IMG/VR virus record: IMGVR_UViG_2513237213_000004
Coordinates: 1-64,000 of that record
Strand: one strand, 5' to 3'
Source: a virus
Lineage: Duplodnaviria > Caudoviricetes
Length of the DNA: 64,000 bases
The notes beneath the pieces were generated by a model. The model was not told where the DNA came from. It saw only the letters and a program-made list of their open reading frames with translations, and searched no databases. The position numbers were made by a program, and so were the translations under genes. Each line of letters opens with the position of its first letter. Within the stretch, counting starts at the first letter, position 1. Positions 1-64,000 of the stretch are shown here, piece by piece.

Positions 1-762
1 ATGATTACAGTAGTTATCAGCAATAAGAAGGGCGGCGTTGGCAAAACAACCACGGCATATAACCTTGCAGCCGGATTAAGAAAAAGAGGTAAGTCCGTCC
101 TGGCTATTGATCTTGATCCACAGTGTTCCCTCACGAAGTTCTGCGGAGTAAACAAAAATGGCCCTACGTCCTTCGGCGTTATTACCAAAGAAGTAAACAT
201 CAATTCTGCGATTCTTAAACTGGAATTCTTTGACCTTATCCCTGGCAGCCCTCTACTGAACAGTGCTGACCAAAACTTACCAGAGTCCGTCAATAAACTT
301 ATGCGAATTCGTGAAGCACTCTCTGAACTGGCCACAGATTATGACTACTGCATCATGGACAATGCCCCGGCTCTCGGCGTGGTCACTGTCAACGCATACA
401 TGGCCACGGATTATGTGGTAATCCCCGCAGAGGCCAACGAACTTTCCACAGACGGTATCGCCAATGTATTTGAATCCGTACTTGATGTTCGGAAATATGT
501 AAATCCCAATATTCAAATTGCTGGTATCCTGCTCACGAGATTCAAGCCCAATACTGTACTGAACAGAGAATATACCGATATATTCAATGAATTGGCCAAA
601 GGCATGGGAACCAAAGTGTTTAAAACGGCAATCCGTGAAAACGTTAATCTCGCAGAACTGCCATCTATCCATGTGCCTATCTTCGACTATAAGCCGAATT
701 CCACCGGAGCCGAAGATTATAATAAGTTCATCGATGAATTTATCAAAGGAGTAGAAAAATAA
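1..762 (+). CDS. parA: ParA/Soj family partition ATPase
   Basis: Deviant Walker A KKGGVGKTT, DLDPQ, D-x-AP Walker B region, 253 aa with no N-terminal HTH (type Ib). Confidence 0.95.
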   Translation: MITVVISNKKGGVGKTTTAYNLAAGLRKRGKSVLAIDLDPQCSLTKFCGVNKNGPTSFGVITKEVNINSAILKLEFFDLIPGSPLLNSADQNLPESVNKLMRIREALSELATDYDYCIMDNAPALGVVTVNAYMATDYVVIPAEANELSTDGIANVFESVLDVRKYVNPNIQIAGILLTRFKPNTVLNREYTDIFNELAKGMGTKVFKTAIRENVNLAELPSIHVPIFDYKPNSTGAEDYNKFIDEFIKGVEK

Positions 763-1151
763 TGCCAATCAATAGAAGCGAACAATTCCACAAGCGGAAA
801 TCCGATGCGTTGCGGCAGATAACAGGAGCCATAGAAAAAGCCAAAGAAGCCCCGGAGCCGGAAATCGTAGAAGCGCTCAAAGATGCGTCTGCTCCTTCCA
901 CGCCTATCATTAAAGCACCTCCGGCCAAACCGCAGATTAAACAGGAACCACCAAAGGAAGAAAACAAAGAACGTCGTGATAAACGTGTGACTCTTTATCT
1001 CACCCAGGACGAATATGATATGTTCCGCGAACAGGCATATCGCCGCCACAAGAAGCTGAATGAGGTCATCGTAACCGCTGCGAAGAAAAACATCGGCAGA
1101 CCTCCTGCTCCACCGAAGAAATTTATCGAGGAAACAGAGGAAAATCAATAA
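762..1151 (+). CDS. Ribbon-helix-helix partition adaptor (type Ib ParB/ParG/omega-like)
   Basis: Coupled to parA; Pro/Lys-rich flexible N-terminus then RHH-like KRVTLYLTQDEYDMFREQAYRRHKKLNEVIVTAAKK. Confidence 0.75.
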   Translation: MPINRSEQFHKRKSDALRQITGAIEKAKEAPEPEIVEALKDASAPSTPIIKAPPAKPQIKQEPPKEENKERRDKRVTLYLTQDEYDMFREQAYRRHKKLNEVIVTAAKKNIGRPPAPPKKFIEETEENQ

Positions 1152-1162
1152 AATAAGCCTTC

Positions 1163-1203
1163 AAGCCCATAGGCGCTCTCACGCTTCGCCTACGGGCTTT
1201 TTC
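1163..1203 (+). terminator. Intrinsic terminator after parAB (also left part of dispersed repeat A)
   Basis: aagcccataggcg / cgcctacgggctt stem followed by T run. Confidence 0.75.
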
Positions 1204-1265
1204 TATGCAATGCAATAGTTTATATAGGAATGATATTTCACGGCCCTTCACGGCAATCCTACGCG
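1163..1265 (+). repeat. Dispersed quasi-palindromic element copy A
   Basis: Core gcaatagtttatatagg at 1212-1228, identical (rev-comp) to 28953-28969; hairpin nearly identical to 54368-54410. Confidence 0.7.
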
Positions 1266-1278
1266 GTCATGTTTTACA

Positions 1279-1326
1279 ACGTTATAATTGTATACATGTG
1301 TAATGGTATAATGGCATAACAAGGTA
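1279..1326. repeat. Octamer tandem array 1 (candidate parS/centromere)
   Basis: acgttata attgtata catgtgta atggtata atggcata acaaggta, period 8. Confidence 0.75.
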
Positions 1327-1433
1327 AGCATTATTTTTTCAGTGAATTCATTTCTTGGAATCCATGTTATTTGTTATCTTTTAATTGTAAAAGTAAACGC
1401 CAGTGCCAAAAAATATGGCAGAAAGGATTTCAA

Positions 1434-1712
1434 ATGGAAAGTTACGCTTTAATCGTAAAGACCGCCTGGGCAGCTCTGATGCACGGAACCTGGGGGCAAG
1501 TCGGCGAGGTCATTATTTTAGGAATTGGCCTTCTGTTAGTTGACAAACTGTGTACGATAATCCGCTACGGTGTTTATCTGCTTATCTTCATTGATATCGT
1601 CGTAGCAATGGTCTATCTATGTCAGCCCAGGAAGCGGAGAAGGGCGATTATCTGTATAATCGTTCTCATATTCATCATCGCACTGTATTATTACCTATCC
1701 CAAAAAGGGTAA
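1434..1712 (+). CDS. Small multi-TM membrane protein (moron-like), hypothetical
   Basis: SD gaaagga before ATG 1434; hydrophobic segments; convergent terminator downstream. Confidence 0.6.
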   Translation: MESYALIVKTAWAALMHGTWGQVGEVIILGIGLLLVDKLCTIIRYGVYLLIFIDIVVAMVYLCQPRKRRRAIICIIVLIFIIALYYYLSQKG

Positions 1713-1719
1713 AAACGAG

Positions 1720-1752
1720 AAAGCGCAGGAGCATCATAGCCCCTGCGTTTTT
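1720..1752. terminator. Bidirectional intrinsic terminator
   Basis: aaagcgcagg...cctgcgtttttt between convergent genes. Confidence 0.65.
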
Positions 1753-4700
1753 TATGCGGTCACAAGTTGCGCATCGATGATAATGCCTTTGTTGCTGCGG
1801 ATAAATTCATAAGTCAATCCTTTGGCCACTTTGATTCCCCGCTGCCAACCGCGATATCTATCATAGTATTTATCTTTGTTCCATGCCGATGCAAATACAA
1901 TGCCATCGAATTCACCGTATGGCGTATCGAATATCAGCTTGGCCATAGTTTTTCCTCGCTTATCCTGGAACTCATAGACGCTCTTGGCCACCCCCGTAAG
2001 CACCTTTGGAAGTGACGAGAAGGAAAAGGACAACACGGAAATTTCACCGGCAATCTTATCATACTTCTTTGCTGCGGACTCCTTGAAATCCACATCAGCC
2101 AACTTTGCCTGCCACTGGTCAATCATGCGTTGTGCCTTGGCCCGGCCCTTATCATCTATGGCCATGTCATATTGGTCCTGGTAATACTCAATGCGTTCCT
2201 CACAATGAGCCTTGCGCTGCAAGATTTCCTTGGTGGATTGCAGATTGGCCAGCATCCAGCCTCGGTCTTTCCCCAGGTAATCCAGTGCCCCGGCCTTGAT
2301 AAGCCCCTCGGTAATTAACTTATTATTGGCTCCGGCCACCGTATGCCAATCATTGCTCTGGACCAGCGTAAGGTTCGCCCCTACGCCTTTGATATAACAT
2401 AAGCCGACACGGATCGCATCGCCTTCCACGGCCCATTTACGGTTGCCCTTGGATAAATCCGGAGGAAGCAGCTTGATGCCCATACGCTTACATTCTTCGA
2501 TATACGGCAAGAGTTTCTTGTGGTCCGTCCGGGAATTAAGCAAAGCGCACATGTATTGGACCGGGAAATGCGTTTTGAGAAACGCGGTCTTATATGAGAG
2601 TTTAGCATAGGATACCGCGTGGCTGCGGTTGAATACATACCGGCCAGCGGCTTCAATCTGCGCTGCCACCGCCGCTGCTACCTCATGTGAATAACCGTTG
2701 GCCTCACATGCGGCAATGAAATCAGCCACGGCAGCCTTGATTTTCGTGAGCTCTTTTCGCCCAATGACTTTACGGAGGGCATCAGCTTGACCAAGGTCGT
2801 ACCCGGCCATCTTCATGGAGATAAGCATAATCTGTTCTTGGTACACCAGAACGCCATATGTTTTCCCTGCGATTTCCTTCATGGCCTCGCAAGGATATTC
2901 CACGGTAATCTTGCCGTTCTTAGCATCGACATATTGTTGAAGCATACCAGAGTCAATCGGCCCCGGACGATACAAGGCAACCAGCACGGCCAGGTCATCA
3001 AAGCGATTCGGCTTCAATTCCTGGGCAACTTTCTGCATCCCAGGGGACTCCATTTGGAATATACCCGTAGTATGGCCACCGGCGTATACCTCGTATGTAG
3101 CCTTGTCGTTCATGGGGATAGATTCAAGGGAAAGCGGAATTTTGATTGCGGAAAGGCACTCGTCGATAATATCCAACGTGCGCAGGCCCAAGATGTCCAA
3201 CTTCAAGAGGCCCATGGCTTCCAGTGTGTGATATTCAAAGGCGGCCACACGCACATACTCGCGCTTACCAGTGGACGTATCTGTGGAAGTGCAGCCTTCT
3301 ACCGGACAATATTTTTCTACGGCATCCGGAGTAACCAGGATTGCCGATGCGTGAACCCCCATCTTATCAATGCGACCAGCGAAATGCTGCGACACATCAA
3401 GGAGACGTTCACGTTCTTCCTGGCTGAAAGCACTGTTTATCGTGAGGATTTCGTCGAGGGATTCTTGCAGGTCCTTAGTTACCACGAGCACCCTTTCCCT
3501 GGTCCATCGCATACCAGTGTCCTGCTTGTCCCTTTTACGACGGTCAACCTCTGCGCGTTCTTCCTCGGTCAATGACAGATATTCTTCTTTCTCCAATGCC
3601 TGCTGCGCCCGAAGAACCGCCTGTTTACCAACATCGGGTTTGTCGGGATTTTTGGTATAGCCATACGTCGTAACCTTGTAGACTGTACCGTAATGTTCCC
3701 GGATATAATCAATGATTTTCCCTCGATTATCCGTGGATACGTCTGTATCGATATCCGCCGGGCTTTGTCTCTGTGGATTACAAAAGCGGAAAAATGCGGT
3801 ATCGTATTTGATACTATCGACTTTATGAAAGCCCATGAGGTAACCAATGAGGCACCCGGCAGCAGAACCACGGCCTTCGCCAACGGGGATATTATTCTTT
3901 ACGCACCAGTTTACCAGGTCCCAGATGATAAGCAGGTAATTGAGATAGTTGGCTTTTTTGAGGTCAACCATTTCTTTTTCAAAGCGTTCCCCGTACTCCT
4001 TGTACTTGCCTTTAGGAACCTTGGCCCGCCAATTCTCTCGGCAGATTTCCCGGATAACTTCTTCGGCATCGCGCTCTGTGTACGTCGGATAGTGCATACC
4101 GCCGAATTCAATGGTTACATTGCAGCGCTCGGCAATGGCGGAGGTATTCGCAATGGCTTCCTCTTTCACATCGTCCGGTATCCAGAGCGTTTCCCGGATT
4201 TCCTGCTCGGACCAGAGATAGTTTTCGTTATCATGGTATCCATTGCCATGAATTTGCAGCCACAAGAAATGATAGGGCTCGTCCTCGGCCTTGGCATAAT
4301 GAGCATCCGTAGTGACCACCAGAGGGACGTTGTGCTTCCTGGCCAGACCAATGACCTTATCGTTGTATTCCCATTGCCGGTCAATGTTCAATGGCTGGAT
4401 TTCAGCGTAGAACCTGTCCCCAAAGATTTCCTTGAACTTTACAAACCAATCCTCGCCGGTATCCGTATTGACGATGGAAGCCATGCACGCGGACAGACAA
4501 ATTACCCCCCCACTATGCTTTCGCAGGTCTGATTCGTCGATACGCGGTTTGTAGAACATGTGGTCCTCGCGGTAAGCGATGGAGTCCAGTTCTTTGAGGT
4601 TCCTGTACCCTTCCTCGTTCATAGCCAAGAGAACCAAATGGTGCGTGAAGGAACGGTCACGGATGCTTACGTCTGGGCAAAAGTAGAACTCGCAGCCGAT

Positions 4701-4883
4701 GATAGGCTTGATATCCTGGGCCACACATTCCCGGTAAAATTCTACGATACCACGCATAGTCCCATGATCTGTGAGGGCCACCGCAGTCTGGCCAAGTTCC
4801 TTCACCCGGCCAACAAGTTCTTTCATAGTCTGATACCCGTCCATGATTGAAAAATCCGTGTGGTTATGGAGCGAAATATACAT
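1752..4883 (-). CDS. dnaE: DNA polymerase III alpha subunit (family C, DnaE-type)
   Basis: PHP domain LHNHTDFS...ALTDHG, GRGSAAG, PADIDTD, KMGVHASA, KLDILGL, FQMES, LYRPGP, FNRSHA motifs. Confidence 0.97.
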   Translation of the reverse strand: MYISLHNHTDFSIMDGYQTMKELVGRVKELGQTAVALTDHGTMRGIVEFYRECVAQDIKPIIGCEFYFCPDVSIRDRSFTHHLVLLAMNEEGYRNLKELDSIAYREDHMFYKPRIDESDLRKHSGGVICLSACMASIVNTDTGEDWFVKFKEIFGDRFYAEIQPLNIDRQWEYNDKVIGLARKHNVPLVVTTDAHYAKAEDEPYHFLWLQIHGNGYHDNENYLWSEQEIRETLWIPDDVKEEAIANTSAIAERCNVTIEFGGMHYPTYTERDAEEVIREICRENWRAKVPKGKYKEYGERFEKEMVDLKKANYLNYLLIIWDLVNWCVKNNIPVGEGRGSAAGCLIGYLMGFHKVDSIKYDTAFFRFCNPQRQSPADIDTDVSTDNRGKIIDYIREHYGTVYKVTTYGYTKNPDKPDVGKQAVLRAQQALEKEEYLSLTEEERAEVDRRKRDKQDTGMRWTRERVLVVTKDLQESLDEILTINSAFSQEERERLLDVSQHFAGRIDKMGVHASAILVTPDAVEKYCPVEGCTSTDTSTGKREYVRVAAFEYHTLEAMGLLKLDILGLRTLDIIDECLSAIKIPLSLESIPMNDKATYEVYAGGHTTGIFQMESPGMQKVAQELKPNRFDDLAVLVALYRPGPIDSGMLQQYVDAKNGKITVEYPCEAMKEIAGKTYGVLVYQEQIMLISMKMAGYDLGQADALRKVIGRKELTKIKAAVADFIAACEANGYSHEVAAAVAAQIEAAGRYVFNRSHAVSYAKLSYKTAFLKTHFPVQYMCALLNSRTDHKKLLPYIEECKRMGIKLLPPDLSKGNRKWAVEGDAIRVGLCYIKGVGANLTLVQSNDWHTVAGANNKLITEGLIKAGALDYLGKDRGWMLANLQSTKEILQRKAHCEERIEYYQDQYDMAIDDKGRAKAQRMIDQWQAKLADVDFKESAAKKYDKIAGEISVLSFSFSSLPKVLTGVAKSVYEFQDKRGKTMAKLIFDTPYGEFDGIVFASAWNKDKYYDRYRGWQRGIKVAKGLTYEFIRSNKGIIIDAQLVTA

Positions 4884-4899
4884 ATTGAATTACCTCCGT

Positions 4900-5115
4900 T
4901 TATGCTTCAAGGTCTAATGTATAATCCGCGACAGTAACTTTGACTCTTTCATCAGGAGTGTCGCCACCGGTCAAATTATCTTCCATGGTTTCCTTTAATA
5001 TCCCAGGTAATGTTTCATCCTCTTTTGCCCTGACAAAACCCTCGATAATTTCCTTGTCAGCCTCGTTATCAAAATGCTCATTGATTTCAACTTCGTACTT
5101 GATGCTTAACTTCAT
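4900..5115 (-). CDS. Hypothetical protein
   Basis: 71-aa ORF with SD gaggt, co-oriented upstream of dnaE. Confidence 0.7.
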   Translation of the reverse strand: MKLSIKYEVEINEHFDNEADKEIIEGFVRAKEDETLPGILKETMEDNLTGGDTPDERVKVTVADYTLDLEA

Positions 5116-5149
5116 TTGCTATACCTCGATTCTTCTGTGTAATATCTTG

Positions 5150-5190
5150 ACAACACAATATATTCTACTCTCGTTAAATATAATTGTCAA
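5150..5190 (-). promoter_or_regulatory. Sigma70 promoter of dnaE operon with flanking TTGACAA/TTGTCAA inverted repeat
   Basis: TTGACA-17-TAGAAT; near-identical to promoter at 41531-41566. Confidence 0.8.
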
Positions 5191-5241
5191 GTGATAAAAA
5201 AAGGAGTCACTGGCAGCATAAAAATACCAGTGACTCCATGG

Positions 5242-5427
5242 TTAATCATTCGGCAATATAGATTTTTCGATGAAATCCAGGGTTTCATTGTCAACCCATT
5301 GGCTCTTGGATTTCCCGATATAGACCAGGGAAATATTCTTGTGCGTCGATGCGATGACTCCGGTGACTCTTTTTCCCGTTTCCCGGTCATAAATAGGAAC
5401 CGTAGCTCCAACGTTGTATGCTCTCAT
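5242..5427 (-). CDS. Hypothetical protein
   Basis: 61-aa ORF with SD gaggtg in minus-strand run. Confidence 0.6.
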   Translation of the reverse strand: MRAYNVGATVPIYDRETGKRVTGVIASTHKNISLVYIGKSKSQWVDNETLDFIEKSILPND

Positions 5428-5441
5428 TTTGCACCTCGCTT

Positions 5442-5651
5442 TCAGATTTCCAAGGCCAGCGATGGACTAGGGATATGCCCCATGCTATTCCACGCTGACA
5501 GGAACCGGAACAACTTATTTGTGTCCTCCGCAGCCTCGCGGGGAACATACGAGATAATATTCGGTACAGAACGCTGCTCTCTAAGCTGAATTTTCTCGAT
5601 CTGTTCTGCAATATCATTGATAATCATAGTTTCATAGGTCCTTTCGTACAT
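5442..5651 (-). CDS. Hypothetical protein
   Basis: 69-aa ORF in minus-strand run. Confidence 0.55.
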   Translation of the reverse strand: MYERTYETMIINDIAEQIEKIQLREQRSVPNIISYVPREAAEDTNKLFRFLSAWNSMGHIPSPSLALEI

Positions 5652-5689
5652 TTTTAAGGGGTTTTCCTCTGTAACACTCTAGGAGCACT

Positions 5690-5745
5690 TACACCGTTAT
5701 AATGGTATAACGCTATACAATTACACCATTACGCCATTATAACGC
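5690..5745. repeat. Octamer tandem array 2 (candidate parS/centromere)
   Basis: tacaccgt tataatgg tataacgc tatacaat tacaccat tacgccat tataacgc. Confidence 0.8.
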
Positions 5746-5754
5746 TCTTATAGG

Positions 5755-5928
5755 TCATTTTAGGCGTTCATTTTTATAAACTATCGGTAAATCATCCCTT
5801 AACCGGTAGATTTCTCTATGACACCTCTCGATTTCCTTCTGGTAACTCAATGCCACGCCTCGGATAATCCATAGCATCATCCAGGACAGGACAAGGAACG
5901 CACCAAGGAACAAATCTATGGTATCCAT
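5755..5928 (-). CDS. Small membrane-anchored protein (57 aa, not in ORF track)
   Basis: Manual translation MDTIDLFLGAFLVLSWMMLWIIRGVALSYQKEIERCHREIYRLRDDLPIVYKNERLK; directly follows antirepressor stop. Confidence 0.6.
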   Translation of the reverse strand: MDTIDLFLGAFLVLSWMMLWIIRGVALSYQKEIERCHREIYRLRDDLPIVYKNERLK

Positions 5929-5929
5929 G

Positions 5930-7090
5930 TTATGCCCTCGCTAAATCCTTCTGATTTCCCTGGATTTTCTTTAATTCTTCTTCGACACGCATACGGCCCT
6001 TGACTGTGAAATAATCACGAGTAATACCAGGAATAGCATCTTTAGTTTCCATATATCCCTCGGTAACTACCCATTTGTAAGCCTTGTAGCCATTGCCCTG
6101 CTTATAGCGCCAACCAAGAACATCGTCAACAACGTAACGCAGCAGATTTTCTTTGACATTCAATTCTTTTGCCAGGGCTCTTATTCCAATCAGATGGCCT
6201 TTTTCGATATACTTTGTCGTCTGCTCTGCCAAAGGTGTCAATTCCTTAACCTCGGCGGCCAGGGCCATGCGTTTTTCTTCCTCCTTAATCCACGCCTTTG
6301 CACGTTCAATGGGATCATCAATCATGTAGCTATCCATAGGCTTTACAACGTACTGTCCGGTCTTACGAATTTCTTTGAGAATTTCCTTGACCTTCTTCTT
6401 AAATTGCTTTGCAATGGGCTTGCGACTCTGCATGAGCACTTCATAGAGGCCATCTTCGGTAAGGAACCACATTTCACGGTTTTGACCTGATAGGAAGATT
6501 GTTCCTGTCAGCTTTTCATCTTCATCAACAGTCCTCAACATCCGCGACACATCACGGCTTACTTGCTTGGAATTAGCCCAAGCATAATCAATCCATTCAG
6601 CTACGTCCTTCGCCAAGAACAACGGCTGCTCTACTGTGCCATACATGCGGAACTGTTTACCTAATACTTCCTGTTCGTTGATAACTGCTAATTCATTTTC
6701 CATTTTCGTAACCTCCATAAAATCTTTTTGACGTCTATGTAGCTCCGGGATAACCTCGTCCTTCAAGAAGGAATCTATCGTCCGGCCATTGCAATCCCAC
6801 GATGACGGTTCCATTTGCATGATACCAGCCTCGTTGATAAGGTGTATCTGCATCGCATCGCCATGGATGTCCTCGGTCAGTTCGATGTGGTCAACCAGGC
6901 CAACCACAGGAGATATGACTTTGCCATCTTTGTCCAAAACAAATTTACAATCCGGACTCACATAGTAATCACCGGAGCCATATCCGAACATATCCATGAC
7001 GCTTTCCCGGACTAACCAGATATTGTCCTGGGTAACGATGAACCGGATATTGGAGAATGTTATAACCTTTGATTTAGTCACACTGTACAC
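5930..7090 (-). CDS. Phage antirepressor-like protein: degenerate Bro-N + Bro-N + KilAC/ANT-like C-terminus
   Basis: PLFLAKDVAEWI...FLTEDGLYEVLMQSRKPIAKQFKKKVKEILKEIRKTGQY; C-terminal LIGIRALAKEL...YFTVKG. Confidence 0.85.
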   Translation of the reverse strand: MYSVTKSKVITFSNIRFIVTQDNIWLVRESVMDMFGYGSGDYYVSPDCKFVLDKDGKVISPVVGLVDHIELTEDIHGDAMQIHLINEAGIMQMEPSSWDCNGRTIDSFLKDEVIPELHRRQKDFMEVTKMENELAVINEQEVLGKQFRMYGTVEQPLFLAKDVAEWIDYAWANSKQVSRDVSRMLRTVDEDEKLTGTIFLSGQNREMWFLTEDGLYEVLMQSRKPIAKQFKKKVKEILKEIRKTGQYVVKPMDSYMIDDPIERAKAWIKEEEKRMALAAEVKELTPLAEQTTKYIEKGHLIGIRALAKELNVKENLLRYVVDDVLGWRYKQGNGYKAYKWVVTEGYMETKDAIPGITRDYFTVKGRMRVEEELKKIQGNQKDLARA

Positions 7091-7328
7091 CCTCCGTTAG
7101 TTTCTCAATGGTATCAATGAGTTCTTCGTATTGAGCATGGTCCCCGCGACGATAAATCTTCGCCTTTTCCTTTTGGCTGCAAAAAACAGATTCTACCGTA
7201 GATGCCCCAAGCACGTTCACGCGCCAGGTACATGGGCACTTTGGAATTCTTTGATTATTTCTGTATGACCGGGCAAGTTCAACCCCATGGCCATCTTTTG
7301 TTGTAACAATGTATTTAACATACTTCAT
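7074..7328 (-). CDS. Hypothetical protein (start revised to MKYVKY)
   Basis: SD gaggtt before ATG 7328; the longer ORF start overlaps a consensus promoter. Confidence 0.6.
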   Translation of the reverse strand: MKYVKYIVTTKDGHGVELARSYRNNQRIPKCPCTWRVNVLGASTVESVFCSQKEKAKIYRRGDHAQYEELIDTIEKLTEGVQCD

Positions 7329-7354
7329 TTCTTTTAACCTCTTGTGAAATATTT

Positions 7355-7398
7355 TTGACAACATGTACATTATAGGACTGTTATTTTTATTTGTCAAT
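7355..7398 (-). promoter_or_regulatory. Sigma70 promoter of antirepressor operon with TTGACA/TTGTCAA inverted repeat
   Basis: TTGACA-17-TATAAT then gtacatgttgtcaa. Confidence 0.8.
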
Positions 7399-7413
7399 CG
7401 TTAATCCATAAAA

Positions 7414-7455
7414 ACAAAAAAACGAGGCCACCAAGGATTGCTCCTTAGTAGCCCC
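7414..7455 (-). terminator. Terminator of late tail/lysis transcript
   Basis: ggctactaagga gcaa tccttggtggcc followed by T run on minus strand. Confidence 0.8.
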
Positions 7456-7460
7456 AAAGT

Positions 7461-8033
7461 TTAAAGTAACGCTGCTGCCAAGCCTACTCCGGCCCCGGCA
7501 AGGAAAGACTGAAATTCCCTCTTGTGTCGCTTATGTTTTTCTTTTTTCATATTCTCGGCATGAGTCTTATTTAATGCTTCGGTATTCTCTTTGACCGCAG
7601 CCTGTACCTCCCTGTTAACAATAGGAGTTACATCAAGTACGGCTTCGGATTTCTGCTCTACCTGTAGTTTTCCCTGGTCAAACTTTTGCTTCTCCGTGGT
7701 CAGACCATTGAGTTCCGTTTTTTCGCCATTGTAAGATACCGCGATGGCTGGTGCAGGACTCTCAATCTGCACATCGGCATCCGCAGGAGAATCCTTTTCT
7801 ACATACTTAATCACGGTATCCCCTTTGACTTCCACGGGAATCTGCACTGGAACAGGCTTCTCCACTTCCACAGTCTGTACTTCGGTCTTGGTAACTACAT
7901 TGGCTCCAAAGTGTTTGCAGGCGAACCAACCACCAGCGAACAATGCCATGGCCAGCGCAGCAACACCGATATACTTCGCATGACTTTTGATCCACCGAAG
8001 TACGCCAAAGAAAATCTTACTTACTTTTGCCAT
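7461..8033 (-). CDS. Lysis-cassette membrane protein, spanin-like candidate
   Basis: Follows endolysin; N-terminal basic + hydrophobic segment ending in WFAC, charged middle, C-terminal hydrophobic tail. Confidence 0.45.
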   Translation of the reverse strand: MAKVSKIFFGVLRWIKSHAKYIGVAALAMALFAGGWFACKHFGANVVTKTEVQTVEVEKPVPVQIPVEVKGDTVIKYVEKDSPADADVQIESPAPAIAVSYNGEKTELNGLTTEKQKFDQGKLQVEQKSEAVLDVTPIVNREVQAAVKENTEALNKTHAENMKKEKHKRHKREFQSFLAGAGVGLAAALL

Positions 8034-8039
8034 TCCACA

Positions 8040-8627
8040 TCACTCCTCATTTCTATACCAATTGGCTTTTCCGCGCAATACATCGCCACCACGAGATCCA
8101 TCGGTGGCCCAGGGATTATACTTAGGACTTTCATCGGTCCCCAGATATTCCAGGTCCCAACGCTCCACCGTGGTTTTAGGCCCGTAGCTATCATGCGTCC
8201 ATAGACCGTCCTCGTTATCCGCGGCTTCACCATGCGTCAAAACGTGAGCCTCGTCAATGGTTAACCAGAGTCCATCCGCTACTGCAACAATGGCCTGGGC
8301 CATGGCTTCAATCTGCGCTGCCGTTGGAGGTTCCGGACCAAGGTCAGCAGAGGTAGCGTTATAGCAGCAACACAGAGAAATCCCCACCGCGCCGGTATTT
8401 CTGCGCCAGGTATGAGCCTTGATTTCATCGAGGTCACCGGTTACATAGATTTCACCGTTACCCGTGATATTCACATGATAATCGTCAAAGACGGTTTCAT
8501 AATGTCCAGCGCTCCAATGCAGGTAAATCTTAGGCTCCCTGCCATATTCCTTGGCCTGTGCCCAGATGCTTTCCCTGGCATCCTCGGCCATCTGCCGTAG
8601 TTCTTCAATAGTCACTTTTCTTGCCAT
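8040..8627 (-). CDS. Endolysin, N-acetylmuramoyl-L-alanine amidase (Amidase_2-like)
   Basis: IYLHWSAG, YHVNITGNG, AHTWRRNTGAVGISL, VLTHGE zinc-amidase motifs. Confidence 0.85.
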   Translation of the reverse strand: MARKVTIEELRQMAEDARESIWAQAKEYGREPKIYLHWSAGHYETVFDDYHVNITGNGEIYVTGDLDEIKAHTWRRNTGAVGISLCCCYNATSADLGPEPPTAAQIEAMAQAIVAVADGLWLTIDEAHVLTHGEAADNEDGLWTHDSYGPKTTVERWDLEYLGTDESPKYNPWATDGSRGGDVLRGKANWYRNEE

Positions 8628-8808
8628 ACACATCATCCTTTCCATGCTCTACAACTCCACGAGATAACCACCCTATCAATCCAGAGGCTATCGAAGTCTG
8701 TAAATCCTTGTTTTCTCCAATAAACATAGATAAAAGAAGGGCCAGCACCAGGCCAGCCCCTACAATCTTATCCAATGTTATCCAGCGCAAAAGCGTTGCA
8801 TATTTCAT
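8605..8808 (-). CDS. Putative holin
   Basis: Two hydrophobic segments; immediately upstream of amidase; start revised to MKYATLL. Confidence 0.55.
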   Translation of the reverse strand: MKYATLLRWITLDKIVGAGLVLALLLSMFIGENKDLQTSIASGLIGWLSRGVVEHGKDDVYGKKSDY

Positions 8809-9050
8809 CGCATTACCACCCCCGCAATAGCTATGGCCACCGCGATTGCCCAAGCAATAAATTCGCGGACACCAAAGACTTTTGCCGACGATTCCTCTAG
8901 CTTACCAAGCCTTTCATCGTGCTCGTCAATGATTGCCCTTAAACGGGTATTTTCTGTTTCCTGGGTAACTAACATTGTTTCAATACGAGCAATTCTTTCG
9001 GAAACCTCTGATAGTTTCTCATAAAGTTTAATAACTTGTTCGTCGGTCAT
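8805..9050 (-). CDS. Holin/XhlA-like protein (coiled coil + C-terminal TM)
   Basis: Coiled coil then FIAWAIAVAIAIAGVVMR; lysis cassette position. Confidence 0.6.
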   Translation of the reverse strand: MTDEQVIKLYEKLSEVSERIARIETMLVTQETENTRLRAIIDEHDERLGKLEESSAKVFGVREFIAWAIAVAIAIAGVVMR

Positions 9051-9097
9051 TTACATACTTCCCATTCCAAGATTTTACCATTAACATCACCTCGTTT

Positions 9098-12000
9098 TTA
9101 TGCGTAAGCAGGGATAACATATTCAGAGGAAGTCATCGCATCCACTTCGTCACTAGCGATAATACTAACATTGATGCTACATGCTTTATTCGCAGAAAGC
9201 CAATAGCAGAATCGATATTCCTTACCTGGCGTTATATCAACTACGACTCCATTGTTAATCCCCTTTACTTGGATTTCCTTTGTCCAATCCGAATCAATAA
9301 AGCAAAGATAACTACTATTGGTAACAAATGCACCGTTATTTGTCGTTGCCTTTATTAAAACCTTTTTACGTCCACTCGGTCCTTTAAACATACAATCATC
9401 ACCAGCGCTCCAATCCTCTACTTTGTCGCTATCAAAGGATATGGATTTCTGATAGATACTACCTTCAACCGTGGGTGTATCCGTAGATGGATTCGATGGA
9501 TTATCTGTAGACGGGTTATCCGTCGAAGGTTTGTCCGTGGACGGGTTATCTGTTGATGGATTGTCTGTCGAAGGTGTATCCGTGGAAGGATTATCAGTAG
9601 ACGGGTTATCCGTCGAAGGCTCGTCCGTGGACGGGCTATCTGTTGAAGGTGTAGGCGCACTCGGAAGCGTTATCTTCGTACCGCTAAGATTACATTCAAT
9701 CGTCGTGGGAAGAATATTTCCAGAATGACCAAAGTATCCATTTTTAAAAGTGCGGAATCTGTAGAAATCAACGTTATCAACCTTGATAATCCACTTTCCA
9801 CTAGCATTGCATTTCGTTGGAACATCAGTGCCGCCTTCCCAGAAAGCAAATACATCACCACCGGCTTTCATGTTTGTAGTAATGTTCTGCAAAACAATCT
9901 GTGATGGCATTTCCAGTTTTCCATCGAATACACATTTATAAGAATTATCACCAACGTAAACAATATCCCCTAAGTTATACGACGTGTTAGCCTTCCATTC
10001 TGTTCCTTGCTTAGACGAAGAAATCCATTCCCAGATTATATCACCATCAACGCAACGAGCATTACTATTTACAGGAATTCGGCCACTCGTCGTACCGTCC
10101 TGGTCCACCAATTTGTATACTCGTTCTACTCCGTCATTACCTTGGGAAATAACATAACTATCCTTTTCCCACCAAGTTTTAGGGAACCAGTCTTTGCCAA
10201 TGAAACCAAGTTTTGCCGTTCCCCAATCGAAGCTGCCATGCCAAGCCGTGTCAATCGGAGGCTTATCAGAAAGAATACCTTCTTTGAGGACTTTGTAAAG
10301 ACGATGATCCGCATAGATAATATCGTTCTTAGCCACTTCCATGCTCGGAGAAAAAGTCTTTGTAACGAACTTTTCTTTGGTATCAACGTATTCCCAATAG
10401 CAGGCATCAAGGCATTGCGGATATGTGTCAACACCTTCAATAACTTTGCCGGACGTATGTACCGGGCGATAACCATTGGAATGACCAGCAGAAATACATT
10501 CCCAACAAGTCAACGGCTTCCAGGAAGATTCACTGGTATAGCAGCAATCACCGACGGAATAATCTTTGTTTGCCTGCCACTCGTTCCATTCGACATATTT
10601 TACCGTCGCACTACCAAGAGAAAACTCTTTACCACTAAGGTCACTGGGTTTATTATCCTCACTAATCGTCGGAATCTTACCGCCCTTAGTTACGAAAAAG
10701 ATATTCGTATTATAGAAGGAGGTCAAGCCACTAGCATCAACGGAGCGATCAAACGTTCTAATGAACTGTCCACGGGATACACTTCCATCACCGGTATAAG
10801 CCTCTGTCCAGTCAATGCCCCGACCAAGGAGTTTCCAGCGTAATGTTCCCTTATCATCATTGCCGGTATCTTTGCACTGACCAACAACTGTCGTAGGAGC
10901 CTGCCCAGAGGTCTTGCAATATCTTTTCCCTGCAACCATAAAGTAAACCAGATATGTATCCGGTTCATAACTATGGAAATTGCAATCTCTAATCGTGATT
11001 TCCGGGAACTTATGCGTATCCAGCGTGCTCACGGCTTCTTTGTTAAAGTCGATTTTGCAAACATCGAATTCTTTCCCGCCTGGTTTCTTCAACCAAGCAT
11101 CACAATTCTCAATGACAACCCGGCCCTCAAAAATTCGCCCATACGTCGTATTAAACTCAAGGATATGTGCATTAGGATAACTATCGTTAGGCAATTCGTT
11201 GACATAGAAATTGCTATTAGTAATCTGACAAATACCACGGCCCTCACCAATCTGAATTGCATGATTAAAGAGGTTACAGTGGTCGATATACAAATTTTGG
11301 AAATAATTATGAATATCAAGACGGTTTGCATTGACTCGCTCAATATGAATATCCTTGACGCAGTTCATTGCCGTAGCGCCCCAATATCCTTGCATTGAAA
11401 CATCGTGAATGTGGAGGTCAAGACAATTCGTTGCACGAATCATGTAGCCGGAAGTACCATTGGAGCTACCCTGCATTTTACCGGCAGCATTGAAACCAAC
11501 GATATCAGAGATTTCTGTATTATAGCAACCCCAGACATAAATCATCGTATTCTTAAATACTGTGTTGTGCATTTGATTACTGTCTGGATAGAAATTAAAT
11601 CCACGGATATGAGCGTTATGAGTCTTGCACCAGAGCACGGAGCAATACTTATTCGCGCTGGTAGCCAATTTTACATTACAGCCCACGAATTCATAGTGCG
11701 TCGATGGAAGCATATTGTAAGAAATTGTGAATTTACTATTTACAGTCTGCGTAGATGCTGCATGGCCTTCATAGCTTGACAGAGAGGATTTGATTTCCAG
11801 GCCACCAGCGTTATTCCAATCGTATGTAATTGGATTAGCCAGCACGCCATCTGTCGTATGCAAGAGTAATTCATATCGTGGCTCTGAATAAAGATAACCG
11901 GAGTCATCGCGGACCGCATACGGTTCCTCTTGTAGAAAAATCAGAGCATTTTGTTCCAAGTGGGACTCTTTGCCTTCTGTCCCAATAACAAAGTTATCCT

Positions 12001-13555
12001 TCGTATATGTTTTCTTAGAATCATCCGTGGGTTCATAGGACCAATAATCTGTTTCGTTGTCACCCCAAAGGTAAAAGCCAAACCAGGTTGCATTACAATC
12101 CTGTACATATAACTCGGAACCAGACAGGTCGATGTTTCCATGACACTGGATAGGTTCATTGTTATCTTTCCGTATAATGCCCTCGTGATTTTCCAGCTTT
12201 ACATAGTAATGCTTACGCTTAGAAATAGGCTCTATACTATAGTTTGACGATTGATAACGGTGTGCCATCATAATAGCGTCGTAATCATCAGTTTTACCAT
12301 CAAGTTTAGCACCGAACATTCTATAGTTAATAACTTTTTCATCAAGTAAAGCATAAAGTTTCTTATGAACTTCCTTGCCATTATCGTCAAGTACAGGGAT
12401 TTTTGCCCCTTCGGTATCCGTTTCAAAAATGTAATCCCCATTTTCGTCCAAAACCGGAGTGCCATTGATATCCTTTTTGATTTCATATTCAACTTCATCA
12501 GTTTCGCAAAGGTAAATCGCCCAAGGTTTAGAACTAACGTCCGGAACATAGCTACAAATATAGTTAGCACCGCCGCCATCACCAGGCTTATAATAACCTC
12601 TAAAACGTATTCTATCGTTTTCCTTCGCTTCAATCTGGTCATTTTCAAGGTCTGCTATTTTATCAAAGGTCAACCCATCACCCTGGGAAATAACTGTGGT
12701 CGGCCCGGAAGGTTCCGTGGAAGGATTTTCATTCGGCGGATTAGTGGCCCATTGGTCTGACATTTTCTTTACATAATCAGCATATTCTTTTGCCGTGGAT
12801 ACCTGTGTAGAAAGATTCGTAAGCAAAGAAGAAACGTCCTCTTTGTATTTATGCGTAGCAGACTCGGAAGCCTTTGCATTATCTTCGGAAATCTTCGCAT
12901 TATACTCGGAAACTTTAGCATTGGCTTCGGAAGTCTTAGCATTATTCTCACTATCTTTGGCCTTGGTTTCCGATAACTTTGCATTATCCTCGGAGGTTTT
13001 AGCACCGGTTTCAGAGTTCTTTGCATTTCTCTCGCTTGTAGCACACCGGGTAACACTTTTCTCTACCTCGGAAGCCTGGTCATCAATCGTCGCAGCCTTG
13101 GTGTCGATGTCAGTCTGAATATCCTGGATTTTTGTCAAGATCTCTTTGATTGTACTGATATCAACCTTCAATGGCGCAATGTTTTCTTCGTTATACGCCT
13201 TCAAATCATTGTATGCCTTCGTAGCTTCTTTGGCCTTATCCGTGGCAATACCGGCCTGTTCTTTGGCAATATCAGCCTGTTCCTTGGCATCAGCAGAAGA
13301 AAAAGAATCATCTGTGAGCAACTTATTATAAATCTCTTTTACTTCATCACGAATCGTAGAAAGTTCTTCGACGCTCGTCGCTTTATTTAGGTTTTCTTCA
13401 AGAACTCTAAGATTTTCCGCGATAACATCATAAATACCAGTGTTATCCGCAGTAGTGAAGGGGCTTTCCTTAGAAACAACCCCTTCTTTCACAATATTAT
13501 CGTCTTTATCTCTTTGTTCTAAATATTGGAATCCTGCATTTAAAATAGCAATCAA
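9098..13555 (-). CDS. Large tail fibre/spike (receptor-binding, possible depolymerase)
   Basis: N-terminal coiled coil with NAK-x-SE heptads, FGAKLDGKTDDYDAI pectin-lyase-type start motif, beta-helix-like region, WxAxxxYxxGD carbohydrate-binding-like repeats, PSTD linker. Confidence 0.8.
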   Translation of the reverse strand: MIAILNAGFQYLEQRDKDDNIVKEGVVSKESPFTTADNTGIYDVIAENLRVLEENLNKATSVEELSTIRDEVKEIYNKLLTDDSFSSADAKEQADIAKEQAGIATDKAKEATKAYNDLKAYNEENIAPLKVDISTIKEILTKIQDIQTDIDTKAATIDDQASEVEKSVTRCATSERNAKNSETGAKTSEDNAKLSETKAKDSENNAKTSEANAKVSEYNAKISEDNAKASESATHKYKEDVSSLLTNLSTQVSTAKEYADYVKKMSDQWATNPPNENPSTEPSGPTTVISQGDGLTFDKIADLENDQIEAKENDRIRFRGYYKPGDGGGANYICSYVPDVSSKPWAIYLCETDEVEYEIKKDINGTPVLDENGDYIFETDTEGAKIPVLDDNGKEVHKKLYALLDEKVINYRMFGAKLDGKTDDYDAIMMAHRYQSSNYSIEPISKRKHYYVKLENHEGIIRKDNNEPIQCHGNIDLSGSELYVQDCNATWFGFYLWGDNETDYWSYEPTDDSKKTYTKDNFVIGTEGKESHLEQNALIFLQEEPYAVRDDSGYLYSEPRYELLLHTTDGVLANPITYDWNNAGGLEIKSSLSSYEGHAASTQTVNSKFTISYNMLPSTHYEFVGCNVKLATSANKYCSVLWCKTHNAHIRGFNFYPDSNQMHNTVFKNTMIYVWGCYNTEISDIVGFNAAGKMQGSSNGTSGYMIRATNCLDLHIHDVSMQGYWGATAMNCVKDIHIERVNANRLDIHNYFQNLYIDHCNLFNHAIQIGEGRGICQITNSNFYVNELPNDSYPNAHILEFNTTYGRIFEGRVVIENCDAWLKKPGGKEFDVCKIDFNKEAVSTLDTHKFPEITIRDCNFHSYEPDTYLVYFMVAGKRYCKTSGQAPTTVVGQCKDTGNDDKGTLRWKLLGRGIDWTEAYTGDGSVSRGQFIRTFDRSVDASGLTSFYNTNIFFVTKGGKIPTISEDNKPSDLSGKEFSLGSATVKYVEWNEWQANKDYSVGDCCYTSESSWKPLTCWECISAGHSNGYRPVHTSGKVIEGVDTYPQCLDACYWEYVDTKEKFVTKTFSPSMEVAKNDIIYADHRLYKVLKEGILSDKPPIDTAWHGSFDWGTAKLGFIGKDWFPKTWWEKDSYVISQGNDGVERVYKLVDQDGTTSGRIPVNSNARCVDGDIIWEWISSSKQGTEWKANTSYNLGDIVYVGDNSYKCVFDGKLEMPSQIVLQNITTNMKAGGDVFAFWEGGTDVPTKCNASGKWIIKVDNVDFYRFRTFKNGYFGHSGNILPTTIECNLSGTKITLPSAPTPSTDSPSTDEPSTDNPSTDNPSTDTPSTDNPSTDNPSTDKPSTDNPSTDNPSNPSTDTPTVEGSIYQKSISFDSDKVEDWSAGDDCMFKGPSGRKKVLIKATTNNGAFVTNSSYLCFIDSDWTKEIQVKGINNGVVVDITPGKEYRFCYWLSANKACSINVSIIASDEVDAMTSSEYVIPAYA
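9470..9650 (-). repeat. 15-nt degenerate tandem repeat encoding (PSTD[N/T/K/E/S])n linker
   Basis: About 12 units with synonymous codon variation. Confidence 0.9.
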
Positions 13556-13560
13556 CTCCT

Positions 13561-16500
13561 TTAATTAACAACAGTATAAAATTTATTCGTATCGGCCAAA
13601 ACGAAAAACGCTGCCGTACCAGAGCCATCAAGTTTTTCTGTGGACGCTACATCGAAATCAGCCGAATTAACATAGATGGCCCAATTGTGGTAAACATCGT
13701 AAGGCCATGTTTTACAAAACATTGGGGCGATATCTAGTGTTATTTCTACTGGTTGACCTGCTACGACAGGGAATTCAACAGAAACAATGTCTATAGATGA
13801 AATATAACCATAATCATTATAACTTCTACTATTATGAGCATATGGATCTGTACCTATTCTTAATTGAGAGCATCTTTGTCTATCAAAGAAAGCACCTTTA
13901 TAAACTTGCCGACCACCGCATTTCACAGTCATCGTATCGCACCCTTCGTCAAACTTTATACCACAATCCGGTCTATAATAGCTATTACCGTTTCCAGCAT
14001 CTTTCCCCATGCCACATGTGCAATACAATCTTACTTTATTACATGTAACAGGAGGATAAATTGTAAATGTAGTGGTATAGTTTTCTGCCCTACCCCATGA
14101 ATACTTAGGGCCACCTCCACGTTTCATTGTCCATGCGACGGTATCTTTGATTGCGCTATGTGAATGAGCACCTTCAATTTCTGAATAAGCATGTACTCGG
14201 AAACCTTTTTTGCTTATTTCATCAGCATAGCATTTCAGAGAAATATTTGACGTTGAATACTCACTAGAACCTGTCAAGACATTCTGCGGAGTTACAATGA
14301 CAGACGGAGTAACCGGCCATGGCTTAGTAAACTTGATATAATCGCCATTCTTTGCCACGCCCATAAGCATATGGGAAACATTGGAAAACTCATTACCATT
14401 CTGGTCAGCAAAGGTCATGCCTCCTGCACCAAAGGTAACTGTTTCTCTCGAACCGGAAACATGAAGGCCGCTTACATCAAGGAGAACAGAGCCACCTTGT
14501 ATACCTTGATTTCCCTGTAAGGCAATAGTGTTTGCACTCAATTTATCTGCGGTAATAGCCCCAGCCTTAATCATGCCACCAAAGATAACATCATCATCAA
14601 ACTTCGTCGTACCGGTGATATGCAGATAATCACCGCTAATCGTAGTCCCCAATGGAGTCATATTAATCTGATTAATAATATTTTTACCATTGAAATCCTT
14701 CGTTGCAACTCGCATATTTATATTGTCTTTCATCTGCGATATAGAACTATAACTGCAATTCTCCGGTGACTTCGATAACTCGGTTACAATGCTGCTGATT
14801 TTATCTCCTTGGATTTCCAATTGAGAAGTAGCATCTTTGAGTTTGTCTGCAACGTTAATATCAATTTCATTGGATAACTGTTTAATCTGTGATGCGGTCC
14901 TGGTTTTTAAATCTGTAACTGTACTTTTGATTTCTCCGTCAGATTTTTCCAATGCCGTGATTGACTCGTTGATTTTCAGAAGGTCTTTTGCAGTATCCTT
15001 GGCTTTTTTCAATGATTCTGCAATGCTCTTATCAACCTTATCCAACGAAATGCTTTCATCGTCAATCCACTCGCTTTTAAATGTAGGACTAATCGTGAAA
15101 CTATACTCATGGGATACATTGCCCTCGCCAATCCGGTCTACATAACAAGCCTTCAACGAATAAACATCCGGCTTGCCTTTGTATTCATAGATAGCATTGA
15201 TTGAATCAATTGTATCCGCCGTATAAGCACCGGAAATATAAAATCTTACCTTATCTGCACCAGGCGGGAACGATGGAACTTTAATGGCTATTCCTCTTGG
15301 CGTATCCTCGAACTTAACATAGGATGGCGCATTAGGCTTCGGATAACTCCATTCACACGTTGCCGGATACGAATGTTTCCCTTGGAAATTCACCGCATAT
15401 AAATACGCTTTACCGGTACGGTCACTGATGGAAACTTCAACGCTCCTGTCCGTTGTTCTCCCAAGAAGTCCATTGGGATTACCTACTTTTTCATCAGTGC
15501 GTAATTCATAGTATTTTACATCGCTATCCAGAATATCGTCCCACATAAACAAGAAGCTATCCGAGAAATCATAATGAAGATTCTGTGGGGAAGCCGGGAC
15601 CGTTCTTCTAGGCTTTACGGTGCAATTACAATGGGGCGCGGTGGCCTCCGATGAAAGCAGGCCCTCGTCCGACTTAGCCTGGACCATAAATTCATATTCA
15701 TCGCCAAGATGAACATTAGGAATAAGCATTGTCCCCTGTGATTCCCCTGCGGATTTCCACCCAGACAGATAACCAAGTTGGCTGATAGATACATCAGATG
15801 GAACATTCTCCAAGTCACATGCTACCGTACTATTAGTCTTGTAATATACCATTGCGGTATTTACGTCGTATCTCTCCGGCAATTTAAAGGACACCGCAAT
15901 GTCATAGCCAACACTTGCGTCCGGGCGCGTTCTATACCGTGTAACCGCCGTTAAATCGGTAACATGGCCAGGTCTACGACGCTCCGTGGAAATGGAGTCA
16001 GCATCGGCAGGGACATAGTTATACCAGCTTATGCCACCGCCTAAATCGTCATTGTAAAGGTCCGGGTTATACTGCCTGCCGGAGATTGTAAACTTATGGT
16101 CCTCGGTTTCCTTGATTTCCGCGATGCGAATAGGCAAATCCTTGAATACATCATGATAAGTTACCGTGACTACATCGCCCGGTTCCAGGTGCATAGCCTG
16201 GTAGCCGGTGGTGAAACTAAGCTGCAACGGGCAAGCCAGGTTATAATCTCGGTAGAACCGGGCCAACCGCAGCGCTTGATTCTGTGAAGTCACACCGTTC
16301 AACTGTACTTCCTTAGTAACAATCTTTCCGCGTTCCTTCTGATCCGAAAAATCTTCACATAGGCAACACGTCGATTGCCAATTATTCCGTGGATCAATGA
16401 TTTTCACACTGTATTTATTCGGCGTTTCCGATAATCTCAAAGGAGCCACGGATAAATCGGAGCAATTACTATCGTTAAACCGGTAAGATACTTCCTCTTT

Positions 16501-18042
16501 TTTCTCGATTTTCAGACTGAATTTACCATGAGCAATTGTAAGATAACCGCAGAAATTAGCAAGGATTTCTTGTAACCAGTTAATAGCAGAATTACTCTGG
16601 TCAATAACCATGTTTAATTCATAGCGTTTTGCCTTGACCACTACGTTATCTGAATTATGGAATTCAATGACTTCATCGCAATAATCCGCAGCTTCACGCC
16701 AGGAATCATCGTCCAGGTCATCTTCGGTAATCCATTTGCCCATGCCATAGCGCTTACTAAGCATAAAATCACGCAAGCATAAAGCAGGGTTCGTAGAATA
16801 CTCCGTCTTGCCGGTTCGCATATCATATACTTTTTTACCGCGAATAATCGCAGATACTGTAGGATTACCATTGAGTTCTGCCGACGTATTGAAGTGCATA
16901 TCCAACCAGGCCAACTGCGGATACCCGCCGACTTCTTCATAGTTATCCGGTGGTTCACAATCATGGAATACATACTTTGTTCCACCTTTTACCGTATCAG
17001 CCTTGACCGCCACAGGATTCATATAACAACCTTTGTCTGTTGCGGTAATTGTCTTATAGAACTTACCATCAGAATAACTTGTGATGCCATATTTCTTCTT
17101 TAGCATATTCCTGCCAAATTCTACGTTCTTGACATTGCCACCCATGATATTTCCGTTCCAAAGGTCAAGATACTCCGAATACTGACTATCTGATATCTTT
17201 TCATCGCAATCAGCAGAAGTACCAATGCTAACCTTTTTCTGATAACTCTTGGTTTCAATCTTTAAGTCACCAGGATATTTCGTTGTAGTTGCCGTAGGGA
17301 ACGCTTCCCAACCTTCACCTTTACGATTGATATAAGAAATCAAAGAAGAAATATTCATCTGCCATTCATAGAATGAGCCATTTCCACTCGCATCATCTTT
17401 ATTACAAAGATAGATCTTATCTGTTTTATTATCCGCGGTTAAATAAAGATATTTACTTTTAAGTTCTACCGTCGCATCTTCGTATTTCCGATTTTGGATC
17501 GTGAATACTGCGCCTTCCTGTTGTCCCTCTGTTGGGATCAGCAGGTCATTGGCGCATACGCTTTCAATACCATCAATGCCGCCTTCGCACAAAACAACAT
17601 GTTTATGCAATTGATTTGCTTCGCTATCCGTTTGATGATAGGTCTGATTTCCTGTTATCTTACGATAACCATAGATAACGGGAATAAGGCCATCAGAGGA
17701 CATTGTTTCCTGTGCCCTATCAAACCGTTGTACGTCCGGAGAACCGCCTCCTACGTCCATATTGGGGCGGTTAATCGCGGTCCATACCGTAGATGCCAAA
17801 GCTGCGCCCATGACACCTGCTGCGATGCTTACACCATGAGCAGCCGTGATACCAAACATGGCCGGGTTACAGAAACCAATAGCTGCAAAGCCAAGAGTAA
17901 GCAAAACCTTGCCTACGCCTTTACCACCGCTATGATGACCAAACAACTGTAAATCTATTTTAAAATCTTCCGGCACAAATGGCTTCAAAAGATTTTCTTC
18001 AAATTTTTCATCAGAGATTATATTCTTTGAATTGAAATCCAC
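13561..18042 (-). CDS. Tail tip / host-specificity protein (lambda J-like)
   Basis: IPVIYGYRK, VVLCEGGIDGIE, NPALCLRDFMLSKRYGMG, EPGDVV, FN3-like repeats; position after L/K-like genes. Confidence 0.88.
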   Translation of the reverse strand: MDFNSKNIISDEKFEENLLKPFVPEDFKIDLQLFGHHSGGKGVGKVLLTLGFAAIGFCNPAMFGITAAHGVSIAAGVMGAALASTVWTAINRPNMDVGGGSPDVQRFDRAQETMSSDGLIPVIYGYRKITGNQTYHQTDSEANQLHKHVVLCEGGIDGIESVCANDLLIPTEGQQEGAVFTIQNRKYEDATVELKSKYLYLTADNKTDKIYLCNKDDASGNGSFYEWQMNISSLISYINRKGEGWEAFPTATTTKYPGDLKIETKSYQKKVSIGTSADCDEKISDSQYSEYLDLWNGNIMGGNVKNVEFGRNMLKKKYGITSYSDGKFYKTITATDKGCYMNPVAVKADTVKGGTKYVFHDCEPPDNYEEVGGYPQLAWLDMHFNTSAELNGNPTVSAIIRGKKVYDMRTGKTEYSTNPALCLRDFMLSKRYGMGKWITEDDLDDDSWREAADYCDEVIEFHNSDNVVVKAKRYELNMVIDQSNSAINWLQEILANFCGYLTIAHGKFSLKIEKKEEVSYRFNDSNCSDLSVAPLRLSETPNKYSVKIIDPRNNWQSTCCLCEDFSDQKERGKIVTKEVQLNGVTSQNQALRLARFYRDYNLACPLQLSFTTGYQAMHLEPGDVVTVTYHDVFKDLPIRIAEIKETEDHKFTISGRQYNPDLYNDDLGGGISWYNYVPADADSISTERRRPGHVTDLTAVTRYRTRPDASVGYDIAVSFKLPERYDVNTAMVYYKTNSTVACDLENVPSDVSISQLGYLSGWKSAGESQGTMLIPNVHLGDEYEFMVQAKSDEGLLSSEATAPHCNCTVKPRRTVPASPQNLHYDFSDSFLFMWDDILDSDVKYYELRTDEKVGNPNGLLGRTTDRSVEVSISDRTGKAYLYAVNFQGKHSYPATCEWSYPKPNAPSYVKFEDTPRGIAIKVPSFPPGADKVRFYISGAYTADTIDSINAIYEYKGKPDVYSLKACYVDRIGEGNVSHEYSFTISPTFKSEWIDDESISLDKVDKSIAESLKKAKDTAKDLLKINESITALEKSDGEIKSTVTDLKTRTASQIKQLSNEIDINVADKLKDATSQLEIQGDKISSIVTELSKSPENCSYSSISQMKDNINMRVATKDFNGKNIINQINMTPLGTTISGDYLHITGTTKFDDDVIFGGMIKAGAITADKLSANTIALQGNQGIQGGSVLLDVSGLHVSGSRETVTFGAGGMTFADQNGNEFSNVSHMLMGVAKNGDYIKFTKPWPVTPSVIVTPQNVLTGSSEYSTSNISLKCYADEISKKGFRVHAYSEIEGAHSHSAIKDTVAWTMKRGGGPKYSWGRAENYTTTFTIYPPVTCNKVRLYCTCGMGKDAGNGNSYYRPDCGIKFDEGCDTMTVKCGGRQVYKGAFFDRQRCSQLRIGTDPYAHNSRSYNDYGYISSIDIVSVEFPVVAGQPVEITLDIAPMFCKTWPYDVYHNWAIYVNSADFDVASTEKLDGSGTAAFFVLADTNKFYTVVN

Positions 18043-18054
18043 GCTCTCACCTCT

Positions 18055-18849
18055 TTATCTATAAACGCTCTCAAAGGGGATAGCCGGGAATCCACTGTAA
18101 TGTTTCATATTTCCATATGCTTTGCACCGTTCCACCGTCTTATTGCAGCCTCGGACAACCTCTGCTTGCTTGCCAACGATATCATGGGCGAAACCAACGT
18201 TCACAACGATATCTGCCCCGCTGGAACTAGAAATAACCCTGGACTCTCCTTCGACGGTAATTACTCCGTCTTTCCAGTAATCTTCCTTGTAATCCATATC
18301 CAAGGTAATCGTGCTTCCCTGGACATTCGTAACCATTACGTTTTCTTTTCCCAGATCCATGCAGCACTCTGCATCGCCAAACTCACTATTGCAGGCCAGA
18401 CGATAATTCCGGTTCGGACAATTGATTTCCGGGAGCCGGGCATTGATTTTCGCGGACAACACACCATCTGAAAACGTCGGCTCGTCAATGAAGCCAGAGA
18501 ATACCAACTGCAATGCGTTGGGATTAGACAGGCTTTCCGGATACTGAATTCGGACAATCGTCGCAGAACAACCACGGAAATCAAAGCCGTTCATCACGAA
18601 TTGCAGCATTTCATGGGAGCAATCAGCCACGGATATATTGACAGAATCATTGATTGTATCCAGGTTCCGGGCAATGTCCCCTCTCTGGAAGGGAACTGCG
18701 AGATAAGTTGCACCGGCGAACTCTATGTTTTCATCACAGGCAGCCAACCGGGTAATCCCGGTCCGCAGGTTCAAAATGTATAACTCGATGAAAAATGGGT
18801 TCCCACTTTCTTTGGCCTTAGCCATACATACCGGTAAAACTACGCTCAT
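18055..18849 (-). CDS. Tail tip protein L-like (DUF2163/BR0599-like, Fe-S cysteines)
   Basis: C...C...GCNKTVERC and FPAIP C-terminal motif. Confidence 0.8.
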   Translation of the reverse strand: MSVVLPVCMAKAKESGNPFFIELYILNLRTGITRLAACDENIEFAGATYLAVPFQRGDIARNLDTINDSVNISVADCSHEMLQFVMNGFDFRGCSATIVRIQYPESLSNPNALQLVFSGFIDEPTFSDGVLSAKINARLPEINCPNRNYRLACNSEFGDAECCMDLGKENVMVTNVQGSTITLDMDYKEDYWKDGVITVEGESRVISSSSGADIVVNVGFAHDIVGKQAEVVRGCNKTVERCKAYGNMKHYSGFPAIPFESVYR

Positions 18850-19262
18850 GCGTCATTTCTCCGGAACCCATACTTGAAGCATTGAGTCCACATACCGCGA
18901 TGGTAAATCGTAGACTTACTCTCGCCCTCTACCGCCGGGACCTCCATGGCCAATAGCTTGCCATATTCCAGGTAAATTCCCAGGTGTATGCAGCCGTTAA
19001 TCTCAAACACTACAACGTCACCAAAGGAAAGATCCTTGTAATCAACCTCCGTAAAATTCCGCAGAAGGTATTCGTAGAGCCTACGCCAATACTTAGGCTG
19101 CGCGTATTCGTCCTCCGTTGGATAGGGCTTACCATCGTCAAAGGACTGGGACCAGCCATGTTCCTTATAAAACAACTGGACCAGGCCAAAGCAATCACAT
19201 TTATCAAAGTCAGCACCAGCATACTTATGAGTTATGCCAATGTATTTTCCAATATCTTCCAT
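18846..19262 (-). CDS. NlpC/P60 tail assembly protein (K-like)
   Basis: DCFGLV...GDVVVF...HLGIY catalytic Cys/His. Confidence 0.85.
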   Translation of the reverse strand: MEDIGKYIGITHKYAGADFDKCDCFGLVQLFYKEHGWSQSFDDGKPYPTEDEYAQPKYWRRLYEYLLRNFTEVDYKDLSFGDVVVFEINGCIHLGIYLEYGKLLAMEVPAVEGESKSTIYHRGMWTQCFKYGFRRNDA

Positions 19263-19954
19263 CAGTCAACTACCTCCAATTCCATTTGACATTCATAGCC
19301 GATAATGTTTTTCAGTTCTCTTTTATCCTTGATCTCCAATTTATCCGGGAAGATAACTTTTAACGTTTCCCCGTTATACCGGAAGGTCAATGGAACCCTG
19401 CAATGGGAATTAAAAAGCCGGATCATTTTATCTCTCTCCGGTTTCAGACCAGACCACTTCCCTGTAATTGTTCGCGTAGGCTTCACCTGCTTTTCCATAC
19501 GCTCGCTACGTTGGCCCATAGATACTACGTTGGTATGCCAATCAACTATCTGGTCAGTGTCACCGTATGGACCAGGTAATACATCTGTTTCCTGGGCCGT
19601 GGGATAATTAGTAAGCTGGTGGTCAACTTCCAGGGCCACACCACAGGAATACGCTTTGATTATCCCGTTCTCTCGTTTGCACTTCGGATTTATAGCCTGG
19701 GCGAAATAGCAAACCTCTGTAATCCCATCGTAGGTAAAATAAAAAGGCTCCTGCAAGCCTTTATGGTCATTATAGAATTTTACCAGGGCTGCCAGGTCAA
19801 GTCCGCTTATCTCAAATGAATACGTTTTCTTGGCTCTCACCCTGCGTCTATAGTATTGCTTCGTGTAATCTTCAAAACTCATAGCCTTGGAGTTCCATTC
19901 ATAGGTGATACTCACATCACCATATGGCGTAAACCTAAATTCCTCCATGGACAT
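19262..19954 (-). CDS. Distal tail protein (Dit / lambda M-like, internally duplicated)
   Basis: Two similar halves (F..H.G..EPF.F.Y); first gene of tail-tip operon. Confidence 0.7.
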   Translation of the reverse strand: MSMEEFRFTPYGDVSITYEWNSKAMSFEDYTKQYYRRRVRAKKTYSFEISGLDLAALVKFYNDHKGLQEPFYFTYDGITEVCYFAQAINPKCKRENGIIKAYSCGVALEVDHQLTNYPTAQETDVLPGPYGDTDQIVDWHTNVVSMGQRSERMEKQVKPTRTITGKWSGLKPERDKMIRLFNSHCRVPLTFRYNGETLKVIFPDKLEIKDKRELKNIIGYECQMELEVVD

Positions 19955-20101
19955 ACCTCCGTTTCTTCAATGTTATACAATGGATATTCTTTGCCCCCTA
20001 CCCCATAGCTTCCTCACAATTTCCTAGAAAAGAAACCATGTATACTATGGAAACATGGCAAAGAAAAGAAATCAGAGCATAGGGACTTGCACCCTACACC
20101 C

Positions 20102-20150
20102 ATAATAAAAAAAAGCAGGGTTTTCACAACCCTACTTTGGAAAAAAATTT
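20102..20150 (-). promoter_or_regulatory. Candidate late promoter (copy 1) upstream of tail-tip operon
   Basis: Minus strand tttttttccaaagtagggttgtgaaaa-N-tattat, matches 41762-41810 with identical 16-nt TTGTGA-TATTAT spacing. Confidence 0.55.
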
Positions 20151-20222
20151 TATATTATGCAGGACTTCTTGATAAATTTGTTGAATACCCCATTGAAATT
20201 GAATTAAGGAGGGAGAAACAAC

Positions 20223-21053
20223 ATGAGTTTAAAAAACACTTTAGCTACCATGGTTTCCATAGCAGCAATCTTCGCACTCGTAGGCTGTGGCGGTCCTAAG
20301 ACAGTGCAGAATCAGCAAGTTACCTTATCTTTAACCTACGGAGATAGGGCAGGAGTATACACTGGGGAGGTCAATGAACAAAACATTCCCAATGGCAAGG
20401 GGAAATTTGAAACCAAGAACTCCGCTGGTCAGACCTGGGTATATGAAGGCACATTTAAGGACGGTCATTTTGATGGCCAAGGTAAGACAACATGGCAAGG
20501 AATCAACCAGTCAGAAGAAGGCACATACTCCAATGACCGTTTAAACGGTCAGGGAAAAAGGACCTTTAGCGTAAATGGAAAACCGGAAACATACGAAGGT
20601 AACTTTGTATCTGGTATACCTATGAAGGCCGAAACCGTTGGCCTTAATACCGACGTTTCTTACGCCGATTGGACCTATAAAGTTACCGCCGTAAAAACAC
20701 AGAAATCTGCGGGTAACAAACAGGCATCGGGCCAATTCCTTATTTTAACAATGGATACCCAGAACAATGGCCAACAAACCCGTCAGCCCGGCTCTGGTAA
20801 TTTCTATGTACTTGCCGATACCAGCAATGGTAGGATTTACAAGATGGATAACGATGCTCCTGCGCAAATCCGCATAACGACCAAGAATTTTAACAATCCT
20901 TGGTATCTGTCAGATGTTAATCCTGGGAATAAAGCAAATGGAATCCTTATTGTTTTTGATATTCCAGATGATGTTAACGTCAACAATCTTGTCCTCATTC
21001 CAAATCAAAGTCAAACCAAGGGTGATGTAACTCCTATAAAATTACAAATGTAA
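20223..21053 (+). CDS. Lipoprotein moron with MORN-like repeats and DUF4352-like C-terminal domain
   Basis: Lipobox LVGC; YEGTFKDGHFDGQGK-type repeats; oriented opposite to structural genes, own terminator. Confidence 0.75.
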   Translation: MSLKNTLATMVSIAAIFALVGCGGPKTVQNQQVTLSLTYGDRAGVYTGEVNEQNIPNGKGKFETKNSAGQTWVYEGTFKDGHFDGQGKTTWQGINQSEEGTYSNDRLNGQGKRTFSVNGKPETYEGNFVSGIPMKAETVGLNTDVSYADWTYKVTAVKTQKSAGNKQASGQFLILTMDTQNNGQQTRQPGSGNFYVLADTSNGRIYKMDNDAPAQIRITTKNFNNPWYLSDVNPGNKANGILIVFDIPDDVNVNNLVLIPNQSQTKGDVTPIKLQM

Positions 21054-21057
21054 ACGC

Positions 21058-21092
21058 AAAAAAGCCCCATCACTTAGATGGGTTTTTTGTTT
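21058..21092. terminator. Bidirectional terminator
   Basis: aaaaagccccatc actta gatgggtttttt. Confidence 0.75.
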
Positions 21093-21103
21093 TAGTCTTT
21101 GAA

Positions 21104-21307
21104 TTAACCTTTGATAGATGACAGAACTTCTTCGGCGGACAGATTGTTAGTAACCATGTATTCCATGAGTTCCTTATAATCCTCCTTAGCCTTAGCAGAT
21201 TTCAGTTCACCTAGTTTACCTTTGAGAGCCTTGATTTCATTCTGCTTCTTCTCGATCTTTGCTTCGAGAGCACTGATTTTTTCTTCGTAATTCACTTTTC
21301 TTGCCAT
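21104..21307 (-). CDS. Small coiled-coil protein (moron)
   Basis: SD aggagg, own promoter TTGCAA-17-TAATAT (~21337-21370), 67 aa. Confidence 0.8.
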   Translation of the reverse strand: MARKVNYEEKISALEAKIEKKQNEIKALKGKLGELKSAKAKEDYKELMEYMVTNNLSAEEVLSSIKG

Positions 21308-21408
21308 TGTAAAATCCTCCTAAAAATAATATATCATATATATTACATTATTCGTTAGTAATTTGCAAGCAACACATGACTAAGTTACCAGGTAATATAC
21401 TTGTATAT

Positions 21409-21924
21409 TTACTGTTTTTCTTTATTGTCTGGCAAAGAAAATTGCTCTCCGCACCGCATACACTTATAGCCAGACTTCCAAACTTTTAATTTCTCACACG
21501 CCTCCCTGTATCCATCTTTGTGTAATGCGTGATAGGAGAACCCCAAAATCATAAAAACTGCACCTACGCCAAACGCGGTCAATCCATCTTTTGTAGATAG
21601 CGAAAGCAATAAAAACATAGTTCCCAATATATAAAAAGATACATATTTTGTTTTATATGATTTATATGTAGGCTTCTTTTCTAATATCCTCAATGCTTTG
21701 ATATCTTCCGATTTACATTTAGGACATTGATAGTCTGGATTTCCTTGATTAATTATATTGATATTTGCTCCATCGTAATTATTGGTTACATATGTATTAT
21801 AGTTATTAATTGCCTTCTCGGTTATAAAAGCAGTTCCACAATGCTTACAAATTCCAGCCTCCTTAGTATCATCTACTTCTATCGCAGCCCCACATTGAGT
21901 GCATCTAGCCGGTATGAACCCCAT
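21409..21924 (-). CDS. Zinc-ribbon membrane protein (moron)
   Basis: Four CxxC pairs and two TM segments. Confidence 0.75.
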   Translation of the reverse strand: MGFIPARCTQCGAAIEVDDTKEAGICKHCGTAFITEKAINNYNTYVTNNYDGANINIINQGNPDYQCPKCKSEDIKALRILEKKPTYKSYKTKYVSFYILGTMFLLLSLSTKDGLTAFGVGAVFMILGFSYHALHKDGYREACEKLKVWKSGYKCMRCGEQFSLPDNKEKQ

Positions 21925-22002
21925 GTATATCCCTCCATTCCTAGAACCCCAATATCCTTTTGCTATTTTCTACCTTTCTCTTTTGATTTCCTCCCCACAA
22001 AC

Positions 22003-22040
22003 AAAAAAATGACCTCCAAGGATTTCTCCCCAGAGGTCAA
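22003..22040 (-). terminator. Terminator after tape measure gene
   Basis: tgacctc...gaggtca followed by T7 on minus strand. Confidence 0.7.
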
Positions 22041-22045
22041 ACCTA

Positions 22046-25000
22046 TTACCGGAATCCCATCCGCTGATTCCTTCCCAGAATAGCATTGAGAGCCCGTGGA
22101 TTCTCTGCCAGTGCTTTCATCACCTGCTCCGAAGATGCCTGCGTATTGAGCACCACCAGGCCACCACCGTTCCCGTCTTTGCCCATGTTCCGCAACAAGT
22201 CAGTTTGCTGCGCCATGAGGCTTTCCATCTTTGCATTGGGATTATCGCGGTTAAGGACCGCCGCTTTCCTCGTTACATTGGCGGAAATATGGGGAACATA
22301 CGGAGTGGGGGCAATAGCACCGCCATCAGCGTATTTACCATAGTTCATCTTGTCAAGTGTATCCTTGCCGATGCGCTTAGTAGCTTCGGCGGTCATCACA
22401 TATTCGCCATTGGACAAATATACGAATCGATCTTTGTTACCGATGTAAGCCAGGATACTATCACTGGTTCCCGTTCCGGCCCCGGTGATTGCTCCTGCGG
22501 TTTGACCACCGGACGCATAGCCAGGAATCGTGCCTCCCGTGGCCCTTCCTGGGATATCGCCGCCATCAGCGAACTTCATACCAGCGCGGACCAACAAAGC
22601 CCTTAGCTGGATTTTCAAGAGTTGTTGCAATGCAAATTTACCAATGTCAGCCCAAAGTTCCTTGAAGGAATCTTTGAAGGATTTACCCTCGGCCAACACA
22701 TTGGTAAACATGTTGGTCATGCCATTGAGAATCATGTTATTGAACTCTAATTCTACTTTGTTTATTTCCTTCTCTTTATCCTGGAGGGCCTTTGTGGTTT
22801 CATTGACTTCTTTCCGGGTATCCTGCTCGGCCTGGGTTCCCACGTTAGCCAGGGAATTCCACTCTTGACTAAGGCGTTTGACTTCGGCCTCCTGCTTGGC
22901 TATATCGTCGTTTAACGTTGCTCCTTTGCCATTACTACGGAGGTCAGCAAGTTTCGCAGAAGCCTTCTCGTATTCCTCTAGCTTTTGCTCACGAAGAATA
23001 TCTCCTTCCTCCTTGGCTTCTAGGGCCGCAGCCTTCTTACGTTCTAGCTGGTCACGCAGGATATCCCTCTGGGCTTCCAAGACATCCTGTTTCCCCTTGG
23101 GGTTTCCATCGCCATACGGGTGGGCCAATTCATAGTCAGTATCCATTTTATCAATGAGATACTTATCCATGTCATCCTGGTTCATAAAGCCCGCAGCCTT
23201 TTCCCATGCCTGGCGTTGGTCCTCAATGGCCTTCGTGGTTTTTACCACCTTCTGCCGGATCTTTTCTTCGGCCTCTACCTGCTTCTTAAAGGAACCATCA
23301 GCATCATTGGTAAGCTCGGCCAATGCTTTACGCTCTGCCGGGACAAGTTCTTCCCAAGTTTTTCCCTTTTTAGCAAGGGCCACACCGATTTCCTTATGAG
23401 AATCCAAGTACGCCTTGATATTCGCCTGCGTAGAACTAAGGGCATTTTCCAGTTCACCCTGGGACCACTTCAACATATTCAGCTTCATATCGGCCACCGC
23501 TAAGTTTACTCTGTCCTCCGCAGACTTTCCACCGTTAAGAAAATCTATCGACTTAGCTTTCCAGGTTTTTGTATCCGCGTTCTCATAAGCCATCTGCTCT
23601 TTATAAAGAATTTCCTGATATCTATCCGGCTGGAAATCATTGATACTCTTTGGGGCCTTCTTCCGGCCACCGATACTTTGCGTATACGGTTTCCCTGCCA
23701 AGGTATTTACCGAGATTACACCTTCAATACCAGTGTCAGCAAAAGCGGTTTGCCAGTTCGTAGTATAATAAGCGGATACGCCTTGGTTGCCACCGGCAGC
23801 ATAGTAACCTTCACCGTTGGGGCCAATCATGATTACATGGCCTGCCTTGCCTCCGTTGCCATTCGTGTTCGTCAATGCGATATCGCCGGGACGGACGGTG
23901 TACTGACCGGAGGTAATCTCCGAATAAGGATGGAAAGCATAGCTGGCTGCCTGGCTCCAATTCGTCGCTACCGGTGAAAGATTATCAACGGTCTGCTGAT
24001 CTACCCCGGCATTGACAAGCGCCTTCTGGATAAACGTTGTACATACCTTTCTGCCAATATCGCGCCAATCGCCGCCACCATAGGGCTGACCTAATTCTTC
24101 CTTGGCTCCGGCGAGAACCTGGTCATTGAAAGAGGTGTAACCGCCAAAGTTATTATTATCGAAAGACCAGGAATTTAATTGTGCTTGTCTAAGGGCCATG
24201 ATCTTGTCCCCATAACCAGAGCTCATGTCCCCGAAATACGCATTTAAAGCAGCCTTTAAGTCAACATGGCCATCGCTGGTCTTGGTATAGTCCGCCTTTT
24301 CAGCAAGGAGTTTTACTGCGGTCATAGCATTGTTAAGCGGATTAGAGATATCTCCTGTACCAAAGCGGTCAGCGTCGGCCTGTTGCACCTGGAACATACC
24401 AAAGTGTCCAGAGTGCATATAATCTTCCAGTAGGCTTCCATCGCCATTGTACTGCTTAATCGTAGTATCACCACCGGACTCATGGGCAGCTATGGCACGA
24501 AGCAAAGGTTCATCAAACCCGTATTGCTTTGCGGTTTCGGAATTTGCTGCGGCCCGGATAGCCATGGACAGATCATCGGTCAGCTTTTCATCAGCCTTCG
24601 GTTTTTGATGGCTAGTACGCGGGTGAGGCGTTCTTTCGTTGCCATACTTATTATTATCCGGAAGGGAATTCTGATGATTTTCCTCGGCCTTTTCCCTGCC
24701 CTCTATCAGAGCAGCCCTTGTAGCGGCTTCGGAAGCAAGATTTTCCTCTTTCTGCTCTTTTTCTTCCAGGCTTCCCAGATTACCTTGTTCAGTTTTCAGA
24801 TAATCTTCTATAGGGCCAACGTTGCCAATCTTCCCGGCTTCTTCCACGGCCTTATCCATATCCCCTTGAGCTTTGGCTATTAATTCATCGGCTTTTGCAA
24901 TTACTGCATCAGTACCGCCATTCCATTTCACTTCCAAGTCATTAAACCAGCCCATGATTCCGCCTAGTTTTCCATAGTTCTCTGCTGCGTCTTTCATCTT

Positions 25001-28000
25001 TTGAGCACTTTCCAAAGTAGCCTTTGCAGCATCGTATTTGCCCTGGTTCATCACACGGGCCAACCAGTTCCAACCTTCGCCGTTTCTCTTAACCTGCTTT
25101 AGTTCTTCCTGTAATGCCTCTATTCTGTGCCTCGTACTCTCAATTTGCGCCTTAGTAGCCTTAGCGTTCTCCTGTGCCGTGTTTGCTATATTTTTTTGCT
25201 CCTGGATACTTTTGCTTTTCTCTGTACCCATGTAATCCTTGATGGCCGTTAACTTAAACCCGTTGTCATCAAGGAATTGGCCAGCGTCAGTATGTAGGAT
25301 TTCAGCGACGGTTTCTTCCATGTCCTTCAACTGCTCCTGCTTCGCCTTGTATTCCTCGCTGCCTTCGCTGACCGTAGCAAGACTCTCTTTGACCTTGTTA
25401 TACGCTTCGGCCACCTGCAATACTGCGGTTTCCCGGCGCTCTGCCTGGTCATACTCCTGCTCTGCCGTGTCGATTTTCTCCTTGATAGCATCGGCAGCAT
25501 CATGGGCAGCATTGGCTTCCTCGCCTTCTGCCATAGCGGTCATAAGGAGGTCTGCACCCATGGTAGCAGCGATTGTAGCAATGATGGTCATAGGACCACC
25601 AAGGGCCGATATTGCCGTGGTCAAGGTACGAGAAGTAACCGTGGCCACACGCTCTGCCGCTGCAAACGCAGAAGTAGCCAAAGCACCCGCACGAAGGACA
25701 ATGTTCTTCCGGCCTACTGCTGCCGTTCCTGCGGTTTCTGCAACGGCCTCCCCGGTGGCAGCGCTGGCGTTTGCAGCTTTGCTTGCGGTATTAGCTGCGG
25801 TAGCTGCGGTATTTGCCGTAGTAGCTGCGGACTCTGCATGTTTAGCAGCCGTTGACGCACCAGTGCTTGCTGCATTGGCCGTTTCCGAAGCCGTATTTGT
25901 AGCCTTGGAAGCCGTGTTCGCCCCGGTCTGTGCCGTGTTAGATGCCTCGGCTGCTCCGTTGGTCCGTTGTGCCGCACTGTTTTGCTGCAACGCTATGGTT
26001 TCTTCCCGGATTTTCTGCGTATGTTCATTTCGTTCTTCGATGTCAGCACCGCTTCCCATGGTGCTCCTGCCGGTTCCCAGGGCCGCAGCACGTTCCGCAC
26101 CTTTGGCTCGGCCTTCCTCCTTAGAGTCAGCGTACATATTACCGAAGAAACCTTCTGCCCGGTCACCTTTGCGATAATCCTCACTCATTCCCCAGGTAGT
26201 TCTTGCGGCTTCCTGCGCGGATACAATCTTGCCTAATGCTGCGGATGCAACCTTGATTGCTCCCAAGCCTGCTACAACGTATCCTAGATACTTAGCCAAT
26301 ACAAGGACATTCGTCTGGCCTTTCCCGGCTTCCTCGGTCATTTTACGGAGCCCTGTGGTTATATCCCGGATCTGCGTTGCCAGCCACTTTAAGCTATCGA
26401 AGCCTCCCTGCTGACCAAGCGTAGCCACGAAATTCACGGCTTCTGCTTTGGCCTGTTCAAATTTACGCTTGATGGTATCCATTTGTACGGCCACCTGCGC
26501 ATCAGCAAACCCTTTGGTTTGACCATCGTTAAGAACACCCTGCATACGCAGAATTTCTTTGTAGTTTTTGAGGATTGCTGCAATTTTCGAGTATTGGTAC
26601 TTGCCCCCAGCGAGAGTTGAAAGGAACTTCGTAGTATCCTTGCTTGTACTGCTCACGGCCAAGGATACATCGAGAATCTGCTTTTCCAGGGAACGCACAT
26701 GCTCTACGCCATCGGTTCCCAATTCTCTCGTTTTAATGCCCCAGAGTTTCAGCGCCTTATCAGCCTTGCCGGAACCCATGGTTACAAACAAGGACTTTAA
26801 TGCCTGTCCAATCTCATTACCGCTGCGGGCCGTAGTACGAACACCGGTTTCCACGAGCGATGTAAAGAAGGAGAAGGACACGCCAGCCTGGGCTGCCGAC
26901 GCACCAGCGACCTGGATTGCCTGGGAAATATCCTGGCCGGACGCAGCGCCGCTATGAGCAGCCCTGGTCCAGATATCAATGATTTCCGAAGAACGGGTAA
27001 GCAGATCATTGGTATTTTCCGTCTGTAAATTCCACTGTGACATGGCCGCTTCCAGACCTTTCGTTGCTTCTTCCATGGAGAACGCATCGGCAACGGCCAT
27101 CTTTGCTGCTTGGTCCGTGAAAAGTTTTGTATTGACCACACCATTTTCACCCTGTCCATACATACGACCAATGGAACGAGCAGCCTCTAATACCTCATCG
27201 GTGCTCTGACCATACTTACCAGCAATGCTGATGAAATCCGTCATAGCCTTGTTCATCTTCTCTGTTTCTTCGGCAAAACCTACGGCATCGGAGGCTTTCA
27301 TATTCGGATTAGCTTCGATGGACGGGATAACCTGCCGGATAGCAGCCATGCGATAATCAATGTTGGTCATTTCGTTTTCCGCCAACGTAGGAACACCGGC
27401 AGCAACGCCAATGGCTGCACCCGTGGTAATCCACTGTAAATGCGACATTGCTTTACGAGCAAATTCAGATTGAGTACGAGAAGCTCCCTGGATGCTCCGC
27501 TGATATCTATCGTATTCCCTTTCGGTCTGTTGGAGTGCGCGACGAGTTTCTGCGAAAGCCTGTAGATTCTCCTGCGTAGGAGCTTTGCGATACGTCGCGT
27601 ACAGAGATTCACACCGGGACTGTAACCGGCGAAGTTCCTGCTCATACGAGCGTACTTCTGTGGTCTGGTTACCAAGATTCTTGCCAAGGGCCGAAGCGTC
27701 CCTGGCCGCCGTAGATGCTGCATTGAAAGACTTTGCGTCACTAAAGCCAATCACCGGATTGACCGGAGCCACTTCCAACGCTCTCTTACCGCCAAGAACG
27801 CGTAACTGTTCCCGGTACTCTCTGGTTACCCGCTGCGCTGCCTGCAATTCTTCGTCTGTAAGCTGCCTGCCGCGGGAAATCGCAACATTCCATTTTTCCG
27901 CATCGGCTTTTACCTTGTCCCAAACCTGGCGAAGTTCCTTGCTGCCACCATAGTTCCCGGCCAGGGCATCGTTTCTCGCATTGATGACGCTACGGTTATT

Positions 28001-28888
28001 AGCGACGTTTCCACGCACCGTATCATTGATTTTCTTGCGGTTCGCCTTCTCCGTTGCCTCGGCAATGGCTTGCTCTTGTTCCAGGATTTTCTTCTGGTTC
28101 GCAATTTCAGCCCTCTGCTTTGCAAGGATACCTTCGTGAATCTTAGCAATGTTCTCCTTGACCTCGCGCAACTGGTTACTCTCGCGGACCTCTTTAGCAT
28201 AGTTTACCCATCCGCCCTTTTTAGCATAAGGATTTTCCACGGCTTCCAGGCCATAGTTTTCCAGCGTCTTATTGGCACTGTTAATCATAGAGCGATATTT
28301 GTTAAACGTGCTCTGGGCCAGGGCCTTATGACGCTGCATGGACCGGTCATAGGCTTTCAGTGCGCTTTCCTGTGATTTAATCGCTGCGGTTACTTCGTCA
28401 AACTGTGCTTTAGCCTTGGCTCCCAGGATATTATTAAGATCCAGACTCTTAATACGCTGCATTTCATCTTGGACCATCTTAATCTGGGAAAGAACCATGT
28501 CCAGGCTCTTGGTTTGCTTGGAGTCAGCAAAACGAATGATACCGCCACGCATAAGATGCTCTTTTTCTGCATTTAACTCTCGGAGAATCTTCCGAAGTGA
28601 AACCATGTTATTCGTGAGGTCAGTGAAACCTTCATCTACGCCTTTGCCTTTCAGATCCAGCTTGCCTATTTCATCGCCAACACTTTTTACCGCCTTGGCA
28701 AATCTATTTGCTCCACCAGTAGCCGCATCGAAGCCATCTTTGCCCCCGAACTTGGTTACTTCATGGTTGAGTTCCTTGAACGTGCTCTCGAAAGCCTTTG
28801 TGTCATTCCGGATGCTCTCTAAGCGCCGTTTGAAGTAATCAACGTCAAGTTCGACTGTATATTTCAATGTTCTATCGTTATCAGCCAA
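22046..28888 (-). CDS. Tape measure protein with lytic transglycosylase (SLT) and NlpC/P60-like domains
   Basis: 2280 aa helical; TMP core motifs; LLRAIAAHESGG...GMFQV and VCTTFIQ...GDI...GHV. Confidence 0.93.
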   Translation of the reverse strand: MADNDRTLKYTVELDVDYFKRRLESIRNDTKAFESTFKELNHEVTKFGGKDGFDAATGGANRFAKAVKSVGDEIGKLDLKGKGVDEGFTDLTNNMVSLRKILRELNAEKEHLMRGGIIRFADSKQTKSLDMVLSQIKMVQDEMQRIKSLDLNNILGAKAKAQFDEVTAAIKSQESALKAYDRSMQRHKALAQSTFNKYRSMINSANKTLENYGLEAVENPYAKKGGWVNYAKEVRESNQLREVKENIAKIHEGILAKQRAEIANQKKILEQEQAIAEATEKANRKKINDTVRGNVANNRSVINARNDALAGNYGGSKELRQVWDKVKADAEKWNVAISRGRQLTDEELQAAQRVTREYREQLRVLGGKRALEVAPVNPVIGFSDAKSFNAASTAARDASALGKNLGNQTTEVRSYEQELRRLQSRCESLYATYRKAPTQENLQAFAETRRALQQTEREYDRYQRSIQGASRTQSEFARKAMSHLQWITTGAAIGVAAGVPTLAENEMTNIDYRMAAIRQVIPSIEANPNMKASDAVGFAEETEKMNKAMTDFISIAGKYGQSTDEVLEAARSIGRMYGQGENGVVNTKLFTDQAAKMAVADAFSMEEATKGLEAAMSQWNLQTENTNDLLTRSSEIIDIWTRAAHSGAASGQDISQAIQVAGASAAQAGVSFSFFTSLVETGVRTTARSGNEIGQALKSLFVTMGSGKADKALKLWGIKTRELGTDGVEHVRSLEKQILDVSLAVSSTSKDTTKFLSTLAGGKYQYSKIAAILKNYKEILRMQGVLNDGQTKGFADAQVAVQMDTIKRKFEQAKAEAVNFVATLGQQGGFDSLKWLATQIRDITTGLRKMTEEAGKGQTNVLVLAKYLGYVVAGLGAIKVASAALGKIVSAQEAARTTWGMSEDYRKGDRAEGFFGNMYADSKEEGRAKGAERAAALGTGRSTMGSGADIEERNEHTQKIREETIALQQNSAAQRTNGAAEASNTAQTGANTASKATNTASETANAASTGASTAAKHAESAATTANTAATAANTASKAANASAATGEAVAETAGTAAVGRKNIVLRAGALATSAFAAAERVATVTSRTLTTAISALGGPMTIIATIAATMGADLLMTAMAEGEEANAAHDAADAIKEKIDTAEQEYDQAERRETAVLQVAEAYNKVKESLATVSEGSEEYKAKQEQLKDMEETVAEILHTDAGQFLDDNGFKLTAIKDYMGTEKSKSIQEQKNIANTAQENAKATKAQIESTRHRIEALQEELKQVKRNGEGWNWLARVMNQGKYDAAKATLESAQKMKDAAENYGKLGGIMGWFNDLEVKWNGGTDAVIAKADELIAKAQGDMDKAVEEAGKIGNVGPIEDYLKTEQGNLGSLEEKEQKEENLASEAATRAALIEGREKAEENHQNSLPDNNKYGNERTPHPRTSHQKPKADEKLTDDLSMAIRAAANSETAKQYGFDEPLLRAIAAHESGGDTTIKQYNGDGSLLEDYMHSGHFGMFQVQQADADRFGTGDISNPLNNAMTAVKLLAEKADYTKTSDGHVDLKAALNAYFGDMSSGYGDKIMALRQAQLNSWSFDNNNFGGYTSFNDQVLAGAKEELGQPYGGGDWRDIGRKVCTTFIQKALVNAGVDQQTVDNLSPVATNWSQAASYAFHPYSEITSGQYTVRPGDIALTNTNGNGGKAGHVIMIGPNGEGYYAAGGNQGVSAYYTTNWQTAFADTGIEGVISVNTLAGKPYTQSIGGRKKAPKSINDFQPDRYQEILYKEQMAYENADTKTWKAKSIDFLNGGKSAEDRVNLAVADMKLNMLKWSQGELENALSSTQANIKAYLDSHKEIGVALAKKGKTWEELVPAERKALAELTNDADGSFKKQVEAEEKIRQKVVKTTKAIEDQRQAWEKAAGFMNQDDMDKYLIDKMDTDYELAHPYGDGNPKGKQDVLEAQRDILRDQLERKKAAALEAKEEGDILREQKLEEYEKASAKLADLRSNGKGATLNDDIAKQEAEVKRLSQEWNSLANVGTQAEQDTRKEVNETTKALQDKEKEINKVELEFNNMILNGMTNMFTNVLAEGKSFKDSFKELWADIGKFALQQLLKIQLRALLVRAGMKFADGGDIPGRATGGTIPGYASGGQTAGAITGAGTGTSDSILAYIGNKDRFVYLSNGEYVMTAEATKRIGKDTLDKMNYGKYADGGAIAPTPYVPHISANVTRKAAVLNRDNPNAKMESLMAQQTDLLRNMGKDGNGGGLVVLNTQASSEQVMKALAENPRALNAILGRNQRMGFR

Positions 28889-28920
28889 CTTTTATCACTC
28901 TCCTTATATTCTTGTCCACG

Positions 28921-29015
28921 AGGTTCGCCCATATAGCCCTTCTACGCTATCACCTATATAAACTATTGCGTCCACCTCTAAAATCGCTCTACGGGCCTCC
29001 TACGGCTTCTGTGAG
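28921..29015 (-). repeat. Dispersed quasi-palindromic element copy B
   Basis: cctatataaactattgc at 28953-28969 with cccgtag/ctacggg-type arms. Confidence 0.65.
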
Positions 29016-29033
29016 CATTTCCGGGTAAAAACC

Positions 29034-29078
29034 TTGCATTGCTAAAAATACAGTGCTATAATACTCAATGTTGTCACA
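29034..29078 (+). promoter_or_regulatory. Sigma70 promoter with downstream TGTTGTCA box
   Basis: TTGCAT-17-TATAAT; spacer resembles promoter at 7355-7398. Confidence 0.75.
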
Positions 29079-29284
29079 CTTAATTTCATATTGCGACCAT
29101 GAATCATTTCACGCTAACATAAGCGGATTAAAAACTCCTACTTATGAACCCGGCATATAAAAAATGCGGGGGGTATTTCAAATTGCTGACTGTGGCCTTG
29201 TACCCTTGCGCTCAACCGAAAAACCGCAACGCGGTAAAGGACATAGGAAGCACAAATATTTTTTATTCTCTTGGAGGGATTCTC
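29065..29284 (+). ncRNA. Putative structured 5' leader / small RNA
   Basis: ~220 nt between promoter and RBS with several stems (ttgcg/cgcaa, tacc/ggta, cctt/aagg; cccggcat/atgcgggg). Confidence 0.4.
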
Positions 29285-29461
29285 ATGGAAAACATGAATA
29301 ACGTCGCAATTGTAAATGAAATTAAGGGTAAACTTATCGGAGCCGAGCAAATTCTTTTTTTGCTCAACCAAAACGGCACCAATGATGACTACGAGGACGT
29401 TATTGAAATTGTCCGTAATACTCTCTCAGATGCCATGGAGCTTACTGATAAAATACTGTGA
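29285..29461 (+). CDS. Small hypothetical protein (58 aa)
   Basis: SD ggaggga before ATG 29285; followed by terminator. Confidence 0.7.
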   Translation: MENMNNVAIVNEIKGKLIGAEQILFLLNQNGTNDDYEDVIEIVRNTLSDAMELTDKIL

Positions 29462-29467
29462 CGAACT

Positions 29468-29497
29468 AAAGGTACGATGGTTAACATCGTGCCTTTT
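29468..29497. terminator. Bidirectional terminator
   Basis: aaaggtacgatg gtta acatcgtgccttttt. Confidence 0.75.
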
Positions 29498-29736
29498 TTA
29501 TTCGCCAAGTAATGCCCGGATAGCATCGTCACCTTCCAAAACTTCTCCGGAAGAATCACCGTTTAATTCCGCTTGTTCTTTTTCTGCATTTTCGCTAAGG
29601 CCAAGCAATAAATCTTCCATCTGGTTAATCCTTAAATTCTCGATATCCTCCATTGTGAGGCTTGTGTTTTTAACTAAGGACGCAAAAAGATTACGCCAAT
29701 GAGTTTCTTCGCCCTTCTTTATTTCTGTTTTTTTTT
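29498..29736 (-). CDS. Tail assembly chaperone -1 frameshift extension (gpT-like part of gpGT)
   Basis: -1 frame from slippery TTTAAAAAAAAA reads KTEIKKGEETHWRNLFASLVKNTSLTMEDIENLRINQMEDLLLG...LLGE-stop; lies between TAC and TMP. Confidence 0.85.
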
Positions 29737-30093
29737 AAAGGTGGATAAACCAAGAAGCAATTCCACAATCTGCGCTGCCGTTTCTAGGTCCAACCATTCG
29801 TTAATCTGTTCCTTTGTTTCCCGGTAATCCAATGCTAACTCTACGATTTCCATCACATCATCAGCAAAGCCATTATCGAAGTTTATCCTCCCATCCGGCA
29901 GGGTTTCTACTTCGCCATCTTCGCCAATAACCGGGGCCATAGCATAGAGGGCAAAAGAGCCCGGATCATACTTCGTCGTAAAATCGGTTACCGTTTGAAT
30001 ATCTTTGAATCTCGCGCTGAATACCTTGTGCTTTTTTCCGTATCTATCACGGACAGTCCGATAAACAGATACACTATTTTCTTCCTGTTCCAT
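29719..30093 (-). CDS. Tail assembly chaperone (gpG-like)
   Basis: Position between major tail and TMP; SD aggag before ATG 30093; ends at slippery site (STFKKKQK). Confidence 0.85.
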   Translation of the reverse strand: MEQEENSVSVYRTVRDRYGKKHKVFSARFKDIQTVTDFTTKYDPGSFALYAMAPVIGEDGEVETLPDGRINFDNGFADDVMEIVELALDYRETKEQINEWLDLETAAQIVELLLGLSTFKKKQK

Positions 30094-30210
30094 ACAATCA
30101 ACTCCTATAAATGAAAAAAGACACCTCACAGGTGTCTAAAATATGTTATACTTATTAAGTTGCCACAACCTTCCATCAAGGGTTAATCCGGCGAGGAAGG
30201 AGGGAACGAT

Positions 30211-30300
30211 ATGTTTACTCACGAATTTTGGCTTTCGGTGTTAGCAAGTGCTATCGGCGGCATAATTGTCGAAGTTGCCTTGCGTTGGTTAGGTATGTAG
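30211..30300 (+). CDS. Type I toxin, Fst/Ldr-like 29-aa hydrophobic peptide (not in ORF track)
   Basis: MFTHEFWLSVLASAIGGIIVEVALRWLGM; SD ggaaggaggg sequestered by upstream ccttcc; extended -10 TGtTATACT. Confidence 0.8.
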   Translation: MFTHEFWLSVLASAIGGIIVEVALRWLGM

Positions 30301-30334
30301 CCGATACCATGTGTGGTAATTAGCCAGACACCAA

Positions 30335-30425
30335 TCAAAAAAGGCCCCCATGCTAGTCCATCACCACTAGCGGGGCCTTTTTCTTTTGGGTAACATATGT
30401 ATACCCACGAATTTTTAGCTACGTT
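30335..30425 (-). ncRNA. Antitoxin sRNA convergent with toxin
   Basis: Promoter TTGACT-17-TATATT (~30427-30455, minus); 30395-30416 repeats the toxin start region 30209-30230; shared terminator. Confidence 0.75.
30338..30383. terminator. Bidirectional terminator shared by toxin mRNA and antitoxin
   Basis: aaaaaaggcccc-atgctagt...actagc-ggggccttttt. Confidence 0.85.
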
Positions 30426-30473
30426 TAATATATCACTTCGCGCCGTAAAAGTCAATAATTTCATAATTTAACA

Positions 30474-30545
30474 ATGGTATAATTGTATAACTGTGTACCA
30501 TTACGCCATTACACTGCTATACAATTACACCATTACAATGGTGCA
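30474..30545. repeat. Octamer tandem array 3 (candidate parS/centromere)
   Basis: tataattg tataactg tgtaccat tacgccat tacactgc tatacaat tacaccat tacaatgg. Confidence 0.8.
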
Positions 30546-30589
30546 ATATAAGAAAAACGGGCCTGGCTACGAAAGCCAAGCCCCATTCC

Positions 30590-31345
30590 TTAGTCAGCCA
30601 CCTTGGAAACCGTGATAACTGCAAAGTCATCGTGACCATCACCAGGATCAAGGATATTGACCGTAAGCTGCGGCGTAGATGCCTTATCACGAGCCGTTTC
30701 AATATCGAATTTACCATCGCAACGCACACGACGAGCATAGATATCAACCTGGTACTTAGTACCGTCGCTGGATTCCGTCTGGAACATCCAGTTGAACGTA
30801 GCGACTTCCGGCATTGCGTTTTTCAGCATGGAAGCCTGCACTGCGGAAGCATCGTCAGCCTTGTACCATACTGCATATTCGCCTGCTTCTGCACCTTCGG
30901 CAAAAGTTACTTTACCGTCAGCACTTACAGTTACCTTGTCAGACTTTGCACCGTCCGGACCAAGAATTGCGATGACTTCAACACCGGACAGAGTTTCGCC
31001 TTTCATAAGTTCCGTAGATTCCGTGGTCAGCAAAACACGATTCGTGCGCTTATTTCCGGAAGCCTGCAAATTAACGCCCTGGGCTACCGTAAGCTGCGAG
31101 AGGGAAAATTCCGCATTGGTAATCTCAATGTTACCTTCCTTCTTGCTGATGAAAGTGTAAAGCGGGAACAGAGAATCACCACCGTACTGGTCCTCGGTAG
31201 TCGCATTGACGTTCAGCTTCATGCTCTGGCTCGTAGTCAGTTCCAGGAGTTTACCGGAAACAGTGTTCAGAACACCTTTGCCGATACCATGGAGTAACAA
31301 GCCTTTACCTAAAATGTTGTTCAGATTAGCCATGTTATACATCAC
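30590..31345 (-). CDS. Major tail protein
   Basis: Position after tail terminator and before TAC; 251 aa beta-rich; own terminator ~30552-30585. Confidence 0.8.
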   Translation of the reverse strand: MMYNMANLNNILGKGLLLHGIGKGVLNTVSGKLLELTTSQSMKLNVNATTEDQYGGDSLFPLYTFISKKEGNIEITNAEFSLSQLTVAQGVNLQASGNKRTNRVLLTTESTELMKGETLSGVEVIAILGPDGAKSDKVTVSADGKVTFAEGAEAGEYAVWYKADDASAVQASMLKNAMPEVATFNWMFQTESSDGTKYQVDIYARRVRCDGKFDIETARDKASTPQLTVNILDPGDGHDDFAVITVSKVAD

Positions 31346-31354
31346 ATTCCTTTC

Positions 31355-31783
31355 TTAGTTGAATACCAATGGCATAAATTCCAATCGGTATTTAAATATA
31401 TCTTTGATTCCAGAGGTTTTCTGTCCTTCGGAGCAAACTCGCTCGTCAAAATACTCGTGCATAAGGTAGACAATTCTCTCTCGTATGTTACCGACTTCTG
31501 ACCGGTTTTTCGTATAAATATCAATTCTTAGAATTCCCTTATTCATATAAGCATTTTTCGTGGTGCTTGCATCGACAAAATAAAACGCAATGAAATTCAA
31601 ATCCTTTGGTTCATATTCGTCTACTTCTTGGTCCCTTCTGCGGAACTTCAAAGAAAAATTCTTGTCTTTCGCCGGACAAAATGAAGCATCATTTTCCGGC
31701 CTTTTTATTTTGAGGTATCTTTGTAAATCCTCGTCGCTGGTGAGCACATTAGCCAGCTTTTCTGTGTATTGAAAAGTGTTCAC
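31355..31783 (-). CDS. Tail terminator / neck protein
   Basis: Synteny; LRIDIY motif. Confidence 0.6.
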   Translation of the reverse strand: MNTFQYTEKLANVLTSDEDLQRYLKIKRPENDASFCPAKDKNFSLKFRRRDQEVDEYEPKDLNFIAFYFVDASTTKNAYMNKGILRIDIYTKNRSEVGNIRERIVYLMHEYFDERVCSEGQKTSGIKDIFKYRLEFMPLVFN

Positions 31784-32361
31784 TTTGGTTCACCTCGCAT
31801 AATATATCTGTCAGCCATAGCCCCCAGCGCATTGAAAATATCATCTTCCATTACGGCTATCCTTGCCGATTTACCAGAAGAAGCGGTGACATTTTCCTTG
31901 ACAATATGCTGACCTTCAATGGGACGTACTTTGGCCCATGGTTTACCACCGCCAGCCGTTTGCCATTCCAGGTTTAAACCATGAGGCATAGCTGCGGAAG
32001 AACCTTGATGCCAATTTCCATCTAAGTCCTGATAAGGGCCACGGGTGCGGATTTCTGTGCCGCTTTCATCGTTACCAGGTGGCTTTCCACGCTCTTTATT
32101 CCACAACTCACTACGTTTATAAGCCGGTAAATCCGGGTTTTCTTTTGCATTATCCATTTTTGAGCCGGAGCCGTGTTCCAAAATCCACATCTTTTGGCCG
32201 CTCGCGACGTATTCACCACGCACAACATCGTAATCATCTTTGACTATATGAAAGTCAATCTCGGCGTTGCCCTCTGGCCTTTTATGCTTTGACCAGTCAG
32301 ACCGGATATCATCCATGATCCCCCTCGCCGTTTTCTGCATCACATTCGCCAGTTCACTCAT
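31780..32361 (-). CDS. Neck/tail completion protein (HK97 gp10-like)
   Basis: Synteny; WILEHGSG motif. Confidence 0.6.
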   Translation of the reverse strand: MSELANVMQKTARGIMDDIRSDWSKHKRPEGNAEIDFHIVKDDYDVVRGEYVASGQKMWILEHGSGSKMDNAKENPDLPAYKRSELWNKERGKPPGNDESGTEIRTRGPYQDLDGNWHQGSSAAMPHGLNLEWQTAGGGKPWAKVRPIEGQHIVKENVTASSGKSARIAVMEDDIFNALGAMADRYIMRGEPK

Positions 32362-32918
32362 TAGCGGTTATCCTCGGATACCTGGACTTCAAAAAGATTT
32401 ACATACTTGGCCGTATCTACGTTTACCACGTTATAGTTTCTCCCGTTCAATCTGATTCGATATAGGAGGTCAATATCAATGTTCGGCTGCATGATGATCT
32501 TTTTTACCGTCGTTTGCAGGATACCAGCGTCATACTGCTTCATCGCTGCGGATATATCAGAGAAATTTACCGGGACATTCTCGGCAATAGTCACTGGTCT
32601 CTGTTCAATCAGTTCATAGTCCTCATAAATGTCCTCAAACTTGATTACCTCGATATATCCGTTGATCCGTCGCCCTTGCATCTGCACTGCATCGGCGGAC
32701 CGTTGCTTTGCAATGATAAGGAACTTCTCGCCGGACACCTCGCGGGTAATTAGCTCGCCATCGGTAATCTCTGTGTCTGTATTGGTTACTATAACCTTGC
32801 CATCAGCAATAGTCTTTGGAGCCATAGACTTACCACGGCGAAGCACCAAGGCTTTCTCGGTTTTATCACGGAACGTAAGCGGTTCCAGGCGGTCCGCATA
32901 GAACTGTAAGACATTCAC
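32361..32918 (-). CDS. Head-closure (stopper) protein
   Basis: Synteny; RIRLNGRNYNVVNVD. Confidence 0.6.
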   Translation of the reverse strand: MNVLQFYADRLEPLTFRDKTEKALVLRRGKSMAPKTIADGKVIVTNTDTEITDGELITREVSGEKFLIIAKQRSADAVQMQGRRINGYIEVIKFEDIYEDYELIEQRPVTIAENVPVNFSDISAAMKQYDAGILQTTVKKIIMQPNIDIDLLYRIRLNGRNYNVVNVDTAKYVNLFEVQVSEDNR

Positions 32919-33481
32919 TGCACCTGCACCCCGTCCAGAATCCGCTTTACTTCCTCGGTCATAACACCGTCATTACCAAGCGTAACCTTGATATCATAGT
33001 CATCACGGGACTTCCACCGCAAAATACCGCCCATCTGCTTGATATTGCAGGCGAGAATCCCGCAGGCACGTTTTACGTCCTCCGGAACCTCCGGATATCC
33101 GCTGGTATACTTCACCGTGATAAACTTAGGCGTGCTCCGGAACATCAAGGACCGGGGCATGTAGAAGGAGAAATACTGCGACGTATCGCCATCGAACTCT
33201 AAGCACTCCGGTTCCAACTCCAAAGAATCAGTACCAAAAGGGCTGCGGGTTTTCGCAGATACCTTATCTATGGATATCCTGGGATAATGAATCAGCTTCC
33301 CACGGGTTTCCTCGGTAGTCCTGCGATAAGTCAAGTCAACTCGTTCTGTATATTCCACCGGACCAAAAGAGCAGCCTTTATATGCGTCAATGAGGACACT
33401 TGCTGCCTCGATGTGATCCATGGTCACACCAACGGTCAAACCGCAATACTTCGTGAGTTCATCTTCGGTAATGTATGTCAC
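32915..33481 (-). CDS. Head-tail connector (adaptor) protein
   Basis: YITEDEL start, VKYTSGYPEVPEDVKRAC motif. Confidence 0.75.
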   Translation of the reverse strand: MTYITEDELTKYCGLTVGVTMDHIEAASVLIDAYKGCSFGPVEYTERVDLTYRRTTEETRGKLIHYPRISIDKVSAKTRSPFGTDSLELEPECLEFDGDTSQYFSFYMPRSLMFRSTPKFITVKYTSGYPEVPEDVKRACGILACNIKQMGGILRWKSRDDYDIKVTLGNDGVMTEEVKRILDGVQVQ

Positions 33482-33660
33482 TTGATATACCCCTCCTTGC
33501 GCAGATGCTCCGCAAATTCCGTAGACACATTAACTTTCCCATCTTTAATGGGGATTTCCACAGAATTTGCCAGGAAAGACCTGCATTTCTTATATGCCTC
33601 TGCTACCTCATACCCGGTAACTTCGGCCTCTGTTTTCTTCTTAGCTGCCATGCTCTCACC
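33478..33660 (-). CDS. Small hypothetical virion-associated protein
   Basis: ORF between MCP and connector. Confidence 0.55.
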   Translation of the reverse strand, partial: GESMAAKKKTEAEVTGYEVAEAYKKCRSFLANSVEIPIKDGKVNVSTEFAEHLRKEGYIK

Positions 33661-33759
33661 CCCCATCAATCTCATGCCCTAATTAAGCCCTTCAAGGGTA
33701 GGGTATTTTGGTAAGGGCGTGGGATTACTCCTCACGCGCCCTCCCTTGAAAGGCATGGA

Positions 33760-34827
33760 TTAAGCCGTGGGATTAACGGTCTTAGTCAGAATGAAGTGTG
33801 CGCCGGTCTGTGCTCCGTGTACGATGTAGTTGGAGAAATCCAGTACAAACTTGTCCGTCAGCAGACGGTCATTTGCCAGCGGGGTTTCCGGATTAGCAAT
33901 CTCGTAAACCTGCGGGCCATCATTGAACAACCAGATACGGTCAATCATTTCCGTATTGAGTGCGACAATCTTATGCGTTACTGCGCCGGTCTTTTCATCG
34001 ACTTCCGGTTTAATAAACGGAGTGAGGACAATCGGCAGAACACCCATCGGAGTGTAGAAGCCAGTCACCTTTACGCCAGGCAGGATTTCAGCCTCGATTT
34101 CACGATGGTAAATCTGGCGTTTCTGTTCCTCTTTTACCAGCACATCGTAGGTGGCATGGTTCATCGCAATGACATTCGGCTGGCCTTTGTAATCAAGACG
34201 GGCCATGAGATTGGCGATCTTGGTATTCAGAGCATCGGAAATCGTAGTATTATCGGCAATCGGAGTTACATCGGTAATCTGGGAAAGCACACCGCAATAC
34301 TCGAAGGAGTCCGTTGCATCCAGAGCCGTCTTGCCGTTCCAGAAGTCATTGGAAGTCTTACGAGCGAAATCAACAAACATGTCATTGTAATCTTTCGTAG
34401 TCAGATCCTCGAAAGTACCGTAGTTCTTCTCCATCTGGCGGGTGAAGAAGTCATAGCGGATACCAGTAGCATATGCACGCGCAAAAGCCTGCTTCCAGTT
34501 ATCACGCTTATAATCGTTGTCCAGAGCCTTCGGACGGTAGGACGGATTTTCCTTCGTGCCAAAGCCCGCGCGGGGATCAATGGCTACCGTGTTTTCCGGA
34601 ATTGCCATCTGCTCATTCCAGGTGTGGGGGTAACCTTTTGCCCGGACAGAGTTCACTTTCAGACCAATGGCGAAGTCACGTTTCAGATAATCATGGAGCA
34701 CAGAATCATAGTCACCAACAACGAGCATATGATCTTCGTTGTATACGGTCACCGGGTTACCTGCGGACTTAATCAGCGTACCGTCCATACCGGTAGCCAT
34801 AGCCGCTGCGAATTTTTCTCTAGCCAT
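33760..34827 (-). CDS. Major capsid protein (HK97 fold)
   Basis: Follows protease/scaffold; 355 aa; strong codon bias; EYCGVLSQI, VTGFYTPMGVLPIV. Confidence 0.85.
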   Translation of the reverse strand: MAREKFAAAMATGMDGTLIKSAGNPVTVYNEDHMLVVGDYDSVLHDYLKRDFAIGLKVNSVRAKGYPHTWNEQMAIPENTVAIDPRAGFGTKENPSYRPKALDNDYKRDNWKQAFARAYATGIRYDFFTRQMEKNYGTFEDLTTKDYNDMFVDFARKTSNDFWNGKTALDATDSFEYCGVLSQITDVTPIADNTTISDALNTKIANLMARLDYKGQPNVIAMNHATYDVLVKEEQKRQIYHREIEAEILPGVKVTGFYTPMGVLPIVLTPFIKPEVDEKTGAVTHKIVALNTEMIDRIWLFNDGPQVYEIANPETPLANDRLLTDKFVLDFSNYIVHGAQTGAHFILTKTVNPTA

Positions 34828-34872
34828 GTTTCACATCACATTCCTTTCTAAAAAAGAGCCAATCCCGAAGGA

Positions 34873-35889
34873 TTAGCCCTGCATACGAAGTTTCGTAATC
34901 TCTTTAATTTTGTCCATGGGACTCATTGCAGATGCCTTGATTTCGGCCATCTTAGCTTCCCGGTCATCATCGCCCACCAGCGGATTGCCTGCTACATGCT
35001 GACCAGCCTTCGGAGTGGGGATTTCCTCTTTGGAACCTTTCATCGGTTCCGGCTCTTTGCCTTCCTCGCCATCTTCCGGTTCGCCCTCGCCCTTTTCCTC
35101 GGCTGCTGCCTTGATTGCGTCAACGTCGTTCTTGGCCTGCTCTGCGGCAGCCTTGACTTTATCAATAGATGCCTTGATATCGTCCAGATCCTCTTTGGAT
35201 ACCTGTGCTTCCAGAGAAGCCTTGATTTCGCCCTGGGTTTCCTCGATGCTCTTAATGCGCTGCTCCATGGATTCAGCCACAGAAGCCGCAATCTCTTTTA
35301 CCAGTGCGTCCTTTTCCTCTTTCGTCATTTCCACATCACTCCTATTTGCTTTTGCTGCTGCCAGTTTTTCAATGAACGTGTCACTGAAAGCTGCACAGTT
35401 CTGCCAAAGGATTGCACAACCACAACCCTCGAATTTGTCCATATAAATAACTTCCTCGTCCTCATGGGTGGCCGTTGCATACCATTCCAAGGAGAAACCC
35501 AGGGAACCAGCGCCATTGAGGATCATGTACGCTTCATCCGGATATTTCTCTTTCCACACAACGATTTCAGCCATGAGGTTTTCGCCTTCTGCATGAACTT
35601 CTCGGATATAACCGATGTTCACATTGCCGTGGTCCGTGAATAAATCCTCCGTATCCTCGTACCAACTCGGATATACGCAATTCAGCGGCATCCCTACAAA
35701 GGACTGTGCGCAGGCGTCCACAGACTCCTGCGTAAATGCTACGAGCTTACCACCGGCCCCACACGGCGAACCAGACGATGCCTTGCCAATCGTAGCAATG
35801 CAGCCGGTAATTACCATTTTGTGTGCTTCCGTGGACATCACAACATTAGAGAGCGATGCTTCAATCTTTGTCTTTTTCGTTGCTATCAC
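34873..35889 (-). CDS. Prohead protease / scaffold fusion
   Basis: N-terminal protease-like domain (GFSLE) and acidic Ala-rich coiled-coil scaffold-like C-terminus. Confidence 0.7.
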   Translation of the reverse strand: MIATKKTKIEASLSNVVMSTEAHKMVITGCIATIGKASSGSPCGAGGKLVAFTQESVDACAQSFVGMPLNCVYPSWYEDTEDLFTDHGNVNIGYIREVHAEGENLMAEIVVWKEKYPDEAYMILNGAGSLGFSLEWYATATHEDEEVIYMDKFEGCGCAILWQNCAAFSDTFIEKLAAAKANRSDVEMTKEEKDALVKEIAASVAESMEQRIKSIEETQGEIKASLEAQVSKEDLDDIKASIDKVKAAAEQAKNDVDAIKAAAEEKGEGEPEDGEEGKEPEPMKGSKEEIPTPKAGQHVAGNPLVGDDDREAKMAEIKASAMSPMDKIKEITKLRMQG

Positions 35890-37174
35890 CCCCTTCTGTA
35901 TTAGTAGTATCCTTTATATTTCCGTTCCCATTGAATCCACCAGCAATACCAAGGTCAACATTGATATTCGCCGTTTTCTCCGGGTAGGTCATATTGGCAT
36001 AATCAGAGGTGCTTTCCTCGTAGCCCATGATTCTGCGGACTTCGTTTTCCGTAAGCACTCCCTTGTAGTATTCATCCACCACACGCTTGGATTTTACGGA
36101 TTTCTGCATTTCAGAATCCTCGAAGATATATCGGAATTTCAGTACACCGCCAAGGCCCATGTTGGCAATCACATAGTTGTTATACAGGTCCTCCATCATC
36201 GCTGCATAGGGCTTAATGAGTTCCTGTGTCATAGCGTTTTCCTGGTCCTCACCGGTGCTCCTGTCATTTGCAATGACCAGACCAAGTTTTTCCGGTGGGA
36301 TGCCAAAGGCCACACCGACAATCTGCGTCAACTTTTCAAGCCACTGCAAATACAGGCCATCACTGTTGATTGCCTTGATCTGCTTGGTTTCCACAGACTT
36401 GGAACCGGCCACAACCGGGATACGTCCAGTGCCTTCGATATCGTTCTTCATGTATTCGATGAATTTCTCTCGTTGTTCGGAGTTGATTCCTTCACCCAGG
36501 GAAATCAAGAACTCTGCCGTAGCGTTGGTGGCCTTCTCGTTGGCCTGCTCAATGGAGTCCAGGTAAAATCTCACATACTGGTAAGCCATCATAATCGGAG
36601 ATAAGCCATAGGGCTGATATGTGAAGTAGGACCGCTGCATATAAGCAATGTCCTTGGCCGTGAAATACTTCATGCCATCTTCCTGCTGCTGCATATACCG
36701 TACTGCGTTATCGTCCGTGTAATCGTATGGAACCACCATCTGAATCGTCGAACCATCCACCGGATAAAGGTATACAGGGTGCTTCGTGGACCGCGCCTTG
36801 GCCACCTCTGCGCACATAGCGTCAAGCACCATGGCATCATCCAAAAGCCGCTTCGTGAACGAACTACGGCTATCCACAAGATTAGGATGCTCAATGCAAT
36901 TCTGTACCGCTGCAATCTCCCGGATTTTCTTTCCCCGGCCACCAATCACATCAATGGTATACGGCTGCCGGGCCAAGGAATCCTGGACAATGGTTATCGC
37001 CTTCCGCACGATTGGATCACGACTGAAATTCCGTAACTGCCTTACCGTGGGATTTTTCGGGAGCACTGACTTGCGCTTATTATCCCGTGGCATCCAACTC
37101 ATGTACATCTGGTTTGGAAGGAGCCTAGCGAGGGGACCTTTGCTTGCCAAAAACTTTTTTACGTTGTCAAACAA
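35861..37174 (-). CDS. Portal protein
   Basis: YGLSPI, AFGIPPEKLG, LTENEVRRIMGY HK97-type portal motifs. Confidence 0.92.
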   Translation of the reverse strand: MFDNVKKFLASKGPLARLLPNQMYMSWMPRDNKRKSVLPKNPTVRQLRNFSRDPIVRKAITIVQDSLARQPYTIDVIGGRGKKIREIAAVQNCIEHPNLVDSRSSFTKRLLDDAMVLDAMCAEVAKARSTKHPVYLYPVDGSTIQMVVPYDYTDDNAVRYMQQQEDGMKYFTAKDIAYMQRSYFTYQPYGLSPIMMAYQYVRFYLDSIEQANEKATNATAEFLISLGEGINSEQREKFIEYMKNDIEGTGRIPVVAGSKSVETKQIKAINSDGLYLQWLEKLTQIVGVAFGIPPEKLGLVIANDRSTGEDQENAMTQELIKPYAAMMEDLYNNYVIANMGLGGVLKFRYIFEDSEMQKSVKSKRVVDEYYKGVLTENEVRRIMGYEESTSDYANMTYPEKTANINVDLGIAGGFNGNGNIKDTTNTEGGDSNEKDKD

Positions 37175-37188
37175 TGTTTCTCACCCCC

Positions 37189-38823
37189 TCATTTAAAAAA
37201 ACCGAAGGGCGTATTTGCCATTCGGTTCCTGTTTTTATTCATATTCATTCTGCTTCCTCCGGCATCAATGCTGCCAAAGGAGAAATTTGCTACCGATGTT
37301 TCAAGCAATGGCTTCAATGCCATTTCTAAGCAATCAGGGCCGTCATCATGGCCCTTTGGATAATTCCGAAGCTGACTAAGTAATATCTTCTGCCCGGCCT
37401 TAAACTTGATATGTCCCTGCCGAACATGGGGAACCAGGCTCTCGATACGGGCAGCCTTGCTATCGCCATTGGTATGGCATACGTCAATCCAGTCAAGGTA
37501 AATCCCTGCCTGCACCAGTTCACGCTGCAAAGTCGAAGAAAAAAACAACTGCATCTGGTTCGTTTCACAGACAATCTTCGGATTATGCGGATAATACTTA
37601 GCGATTATCGCCTTTGCGTCCTCTATGATTTCCTCCGGCCTCCGCTTTTTGAGGTCAGCGTCCAATACATAGAAGTAATTGTCAGAACACCGAGCCACCG
37701 CGATAATAGCGGAAAAGTCGTTCATGCGCTTACCACCGATGGCCGGATCAATCGCAATGCAAACCTCTTTGATTTCCGGACAATCAACGTAGCGGTTATT
37801 CTCCAACCACTCTGTCTTGAACGTCCGTGTATTCTCGGTCTGTGGATCGTTTTGGAACTCGCTGGCAAACCCTTCCTCGGACGCTATCCTGCGCTCCATC
37901 AAATGCTCATACATATCTGGGCGCTGGTTCGGCCAAAGGACTTCCGTACCGGCCAGCATTTCTTCCTTGTGCTTCCGGTAGAAGGCCATAGCATCTGAAT
38001 AAGCATGGTCACCACGGGTTAAGTCCGTCATTATATTTTCCCATTCACTCCATAGCGGACTATCGGAAAACTTAATGACCGCCTGGAACGTCTTGCGCAC
38101 CCAGGAGGAATACTCCCCATCATTCAGCATATGATAAAGCAGCGCATCATATGAAAGCACTGTACCAATGTAAAAGAAGGAACACGTTGGACACCCCATA
38201 GGCATCACATCAGAATTGAACCACTGTTTTAGTGAGGCGTTCTGCGATGGACTAGCCACCTGCTCCGCCGTTTCTAAATCGTCTAGGATTACCAGATCCG
38301 GGCGCGTACTATTAAATTTCATGCCGCGCATCTGTGCTCCTGCGCCTTTCGACGTGAGAAATACTTTGTTTCTCGTGTAGATTTCGTTGGAATTCCAGAT
38401 ATCATCATTCTTCATTTCACCGAAATCATTTTTGATTCGCTCATTGAATTCCAATTCGTTACGAATATCAATGATGAATTGCTTTGCCACCGGCCCCGTC
38501 GCGGATATAATCACGATGAAGCGCTTGTAACCATAGCAAACACACCAGAGTACAAACGCGAATGAAATCAGAGTTGACTTCGCATGGCCACGCGGGGCAG
38601 CCACAACGTTCCTGGTTTCTTCATCGCTATGATTAAGGATTACATCTTCTACCTTATGGATCAGCCAAAGGTGGAATTTCTCGGACCACTCTGACTTGAA
38701 AGAATCTGCGAGATAATACTCGCAGAACCGCTTGAAATCATGGGCGCAAATGTCACGCATACTTTGGTTATCCCCTTCTCTACGAAGTGAACCACCAAAA
38801 ATCTGCCTCATTGCATTTGCCAT
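37189..38823 (-). CDS. terL: Terminase large subunit
   Basis: APRGHAKST Walker A, LVILDDLE Walker B, IAIDPA nuclease, HDDGPDC. Confidence 0.95.
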   Translation of the reverse strand: MANAMRQIFGGSLRREGDNQSMRDICAHDFKRFCEYYLADSFKSEWSEKFHLWLIHKVEDVILNHSDEETRNVVAAPRGHAKSTLISFAFVLWCVCYGYKRFIVIISATGPVAKQFIIDIRNELEFNERIKNDFGEMKNDDIWNSNEIYTRNKVFLTSKGAGAQMRGMKFNSTRPDLVILDDLETAEQVASPSQNASLKQWFNSDVMPMGCPTCSFFYIGTVLSYDALLYHMLNDGEYSSWVRKTFQAVIKFSDSPLWSEWENIMTDLTRGDHAYSDAMAFYRKHKEEMLAGTEVLWPNQRPDMYEHLMERRIASEEGFASEFQNDPQTENTRTFKTEWLENNRYVDCPEIKEVCIAIDPAIGGKRMNDFSAIIAVARCSDNYFYVLDADLKKRRPEEIIEDAKAIIAKYYPHNPKIVCETNQMQLFFSSTLQRELVQAGIYLDWIDVCHTNGDSKAARIESLVPHVRQGHIKFKAGQKILLSQLRNYPKGHDDGPDCLEMALKPLLETSVANFSFGSIDAGGSRMNMNKNRNRMANTPFGFFK

Positions 38824-38832
38824 GAAATCACC

Positions 38833-39792
38833 TTACTTTAAATGGTATTTACGGAAATGCTCTTGGATTTTCCGTAACCGAGCCTTGGTATAGCCTGGAT
38901 GCTTCGGATACCAATCTGATAATGGGATAAGCCCCTTGGCTCCGTTGCAATCAGTACAAGCCGGGACAATGTTCTCTATGAGGTCAACTCGTTCCGGGGA
39001 CACCTTGGCCATCACCGATTGAGGAACCAGGTGCTCCGGGATAAGAGCCACATGCTCTTTACCGCAATAAGCACATTTATGACCGAACTCCTTTTTAATC
39101 CGTTCCCATTCCACAGTATTACCAAAGACACCATTGAGGGACACCCACCGCCCGGTCTGACTCCGGATAATCGTTTTGGACTCAATACCAACCACGAACT
39201 CTGTCATTACCTCCATAGGCACATGCTCCAAAAGCCATTCCTTGACCGTGATATTGATTGCCGAAGAATATGGAACTGTAATTCCAAACCACTCACCAAT
39301 GGCATCATAGAAATCCCTCGGTCTGTTGCCAGGAACCGCACCGATATACCGAGACATGAGATTATCAAAGGTATAACGCGGATTTACAAAGGGCTTGACC
39401 ACTCCAGATTGCATAAGCAAATCCTTTAGGTCATCCAACTGTTTACCAACGCTATCCACGGCAATCTCATGTCGGCTATCCTGGGACACCAGCGGAAGCA
39501 CATCATGCGTTACCCACCGTTGGTATTCCTTGGCCGTTCCCTTCCGGCTGCTGAAAATCAACCGGTAAATACCAGGAAGGCTTACTGCGTTCATCTTCTG
39601 GGGGCCACCAGGCGTATCCATGGTTATCATCCTGCGTTCATCGGCATCTAACCGGGAAACCGCATCGCGACTATTATGGATATCCAGGGCCTCGCATACG
39701 TCATTTGCGACGTACCACCGCAAAGGGCCTATTTTCTGACTCCGGACATCATCAAAGATGCCAGAGCCAAACATAGATACTTCATTGTTCAT
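38833..39792 (-). CDS. Bro-N + HNH endonuclease fusion protein
   Basis: WYVANDVCEAL...YRLIFSSRK...WVTHDVLP; C-terminal CAYCG..EHLVP..ENIVPACTDCNGAKG; start revised to ATG overlapping upstream stop. Confidence 0.8.
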   Translation of the reverse strand: MNNEVSMFGSGIFDDVRSQKIGPLRWYVANDVCEALDIHNSRDAVSRLDADERRMITMDTPGGPQKMNAVSLPGIYRLIFSSRKGTAKEYQRWVTHDVLPLVSQDSRHEIAVDSVGKQLDDLKDLLMQSGVVKPFVNPRYTFDNLMSRYIGAVPGNRPRDFYDAIGEWFGITVPYSSAINITVKEWLLEHVPMEVMTEFVVGIESKTIIRSQTGRWVSLNGVFGNTVEWERIKKEFGHKCAYCGKEHVALIPEHLVPQSVMAKVSPERVDLIENIVPACTDCNGAKGLIPLSDWYPKHPGYTKARLRKIQEHFRKYHLK

Positions 39793-39917
39793 CGTGTCTT
39801 GTGATTGAAAATTTCTTTTCTCGCCCACCGCTTATCGTCCCGGTCCTTTACATGTCTGCGAAGGTCCTTGGCTTTCTTGACGTGACGCGGATGGCGCTCT
39901 TTTTCTTCCATGCTCAT
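39789..39917 (-). CDS. Highly basic 42-aa peptide (not in ORF track)
   Basis: MSMEEKERHPRHVKKAKDLRRHVKDRDDKRWARKEIFNHKTR; SD ggag; ATGA overlap with next gene. Confidence 0.55.
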   Translation of the reverse strand: MSMEEKERHPRHVKKAKDLRRHVKDRDDKRWARKEIFNHKTR

Positions 39918-39931
39918 TTTTGAGTTCTCCC

Positions 39932-40573
39932 TTACAAATTACTCGGCGCTATCTTCCGCAGCGACTCAATCAGCATTGGATTCTCACGGAACGCCTTCAT
40001 AATTTCTTCATAAGATTCATTGTCTAAACGTACTCGAAGAATATCGTTGATGATATTCATTGCTTTTTCCACGGTCTTATAGCAGTACACTTTCTCCTGG
40101 ATCGCTCCGATCTCGGAGGAAAGCGTTTGTTGCCGCAGCGTCATTTTGTCGAGCATATCAATGACCTGCTTCAAATCTGAAACCTCTACATCACCATTAC
40201 CCACTCTCCGGTCCAGTTCATCGAGCTCAACCGAGATAATGTCAACCGCGTTGTTTACGAGATTCAGCGCCTTGACCTTGGTTCCATAGACGTTTACCAC
40301 CTGTTCATCGGTGGGCGCGGTCATGTCACCGCCAAGGCCATTGTCCCTGCACCACCGAGCAATTGAGTTATGGGAAATCTTGTAGCCGTTGGGAATCAAG
40401 TTCCCATCGTTGATTTCCTTCGTGATGTCACGGTAACTCTTGCCCTTTAGTCGCTTATCGCGAACCAGTTCACACAGACCGAACTGTTCTACCAGGGAAC
40501 CCATGGCCCCGTTGGTATGCAGCCGGTCCGGGGCTTTGTTTCCCGGTGGTGGCGCAGGATGATTCCTTGCCAT
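39932..40573 (-). CDS. terS: Terminase small subunit (putative)
   Basis: N-terminal HTH (SYRDITKEIN...SHNSIARW), coiled coil, upstream of terL; SD aaggag before ATG 40573. Confidence 0.65.
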   Translation of the reverse strand: MARNHPAPPPGNKAPDRLHTNGAMGSLVEQFGLCELVRDKRLKGKSYRDITKEINDGNLIPNGYKISHNSIARWCRDNGLGGDMTAPTDEQVVNVYGTKVKALNLVNNAVDIISVELDELDRRVGNGDVEVSDLKQVIDMLDKMTLRQQTLSSEIGAIQEKVYCYKTVEKAMNIINDILRVRLDNESYEEIMKAFRENPMLIESLRKIAPSNL

Positions 40574-40603
40574 ACCAAACACTCCTTATTTTGTTTGTAT
40601 TAA

Positions 40604-40640
40604 AAAAGGAGCACCAGCCGCAGCTATGCTCCCCGGCACC
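40604..40640 (-). terminator. Intrinsic terminator between ncRNA unit and terS
   Basis: ggagca...tgctcc followed by T6 on minus strand. Confidence 0.6.
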
Positions 40641-40665
40641 TCCCCGCAGGTACTATGCCTATTCT

Positions 40666-40721
40666 TATACATTTACGCCATTACACCGTTATAACTGTAT
40701 ACCTTTACAATGGTATAATGT
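40666..40721. repeat. Octamer tandem array 4 (candidate parS/centromere)
   Basis: tatacatt tacgccat tacaccgt tataactg tatacctt tacaatgg tataatgt. Confidence 0.8.
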
Positions 40722-40734
40722 CGTATATTTTCAT

Positions 40735-40805
40735 GTGGCAGTCAAAGGAGTCGAACCTTTACCTCTGCTGGAATCGCAGTGTTCCTACCGTTAAACTATC
40801 CCGCC
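40735..40805 (-). tRNA. Degenerate tRNA-like element (resembles tRNA-Gly UCC; probably non-canonical)
   Basis: D-arm GTTT/GAAC with GG, perfect T-arm AAAGG-TTCGACT-CCTTT; acceptor stem with two mismatches, 4-bp anticodon stem, loop GATTCCA, 3' end ACA not CCA. Confidence 0.6.
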
Positions 40806-40807
40806 AT

Positions 40808-41531
40808 AAAAGGGGCCTGCGCCCCATTCCCGTTTAGGCCACGGGCAAGACCTCTGCAATCAAACCTACAACTCATTGCAGCCCTTAGTTGTCGTATAAG
40901 GTTTTTAGACCACGAGCAGAGGAACATCGAACATACCAGCTACTAGTGCGAACACCTATCTGTAATGCTCTATGAACCCTTGTTCTCTTGTGGCAAACTA
41001 GGTACGGTAGCTACACTTCTTTTTTAAGAAACCTATTGACTTTCCTGGCTCCCAGGTTATACTTTCTTGATTTCCAGGAAACGGCTTCGGGCAGACTATC
41101 CCCTGCAAAGGAGATAGATTAGACTGTCCGTAGATACTTTCCGTCATTCCGAGGTATCCGTATCCGTGGTGCTCCTGCCAACCAATGAAATCATCGGTCA
41201 GCCATAGCCTATCAGTCAATTACGCCCCAGACTGTCCCAGGTTTCCCCGGCAAGACTATGAACCCTTCCCACCACCGTTATCGTGGCAGTCAAGCGATTA
41301 ACCCTCCGCGCCCTATTTTTAACCATGGCTTTCGCTTTAGGCTTAACGAGGTCTTGCAGCGCTTTTCAACCCCTTTGGTAACTCCCCAATAGCACCGAAC
41401 AGACCAGGGAGGCCCCGCATATTCTCTGCATCAGCTATGCGACACTGGCAATTTATATACCGCAGGCAGCGGATAGGAACCAGGCAGCGAAATAACGTAT
41501 GCCACCGGGAACCCCTTCGGCTCACACCGAC
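40808..41531 (-). ncRNA. Large (~720 nt) highly structured non-coding RNA, family unassigned
   Basis: Consensus promoter upstream, terminator GGGGC-GCAG-GCCCC-UUUU, no credible ORF, >12 stems, GNRA loops, tetraloop-receptor-like motif. Confidence 0.7.
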
Positions 41532-41566
41532 AAATATATTGTACTCTTGTTAATCTATATTGTCAA
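41531..41566 (-). promoter_or_regulatory. Sigma70 promoter of large ncRNA
   Basis: TTGACA-17-TACAAT; 27/34 identical to dnaE-operon promoter. Confidence 0.85.
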
Positions 41567-41671
41567 CACTGAAATATATTGGTCATTCAATGTATAACTA
41601 TGGTTGCTTAGGTATTCTATGATAACTAAGTAACTCCTAAGTAAGTACCAAGGATAAAAGTGGTATAGGTA

Positions 41672-41704
41672 TGAGCGAAGCGAATACCAAGTGAGCGAAG
41701 CGAA
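41672..41704 (+). repeat. Direct repeat TGAGCGAAGCGAA x2 (GCGAAGC mini-hairpin)
   Basis: 13-mer at 41672-41684 and 41692-41704. Confidence 0.8.
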
Positions 41705-41761
41705 CTTCAAACCACTGGATTCAATGATATACTATGTTACCCCCCTACCCCCCGTACATAT

Positions 41762-41810
41762 ATAATATGAAAATCGACACTTTTCACAACCCTATTTTGA
41801 AAAAAAGTTT
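41762..41810 (-). promoter_or_regulatory. Candidate late promoter (copy 2) upstream of ncRNA/packaging/head operon
   Basis: Matches 20102-20150. Confidence 0.55.
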
Positions 41811-42480
41811 AAAAATTTTTTCTTGGGAGCTCCGGAGGGCCTTCGGCGGGGCTTTGGTATTTCCAGAAGCACCCAAGTGATGCTCTGGTATTCTATGTAT
41901 ATACCTATGGAGAAATATGGAGAAAATTTTTCTCTGGTTGGCCTTTAGATCCACAAATGCTCTCTGGTCAGATTCTTTGCACCCCTGGTATCGCCTTCGC
42001 GGGCCTTAGTATGCCTGGTCCTTTATGCTTTTTGTCTGGTCAGCTATGGTTTTCTATGTATCACTCCTATGAACCCTTATGGGACAAGGCTTCACACTGG
42101 TTTTCTATGGTAACCTATGTATATTTCTTCTGTATCACACCCCAGGAAGCCTTATGTAGCAAGGGCTGACGCTGGTTTTGCTATGAAAAAATTTGGAAAT
42201 GGCGTCGTTACGAACTTGGGACTATGCCCGCGCCCGGAACCCCAGAAAAATCGGCATTGGAAGCCCTTTTCGCACCCCGGCCCCATTGCCAGGACAAGGC
42301 AGCCCCATTTTTCCCAGGAAGGGCCCCGCCGGAACAAACGCCAAACACGCGGCGACGCTGAAAAGCCGGGACCCCCCCGCCACACAAGGCCCCGCGCCTA
42401 TTCCCTGCTATGTGACTTTATATGTATATAGTCACATTTTATAGGGTAAAACGTCCATTTTTTCCGGGAAAAGGCCCGGA

Positions 42481-42590
42481 AAAGGCCATACAAACCCCAT
42501 AGAGGCCATTTAAGCCCTTGCCTATGTAATTATACCTATCAACACATAGAAGGCCCTTGCAGGCCCCATAAGGCCGTATAAATCCGTGGT
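42481..42590 (-). repeat. Dispersed quasi-palindromic element copy D (divergent)
   Basis: Core cctatgtaattatac 42521-42535 with ccccatag/ggccc arms. Confidence 0.45.
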
Positions 42591-42838
42591 ATGGTATTTT
42601 GCTATTGTTCCCTATTCCCTGCATAATTCTGCGTATATTCTGCGTATAATCCTAGCGCCTCCCAGCCATCCCAGGACAAAAGAGGCCCTTGTATGATCTC
42701 CCATCCTGCCATACTATGTATAACTTTGTTTTTTCTTTTATATTGAAGGTTTTTGTATATGACTATACTATGTATTAATTTTTTTTAACACTGTAAGCCC
42801 GCGCCACGCAAGGGCCCGCGCTGCACACATGATAATAA

Positions 42839-42895
42839 AAGTGACTTTTTGAAAAAATAGTGCTTGACTTTGTACCCATACAAGCGTAATATAAT
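42839..42895 (+). promoter_or_regulatory. Early promoter with 28-bp upstream element shared with recombinase promoter
   Basis: aagtgactttttgaaaaaatagtgcTTGACT-17-TAATAT. Confidence 0.75.
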
Positions 42896-43049
42896 AACTG
42901 TCAGAGGGACAACAACAAAACACCGATAGCGCCGGGACTTATCGCCGTAACTGTAAAAGGGGAGGGATTAAAGCCGGGGCAGGCAAAGTAGGGTTGACCA
43001 ATGACAAGCCGATATTAACAGTGTAGAACAATGGAGAGAGGTTATCGCA

Positions 43050-43607
43050 ATGAAAAAAACATATTTTGTATGGCGTGATGATGAAGGAAAAATTTTTGAC
43101 AAGGGCTTTTCAATCGAAGCAAGCGCAAAAGATGACGTTGCAACCATGGAGGCCGTAGCAAAGTATTTTGAAGCCCTCTATGATGAAAATGTAACCTATA
43201 TTGACGGTGTGATCCGTGTTCATTGCGGTGCTGATATCCGCGGGATTGACTTGCGCGTGTTTAAAGCTGAATTCAATGAAAACTATAAAGCAGCAAAGAA
43301 CCATGTAGCCGAATATAAAGAAGAATACACCGAACCGGAACCGGCTACCGACGTTGAACCAACCACGGAACCGGAAAAGGTGGAACCGGCCAAAAAGGTT
43401 CGCCGTCGTAATCGCCAGATCATAAAAGCAATGGCAAAATGCTACGGTAATAAACATGCAAAATTGCAGCTTTTTGGCAAAGGTAAACTCTCAACACATA
43501 AAAATTATCGTGGTTATTGTCGTAGTTATACCGCCTATAAAGATTATAAAAAAGGCGGATACTTACCAAAAACATTGGTAACAAAATATTTTCCTAGTGT
43601 AGCATAG
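43050..43607 (+). CDS. Hypothetical early protein (acidic N-terminus, EPT linker, basic C-terminus)
   Basis: SD gagagg; first gene after early promoter. Confidence 0.75.
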   Translation: MKKTYFVWRDDEGKIFDKGFSIEASAKDDVATMEAVAKYFEALYDENVTYIDGVIRVHCGADIRGIDLRVFKAEFNENYKAAKNHVAEYKEEYTEPEPATDVEPTTEPEKVEPAKKVRRRNRQIIKAMAKCYGNKHAKLQLFGKGKLSTHKNYRGYCRSYTAYKDYKKGGYLPKTLVTKYFPSVA

Positions 43608-43658
43608 ATTTATATTTTTTTACCTTGCGTGTTAATTATAATAGTCAATTGTTAATTT

Positions 43659-43901
43659 ATGGAGGCTTTAACAGTGAATAATAACAACGTTATAGCGGTA
43701 AAAGCTGACAGTGCTTTTACAGGAATTCAAATACATAGTGTTATCTATGATATAGACGATAAAATTTGTTTTTCTTATTGGATTGAAGGCCAGGACAAGG
43801 CAAGAAAAGCAACGTCAAAAATTCGCTATACGGCAGCAGGCCGGGCCTATTTTATGAGTCGTAACCATCGTCAATACTTAGATGAATTTATGCGTGTTTA
43901 A
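43659..43901 (+). CDS. Hypothetical early protein
   Basis: ORF in plus-strand run; exact start uncertain. Confidence 0.65.
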   Translation: MEALTVNNNNVIAVKADSAFTGIQIHSVIYDIDDKICFSYWIEGQDKARKATSKIRYTAAGRAYFMSRNHRQYLDEFMRV

Positions 43902-43956
43902 TGGTATACGGGGCCGGGGCCTTCCCGGTCCCAGGACAAGAAGGGAAGGAAAAACA

Positions 43957-44178
43957 ATGGTAATGACAGTGGAACGTGATGGATTTTATGATCTCTATAA
44001 TAATTCGTGGTCCGGTGCTATTCCGGTGCTAGATGAAATTGAAAAGCAGGGCCGGGAGAACGAAGCAATGGATATAATCGAAAATACCTTTGCCGGGGAG
44101 ATCCCGACGGATACACAAGTTAACGATTTTATATGGTTTGACCTTGCGGATATTATGGGCGGTTTATTTGATTTATAA
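43957..44178 (+). CDS. Hypothetical early protein (WSGA...PTDTQVNDFIWFD type)
   Basis: SD before ATG 43957; acidic small protein. Confidence 0.75.
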   Translation: MVMTVERDGFYDLYNNSWSGAIPVLDEIEKQGRENEAMDIIENTFAGEIPTDTQVNDFIWFDLADIMGGLFDL

Positions 44179-44223
44179 TAGTGACGGGCCGGGCCTTCCC
44201 GGTCCTATGGAGGGAATAAAACA

Positions 44224-44622
44224 ATGTATGTAAAGATGGAGAACGGCAAAAAGATCAGTGTTTACAATGGCAAAATATGGGGCGCTAATATTTCACAATA
44301 CGCCATGGAACACAAAAATCTTGATTATAAATCAATGATTGACGCGATGACATATAACGAATTCTTTGATTGTGGTAACGTGTTTAATGTCGTGGACGAC
44401 TGGGAATGTATAACTGGGAACGATTACGACGACGAAACAGGCGAATATTATGAGATTTTCTGTTATTACCTTGTGAGCGCAAGGGCAGTGGAAAACTTGC
44501 AGAAATACACCGACGAAATTGTGTTTTATTCGGAAAAACTAGACTTGTATGTGTTCGGTGTAACTCATTGGGGAACGTCCTGGGATTATGTGTTAACAGG
44601 TTATGAGATTGTAGGCGAATAA
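44224..44622 (+). CDS. Hypothetical early protein (LDLYVFGVTHWGTSWDYVLT type)
   Basis: SD ggaggg; acidic. Confidence 0.8.
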   Translation: MYVKMENGKKISVYNGKIWGANISQYAMEHKNLDYKSMIDAMTYNEFFDCGNVFNVVDDWECITGNDYDDETGEYYEIFCYYLVSARAVENLQKYTDEIVFYSEKLDLYVFGVTHWGTSWDYVLTGYEIVGE

Positions 44623-44678
44623 TAATCATTGGTATAGGCACGGGGCCGGCGGTCCGGTCCCTGGGGAGGTAAAGTGTT

Positions 44679-44870
44679 ATGAAAAGAGTAAACACGTTAA
44701 TCATTGATTTGATTATGTATGTAATCGGTTTATATAGCCGTAAAAAATCAGTGGTAACTTGTAATGGTGTGTTTTGTGGTTATGCTTATAGTTCTTTTCC
44801 GGTCCGCCGTTACCTATATACAATCATGTTTATCCTTGCTTTTGTCCTGGGCTTAATCATTGGTGAATAA
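44679..44870 (+). CDS. Small membrane protein
   Basis: SD ggagg; C-terminal TM. Confidence 0.65.
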   Translation: MKRVNTLIIDLIMYVIGLYSRKKSVVTCNGVFCGYAYSSFPVRRYLYTIMFILAFVLGLIIGE

Positions 44871-44886
44871 TGGAGGGAATAGAAAA

Positions 44887-45414
44887 ATGTTTGCACATAA
44901 TATCATGGTTTATATCAATGGAACGCGGGAAAAATTCTGTAAGGAAACCTGGGAAAAGATAACAAGCGTTGACGCGGTTTATCCGGACGATATCGACAAG
45001 GAAAAGAAAATGGAACGAAGTGAGTTAACGGACCTATACAGTGAAGTGGTCCCGGTAAATGTGAACGGCATTACATATATGATTGATGTGTACTATGTTC
45101 CGGCTATTGTAAACGGCGAATATATGGAGGTCAAAACAGTAGAAAACGTGGTTTTACAAATGAATATAAATGGCCATTATAGTGAAAAAGAATTTCCTAA
45201 TTATGATAGTGCTTTTAATACAATGTTAAAGAAGCAGGAAAGTATGGAAAAAGAAATAGGCATTATCACGCCATATATCCGGGATAAGCATGGACGTATA
45301 AAAGCAAGTAATGGCCTGTATTACGAATGTAATTGGACGATGTACACCGCGACTATTTACGACGATAGACACAACCAGATTATGTGGTCGCATATTGTGG
45401 AGGACTGGGATTGA
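44887..45414 (+). CDS. Hypothetical early protein
   Basis: SD ggaggg before ATG 44887. Confidence 0.7.
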   Translation: MFAHNIMVYINGTREKFCKETWEKITSVDAVYPDDIDKEKKMERSELTDLYSEVVPVNVNGITYMIDVYYVPAIVNGEYMEVKTVENVVLQMNINGHYSEKEFPNYDSAFNTMLKKQESMEKEIGIITPYIRDKHGRIKASNGLYYECNWTMYTATIYDDRHNQIMWSHIVEDWD

Positions 45415-45415
45415 T

Positions 45416-45727
45416 ATGGGATATACAGTGAAAAATTTACCGCTATACCGTGGAATAAAAGGTATTAGGTTTATAAGCCATGGTATGTGGTCCGATGCGG
45501 AATTAGTTTATAAAGGTTATGTGTTCAACTATAACGATATAGAAGGCGCATTATGGGAAAATTTCTTAGAGGATCAAAACGAAGTGGAGGCGCATTATCT
45601 GGATCGGACCGGGGCGGACGAACAAGAAAAACGTTTTAATCAGTGGTTAGAAAATGGAAGGCCCGCGCAAAACTATTTAGATGATTGTATTTTTGGCAAG
45701 TGTTATACAGGTTATTTTTACCGGTAA
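45416..45727 (+). CDS. Hypothetical early protein (HGMWSDAELVYKG type)
   Basis: SD ggagg; abuts upstream stop. Confidence 0.7.
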   Translation: MGYTVKNLPLYRGIKGIRFISHGMWSDAELVYKGYVFNYNDIEGALWENFLEDQNEVEAHYLDRTGADEQEKRFNQWLENGRPAQNYLDDCIFGKCYTGYFYR

Positions 45728-45749
45728 ACAATGGATGGAGGTCTTGAAA

Positions 45750-46469
45750 ATGTCATTAGAAAAGTATATCGAAAACATGCTGCCCGCTGGCAGCGGTATT
45801 AACGGGGAATATTCCATAGAGTTCAAGGAAAATAAAATCGTTGTAAAAAATTCCTGGGATAACATGAATGAATTAGGCTATTATGATGGCGTTTTCAAGT
45901 TCTCCATCACATACCGCCTTGACGGTTCCATGATGTTACATTTCCATGGATTGACTAGGAACGAATACAGGAAAATTGAAAACGAAGGTTTACGGGATTA
46001 TTTAGAATCATTGTTTTATGAGTTTATCCCTGCTATGGTAGCAATTTTAAAAGGTGATATTCCGGCATATAAAAACAACGCGGACCGGGATAAGCTGGAA
46101 CCGCTGGAACGTGGATTTTTAGAAACAATGGTACAGGATGCAGCTTATAATTATCAGGATTATGCACCGGAAAACATACCGGAAAACATATATAAGGCCG
46201 TCCGGGATTATCCCTTTACTATTGAGAATATCGACGATAAAGCACTGGAAAACGCGCTGCAAGTGATCCAGGAAGCTGGCAAGGGCCTGCCGGATAACGT
46301 GGATAGATACGATTTAGGCGGCGAAATATACCTGGCTATTTGTTACGGTGAAACGGAAAATAGCATAGCGAAGGAAATTGCAAAAAGTGGTAAATGGCAG
46401 CAATTTGCCGACGCAAGCAAGGAAATTTCCATGGATTATTGCGGAAAATATCGTGTAGTCGTTGAATAA
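45750..46469 (+). CDS. Hypothetical early protein (LPAGSGING...MNELGYYDG type)
   Basis: SD ggagg before ATG 45750. Confidence 0.75.
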   Translation: MSLEKYIENMLPAGSGINGEYSIEFKENKIVVKNSWDNMNELGYYDGVFKFSITYRLDGSMMLHFHGLTRNEYRKIENEGLRDYLESLFYEFIPAMVAILKGDIPAYKNNADRDKLEPLERGFLETMVQDAAYNYQDYAPENIPENIYKAVRDYPFTIENIDDKALENALQVIQEAGKGLPDNVDRYDLGGEIYLAICYGETENSIAKEIAKSGKWQQFADASKEISMDYCGKYRVVVE

Positions 46470-46484
46470 TGGAGGGCACAAAAA

Positions 46485-47153
46485 ATGAGAATTGAAAAGA
46501 AAATTATCCCGGCGGTATATGTTCCAGCACATATTGAAACCATGAAAATCTATGAATATAGCGAATTAGCGGACGACGTAAAAGATAGATTGAGAAAAGA
46601 GGCTTTTGATAGTTTAGATATTTACGATATTATGGATTCATGGGAAAACACTGTAAAAGCTATTGGAAAATTGATTGGGGCCGAAAAGCCTAGCTATGAG
46701 ATTGGATATTGCTGCCATAATTATCTAAGATTTATCTTTGACGAACTGGAGGGAGAAATAAGCGGCCCGCGTGCTATGGCGTGGATACAAAATAACTGGA
46801 TTGATAAAGCATATAAGGGGAAATACTTTTCAACGCCATTTAGAAAATGCGAAAAAAGCAAAGAGCACCCGGCAGGAATAACCTATAAATATCGGTATAG
46901 TAAAATCATGGTGGCCTTAGATAATTGTCCTTTTACTGGTGTATGTTATGATTGTAATTTTGGCGAAGCATGGACCGAATTTAAGGAAGGAATCCGGCAG
47001 GGAAAACAATTAACAATAAATGACTTTTTGGAAATATTGGAACAAAAGCTGGTCAGTGATATTTCACAGGAAATTGATTACAGATTTTCTAACGAAGGCA
47101 TTGACGAAGAATTAAGTGAAAATGAATACTATGAAAACGGGGAGGCCGTATAA
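46485..47153 (+). CDS. Hypothetical early protein (KIYEYSEL...CPFTGVCYD type)
   Basis: SD ggaggg; acidic. Confidence 0.75.
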   Translation: MRIEKKIIPAVYVPAHIETMKIYEYSELADDVKDRLRKEAFDSLDIYDIMDSWENTVKAIGKLIGAEKPSYEIGYCCHNYLRFIFDELEGEISGPRAMAWIQNNWIDKAYKGKYFSTPFRKCEKSKEHPAGITYKYRYSKIMVALDNCPFTGVCYDCNFGEAWTEFKEGIRQGKQLTINDFLEILEQKLVSDISQEIDYRFSNEGIDEELSENEYYENGEAV

Positions 47154-47840
47154 ATGAAAACGTTAGCAAGTAAGGTGCTGGAAGTAATCAATGATAATTC
47201 CATGAATAACAATGCAAAGGTGGAATATATCAAGGAAATTTGCGAAAAAGATATTTTCAACGAAAACAGGGATAAACTTTGTACTAAAACGGAAAAGAAA
47301 AGACTTTCCACCATTGAAAAATTCTTAGATAAAGCGACTTATAAAGAAGTTTGCAAGTATATCTTGTTAGAAAATGGCAAAGCTATTTATACAGATTGTC
47401 ACGTTGAAGCAATTATTCCGGAAAAATTCATTGATAACATTGATAAAAAATATATCCTTCCCAATGGTCAAAAGTATTTACCTTATAAAAAAGTTATTCC
47501 TACGTTATCCGGTGATATTGCAACCTGTAAAATTACCTACGGTGAACTAATGGCCTTTGCAAAGGTGGCGAAGGCGGCCAAAAAAGGCCTGCGTGGATCA
47601 GACCGGGATTTAAAAGACGACATAAGCCTTGCCTATTCCGACGGACTATATCGTGATTACAATGTGAACTATTTGATCCATTGCTGCAACGTGGCCGGCG
47701 TTGATGAAATGACATTGAAGGCCCCGGCAGGACTGAAAAACGTATTTATCCCGGCAACGATTGAAACAGAAAACGGCTGCAAATTCATCGTGGCAGGCTG
47801 CCGGGGAGAACACACGAAAACAGGAAAGAAGGTGGCCTAA
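47154..47840 (+). CDS. Hypothetical early protein
   Basis: Coupled ORF. Confidence 0.75.
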   Translation: MKTLASKVLEVINDNSMNNNAKVEYIKEICEKDIFNENRDKLCTKTEKKRLSTIEKFLDKATYKEVCKYILLENGKAIYTDCHVEAIIPEKFIDNIDKKYILPNGQKYLPYKKVIPTLSGDIATCKITYGELMAFAKVAKAAKKGLRGSDRDLKDDISLAYSDGLYRDYNVNYLIHCCNVAGVDEMTLKAPAGLKNVFIPATIETENGCKFIVAGCRGEHTKTGKKVA

Positions 47841-48001
47841 TGAAGCTGGAACCACGACGGAAAACCACAAAGAACGGCTATTCATGGGCCGTATGGGATA
47901 AATTAAATAATTCATGGTTCGCCGCTGCAATGGTTATGGATTATCCCTGTAAAAAAGATTGTATCTATGCTATCCGGTATTTGTTAAAAGAGGGTATTTA
48001 A
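47840..48001 (+). CDS. Small hypothetical protein (53 aa; similar to 52021..52191)
   Basis: Manual translation MKLEPRRKTTKNGYSWAVWD...CIYAIRY; TAATG coupling. Confidence 0.6.
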   Translation: MKLEPRRKTTKNGYSWAVWDKLNNSWFAAAMVMDYPCKKDCIYAIRYLLKEGI

Positions 48002-48002
48002 A

Positions 48003-48518
48003 ATGAAGGCTTATAAGTTATTCAAGATAAAAGATGGTCAGCTTTTCCCGCTTTATGTCAACGCATCCACGCCGGTCCCTTTGGGGACCTGGCTAGAGGC
48101 GGAGGCCGGGCCGCTGGCTGCCGACGGTAAGCACGTTAAATCTAAACTAGGTAACCTGGCTTATCGCCCTGGCTGGCATTGTTCGGATTATCCCGTGGCG
48201 CTTCATATTGGCGAAAAGAAAAATCCGACGGATAAGCTGCCTAGTTACCGGCCCCGGTCCCAGGTATGGGCCGAAGTAGAAGTAATGGATCGCGTAAACT
48301 GGCAGCAGGAAGCGAACAAACAAGGGAAAAACCAACGGGATAAACAATTAAAAGTGGTCCCGGTAAATGGATACTATGAATATAAAACGAATCCAAACAT
48401 GTATGGCCGCTGGATCATTGCCGGGAATATCCGGGTAAATAAAATCCTAAGTGATGATGAAGTAAAACAGATTAACAGTAAGATTGATGTGGAGGACCTT
48501 CCCAGGAAGGCAGCATAA
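48003..48518 (+). CDS. Hypothetical early protein (KAYKLF...LAYRPGWHC type)
   Basis: SD gaggg; coherent 171-aa ORF. Confidence 0.8.
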   Translation: MKAYKLFKIKDGQLFPLYVNASTPVPLGTWLEAEAGPLAADGKHVKSKLGNLAYRPGWHCSDYPVALHIGEKKNPTDKLPSYRPRSQVWAEVEVMDRVNWQQEANKQGKNQRDKQLKVVPVNGYYEYKTNPNMYGRWIIAGNIRVNKILSDDEVKQINSKIDVEDLPRKAA

Positions 48519-48535
48519 GAGAGAAGGAAAAAGCA

Positions 48536-49108
48536 ATGAATACCGTTTTATTGTCGTGGAAGGACGCTGAAAAAATCTTTAAGTGGGCGTATGAAAATAA
48601 ATCTATGATGTATCAATTTCCGGAACCGTTGAAAAATATTCGACTGGTTATCGAAAAATGGGAAGCCAAAATCCAGCGCTATGGAAACAAGGTAAAAATC
48701 CATCACTGGTATGATGGTAAGGCCAAAGGAACCCAGGAATTTAAATTAGGCATCCCCATTACCATAATTGACAACAAAACGGATTTTCGCGGGCCGGATA
48801 AAATGACAATGGTAGCGACTTATGCAGCGCTTATGGCCTATATGGTATATGCACCAAAGGAAATTATAAAGGAACCGGCAAAGATGGCCGTACACGCCCC
48901 AGGAGGCCCCAGGAAGGCCGGAAAAGGGTACACCTATATACTACATAGGATAAGCAATAAAGCACCGCAGGGAGGCCACCACAGAAGTCCGCAGGGAACC
49001 TTCACGGTCCGCGGCCATCACAGACATTATAAGAACGGTAAAACAATCTGGATTAGAGAATATACAAAGGGCACTGGGGAAAACAAGGAAAGGACATATA
49101 AGCTATGA
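48536..49108 (+). CDS. Hypothetical protein with VRGHHRHYKNGK motif
   Basis: 190-aa ORF; His-rich basic C-terminus. Confidence 0.75.
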   Translation: MNTVLLSWKDAEKIFKWAYENKSMMYQFPEPLKNIRLVIEKWEAKIQRYGNKVKIHHWYDGKAKGTQEFKLGIPITIIDNKTDFRGPDKMTMVATYAALMAYMVYAPKEIIKEPAKMAVHAPGGPRKAGKGYTYILHRISNKAPQGGHHRSPQGTFTVRGHHRHYKNGKTIWIREYTKGTGENKERTYKL

Positions 49109-49323
49109 TTAAATGGGAAAAGGAACACGCTGCCATTGTTGTTCTAAACATGGTTAAATTCTATGTGAAATACAGGCAGGAACGTGAGAAGGAAATTACG
49201 GCTAGTTATTCCGGGAAATTAGAGGGATATATTCAAGGGATTACATTTGCTGACAAAACCTATGCGTTATACCTTCATAGATTAGCGAATTGGTACACTA
49301 AAAGATTATTGCGGAGGAATTGA
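49105..49323 (+). CDS. Hypothetical protein
   Basis: ATGA overlap. Confidence 0.65.
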   Translation: MIKWEKEHAAIVVLNMVKFYVKYRQEREKEITASYSGKLEGYIQGITFADKTYALYLHRLANWYTKRLLRRN

Positions 49324-49325
49324 AA

Positions 49326-50075
49326 ATGGAAAAAATTGTAAAACCTGGCATGTTTAACGAATATCAGAAAATTGCTTTTTACCATGGAGAAAACATGGTA
49401 AGAATCGATAATTTTGAAAGTGGTAATATTGAGATCCCGGAAGGGTGGGAAAAGGCTATAAGTGGCTATACCTATGAAGCTAATTCGTTCCGGGCTCCGA
49501 AAGGGATTGTATTTGATAGCGAAAATTTCCAGGTACGGAACGCGCGTAAATTGAATCTGGCAAAGAACGACCTGTTCACCATCAAAGAGTATGACAATGT
49601 GGACCGGGAAGGCAAGCGCGTGTTGTATATCCCGGCGGAAATTGAACCGGCTGGCGAAGTAAAGCAATGTGAATCTAAATTCGGTTACTATCTTTACAAG
49701 AAAACGAAAGTAAATTGCCCTATCAAGGTTACTGTCTGGCTGCGCGAAGTGGTAAGCAAGGAAAAAGCCGACGAATGTTTCAAACAATGGAACGGGAAAA
49801 GATACGAAGAAAAGCCCGGCGTTGCCCATGAAGTAAAACATAGACAGTCTTTTGATGGAACACAGGATGATTATATTATCGTGCATTACATTGATATTAT
49901 TGTTCCATGGTTTTACCTGCTGACCTTTGATAAAGTCGTATATAGTGAATACTATGAACTCACGGATAAATTGGCCGGTAAAATGAATGAAGTTCTGGGA
50001 GGCAAAAGCCTTTCCCACTATGACATTGATAAGCTGCTGGAACACTTTGATATTACTGAAAAAACGGAGGCGTAA
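49326..50075 (+). CDS. Hypothetical protein
   Basis: SD ggagg before ATG 49326. Confidence 0.75.
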   Translation: MEKIVKPGMFNEYQKIAFYHGENMVRIDNFESGNIEIPEGWEKAISGYTYEANSFRAPKGIVFDSENFQVRNARKLNLAKNDLFTIKEYDNVDREGKRVLYIPAEIEPAGEVKQCESKFGYYLYKKTKVNCPIKVTVWLREVVSKEKADECFKQWNGKRYEEKPGVAHEVKHRQSFDGTQDDYIIVHYIDIIVPWFYLLTFDKVVYSEYYELTDKLAGKMNEVLGGKSLSHYDIDKLLEHFDITEKTEA

Positions 50076-50078
50076 ACC

Positions 50079-50342
50079 ATGGAAAAGAAAACAAGAGAAA
50101 CGACGCGGGCCCGCTGCTATAATTTCCTGGCAATGAATTGTGATGGCTTATTAAAGACAAAGGCATCTAAGATGTTTAACTGGAAAGAAGCCTGTAACAT
50201 GTATGAAACAAGGATTTTCCTGTTATGCGAAGTTCTAAAAATTGATAGTTCCCAATTGAATTATTATGGGACCGTCAAGAAATACCGTCCGGATTTATTT
50301 GAACAAGACTTTTACAACGATGTTCGTAAATATGTGAAGTAA
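50079..50342 (+). CDS. Hypothetical protein
   Basis: SD ggagg. Confidence 0.7.
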   Translation: MEKKTRETTRARCYNFLAMNCDGLLKTKASKMFNWKEACNMYETRIFLLCEVLKIDSSQLNYYGTVKKYRPDLFEQDFYNDVRKYVK

Positions 50343-50356
50343 CGGAGGAAATAACC

Positions 50357-50776
50357 ATGGTAATTATAGATAAAAAGCATGAGCAGAAAATCAATGAGAT
50401 ATTGAAGGGAGGGCAGGGAAAATCAACCGCAAGAACCATTGATAATGCAGAAGAATTGATTAGTTTAGTGGAGAAATACAAATCAAACCTGCCGCCTATT
50501 CCAAAAGCCCATTTAAACCATTGCAAGCTGATTATATTTGTTGGTGCCGGGCACTTTGCAAACGCTTATAAGTATATACCAATGGGAACGCAGGTAACGA
50601 TTGAATTTGGAAGGGATGGATTAGGGCGCCTAGTTTCTGTTAGTCGAACCAATGTAAAAGGGGCAAAAGAATATAGTTTCATGCTTACCAAAGAAGCTAA
50701 GCAATCGGCGCTAAGGTGTCTCAATATATTACCTTGTGATTACGATAAAGACAAGGATTGCTGGAAAGCCTGCTAA
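50357..50776 (+). CDS. Hypothetical protein
   Basis: SD ggagg. Confidence 0.75.
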   Translation: MVIIDKKHEQKINEILKGGQGKSTARTIDNAEELISLVEKYKSNLPPIPKAHLNHCKLIIFVGAGHFANAYKYIPMGTQVTIEFGRDGLGRLVSVSRTNVKGAKEYSFMLTKEAKQSALRCLNILPCDYDKDKDCWKAC

Positions 50777-50796
50777 GTCAAACGGAGGAAATAACC

Positions 50797-51024
50797 ATGA
50801 GAAAATATAGGAAGGTTACCATGTTTGTGGCTTTTGATATTCCGGACGATATACCGGAGGAATCCCAGGAACGCATGGAGGAAGATTTTGATAGCACGTT
50901 GCTTGTTGACCTTGATAATGTCAATTACGATGCAGAACTGGATTACTCATATGAGTACGACGTGGAGGAAACAACGTCGGAAAAATTAAAAGAAGAAAAT
51001 AGCTTTATGTTTGGGAGGATTTAA
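50797..51024 (+). CDS. Small very acidic protein
   Basis: SD ggagg before ATG 50797. Confidence 0.7.
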   Translation: MRKYRKVTMFVAFDIPDDIPEESQERMEEDFDSTLLVDLDNVNYDAELDYSYEYDVEETTSEKLKEENSFMFGRI

Positions 51025-51026
51025 CC

Positions 51027-51284
51027 ATGGATAGACTTGAATACGAAAAGAATAATATTACTTGGTGCATTGCGAAGCTGAATAAATTGTGTGACTATGC
51101 GTATATCCAGCGTTGCACTCACGCCGCTGGCAATCCATTGGAAAAGCCACACTATCAAATTGTTATCAATGGTTACGCCATTGAATCGTACCACGGTTTT
51201 GATGAACTGGCTGGCCGTATATCTGACTTTGTAAATATCTTTGAAGCTGGCCATAGGGTGGCCCGTGGCATGGATTGTTTGTAA
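51027..51284 (+). CDS. Hypothetical protein
   Basis: SD ggagg. Confidence 0.7.
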   Translation: MDRLEYEKNNITWCIAKLNKLCDYAYIQRCTHAAGNPLEKPHYQIVINGYAIESYHGFDELAGRISDFVNIFEAGHRVARGMDCL

Positions 51285-51296
51285 GGGGGCATAAGC

Positions 51297-51530
51297 ATGA
51301 AATACTATGAACTTATTTTCGGAAATTATAAAGAGAATCCCGATTGGTCCATCGTTATCAAAGGAATTCGTAAGCCCACTGTTATAGAAGCTAATGAGTT
51401 TTGCGCGAGTGATGTTGCTTACTATGGCGAGGTAACAGAAGTTTTCGATATTTCCGAGGACGATGTATACACTGACTTTCATACTGAGAATATTGACAAC
51501 TGGCCAGTATTTGGCTTGGATTGTTTGTAA
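51297..51530 (+). CDS. Small acidic hypothetical protein
   Basis: SD aggggg. Confidence 0.7.
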   Translation: MKYYELIFGNYKENPDWSIVIKGIRKPTVIEANEFCASDVAYYGEVTEVFDISEDDVYTDFHTENIDNWPVFGLDCL

Positions 51531-51544
51531 GGGGGATAATTACA

Positions 51545-51751
51545 ATGAGAAAAAGCGAATTTGTAAGGCTGCACATCCAGCTTGCAGGGATCAAAACAGG
51601 TACAAGGATTAGGCATGGCGTCCATGCTCCATACGTTCAATACAGAGGTATTCCGCGGTATAGGCAGCTAGTTAAGCTGGCGAAGCGCAAAGAGGCAATC
51701 AAGGCCGGGGATAAGTTTTATCCGTATGATGACAATTTCTGGAACGCATAA
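51545..51751 (+). CDS. Small basic hypothetical protein
   Basis: SD aggggg before ATG 51545. Confidence 0.65.
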   Translation: MRKSEFVRLHIQLAGIKTGTRIRHGVHAPYVQYRGIPRYRQLVKLAKRKEAIKAGDKFYPYDDNFWNA

Positions 51752-51766
51752 CAGGAGGAAACAACA

Positions 51767-52021
51767 ATGAAAATTTATACGCTTCATCACTGTGACGAAT
51801 GGTGTACCTGGGATAGCATGGAAATGGCCGACGAATATTTCCGGGATAACGAGGAAGGCCGGAGGAAATTACTGGAACGAATCACGGAAGAAATCGAATC
51901 CGGTTCCATTGAACTCATTGGCGACATTGGTTTTCTGAACCTTGATATTAGCTGCGGCAATATCCGGAACGCTAACGATAGACTGAAATACGCTTATATT
52001 AATACTATGGAGGCTGCATAA
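51767..52021 (+). CDS. Small acidic hypothetical protein
   Basis: SD aggagg. Confidence 0.7.
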   Translation: MKIYTLHHCDEWCTWDSMEMADEYFRDNEEGRRKLLERITEEIESGSIELIGDIGFLNLDISCGNIRNANDRLKYAYINTMEAA

Positions 52022-52191
52022 TGACAAAGTATGAACCCAGACAAAGAACCACCGGCGGGAAAACGTGGTGGGAGCCCTGGAACCCCAGGACTAACCGCTA
52101 TTCTACACTAACTGCCCTTGGCAAGTATCGAACCCAGAAGGGCTGCGCTGCTGCAATTAAATTCTATGAACGGTGCTATGGAGGAATCTGA
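52021..52191 (+). CDS. Small hypothetical protein (56 aa)
   Basis: Manual translation MTKYEPRQRTTGGKTWWEPW...GCAAAIKFY; TAATG coupling. Confidence 0.6.
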   Translation: MTKYEPRQRTTGGKTWWEPWNPRTNRYSTLTALGKYRTQKGCAAAIKFYERCYGGI

Positions 52192-52250
52192 AATCGTAGG
52201 GCGTATTAAGTAAAACATAAGTGGGACTCTATGGCCCCACTGTTAACAAT

Positions 52251-52304
52251 AAGTGACTTTTTGAAAAAATAATGCTTGCAGCGGTATTTCCTCTATGTTA
52301 TAAT
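52251..52304 (+). promoter_or_regulatory. Promoter of recombinase operon with shared 28-bp upstream element
   Basis: aagtgactttttgaaaaaataatgcTTGCAG-17-TATAAT with extended TG. Confidence 0.8.
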
Positions 52305-52326
52305 GGAGGAAAAGGAGGAAGGAAAA

Positions 52327-53136
52327 ATGATGGATTACACAGAATTCCTAGAAGAAGTACGAAAAACGCGCCGGGAATCAACCTGGAAAAGCTATTGCAT
52401 GGCCTTGGAAAAGTTTCCGGAAGGAACCGAAGAAGAAATCATTGATTACATTGATAAGTCACCGCATCAGGGCAGCACTAAGAAGGCCAATTTGCGTATC
52501 CTGCGTTTGGCCCTGGATTACAACGGGGCTTTAACCAAAGGAATCAAGCGCATTATCAAGTCATACCGTCCGGATGAATCCTTGCAGGAATGTCCCACGG
52601 ATAAGCAGGTTGAAAAGATCTGGGACCATCTTAAATCCTTCCGCGAAAAGGCAATGTTCTCCCTCATGGCTTATATGGGCTTTCGTGTTGGCGAAGTCCG
52701 GAACCTGAATCTCAATGACATTACGGAAAATGGCATGATTATCATCCGTAAATCCAAAGGTCATCGCCCGGACATTATGCCGATGGTCCACAAGCGGGTA
52801 TATGAATCACTTAGATCCTACCTGCATGAGCGTCGAAACACAGATAACCAGGCATTATTTACCGGTCCCCATGGCAGGTTATCCCTGGGATATATTAAGA
52901 ATATGTTTATCAATGAATTCAAGAGTAATGACCTCCCACAATTCCACTGTCATTCCCTCCGGAGATACTTCGCAAACTCCATGTATAACAATGGCGTATC
53001 CTTGTTAGATATGCAGGACAACATGAGACATAAATCCCCGGAAACCACGAAACGCTATTTGAACCTTGGTCAGCAGAATCGTATCGACGCGATGCGGAAA
53101 ACCTGGGGCGACAATGTTTCAAAAATGTTTGCATAA
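52327..53136 (+). CDS. Tyrosine recombinase (Xer/integrase family)
   Basis: GFRVGEV (R), KSKG (K), HSLRRYFA (HxxR), MRHKSPETTKRY (H,Y). Confidence 0.92.
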   Translation: MMDYTEFLEEVRKTRRESTWKSYCMALEKFPEGTEEEIIDYIDKSPHQGSTKKANLRILRLALDYNGALTKGIKRIIKSYRPDESLQECPTDKQVEKIWDHLKSFREKAMFSLMAYMGFRVGEVRNLNLNDITENGMIIIRKSKGHRPDIMPMVHKRVYESLRSYLHERRNTDNQALFTGPHGRLSLGYIKNMFINEFKSNDLPQFHCHSLRRYFANSMYNNGVSLLDMQDNMRHKSPETTKRYLNLGQQNRIDAMRKTWGDNVSKMFA

Positions 53137-53155
53137 TGATAGGGAGGATAATTCA

Positions 53156-53212
53156 ATGATACATATTCTTTGTGTGACAATTGGTGTGTTTTGGTTACTT
53201 TTGAAATTATAA
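53156..53212 (+). CDS. 18-aa hydrophobic micropeptide (not in ORF track)
   Basis: MIHILCVTIGVFWLLLKL with SD agggagg. Confidence 0.45.
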   Translation: MIHILCVTIGVFWLLLKL

Positions 53213-53227
53213 AGGAGAGAAAAATAA

Positions 53228-53830
53228 ATGGCAACCGGCGAAAGATATTATACTGACAAAAAAGAAATTCTCGTGCTTAAAAGCGAAACGGCTGAATACG
53301 AAGAAAACAAGGACTTTAATCCGTTTGATCCTGAGAGTGATGATGGAACGCCGGACAGTTTTTGGGACGGAATGAGAGAATATCAATCGCATATTCGTAA
53401 GATTACTAAGGAGTTAAAGACCGACTGGGTTGATAACTATACATCCGATGGAGAGACATTAGATCCCGATGCTGGCAATGAAGCATGGGAGAAACTAATG
53501 GAGGAAATACCGATGCTGACCAACGGAAGTCTTGTGCAAGCATTGGAAGCAGAAGAATGGAAGAAATTGGTAAAGCAGATAAATAGGTATGCGTGGAGAT
53601 ACGTTGACCGGCTATCCCAGATAAAATCAAATGCAGCTTACGAAGAAGATAGACTCGGATATACGCGCTGCACTGAATATACGCCAGAGGAATTTGTAAA
53701 AGAATATAAGCCGGAGCTAGTTGACGGGAAAATATATATTAAAAATCCTAAGAATATGACCTATGCTTTAAGAGGGTACGTTGAAAAGCATAGGGAAGAA
53801 ATCGAAACATTGATAAACGGAGGAGAATAA
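53228..53830 (+). CDS. Acidic hypothetical protein
   Basis: SD aggag; 200 aa. Confidence 0.75.
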   Translation: MATGERYYTDKKEILVLKSETAEYEENKDFNPFDPESDDGTPDSFWDGMREYQSHIRKITKELKTDWVDNYTSDGETLDPDAGNEAWEKLMEEIPMLTNGSLVQALEAEEWKKLVKQINRYAWRYVDRLSQIKSNAAYEEDRLGYTRCTEYTPEEFVKEYKPELVDGKIYIKNPKNMTYALRGYVEKHREEIETLINGGE

Positions 53831-53832
53831 CA

Positions 53833-54111
53833 ATGGGAGATTTAGAGCATGGTTACTATGGTTATGACCAGGAAGCTGAAATTGAAAAGACTTTATCTGA
53901 ATATGATGATACCATTGAACCGAAGCCGACAATTATTCCAGCCAAAAAAGCAAGGGCAAAGGATTATGATAAGGTTTGCCATGAGCTAGGGTTTAATCCG
54001 GGCGTAAAGTTTATAAAGATAACCACTCGTGGGACCATAGGTTTCACATGCGGTAAGCCAGAGGAATTTCGCCCAGGCCGCGTAAAATGGACATATGAAA
54101 AGGAGGGTTAA
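53833..54111 (+). CDS. Hypothetical protein
   Basis: SD ggagg. Confidence 0.7.
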   Translation: MGDLEHGYYGYDQEAEIEKTLSEYDDTIEPKPTIIPAKKARAKDYDKVCHELGFNPGVKFIKITTRGTIGFTCGKPEEFRPGRVKWTYEKEG

Positions 54112-54115
54112 AAAA

Positions 54116-54286
54116 ATGCTTACCGCAAGGGGAGAATATGAAAATAAAAAGGAGCTTCTGCTTTATCAGATCTATTCAAAAGTTGGTATGTCCCCAGGGC
54201 CCTTGGAATTGAAGGCATGTCTTGAGGCGTTCTCGGATAGATTCATTGACAAACTTAGAGAGAAAAACCAGGCAGGGCAAGAATGA
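54116..54286 (+). CDS. Small hypothetical protein
   Basis: SD aggaggg before ATG 54116. Confidence 0.6.
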   Translation: MLTARGEYENKKELLLYQIYSKVGMSPGPLELKACLEAFSDRFIDKLREKNQAGQE

Positions 54287-54294
54287 TGCTCGTT

Positions 54295-54358
54295 TACGCC
54301 ATTATACATGTATACCATTGTACCATTACACCATTATACAGGTGTAAATGTACAGAAA
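54295..54358. repeat. Octamer tandem array 5 (candidate parS/centromere)
   Basis: tacgccat tatacatg tataccat tgtaccat tacaccat tatacagg tgtaaatg. Confidence 0.8.
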
Positions 54359-54364
54359 TTCATA

Positions 54365-54480
54365 TAAAAATCCCGTAGGCGCTCTACATGGCTCTCTACG
54401 GGATTTTCTATGTCTGTGCAATAGTTTATATGCGTTGTCTATTCGATGGCCCTCTATGGGCTTTCTAGACGTTCATTTTT
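54365..54480 (+). repeat. Dispersed quasi-palindromic element copy C (includes terminator-like hairpin)
   Basis: tcccgtaggcgctct...ctacgggattttctatg and core gcaatagtttatatg 54418-54432. Confidence 0.7.
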
Positions 54481-54820
54481 CTAACTCACCACGATAAAGT
54501 TGTAATGCCTGTGTCGCGGTCAGTTCATCGAAGGAATTTTCCAGGCTGCCTAACAATTTCATAGCTTCATCGCTGGCCATGCCTGTGTTTTTCATGGCAA
54601 GGACAATATAAGCCAGAACAATGTCATTGAAACGGCCCGTGTCGAAAAGTTGGCAGCTATTATACTCAGCTTCATCCAATGTTGTCATCGGTTTCACTTC
54701 GGATAATCCTTTGAGTGCTTCCTTCAAGGCTTGCTTGATGCTTTCCGGGGACCGATCCGGGTATTTCTTAGAAAACATTTCAAGTAGTTCTGCTAAGTTT
54801 TCTAACTGTGTATGATTCAT
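54473..54820 (-). CDS. Hypothetical protein (start revised to MNHTQL)
   Basis: SD aaggtgg before ATG 54820. Confidence 0.65.
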   Translation of the reverse strand: MNHTQLENLAELLEMFSKKYPDRSPESIKQALKEALKGLSEVKPMTTLDEAEYNSCQLFDTGRFNDIVLAYIVLAMKNTGMASDEAMKLLGSLENSFDELTATQALQLYRGELEK

Positions 54821-54864
54821 GATTTCCACCTTATTTGCGTTTATGCTTGCGCTTACTTCTATCT

Positions 54865-55068
54865 TTACGATAAGCAGACGTAAGCATTGTAATCTTTCCA
54901 TCGGTATTTTTTTTCAATGGCTGCATCCACGGCAATAGTAGACTGCCTTATGATATTAGTTTCTAGTTCGACAATCATGCTCCTACCATTTAGGCCACAT
55001 TTTTCGCCATATTCATCCATGAAATCGTGTAATAAAAAGAACAGTTTATCCAAGTCGCGGAGCTCCAT
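54865..55068 (-). CDS. Hypothetical protein
   Basis: SD gaggtg. Confidence 0.6.
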   Translation of the reverse strand: MELRDLDKLFFLLHDFMDEYGEKCGLNGRSMIVELETNIIRQSTIAVDAAIEKKYRWKDYNAYVCLS

Positions 55069-55150
55069 AAAAACACCTCACTTATCAGATTTGCGACGGT
55101 AACAATTCCGACAGAGTATTTGACAGTTTTCTTTATTAGTTAGCTCATAA

Positions 55151-55579
55151 TTATCCTCTAATCTTCAATTCGTATCCAAGAATATCCAGGACCACTTGTA
55201 ACTCATTAACCTTAAATGTTTCATGGTTAACCTTATAGGCAAATGTGGGCTGCACAAACTTGGCCCCGGTCCTTTCGTTAAATATCCTTCGCACATCCTC
55301 CTTGGTTACCCCATTGGCTTCAAAGATGGACTCAATGACCTCTTTCAATGGAGTCATTGGCAATTCAACGTTTCCCTTGGCGATAACCGGGGAGAATCCC
55401 AGAATATCACAAACCACCTGTAATTCATTGGCCTTCAATGTTTCCTTGTGGATCTTATATGAAAATGCCTGCTGCGTGAAAACCGCCCCGGTCCTGGCGT
55501 TGTATTCCTCCACCATTTTCCCCAGGGTAATCCCCTTGGCAGCTATCATATTTTTTACAGTTTGTTTTACTTCAATCAT
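55151..55579 (-). CDS. Tandem-duplicated HTH (XRE/Cro-like) regulator, candidate repressor
   Basis: Two ~65-aa repeats (NARTGA.FTQQAFSYK...ET.K.NELQVV.DILG). Confidence 0.7.
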   Translation of the reverse strand: MIEVKQTVKNMIAAKGITLGKMVEEYNARTGAVFTQQAFSYKIHKETLKANELQVVCDILGFSPVIAKGNVELPMTPLKEVIESIFEANGVTKEDVRRIFNERTGAKFVQPTFAYKVNHETFKVNELQVVLDILGYELKIRG

Positions 55580-55591
55580 TGTATTCCTCTT

Positions 55592-56086
55592 TTACTCTAA
55601 AAGTCCACATAAATACTTAAAATCACCGGGGTTAATCGCGGAATATGTTTTCTCTAAGGTTTTCATATCTGCTTTCTCCTTTGCTTTCGCTATCACCTGT
55701 GATGTAATTATTACAGTCGATGGATTATTTACCTCGGATTTTCCCCTCGATGTCCATTCTGCTTCCTTACCATTTAGAAGTACGGTTCCATTCTTGTAAT
55801 GAGAAGCAACAAGTGATTCATAGTAATTTCTTGTCTGCGTATTAAAATAACAAAGTAATATCTGGTAATCTATATTTTCACTATTATAATTAGCTGGATA
55901 GGCCATCTTTGCCCAGAAATAAATCCCTTGCATTTTCCCATTTTGCCAGAAAAGTTTTATGGAATCTTCATCGTAATATTCTGCTGGACAACTTACATCA
56001 TTGTTAACCTTAATCCAATGGGCGGCCATAGCCATATTCGTGGATAATCCAATGAATAGAACAAGCATCATTATAATTTTTTTCAT
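55592..56086 (-). CDS. Secreted protein, adhesin-E-like (moron)
   Basis: Signal peptide, AHWIKV...YYDEDSIK pattern; own extended -10 promoter within upstream terminator (~56105-56145). Confidence 0.55.
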   Translation of the reverse strand: MKKIIMMLVLFIGLSTNMAMAAHWIKVNNDVSCPAEYYDEDSIKLFWQNGKMQGIYFWAKMAYPANYNSENIDYQILLCYFNTQTRNYYESLVASHYKNGTVLLNGKEAEWTSRGKSEVNNPSTVIITSQVIAKAKEKADMKTLEKTYSAINPGDFKYLCGLLE

Positions 56087-56154
56087 TGCTAGTCACTCCC
56101 TCTCTATATTATACCAAAGAAACCGCCAGGGATAAACCTTGGCGGCCATTTTTA

Positions 56155-56697
56155 TCATGGTTTATATTTGCATTTTTCACAATAGCAGCAGCAGGTTTCA
56201 TTGTCCCCAAAGGCTTCCTCTAGGTACGCTGGTATCCTGCATTTGCGTTGATTCTTCATTGCTGCATCCATCGGATATGCCACCTTTACTACCGGGCTTC
56301 CGGCCTCGTATACCGGTGAATCCCGGCGAAGCAATTCGTCTAATCCCTCGGCATATTTCCGAATCGTTTTCAGATGCTTGCTCACGGCCTGCTGCGAAAT
56401 CCCCAGGTGCTTCCCGATTTCCTCATAGGTCAATCCCTTGGAAATCATCACAATGATGTTCCAGTTATCTTCCGAGAGGCGTTTCCGAAGTTCAACCAGG
56501 GCATCTTCAAGGCCCTTTTCCCTCTCGTGCTCTACCAGGACATCCGCCGGATCTCTGGGAACCTTCATGTAATCTTCCGGTAAAGGCTTTTTATTCTCGC
56601 TCCAATCCAGGAACTCTAGGCGGTTCAAAGTATCGCCCAGAGTTACCCGGCCAGCGTTGTAATCTTCCACAAGCTGACGGAGATAATCAACGGCCAT
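56155..56697 (-). CDS. Sigma70 region-4-type HTH transcription factor (phage sigma/late activator) with Cys-rich tail
   Basis: GLTYEEIGKHLGISQQAVSKHLK; C-terminal CCCYCEKC. Confidence 0.75.
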   Translation of the reverse strand: MAVDYLRQLVEDYNAGRVTLGDTLNRLEFLDWSENKKPLPEDYMKVPRDPADVLVEHEREKGLEDALVELRKRLSEDNWNIIVMISKGLTYEEIGKHLGISQQAVSKHLKTIRKYAEGLDELLRRDSPVYEAGSPVVKVAYPMDAAMKNQRKCRIPAYLEEAFGDNETCCCYCEKCKYKP

Positions 56698-57001
56698 TGG
56701 CGATTACCTCCCTTGCGTCCCTAGCTTTCTTAATCGTGTTCAACTTATATTCAGACGTGGCAAATCTCATATTGTACCCGACCTTAGAACCAAAGAACTG
56801 GCACCGGCGAACAACGGAACCGTCGGCCAAAACTCTGATCCCTTTGTCTTTCTTCCCTGGCTCCTCCTTGGCATCCACATAGCGGACATCATCGGAGTAT
56901 TTGAGAAGTTCTTTAAGAGTCCTGGTAAGATTGTCTGATTCAATCAACAGGCGGTAAAGGTCACCGCCGTTGTTCAAATCCATGAGTACGGAGTAAATCA
57001 A
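56687..57001 (-). CDS. Hypothetical protein
   Basis: Overlapping-stop coupling in minus-strand operon. Confidence 0.6.
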   Translation of the reverse strand: MIYSVLMDLNNGGDLYRLLIESDNLTRTLKELLKYSDDVRYVDAKEEPGKKDKGIRVLADGSVVRRCQFFGSKVGYNMRFATSEYKLNTIKKARDAREVIANGR

Positions 57002-57417
57002 ACTCCGGTACTCCCAAAGCCGCCACGGTCCTTGCTGCCAAGGTCCTCGCGAATACTGAATTTAACTGACTTCATCACCGGTACGACACGGAACTGCGCG
57101 ATGCGGTCTCCCTTTTTGATAACTCCGTCCTCCATGGCCAGAGCCGGGAACTGCCATTCATCGCCGTTGCCACAATAAGCATTATCGATGATACCCGTGG
57201 AATTAACCAGGAGAATCTTGTACTTCTTAAACGTAGAACTGCGGGGAAGCAGGTGACCTTCGTACTCCTGCGGCAACTTCATGGCCACGCCCAGGGGAAT
57301 CATCAGGAAATCCCCTTTGTTATATTTCACGGTCATACCGGCTTTTAAATCAATCCAATCACCATGGCGTTCCGGCAGGGAACCGGGGCGAATCTCTTTT
57401 ACCTTAATGTTAATCAT
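56998..57417 (-). CDS. dut: dUTPase (trimeric)
   Basis: DLKA, PRSS, GIIDNAYCG, RIAQ, RGGFGSTG motifs. Confidence 0.95.
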   Translation of the reverse strand: MINIKVKEIRPGSLPERHGDWIDLKAGMTVKYNKGDFLMIPLGVAMKLPQEYEGHLLPRSSTFKKYKILLVNSTGIIDNAYCGNGDEWQFPALAMEDGVIKKGDRIAQFRVVPVMKSVKFSIREDLGSKDRGGFGSTGV

Positions 57418-57419
57418 TG

Positions 57420-57716
57420 TTATTTATCCTCCAATTTCACATATTCTGTGACTTCGACCATCTTCTTGACTTTCTTGACCTCATAGGGCTGTTCGTAGAA
57501 TTCGTTTTCCTGCATTTCGGTATTGCCGCGTGACCAATCAACGGCAAACAGTCTGTCTCCCATAGAAAACACTGACTGCACAGGAGTAGACCAGCGTTGG
57601 GGTTCACCTACATGCTTTTCCTCGCCGTAAGCGTATACTAGTTCTTCTATTTCTTCTTCGTCAAACTGTTCACCAGCGTCATAGCGTCGTAAGAACTCAT
57701 TATCATCATCAATCAT
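57420..57716 (-). CDS. Acidic hypothetical protein
   Basis: 98-aa ORF with SD aggag. Confidence 0.7.
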   Translation of the reverse strand: MIDDDNEFLRRYDAGEQFDEEEIEELVYAYGEEKHVGEPQRWSTPVQSVFSMGDRLFAVDWSRGNTEMQENEFYEQPYEVKKVKKMVEVTEYVKLEDK

Positions 57717-57728
57717 TGTTATATCTCC

Positions 57729-57860
57729 TTAATTCTCAAATAAGAAAGCCAAAAACCAAGCCATAAGCGAAGTCCAAAACATTGCTGCATATATTTCTTC
57801 CAACGGCGAGATAATCAGAAATACCATCGCCAGCAGGAAACATCCTTTTCTTACTTCCAT
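57729..57860 (-). CDS. Small membrane protein (start revised to MEVRKG)
   Basis: SD aggag; TAATG coupling; two hydrophobic segments. Confidence 0.55.
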   Translation of the reverse strand: MEVRKGCFLLAMVFLIISPLEEIYAAMFWTSLMAWFLAFLFEN

Positions 57861-58480
57861 TAGTCGCACACTCCTAATTCCTTTGCATAGGGCAGGGAAG
57901 AAATAAATTCCTCGCAGAACCAACGCCACTGCGGAAGGCGGTGGGTTTTGCGCTGGTAATACATCGTCCGAAGCTGCGCATAGTTCGTGGAAATCCCGGC
58001 TGCTAAACAAATCCCCTCCGGCATATTCGCCTTGACACGCAACAAGTTTTCTTCCGTGGGGTTCAAGGTATAATCCTCGACAATTCCCTCGAACAAGGCC
58101 AGGATCTTATCGTCCACGGCTGCATCGGCCATACGGCGGTAATCCAGCGCCTTGCCCCGGTGCATCGTGCTCTGGGAATTTTTCGACGTAAATACACCGT
58201 AGGTATCGAACTGCTGCCAGAAGTAACGTGGGGCCAATACGTCGAATGTAACCGGTATCTGCCGAAGGAACTTATCATCCCCATGGCCAATTGGGGAGTG
58301 CCCCAGGTTACTGCCCAATCGCAGCATATCTTCTACAGTGCGTTTATCCAGTGTCATATCCTCGTTGACCACCGTGGCCATCGGATAACCGGCGCGGATC
58401 AGCGCTTCCCGGATACCATACACATTCACATTGAACACCTTGAATAATCTATCAGTCATCTGCATATCGTATTGCCTCAT
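57860..58480 (-). CDS. Divergent ThyX-like (flavin-dependent thymidylate synthase family) protein
   Basis: DKFLRQIPV..APRYFWQQFDTY..SQSTMH..TNYAQLRTMYYQRKTHRLPQW; nucleotide-metabolism context. Confidence 0.6.
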   Translation of the reverse strand: MRQYDMQMTDRLFKVFNVNVYGIREALIRAGYPMATVVNEDMTLDKRTVEDMLRLGSNLGHSPIGHGDDKFLRQIPVTFDVLAPRYFWQQFDTYGVFTSKNSQSTMHRGKALDYRRMADAAVDDKILALFEGIVEDYTLNPTEENLLRVKANMPEGICLAAGISTNYAQLRTMYYQRKTHRLPQWRWFCEEFISSLPYAKELGVCD

Positions 58481-58628
58481 TTCTTACCATTCGTTTTACA
58501 CCGCTTCTCATTCTGACCTCACAGGCCCCTGGCTGCGCTTTCGTGACAACTCCCTGGAACATATAGGGAAGTCCCGTGGTGGGCAGCTTTTCTTTCCACT
58601 GAACCGTGGCCCCAATCTTATATCTCAT
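58452..58628 (-). CDS. Small hypothetical protein (58 aa, SH3/KOW-like)
   Basis: Manual translation MRYKIGATVQWKEK...GVVTKA. Confidence 0.5.
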   Translation of the reverse strand: MRYKIGATVQWKEKLPTTGLPYMFQGVVTKAQPGACEVRMRSGVKRMVRNEAIRYADD

Positions 58629-58839
58629 GGTTTAACTTGACCACCTGGGAAGCGTCTTTCCATTTTTCAGAGTCATCCGTGAACATAATTTTGATTCTCT
58701 GCCTTTCGGCTCCGTTCTCGTCAAAGTCCCATTTCATTGCAGCTATGTTGCCCTTATGCGGGTAAATCGTATTTCGCAATGTTGGAATGATTACCTCGTC
58801 CAGCAAAGAAAGTTTATTGTTAGCCATATCTGTAAACAT
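58618..58839 (-). CDS. Hypothetical protein (start revised to MFTDMA)
   Basis: SD ggagg before ATG 58839. Confidence 0.6.
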   Translation of the reverse strand: MFTDMANNKLSLLDEVIIPTLRNTIYPHKGNIAAMKWDFDENGAERQRIKIMFTDDSEKWKDASQVVKLNHEI

Positions 58840-58841
58840 TG

Positions 58842-59021
58842 TTAGTCCTCCGTATGTTCCCTTTTTAACCATCTGTCTGTGGCAGTTGCACATTCTCCGT
58901 CGCAAACTCCGGTATCGTACTCCGGACATAAGTCACAAGAGTCACAAGAGAGTATGTAGTCAAGGAAAATGGCAAGTTCCAGGTCAGACATTGAGCGAAT
59001 CCAGTCTGCATTAGTTTTCAT
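58842..59021 (-). CDS. Small Cys-rich hypothetical protein (59 aa)
   Basis: Manual translation MKTNADWIRSMSDLELAIFL...CDSCDLC...C; SD gagg. Confidence 0.6.
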   Translation of the reverse strand: MKTNADWIRSMSDLELAIFLDYILSCDSCDLCPEYDTGVCDGECATATDRWLKREHTED

Positions 59022-59160
59022 AGTTACCTCTCCGTTTTATCTGGGCGTTTTGGCCTGGTAGTCAATACGCCACCTGCGTTACCTTTGCTGCCCCCGTAAC
59101 CGGCCACCATACAGGCGGCGATTACAAGGAAAACAAAGAATAAATCTATATCATTCACAA

Positions 59161-61422
59161 TCATTCACAAGCATTGTACCCGCAATTATCGCAGGTCCAG
59201 CACTTTGCCTCTGGTCTAAGCGTGTGCTTATGGCACTCCGGACACTCTCGCAGGCCATCGTCCTCCGGCGGTTCCTCGGTGGGCAATTCCGCTGGTGCAC
59301 TGGTTAACTCTCGTTTCATGGATAATTCCATGGCATCGGCAATAGCATTGCTGCAAGACAAGGAAACATCTTTGCCCTGCCGACGAAGGACCTGGCAGGC
59401 CGGGCATTTATTGGCCCTAAGTTCATCAATGATTTTCGACACCTTCACGCCGGAACGCAGGGCCAGGGAAATCAACCGGGTAATCGTGTTGATATTGCTC
59501 TTGCACCCACCGGACGGATTCGTGAATACCTCGAATACATGGCCATCATCGGTCTTATTCGTTGTGACATACATGGAACTTACGCAAGAGGTCTGTTCCC
59601 GTACCGTGGAACCATTGACAACCTTGACTTCTCTACGACTTTCCTTTGGCTCTATGGTGTCATAGTCCGGAGTTTCGGTTTCCTCCGGCTTATCGCTGAC
59701 ACCCAGGATATTTCCTCGCTTGCAGCCATCGCGGAACACCGTAATCCCTTTGAGGCCCTGTTTCCAGGCTGCCATATAGATTTCCTCGATTTCTTCCACC
59801 GTGGCCGAATTCGGCAGGTTTACCGTGGAGGAAATAGCATTATCAACGTAATCCTGTAAGATCCCCTGGAACGCCACACGCTCCATCGGCGGTACTTCAT
59901 GGGACTCAATGAGGAAGGGGAATTTCTTCTTGGCTTCCTCCGGGGAAATCCCTTCTAAGCCATGGAATTTCAGCAGGTCAGCAACGCCACGGGCATATAC
60001 CGTGAAGGTCTTGCCACTGTCCTCCATGCTATGAGAAGTCCTCTGATAAGCAATCTTATACATCGGCTCGATGCCACCAGTAAAACCACCAGCGAACAGA
60101 GAAATCGTGCCGGTAGGAGCAATGGAAAGCAGCGTGCCGTTACGCAGGCCATATTTCTTAATCAAATCGTGAGCTTCTGGATATGCCTTGATAACCGGTG
60201 ATGCCATGGTTTTCTCCAAGTCAAACTTGCGGAACGCACCTTTCTTGGCAGCCAGAGAAGCAGAAGTCAGCAATGCCTGTTCCATGATGATATCCATGAT
60301 ATCCGAAGCCACCGCGCGAGATTCCTCGGAGCCATAACGAATTCCCATAGCTACAAAGGCATCTGCCAGGCCGAACACACCCAGGCCAATGCTGCGCCAG
60401 TCAGCGATGGTTTCCCGGTTTAAATCCAAAGGCTGCATATCATAACCATAATCCAGGATTTCATCAAGCATACGAACTGCGGTATCCGTAATCATGCGAA
60501 GATGTGTTTTGTCAATCGTTGCATGATCCGTGAATTTATCCTTGATGGCGTTGTAAACATTGATAGAGCCAAGGTTACAAGAGTTGCCGCCGTTCCCAAA
60601 GAATTCCGCGCATGGATTCGATACGTCAATCTTGTACTCCAGATAACCAGAGAGCAAATTGAAATTCCTTACTCGGTCAATGAAGATTGCCCCAGGATCG
60701 CCCCAATCCCATTGCGTTTCACAGAACTCATGGAAGAAGGAACGCGCATCAATGGTTTTCTCAATGTGGCCCGTTTCCGGACTATCATAGACCAACTGGA
60801 ACGGCTGATTCTTTTCCACGGCTTCCATAAATTCATTGGTGAACTTGATGGAAATATTCATAGAAGATAACTTAGAGCCGTCCTGCTTGATTCGCAGGAA
60901 TTCTTCGATGTCCGGGTGGTCACACCGCAGGCCAACCATAAGCGCTGCTCTGCGACCATTCTGGCCAATGGTTCCGCCGGTCACATCAAAGATATTCAGG
61001 AAGGACACGGCCCCGGTGGAGGTCATCGCACTGTTATTCACCGGCGCTCCTTTTGGGCGCAGGTTATCAATGGCCAACCCGCAGCCACCACCATAGGAGC
61101 TAATGCGGGCAATCTTCTTGGCCGTATCAAAGATGGATTCGATGTTATCCTTCGGTGTGGGCAGCACATAACAATTACTCATGCTAACCTTACGCTTACC
61201 CTTGTAACCAGCACCGAATAACGTGCGGCCAGCCGGGAGAAAATCTGCGTTTTCCAGGACCTTCTTGGCTTTCGGCTTTAATTCATCGCTAAAGATAGAT
61301 GCCACGCGGCCAATGAACTGCTCCGGTTTCTCGCCTTCATGCAGATACTTTCGTTCCATGATGCCCATGGAAACTTCATTGTCATACCACATTAGGCAAG
61401 CAGACTCCTTCTCTGTTCGCAA
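59161..61422 (-). CDS. nrdJ: Ribonucleotide reductase class II (adenosylcobalamin-dependent)
   Basis: FLPAGR, SNCYV, NPCAE, SCNLGS, SIAPTGTIS, KGITVFRDG; C-terminal TSCPD-like and Zn-ribbon. Confidence 0.93.
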   Translation of the reverse strand: MRTEKESACLMWYDNEVSMGIMERKYLHEGEKPEQFIGRVASIFSDELKPKAKKVLENADFLPAGRTLFGAGYKGKRKVSMSNCYVLPTPKDNIESIFDTAKKIARISSYGGGCGLAIDNLRPKGAPVNNSAMTSTGAVSFLNIFDVTGGTIGQNGRRAALMVGLRCDHPDIEEFLRIKQDGSKLSSMNISIKFTNEFMEAVEKNQPFQLVYDSPETGHIEKTIDARSFFHEFCETQWDWGDPGAIFIDRVRNFNLLSGYLEYKIDVSNPCAEFFGNGGNSCNLGSINVYNAIKDKFTDHATIDKTHLRMITDTAVRMLDEILDYGYDMQPLDLNRETIADWRSIGLGVFGLADAFVAMGIRYGSEESRAVASDIMDIIMEQALLTSASLAAKKGAFRKFDLEKTMASPVIKAYPEAHDLIKKYGLRNGTLLSIAPTGTISLFAGGFTGGIEPMYKIAYQRTSHSMEDSGKTFTVYARGVADLLKFHGLEGISPEEAKKKFPFLIESHEVPPMERVAFQGILQDYVDNAISSTVNLPNSATVEEIEEIYMAAWKQGLKGITVFRDGCKRGNILGVSDKPEETETPDYDTIEPKESRREVKVVNGSTVREQTSCVSSMYVTTNKTDDGHVFEVFTNPSGGCKSNINTITRLISLALRSGVKVSKIIDELRANKCPACQVLRRQGKDVSLSCSNAIADAMELSMKRELTSAPAELPTEEPPEDDGLRECPECHKHTLRPEAKCWTCDNCGYNACE

Positions 61423-61850
61423 AGCTGGTTGATTTTCTCGTTAATCTCACCAATCTTCTTTGCCTTATCGACGGAAACAATGTGGCCTTTGAAGATCTCT
61501 GCATATTCATCGCAGCCAAGTTTTTCCCCGTTATCATCCATGATATTCCCGTCATTTGCCATGTAGTAAGGAGAACAGTAGGTCTCACCGGTATCCGGAT
61601 CAACCAGGGCAAAGGCTTCACCAGCCTTGATTCCCATGGCGTCCATGATACGCTCACACTTGGTCAGCTTTTCAATCTGAACATCGGTATATTTTACGAT
61701 ATTGTTATTATCGTCCCACCGTACTTCGTAAAGGTCATCACCGGTATAGCCGGACTTACTCACCGAAATCACAGTGCCGTATTCGTCGCTCTTAATTCCA
61801 TACTGGAAGCCAACTGGCTTCACTCTTTCTCCTACTTTAAACATATTCAT
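61392..61850 (-). CDS. Hypothetical protein, paralog 3 of tandem family
   Basis: FKVGERVK..YGTVIS KOW/SH3-like + DAMG..GEAF + coiled coil. Confidence 0.7.
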   Translation of the reverse strand: MNMFKVGERVKPVGFQYGIKSDEYGTVISVSKSGYTGDDLYEVRWDDNNNIVKYTDVQIEKLTKCERIMDAMGIKAGEAFALVDPDTGETYCSPYYMANDGNIMDDNGEKLGCDEYAEIFKGHIVSVDKAKKIGEINEKINQLCEQRRSLLA

Positions 61851-61857
61851 GCTGCTA

Positions 61858-62388
61858 TCAATCCTCCATTAAATCTTCGCGAATCTGATTGAGTTCTTCG
61901 GCCAATTCGTCGATTTCTTCGGTAAGCGTTTCGATTTTCTGTAAAATCTCTTGCGTATCATCATCGGCAACAGGGGCAGAACCATTTTGGAACAAGTATT
62001 TAAGTTCATCGACAGTCAAATCATCATGGTTACCATCGTAAACTTCGCCGTTCTCTAAGGTGTAAGGCCCCCAACCATAAAACTCTCCATCGTTGCGTTT
62101 GATTTCAAAGGGAACTCCCTCACGAACTCCTAACGCATACAAGGCCGTTTCCTTTTTGCTCAAAGGCTCCAACTTATCAACGTTAACCATCCAGCAACTA
62201 TCTTTCTCGCGAAGCAACCCGGCATCACCAAGTCCCCCGTTATGTCCTGGGAAATCACCGTAGAATTCAACCAACGGGGCCTCATTGTTACCACCAACGA
62301 TGACACCAACCTTGCCCTCTAACTGTACCTCGCTGGTATCTTTCTTTACCCGCACATGCTGACCAATGTATAACTTATCGCTCATAGT
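61858..62388 (-). CDS. Hypothetical protein, paralog 2 of tandem family
   Basis: LYIGQHVRV..GVIVG + ALG..GVPF + coiled coil; start taken at MSDKLY. Confidence 0.7.
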   Translation of the reverse strand, partial: TMSDKLYIGQHVRVKKDTSEVQLEGKVGVIVGGNNEAPLVEFYGDFPGHNGGLGDAGLLREKDSCWMVNVDKLEPLSKKETALYALGVREGVPFEIKRNDGEFYGWGPYTLENGEVYDGNHDDLTVDELKYLFQNGSAPVADDDTQEILQKIETLTEEIDELAEELNQIREDLMED

Positions 62389-62392
62389 GTTA

Positions 62393-62920
62393 TCATGCTC
62401 CTTTTCTGATTCTCGCCAATTCGTTTTCTTTTTCTTCAATCTGGCCCTGGAGAACGCAGATTTCCTCTTTCAACTGCATTTCTCTGTCACTGAGGATTTC
62501 AATGTGCCCCGTCATCAAGGCTTCGTATTCATCCGGTGCTAGTACGTCATCATTACAGTCAACGAAATCTTCTCCGTCAAACATGAACGGGCCATTTTCC
62601 ATAACATTGTCGTATTCATCGTAAATATCGAACCACTGCCCCTCATAGAGCCCCAAGGCATCTACGATTTTTTCCATGCCCGTCAAGGGTTCGATTTCTT
62701 CATCATTAATGTAGAAGCACGAATCCTGTTCGGGATTCTTACGCTGATCTTGGGAAACAGAAGATGCTCCGGTGTGCATCCCAGTGTTTTTCTTATCCCA
62801 GTCAACCAAGATGGCTCCACTGCATTTACCAATTACAGTTCCATAGCACGGATTCTCCATATGAAAATCCATCTTGTTCGTGGCTTTTACGCGCTGACCA
62901 ATGAAAAATCTATTACTCAT
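62393..62920 (-). CDS. Hypothetical protein, paralog 1 of tandem family
   Basis: FFIGQRVKA..YGTVIG + DALG..GQWF + coiled coil; start taken at MSNRFF. Confidence 0.7.
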   Translation of the reverse strand: MSNRFFIGQRVKATNKMDFHMENPCYGTVIGKCSGAILVDWDKKNTGMHTGASSVSQDQRKNPEQDSCFYINDEEIEPLTGMEKIVDALGLYEGQWFDIYDEYDNVMENGPFMFDGEDFVDCNDDVLAPDEYEALMTGHIEILSDREMQLKEEICVLQGQIEEKENELARIRKGA

Positions 62921-63314
62921 GTTTCCAACCGTCCCTTTCTTCGTCATACCGACGAATAACACATTCTACCCTCGGATTCTGCCGGTCAATATCGAAATCA
63001 ATGTACCGTGGTAAAGCCCATCGGTCATTATCGAATACTCCTGCGTGTTCCAAGGCGTCAAAAATCGCCTTTCCTTGGTTATCAACATCACGCTTCCTGG
63101 CATCCGGCCAATATGTCATAATGTCGATGACCACCTTAGTTCCTTCAGTGGTTTCCCACCCCTGGTCCTCCATGGCCCCGGCAATGATTTCCTCCGCAGC
63201 AGCGAACCACTCTTTCGCCTTTTTCGTGCGGATTCTCTTGCCAAACTTCGTCGTAAAGTACAGGGCGTTAATGGAGGGAACCGGAGGTAGTACCACTTTT
63301 AGGACATCGGTCAA
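62913..63314 (-). CDS. rusA: RusA family Holliday junction resolvase
   Basis: PPVPSIN, RKRDVDNQGKAIFDALEHAGVFDND, PRVE. Confidence 0.9.
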   Translation of the reverse strand: MTDVLKVVLPPVPSINALYFTTKFGKRIRTKKAKEWFAAAEEIIAGAMEDQGWETTEGTKVVIDIMTYWPDARKRDVDNQGKAIFDALEHAGVFDNDRWALPRYIDFDIDRQNPRVECVIRRYDEERDGWKHE

Positions 63315-63520
63315 TCAGTAACCTCGTCCAGCATATTAGCTATGGCCTCGGCCACTTCAATTTCATCATCCGTAGCATCATCACATTCAACGGCAAAAAG
63401 GAACTCTTTAAACAACTTAGCTTCCTCATATGACATACGAATGGAAACATCCTCGTTCTTACTTTCGGGGCCTATGCCCTTAATATAGCGCTGAATCCCC
63501 GCTGCTCGTACTGTAATCAT
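63311..63520 (-). CDS. Hypothetical protein
   Basis: ATGA overlaps on both sides. Confidence 0.65.
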   Translation of the reverse strand: MITVRAAGIQRYIKGIGPESKNEDVSIRMSYEEAKLFKEFLFAVECDDATDDEIEVAEAIANMLDEVTD

Positions 63521-63993
63521 GCAAATGCACCCTCGCCGGTAAAGTCATCGTCCGGCACATCGGTTTCCGGAGAGATACGATAGTCAGCATCGTTCTTAAC
63601 CAGGGAATACCAATAGAGGTACTGCTTTGCCTTATCGTGGTCAGACTCGGCCTGGCCCTTGTGCATCGCTCTCATGGTATACTTGACGAAATTACCAAGC
63701 AGGAAGCCTTTGAACTGCTCCGGAGTAAAGAACGTCTGCATTACTTCAAGAGGCTGCATAGCGGACGCCTTATAATGCTCTTGGTCACTTGCCAGCCCCG
63801 TGTTTTCGCTCGGCTCAATCAAAGTGACATGCTTCGGGCTAAAACAGTAGCCGGATGCTCCTTCAAGGTTAACGAAGCTAATTCCAGCATCAGATACCGT
63901 CATTTCTTCTCCACAATACCGTCTCATGCTCGTTGCGAAACAAGGAACTGTATCAATATCGCCATCATCGTCAGTGCCAAATTCTTCTTTCAT
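63517..63993 (-). CDS. DUF3310 (nucleotide kinase-like) domain protein; may extend beyond window
   Basis: HYK...QPLEVM...GFLLGNFVKYTMRA.HKG...D.DKAKQY. Confidence 0.8.
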   Translation of the reverse strand: MKEEFGTDDDGDIDTVPCFATSMRRYCGEEMTVSDAGISFVNLEGASGYCFSPKHVTLIEPSENTGLASDQEHYKASAMQPLEVMQTFFTPEQFKGFLLGNFVKYTMRAMHKGQAESDHDKAKQYLYWYSLVKNDADYRISPETDVPDDDFTGEGAFA

Positions 63994-64000
63994 GGAATCC

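Follow-up and report, generated by a model that had tools for sequence, protein, structure and literature searches.

Large and intricately folded RNAs are, to our knowledge, rare among bacteria and their phages, and most of those described (ROOL, GOLLD, GEBRO and raiA) have no known function. ROOL, first seen in the cow rumen, is carried by phages, prophages and one megaplasmid, often near tRNA genes (PMC5737381; PMC5643018; PMC12286853); in L. salivarius it is very abundant and megaplasmid-borne, and its deletion lowered the copy number of the megaplasmid (PMC5643018). GOLLD is built of two domains joined by a variable linker, in which tRNAs are sometimes found (PMC12286853). A role in plasmid replication has been proposed for the GEBRO, ARRPOF and PAGEV motifs, of which ARRPOF lies within 1 kb of gene-free sequence that suffices for replication (PMC5737381).

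The locus considered here lies in a 64,000-nt stretch of a caudoviricete genome (hereinafter the window), in which a reading of the sequence alone had proposed a single ornate RNA of ~720 nt upstream of the packaging/head operon. Overall, that observation largely holds and its interpretation is supported in part. The host replicon (C4) is a circular phage-plasmid of 73.4 kb bearing both this RNA, which we call RNA A, and a second copy, RNA B. The unity of the proposed RNA did not survive comparison with relatives, where the stretch splits into three separate elements of ~505 nt, ~205 nt and a tRNA-like element; on this ground we rejected a single 720-nt unit. RNA A (41026..41531, minus strand) is a structured non-coding RNA of ~505 nt recognized by its homologs, covariation and lack of codon periodicity, and corresponds to the 5′ two thirds of the stretch first proposed. 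The second structured element (40806..41014, minus strand; ~205 nt) starts with GUAGCUACCGU and is supported by its occurrence apart from RNA A and by paired changes, with both sides altered in 22 of 69 pairs as against 1-8 with slid partners. It is found without RNA A in two relatives (L005 and L039), and genes intervene between both in three more (L006, L041 and L061). The sequences separating the elements in related phage-plasmids code for Mom, a methyltransferase, small ORFs or true tRNAs, with small ORFs, Mom or a methyltransferase following RNA A itself in L006, L041, L061 and L042. The terminator that had been placed at the end of the 720-nt stretch is present as the end of the second element, in the form of a weak hairpin (GGGGCGCAGGCCCC) followed by UUUUAU (40808..40825, minus strand).

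The third element (40736..40805, minus strand) is a tRNA-like cloverleaf in which acceptor, D and T arms can be recognized and which scores 36.3 bits against the Rfam tRNA model (RF00005; gathering score 29) and at which ARAGORN called no tRNA. The loop at its anticodon position is GAUUCCA (A33, C37) instead of a canonical 7-nt loop with U33 and a purine at 37, leaving it without a usable anticodon loop; two acceptor pairs are mismatched and CCA is not encoded. Among relatives, the acceptor and T stems of the element covary, and the anticodon arm differs both in its length and in its loop (4 to 7 nt). The corresponding position is elsewhere occupied by true tRNA-Gln, Glu, Tyr, Met and Arg genes, and odd tRNA-like sequences with 6- or 8-nt anticodon loops recur there as well. 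The tRNA-adjacent context, earlier likened to that of GOLLD and ROOL, is real in the window and stronger in the relatives with true tRNA genes.

Homologs of RNA A comprise L041, L061, L006, L042 and L068 as well as a distant group (L073-L082). Directly upstream of RNA A is the sigma-70 consensus promoter that had been reported, TTGACA-17-TACAAT (41538..41566, minus strand; 11/12 consensus matches), which we take to drive it; TTGACA with a TATAAT-like -10 element occurs at the aligned position in 5/5 close homologs and also in L068, and the 47-nt promoter stretch recurs almost unchanged at C4:66171-66126. The 3′ end is marked by a conserved tail, AAAGUCAAU, and then by a weak terminator (AACCU...AGGUU-UCUU); in four of the five close homologs (L041, L061, L006 and L042) U-rich terminators with a run of 6-8 U follow RNA A. 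Very probably RNA A is a separate transcription unit of ~505 nt, with the caveat that the UUCUU terminator in the window is weak and that all three elements may there belong to one primary transcript. An antisense promoter candidate that the tail would form (TTGACT, opposite strand) fits the consensus, as judged by eye, for the window, L041 and L006, and decays in L061, L042 and L068.

The absence of a credible ORF was confirmed: the longest sense ORF has 60 aa, and comparison with five homologs shows no codon periodicity, with substitutions by codon position of, for example, 45/48/48 in the flagged stretch against 29/15/102 in the neighboring terS-like gene, and with indels that are mostly not multiples of three. 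A protein-coding or decayed gene was accordingly rejected, there being neither a third-position substitution bias nor a conserved ORF. Thermodynamic folding gave z = -1.73 for the minus and -0.37 for the plus strand; folding energy alone is weak evidence for structure. G-U pairs are frequent in the minus-strand helices of both the 6- and the 18-sequence alignments, in line with the minus strand being the RNA strand; their abundance, together with the z-score of the opposite strand, led us to reject the plus strand as the functional one.

Covariation among homologs, on which the case for a large structured RNA had been made to depend, is strong in both of these alignments. The pair counts are to be read as somewhat inflated, the consensus structures having been derived from the alignments also used for counting and alignment A7 having been fitted to the model: in six sequences, 43 pairs changed on both sides versus ~10 with slid partners and 20.8 +/- 2.9 after shuffling, and in 18 model-aligned sequences 92% of cells are paired versus 37-45% with slid partners, the covariation score is 0.597 versus 0.187 when shuffled, and one helix has 9/9 pairs changed on both sides. 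The conserved 5′ core of RNA A (41331..41463, minus strand), to which the 18-sequence figures belong and which comprises CGGUAUAUAAA, two covarying hairpins, GGGGUU/GACCUC and GCCUAA, scores 126 bits in the window with a covariance model of the family (R1).

Several individual helices named in the sequence-only reading are likewise borne out by the alignments. The GUGA-capped 5′ hairpin is present with 4/5 of its pairs covarying, and the 9-bp stem at 41117-41096 coincides with helices 19 and 20 of the 6-sequence covariation analysis; for the 11-bp stem at 41202-41177, relatives keep a hairpin of variable length and sequence. The GAAA-capped hairpin (41237..41250, minus strand; alignment columns 379-392) sits within a three-way junction, its loop invariant in 13 sequences and its stem covarying with 3-4 pair types. 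The proposed resemblance to the 11-nt GAAA-tetraloop receptor (CCUAAAGC-GAAA-GCCAUGG; 41323..41341, minus strand) also gains from comparison: CCUAA and GG are invariant in the same number of sequences, the inner stem covaries (GC/UA, CG/GC) around a loop that is not conserved, and the canonical CCUAAG...UAUGG is found in L061, L042, L068 and L081, the variant in the window being CCUAAAG...CCAUGG. The GAAA tetraloop could dock into this receptor-like motif, either within one molecule or between molecules. For the long-range pairs listed earlier, comparative data favor other partners; the pair 41041-48/41074-81, for instance, is poorly kept in close relatives and competes with a better-conserved long-range helix, GGGCGCGG/CCGUUUCC, with the qualification that the long-range helices are not identical across the 5-, 6- and 13-sequence alignments. 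Members of the family share a compact fold, with several covarying hairpins, a closing helix formed over long range, an invariant GAAA tetraloop and a receptor-like motif. A candidate pseudoknot would pair the GUCAAG tail with a CUUGAC inside the RNA; the two can pair in the window and in L041, one change being compensating, and the complementarity is absent in L042 and the distant group.

Searches with Rfam models agree with the earlier failure to match the RNA by eye to GOLLD, ROOL, OLE, RNase P, tmRNA or group I/II introns, and for RNA A no Rfam family reached its threshold in the window or in 17 related loci. With ROOL (RF03087; gathering score 99.1 bits) there was no match even at E <= 10, whether in the window and its genome, in two further host genomes or in two viral records, a result that concerns model matches and is not proof of absence, the same model having matched 0/14 control genomes. 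GOLLD (RF01998) gave no match in the window or related loci, and ARRPOF and PAGEV none in the window. We rejected throat-1 (RF03110) as noise-level, its 18.3 bits in the window and 20.4 bits in L041 comparing with 124.4 required and the model being mostly deleted. GEBRO (RF02988) is the sole Rfam family with a significant partial match, a local one in L073 only (5983-6073 against model positions 248-338; E 9e-7 to 1e-10), whose 37 bits are far under the gathering score of 284.7; in the window and its genome GEBRO gave nothing even at E <= 10. The proposal that the RNA lacks any known relative thus stands as regards Rfam families and gives way for a ~90-nt sub-domain common to the distant member L073 and GEBRO. 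BLAST of the region found no matches in a phage collection, in a plasmid collection, in 60 relatives or in 400 genomes of the class. In IMG/VR, exact 18- to 24-mers recovered two already-known relatives only, an 18-mer scan of metagenome and genome collections chance matches only, and the R1 model nothing in other families of the class or in a sample of the phylum. We regard RNA A as almost certainly representing a real structured RNA family absent from Rfam.

The genomic settings of the family center on replication and partition. RNA B (C4:72717-72848), a diverged second copy left out of R1 training, is matched by R1 over the full model at 33.4 bits (E ~1e-6). It adjoins parA (C4:1-780), the other small replicons of the assembly likewise beginning at parA or rep, and near it two inverted DnaA-box-like sequences, TTATCCACA, were read by eye. 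In G372 the RNA gene is divergent from ParA; in the second replicon of G173 (46 kb) it adjoins five CTACTAAA repeats; in L075 and L078 it directly follows a ParA-like gene; and in L042 a Rep3 gene is followed by six 22-nt iterons, then by an AT-rich tract and the RNA. Replication or partition sequences adjoin the RNA in every relative found, the carriers being phage-plasmids, plasmid-like replicons and small phage-like elements. In the window, the region upstream of the RNA A promoter (41590..43049) is ORF-poor, with no ORF of at least 105 aa, and holds strand-biased GGTWTTCTATG-like repeats: motif counts gave 16 CTATG on the plus strand versus 2 CATAG, against window backgrounds of 1.2 and 1.9 per kb, respectively. 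This array is a candidate origin or regulatory array.

On this evidence we incline, with slightly better than even confidence, to see the family as a new group of origin- and partition-associated large RNAs, with replicon maintenance as the foremost candidate role, a statement that as a whole is pulled down because its functional portion is something we infer. A constitutive consensus promoter would supply RNA A, which would work in trans as a folded RNA particle, and not as a leader of the packaging genes; the particle would in turn contribute to maintaining the extrachromosomal replicon by way of origin function, copy-number control or partition. Taken separately, the maintenance or replication role is a tentative assignment to which we give somewhat less than an even chance. 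Since C4 encodes its own primase-helicase and L042 has Rep3, the RNA is not needed as a substitute for a missing initiator. A bolder version, which we hold to be doubtful, makes the family an unrecognized class of ornate, origin- or partition-associated RNA on which phage-plasmids would rely to replicate or segregate, perhaps in the form of a self-docking or self-assembling particle kept together by GAAA-receptor contacts; one paralog would then serve the parA-side module of the plasmid state and the other the repeat array before the late genes. Adjacency to origins and partition genes is correlative, and such regions often gather accessory genes. RNA A copies also adjoin tRNA genes and anti-restriction cargo, an arrangement equally compatible with a ROOL/GOLLD-like role.

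That role furnishes the alternative that survives best, although we consider it rather improbable: an RNA particle tied to tRNAs or translation, acting in phage growth together with the neighboring tRNA and tRNA-like genes, and perhaps self-assembling via GAAA-receptor contacts; it might, for instance, sequester tRNAs or ribosomes, shield them, or divert host defenses as a decoy. Its phage location, adjacency to tRNA islands, length of 500-650 nt and relatives from the rumen all fit (PMC5737381; PMC12286853), as do the likeness of the layout to the two GOLLD domains with their tRNA-bearing linker, the recurrence in relatives of odd tRNA-like sequences with 6- or 8-nt anticodon loops, and the anti-restriction genes (Mom and methyltransferases) that fill the slot between the elements. 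However, the ROOL and GOLLD models give no match, oligomerization is conjecture for this RNA, and RNA B and the copies in G173, G372, L075 and L078 are without tRNA neighbors and have par or ori neighbors instead.

We judge it very unlikely that RNA A is a cis-acting leader of the late operon, exerting antitermination- or attenuation-type control of read-through into terS with the tRNA-like element as an RNase P site. The terS-like gene (39932..40582, minus strand; 40 homologs found), which lies outside the RNA, is the first of the packaging/head operon that includes terL (37189-38823) and the portal gene (35861-37174), and the RNA is upstream of it on the same strand, with two terminator-like hairpins in series and the one after RNA A weak in the window. 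RNase P is, moreover, known to process phage regulatory RNAs, namely the C4 RNA of P1/P7 and the CI RNA of P4. Yet RNA A and terS are kept apart in relatives by unrelated genes (Mom, methyltransferase) and by terminators that are strong and U-rich, terS is kept in L005 and L039 without RNA A, and family members elsewhere precede unrelated genes or point away from their neighbors. The interval from the tRNA-like element to the terS-like gene holds, in addition, promoter-like boxes, TATACCATTGTAAAGGTATAC...GGTGTAATGG (40665..40725, minus strand), with copies at C4:73246-73309, 1274-1313 and 30501-30542; relatives have the box in the corresponding position, and it probably serves the late operon as a phage promoter or regulator site. 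The connection that the sequence-only reading drew to the packaging operon calls for revision, members elsewhere adjoining parA/parB, Rep3 with iterons or DnaA boxes and not terminase genes. Least probable of all is an element acting as DNA, as an ssDNA or protein-binding site of an origin or of a pac/cos region, for which speak the adjoining repeat arrays, the position upstream of terS where pac or cos is often located and the ssDNA function raised by Weinberg et al. for plasmid motifs, with GEBRO included as a possibility (PMC5737381), and against which stand the consensus promoter at fixed distance and the terminator flanking the element in six lineages, the GAAA tetraloop and receptor-like motif, which are RNA tertiary motifs, and strand-specific pairing, many of whose G-U pairs would become A-C on the opposite strand.

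Should the origin/partition reading be true, it would also hint at the roles of ROOL and GEBRO; a maintenance role would assign a function to an entire kind of large RNA borne by plasmids and phages and would explain the reported effect of ROOL on megaplasmid copy number. Should maintenance prove false, the family would still make a worthwhile cryo-EM target and Rfam entry. It is also genetically tractable, with two paralogs on one small replicon, a cultured host, clear promoters and boundaries, recognizable neighbors (parA, Rep3 with iterons, DnaA boxes) and what resembles a textbook pair of tertiary motifs.

In comparison with the known systems, RNA A shows the large conserved structure, phage-plasmid location and nearby tRNA genes of the ROOL/GOLLD type. 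ROOL is, like it, a large ornate RNA of similar size with a phage or plasmid location, whereas its conserved sequence blocks are unlike those of RNA A. GOLLD, also phage-borne and adjoining tRNA genes, has a two-part layout, with tRNAs possible in its variable linker, that resembles the order seen here, in which cargo or tRNAs separate RNA A from the second element and the tRNA-like element comes last; it differs in that RNA A is smaller, in that the two parts have separate promoters and terminators in several relatives, and in that RNA A and the second element each occur without the other. With ARRPOF, PAGEV and ColE1 RNA II the family shares the character of structured RNAs or RNA-like motifs in ORF-less sequence at or near plasmid origins, and RNA B in particular lies in an ORF-less 1 kb adjoining parA that is comparable to the ARRPOF region, although, unlike for ColE1 RNA II, nothing here indicates an RNA-DNA hybrid or an antisense partner. 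GEBRO differs in length, being ~350 nt with RNA A 150-300 nt longer, and its model leaves unaligned the 5′ core and the 3′ domain (AUACGGAUACCUC, AGCCGUUUCCU and the GUCAAG tail) of RNA A. The part that does match forms a three-way junction in which one hairpin is GAAA-capped and another carries GGGCGUG in its loop, and the counterpart of this junction in RNA A is at ~41270-41180; and the RNA A family also has the location typical of GEBRO, which is itself plasmid-associated and near replication origins (PMC5737381).

The minus strand of the window at 41531-41026 carries a genuine, conserved, non-coding RNA structure of about 505 nt (RNA A) with a dedicated promoter. This promoter, TTGACA-17-TACAAT as proposed in the sequence-only reading, was recovered on the minus strand at 41566-41538 with 11 of 12 consensus positions, and all six RNA A copies display TTGACA and a TATAAT-like -10 element at the same alignment position. 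No ORF of at least 105 aa occurs between 40583 and 43049. Window-versus-homolog substitutions fall about equally in all three phases (e.g., 45/48/48, versus 29/15/102 in the neighboring terS-like gene) and the indels are mostly of 1, 2 or 4 nt; we therefore rejected a protein-coding gene at this position. Downstream of the RNA elements lie the terS-like gene (40582-39932, minus strand), a Bro-N/HNH endonuclease gene (38833-39828, minus strand), terL (38823-37189, same strand) and the portal gene; nearly all relatives keep the Bro-N/HNH gene, along with a 42-aa ORF, in this place between the terS-like gene and terL. The promoter stretch itself (41533-41578) recurs with 85% identity over 47 nt beyond the window on contig C4 of the same assembly (G000:C4:66126-66171), just downstream of the primase-helicase gene, which suggests co-regulation with that gene block. 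Separately, boxes of 40-60 nt with the form TATACC...GTAATGG, probably a phage-specific promoter or regulator site, recur before terS, close to parA and within the tail region (40665-40725, 1274-1313 and 30501-30542; C4:73246-73309), and in matching places in relatives.

Folding energy by itself offers little support for structure (thermodynamic z-score -1.73 for the minus and -0.37 for the plus strand), and the case is carried by comparison. For the 117 pairs predicted by RNAalifold from six RNA A sequences, 91.8% of cells are paired, versus 35-45% with partners slid and 83.3% in shuffled alignments; 43 pairs were changed on both sides (9-11 slid; 20.8 +/- 2.9 shuffled), and none of 500 shuffles attained either observed value. 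The covarying helices include the 5' hairpin, the GAAA-capped hairpin and the 9-bp stem first picked out by eye; the 11-bp stem does form a hairpin in the window, but shorter hairpins unlike it in sequence substitute for it in relatives. Searching IMG/VR with a degenerate pattern built from the invariant blocks (AGGGGTT...AGACCTC...WGCCTAA), we retrieved ten further loci (L073-L082), six of which were aligned to RNA A by nhmmer, four of them over most of its length. In a 13-sequence alignment, the 5' core keeps two hairpins that show as many as six pair types at a position; also conserved are the GGGGUU/GACCUC helix, a long-range helix in which GGGCGCGG pairs with CCGUUUCC, a 3' hairpin, a hairpin whose GAAA loop is invariant, and the tail AAAGUCAAG. 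In the receptor-like motif CCUAA and GG are invariant, and four loci (L061, L042, L068 and L081) have the exact CCUAAG...UAUGG of the canonical 11-nt GAAA-tetraloop receptor. Because the hairpin between the motif halves varies in length and loop, the GAAA previously noticed there is not the conserved tetraloop, which instead lies at 41250-41237.

Relatives were gathered from IMG/VR via the terS-like and terL proteins, and via 40 terS homologs with their encoding contigs, many of them from bovine rumen samples; mapping by BLAST and nhmmer divided what had been read as a single RNA of ~720 nt into three separable elements. These are RNA A (the 5' 505 nt; present in L041, L061, L006, L042 and L068), a second element of 205 nt (41014-40806; present in L005, L039, L061-L066, L041 and L006, with RNA A absent from L005 and L039) and a tRNA-like cloverleaf (40805-40736), which, together with the 3' hairpin of the second element, is more widely spread than the whole second element. 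The 3' side of RNA A is followed by two small hydrophobic ORFs and then the second element in L006, by a Mom gene and then the second element in L041 and L061, by a methyltransferase gene and two odd tRNA-likes in L042, and directly by tRNA-Gln and tRNA-Glu in L068. The gap between the two elements is a variable cargo slot, empty in the window and occupied in relatives by Mom, N6/N4 methyltransferases or two small hydrophobic ORFs (L041 3658-4359; L061 1712-2479; L042 4005-4655; L005 ~4560-5040; L006 3430-3860). RNA A ends in a run of 6-8 U in L041, L061, L006 and L042; in the window it has only UUCUU there, making it plausible that transcription continues into the second element in this phage. 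The terminator suggested earlier is borne out at 40825-40808 on the minus strand as a 5-bp G+C hairpin followed by UUUUAU.

Directly after this terminator, the tRNA-like stretch scores 36.3 bits with the Rfam tRNA model (gathering score 29); ARAGORN calls no tRNA there, the loop at the anticodon position is GAUUCCA (A33, C37), two acceptor pairs are mismatched and CCA is not encoded. In six sequences of the second element plus cloverleaf, 22 of 69 predicted pairs are changed on both sides, versus 1-8 with partners slid; conservation extends to the acceptor, D and T arms, and the arm at the anticodon position varies, its loop being a tetraloop at the shortest and 7 nt at the longest. In relatives this position is taken by genuine tRNA genes (Tyr, Met and Arg) and by odd tRNA-likes whose loops have 6 or 8 nt (L042 3876-3946 and 4789-4857; L044 4421-4495; L046 4310-4384; L068 1343-1415). 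ARAGORN assigns 4-base or 2-base anticodons to these tRNA-likes; they adjoin normal tRNA genes (Tyr, Met, Arg, Gln and Glu), and the whole set is upstream of terS. The window element is possibly an RNase P processing signal or decoy.

A covariance model of the 130-position 5' core of RNA A (model R1) scores 126 bits on the window and also recovered, over its full length, C4:72717-72848 on the minus strand (33.4 bits, E ~1e-6), a sequence left out of its training set. This is the core of RNA B (G000:C4:72345-73013, minus strand, past the window's end), a paralog on the same replicon and a second, diverged member of the family. Read by eye, its blocks follow the family order: GGCGGUAUAUAAAUUGG; CGGGG and then a hairpin; GCGGGGGC; GAGGGGCGUGG; CGGAAACCUC; CCCGUUUCCUU; and the tail AAAGUCAAUAAG. 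A hairpin followed by U6 is seen inside RNA B at ~72700-72672. Among 150 genomes of the same host family, model R1 matched G173:C2 (54 bits), G372:C20 (43 bits) and two weaker sequences; searches of the class's other families and of a phylum sample with the same model gave no match. Across 18 model-aligned sequences 92% of cells pair (37-45% with partners slid) and the covariation score is 0.597 versus 0.187 +/- 0.019 shuffled, figures to be read with the caveat that these sequences were aligned by fitting to the R1 structure. In the distant members, compensating changes are seen in the GGGGUU/GACCUC helix, which is invariant elsewhere.

The window is part of contig C4 (73,380 bp), which is a phage-plasmid, since it starts with a ParA-like gene (1-780), has a full head, tail and packaging gene set, and also encodes a primase-helicase, a ribonucleotide reductase and an ImmA-like peptidase. 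The small contigs of G000 (C2-C9) each open with a parA(-like) or Rep3 gene, which suggests a finished assembly of a 3.0-Mb chromosome and nine circular extra replicons. Family members are recurrently sited beside origin or partition modules in independent replicons, and association with terS is limited to the RNA A lineage. RNA B lies in the final ORF-less kilobase before parA and points away from it, its upstream promoter (~73170-73110) being flanked by two inverted TTATCCACA boxes; the G372 copy is divergent from a ParA gene; the G173 copy, on a 46-kb second replicon, is accompanied by five CTACTAAA repeats and three AGTTTAT repeats; the L075 and L078 copies are just 3' of a ParA-like gene and a small ORF; and in L042 a Rep3 gene, six 22-nt iterons (21-33 nt spacing), an AT-rich tract and the RNA follow in order. 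Two of the records, L078 (31.0 kb) and L076 (12.5 kb), are rated complete and show direct terminal repeats. Upstream of the window RNA A promoter, 1.46 kb (41590-43049) between divergent gene blocks contains GGTWTTCTATG-like repeats, with CTATG 16 times on the plus strand versus twice on the minus (CATAG), and is a candidate origin or regulator-binding array; the cumulative GC-skew minimum is near 42750. In two unrelated replicons the RNA has an IS605-type OrfB/TnpB-like transposase gene 1-3 kb away (L075 1019-2173; L103 2680-3798), probably by coincidental insertion.

We infer that RNA A accumulates as a discrete ~505-nt species, which would work in trans in replicon maintenance. As the main rival we see a ROOL/GOLLD-like particle that would act alongside the neighboring tRNAs in phage growth: RNA A resembles ROOL and GOLLD in size class, phage/plasmid location and tRNA neighbors (PMC5737381, PMC12286853), but their models do not match it. 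The two readings may be compatible. In L. salivarius, ROOL is on a megaplasmid and extremely abundant, and its deletion reduced megaplasmid copy number (PMC5643018). A leader acting in cis or a DNA element fits poorly given the terminators, the intervening genes, the relatives lacking RNA A and the strand-specific G-U pairing.

The RNA A family is absent from Rfam. As the sequence-only reading had anticipated, RNA A is unmatched at threshold; tRNA, at the adjoining cloverleaf, is the sole family reached in the window, where matches at E <= 10 are otherwise at noise level (e.g., throat-1, 18 bits versus 124), and none of the ten loci L073-L082 reaches any family's gathering score. GEBRO, a plasmid-associated motif that in pUA140 is located between the origins (PMC5737381), matches significantly but locally (37 bits, model positions 248-338), and in the distant member L073 only. 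Since this score is far under the 284.7-bit gathering score and the window's genome has no GEBRO match, we rejected RNA A as a GEBRO member. Nevertheless, the matched region of L073, a three-way junction with a GAAA hairpin and a GGGCGUG loop, has an aligned counterpart in the window RNA A, and this GEBRO-like sub-domain likely reflects a distant common origin with GEBRO.
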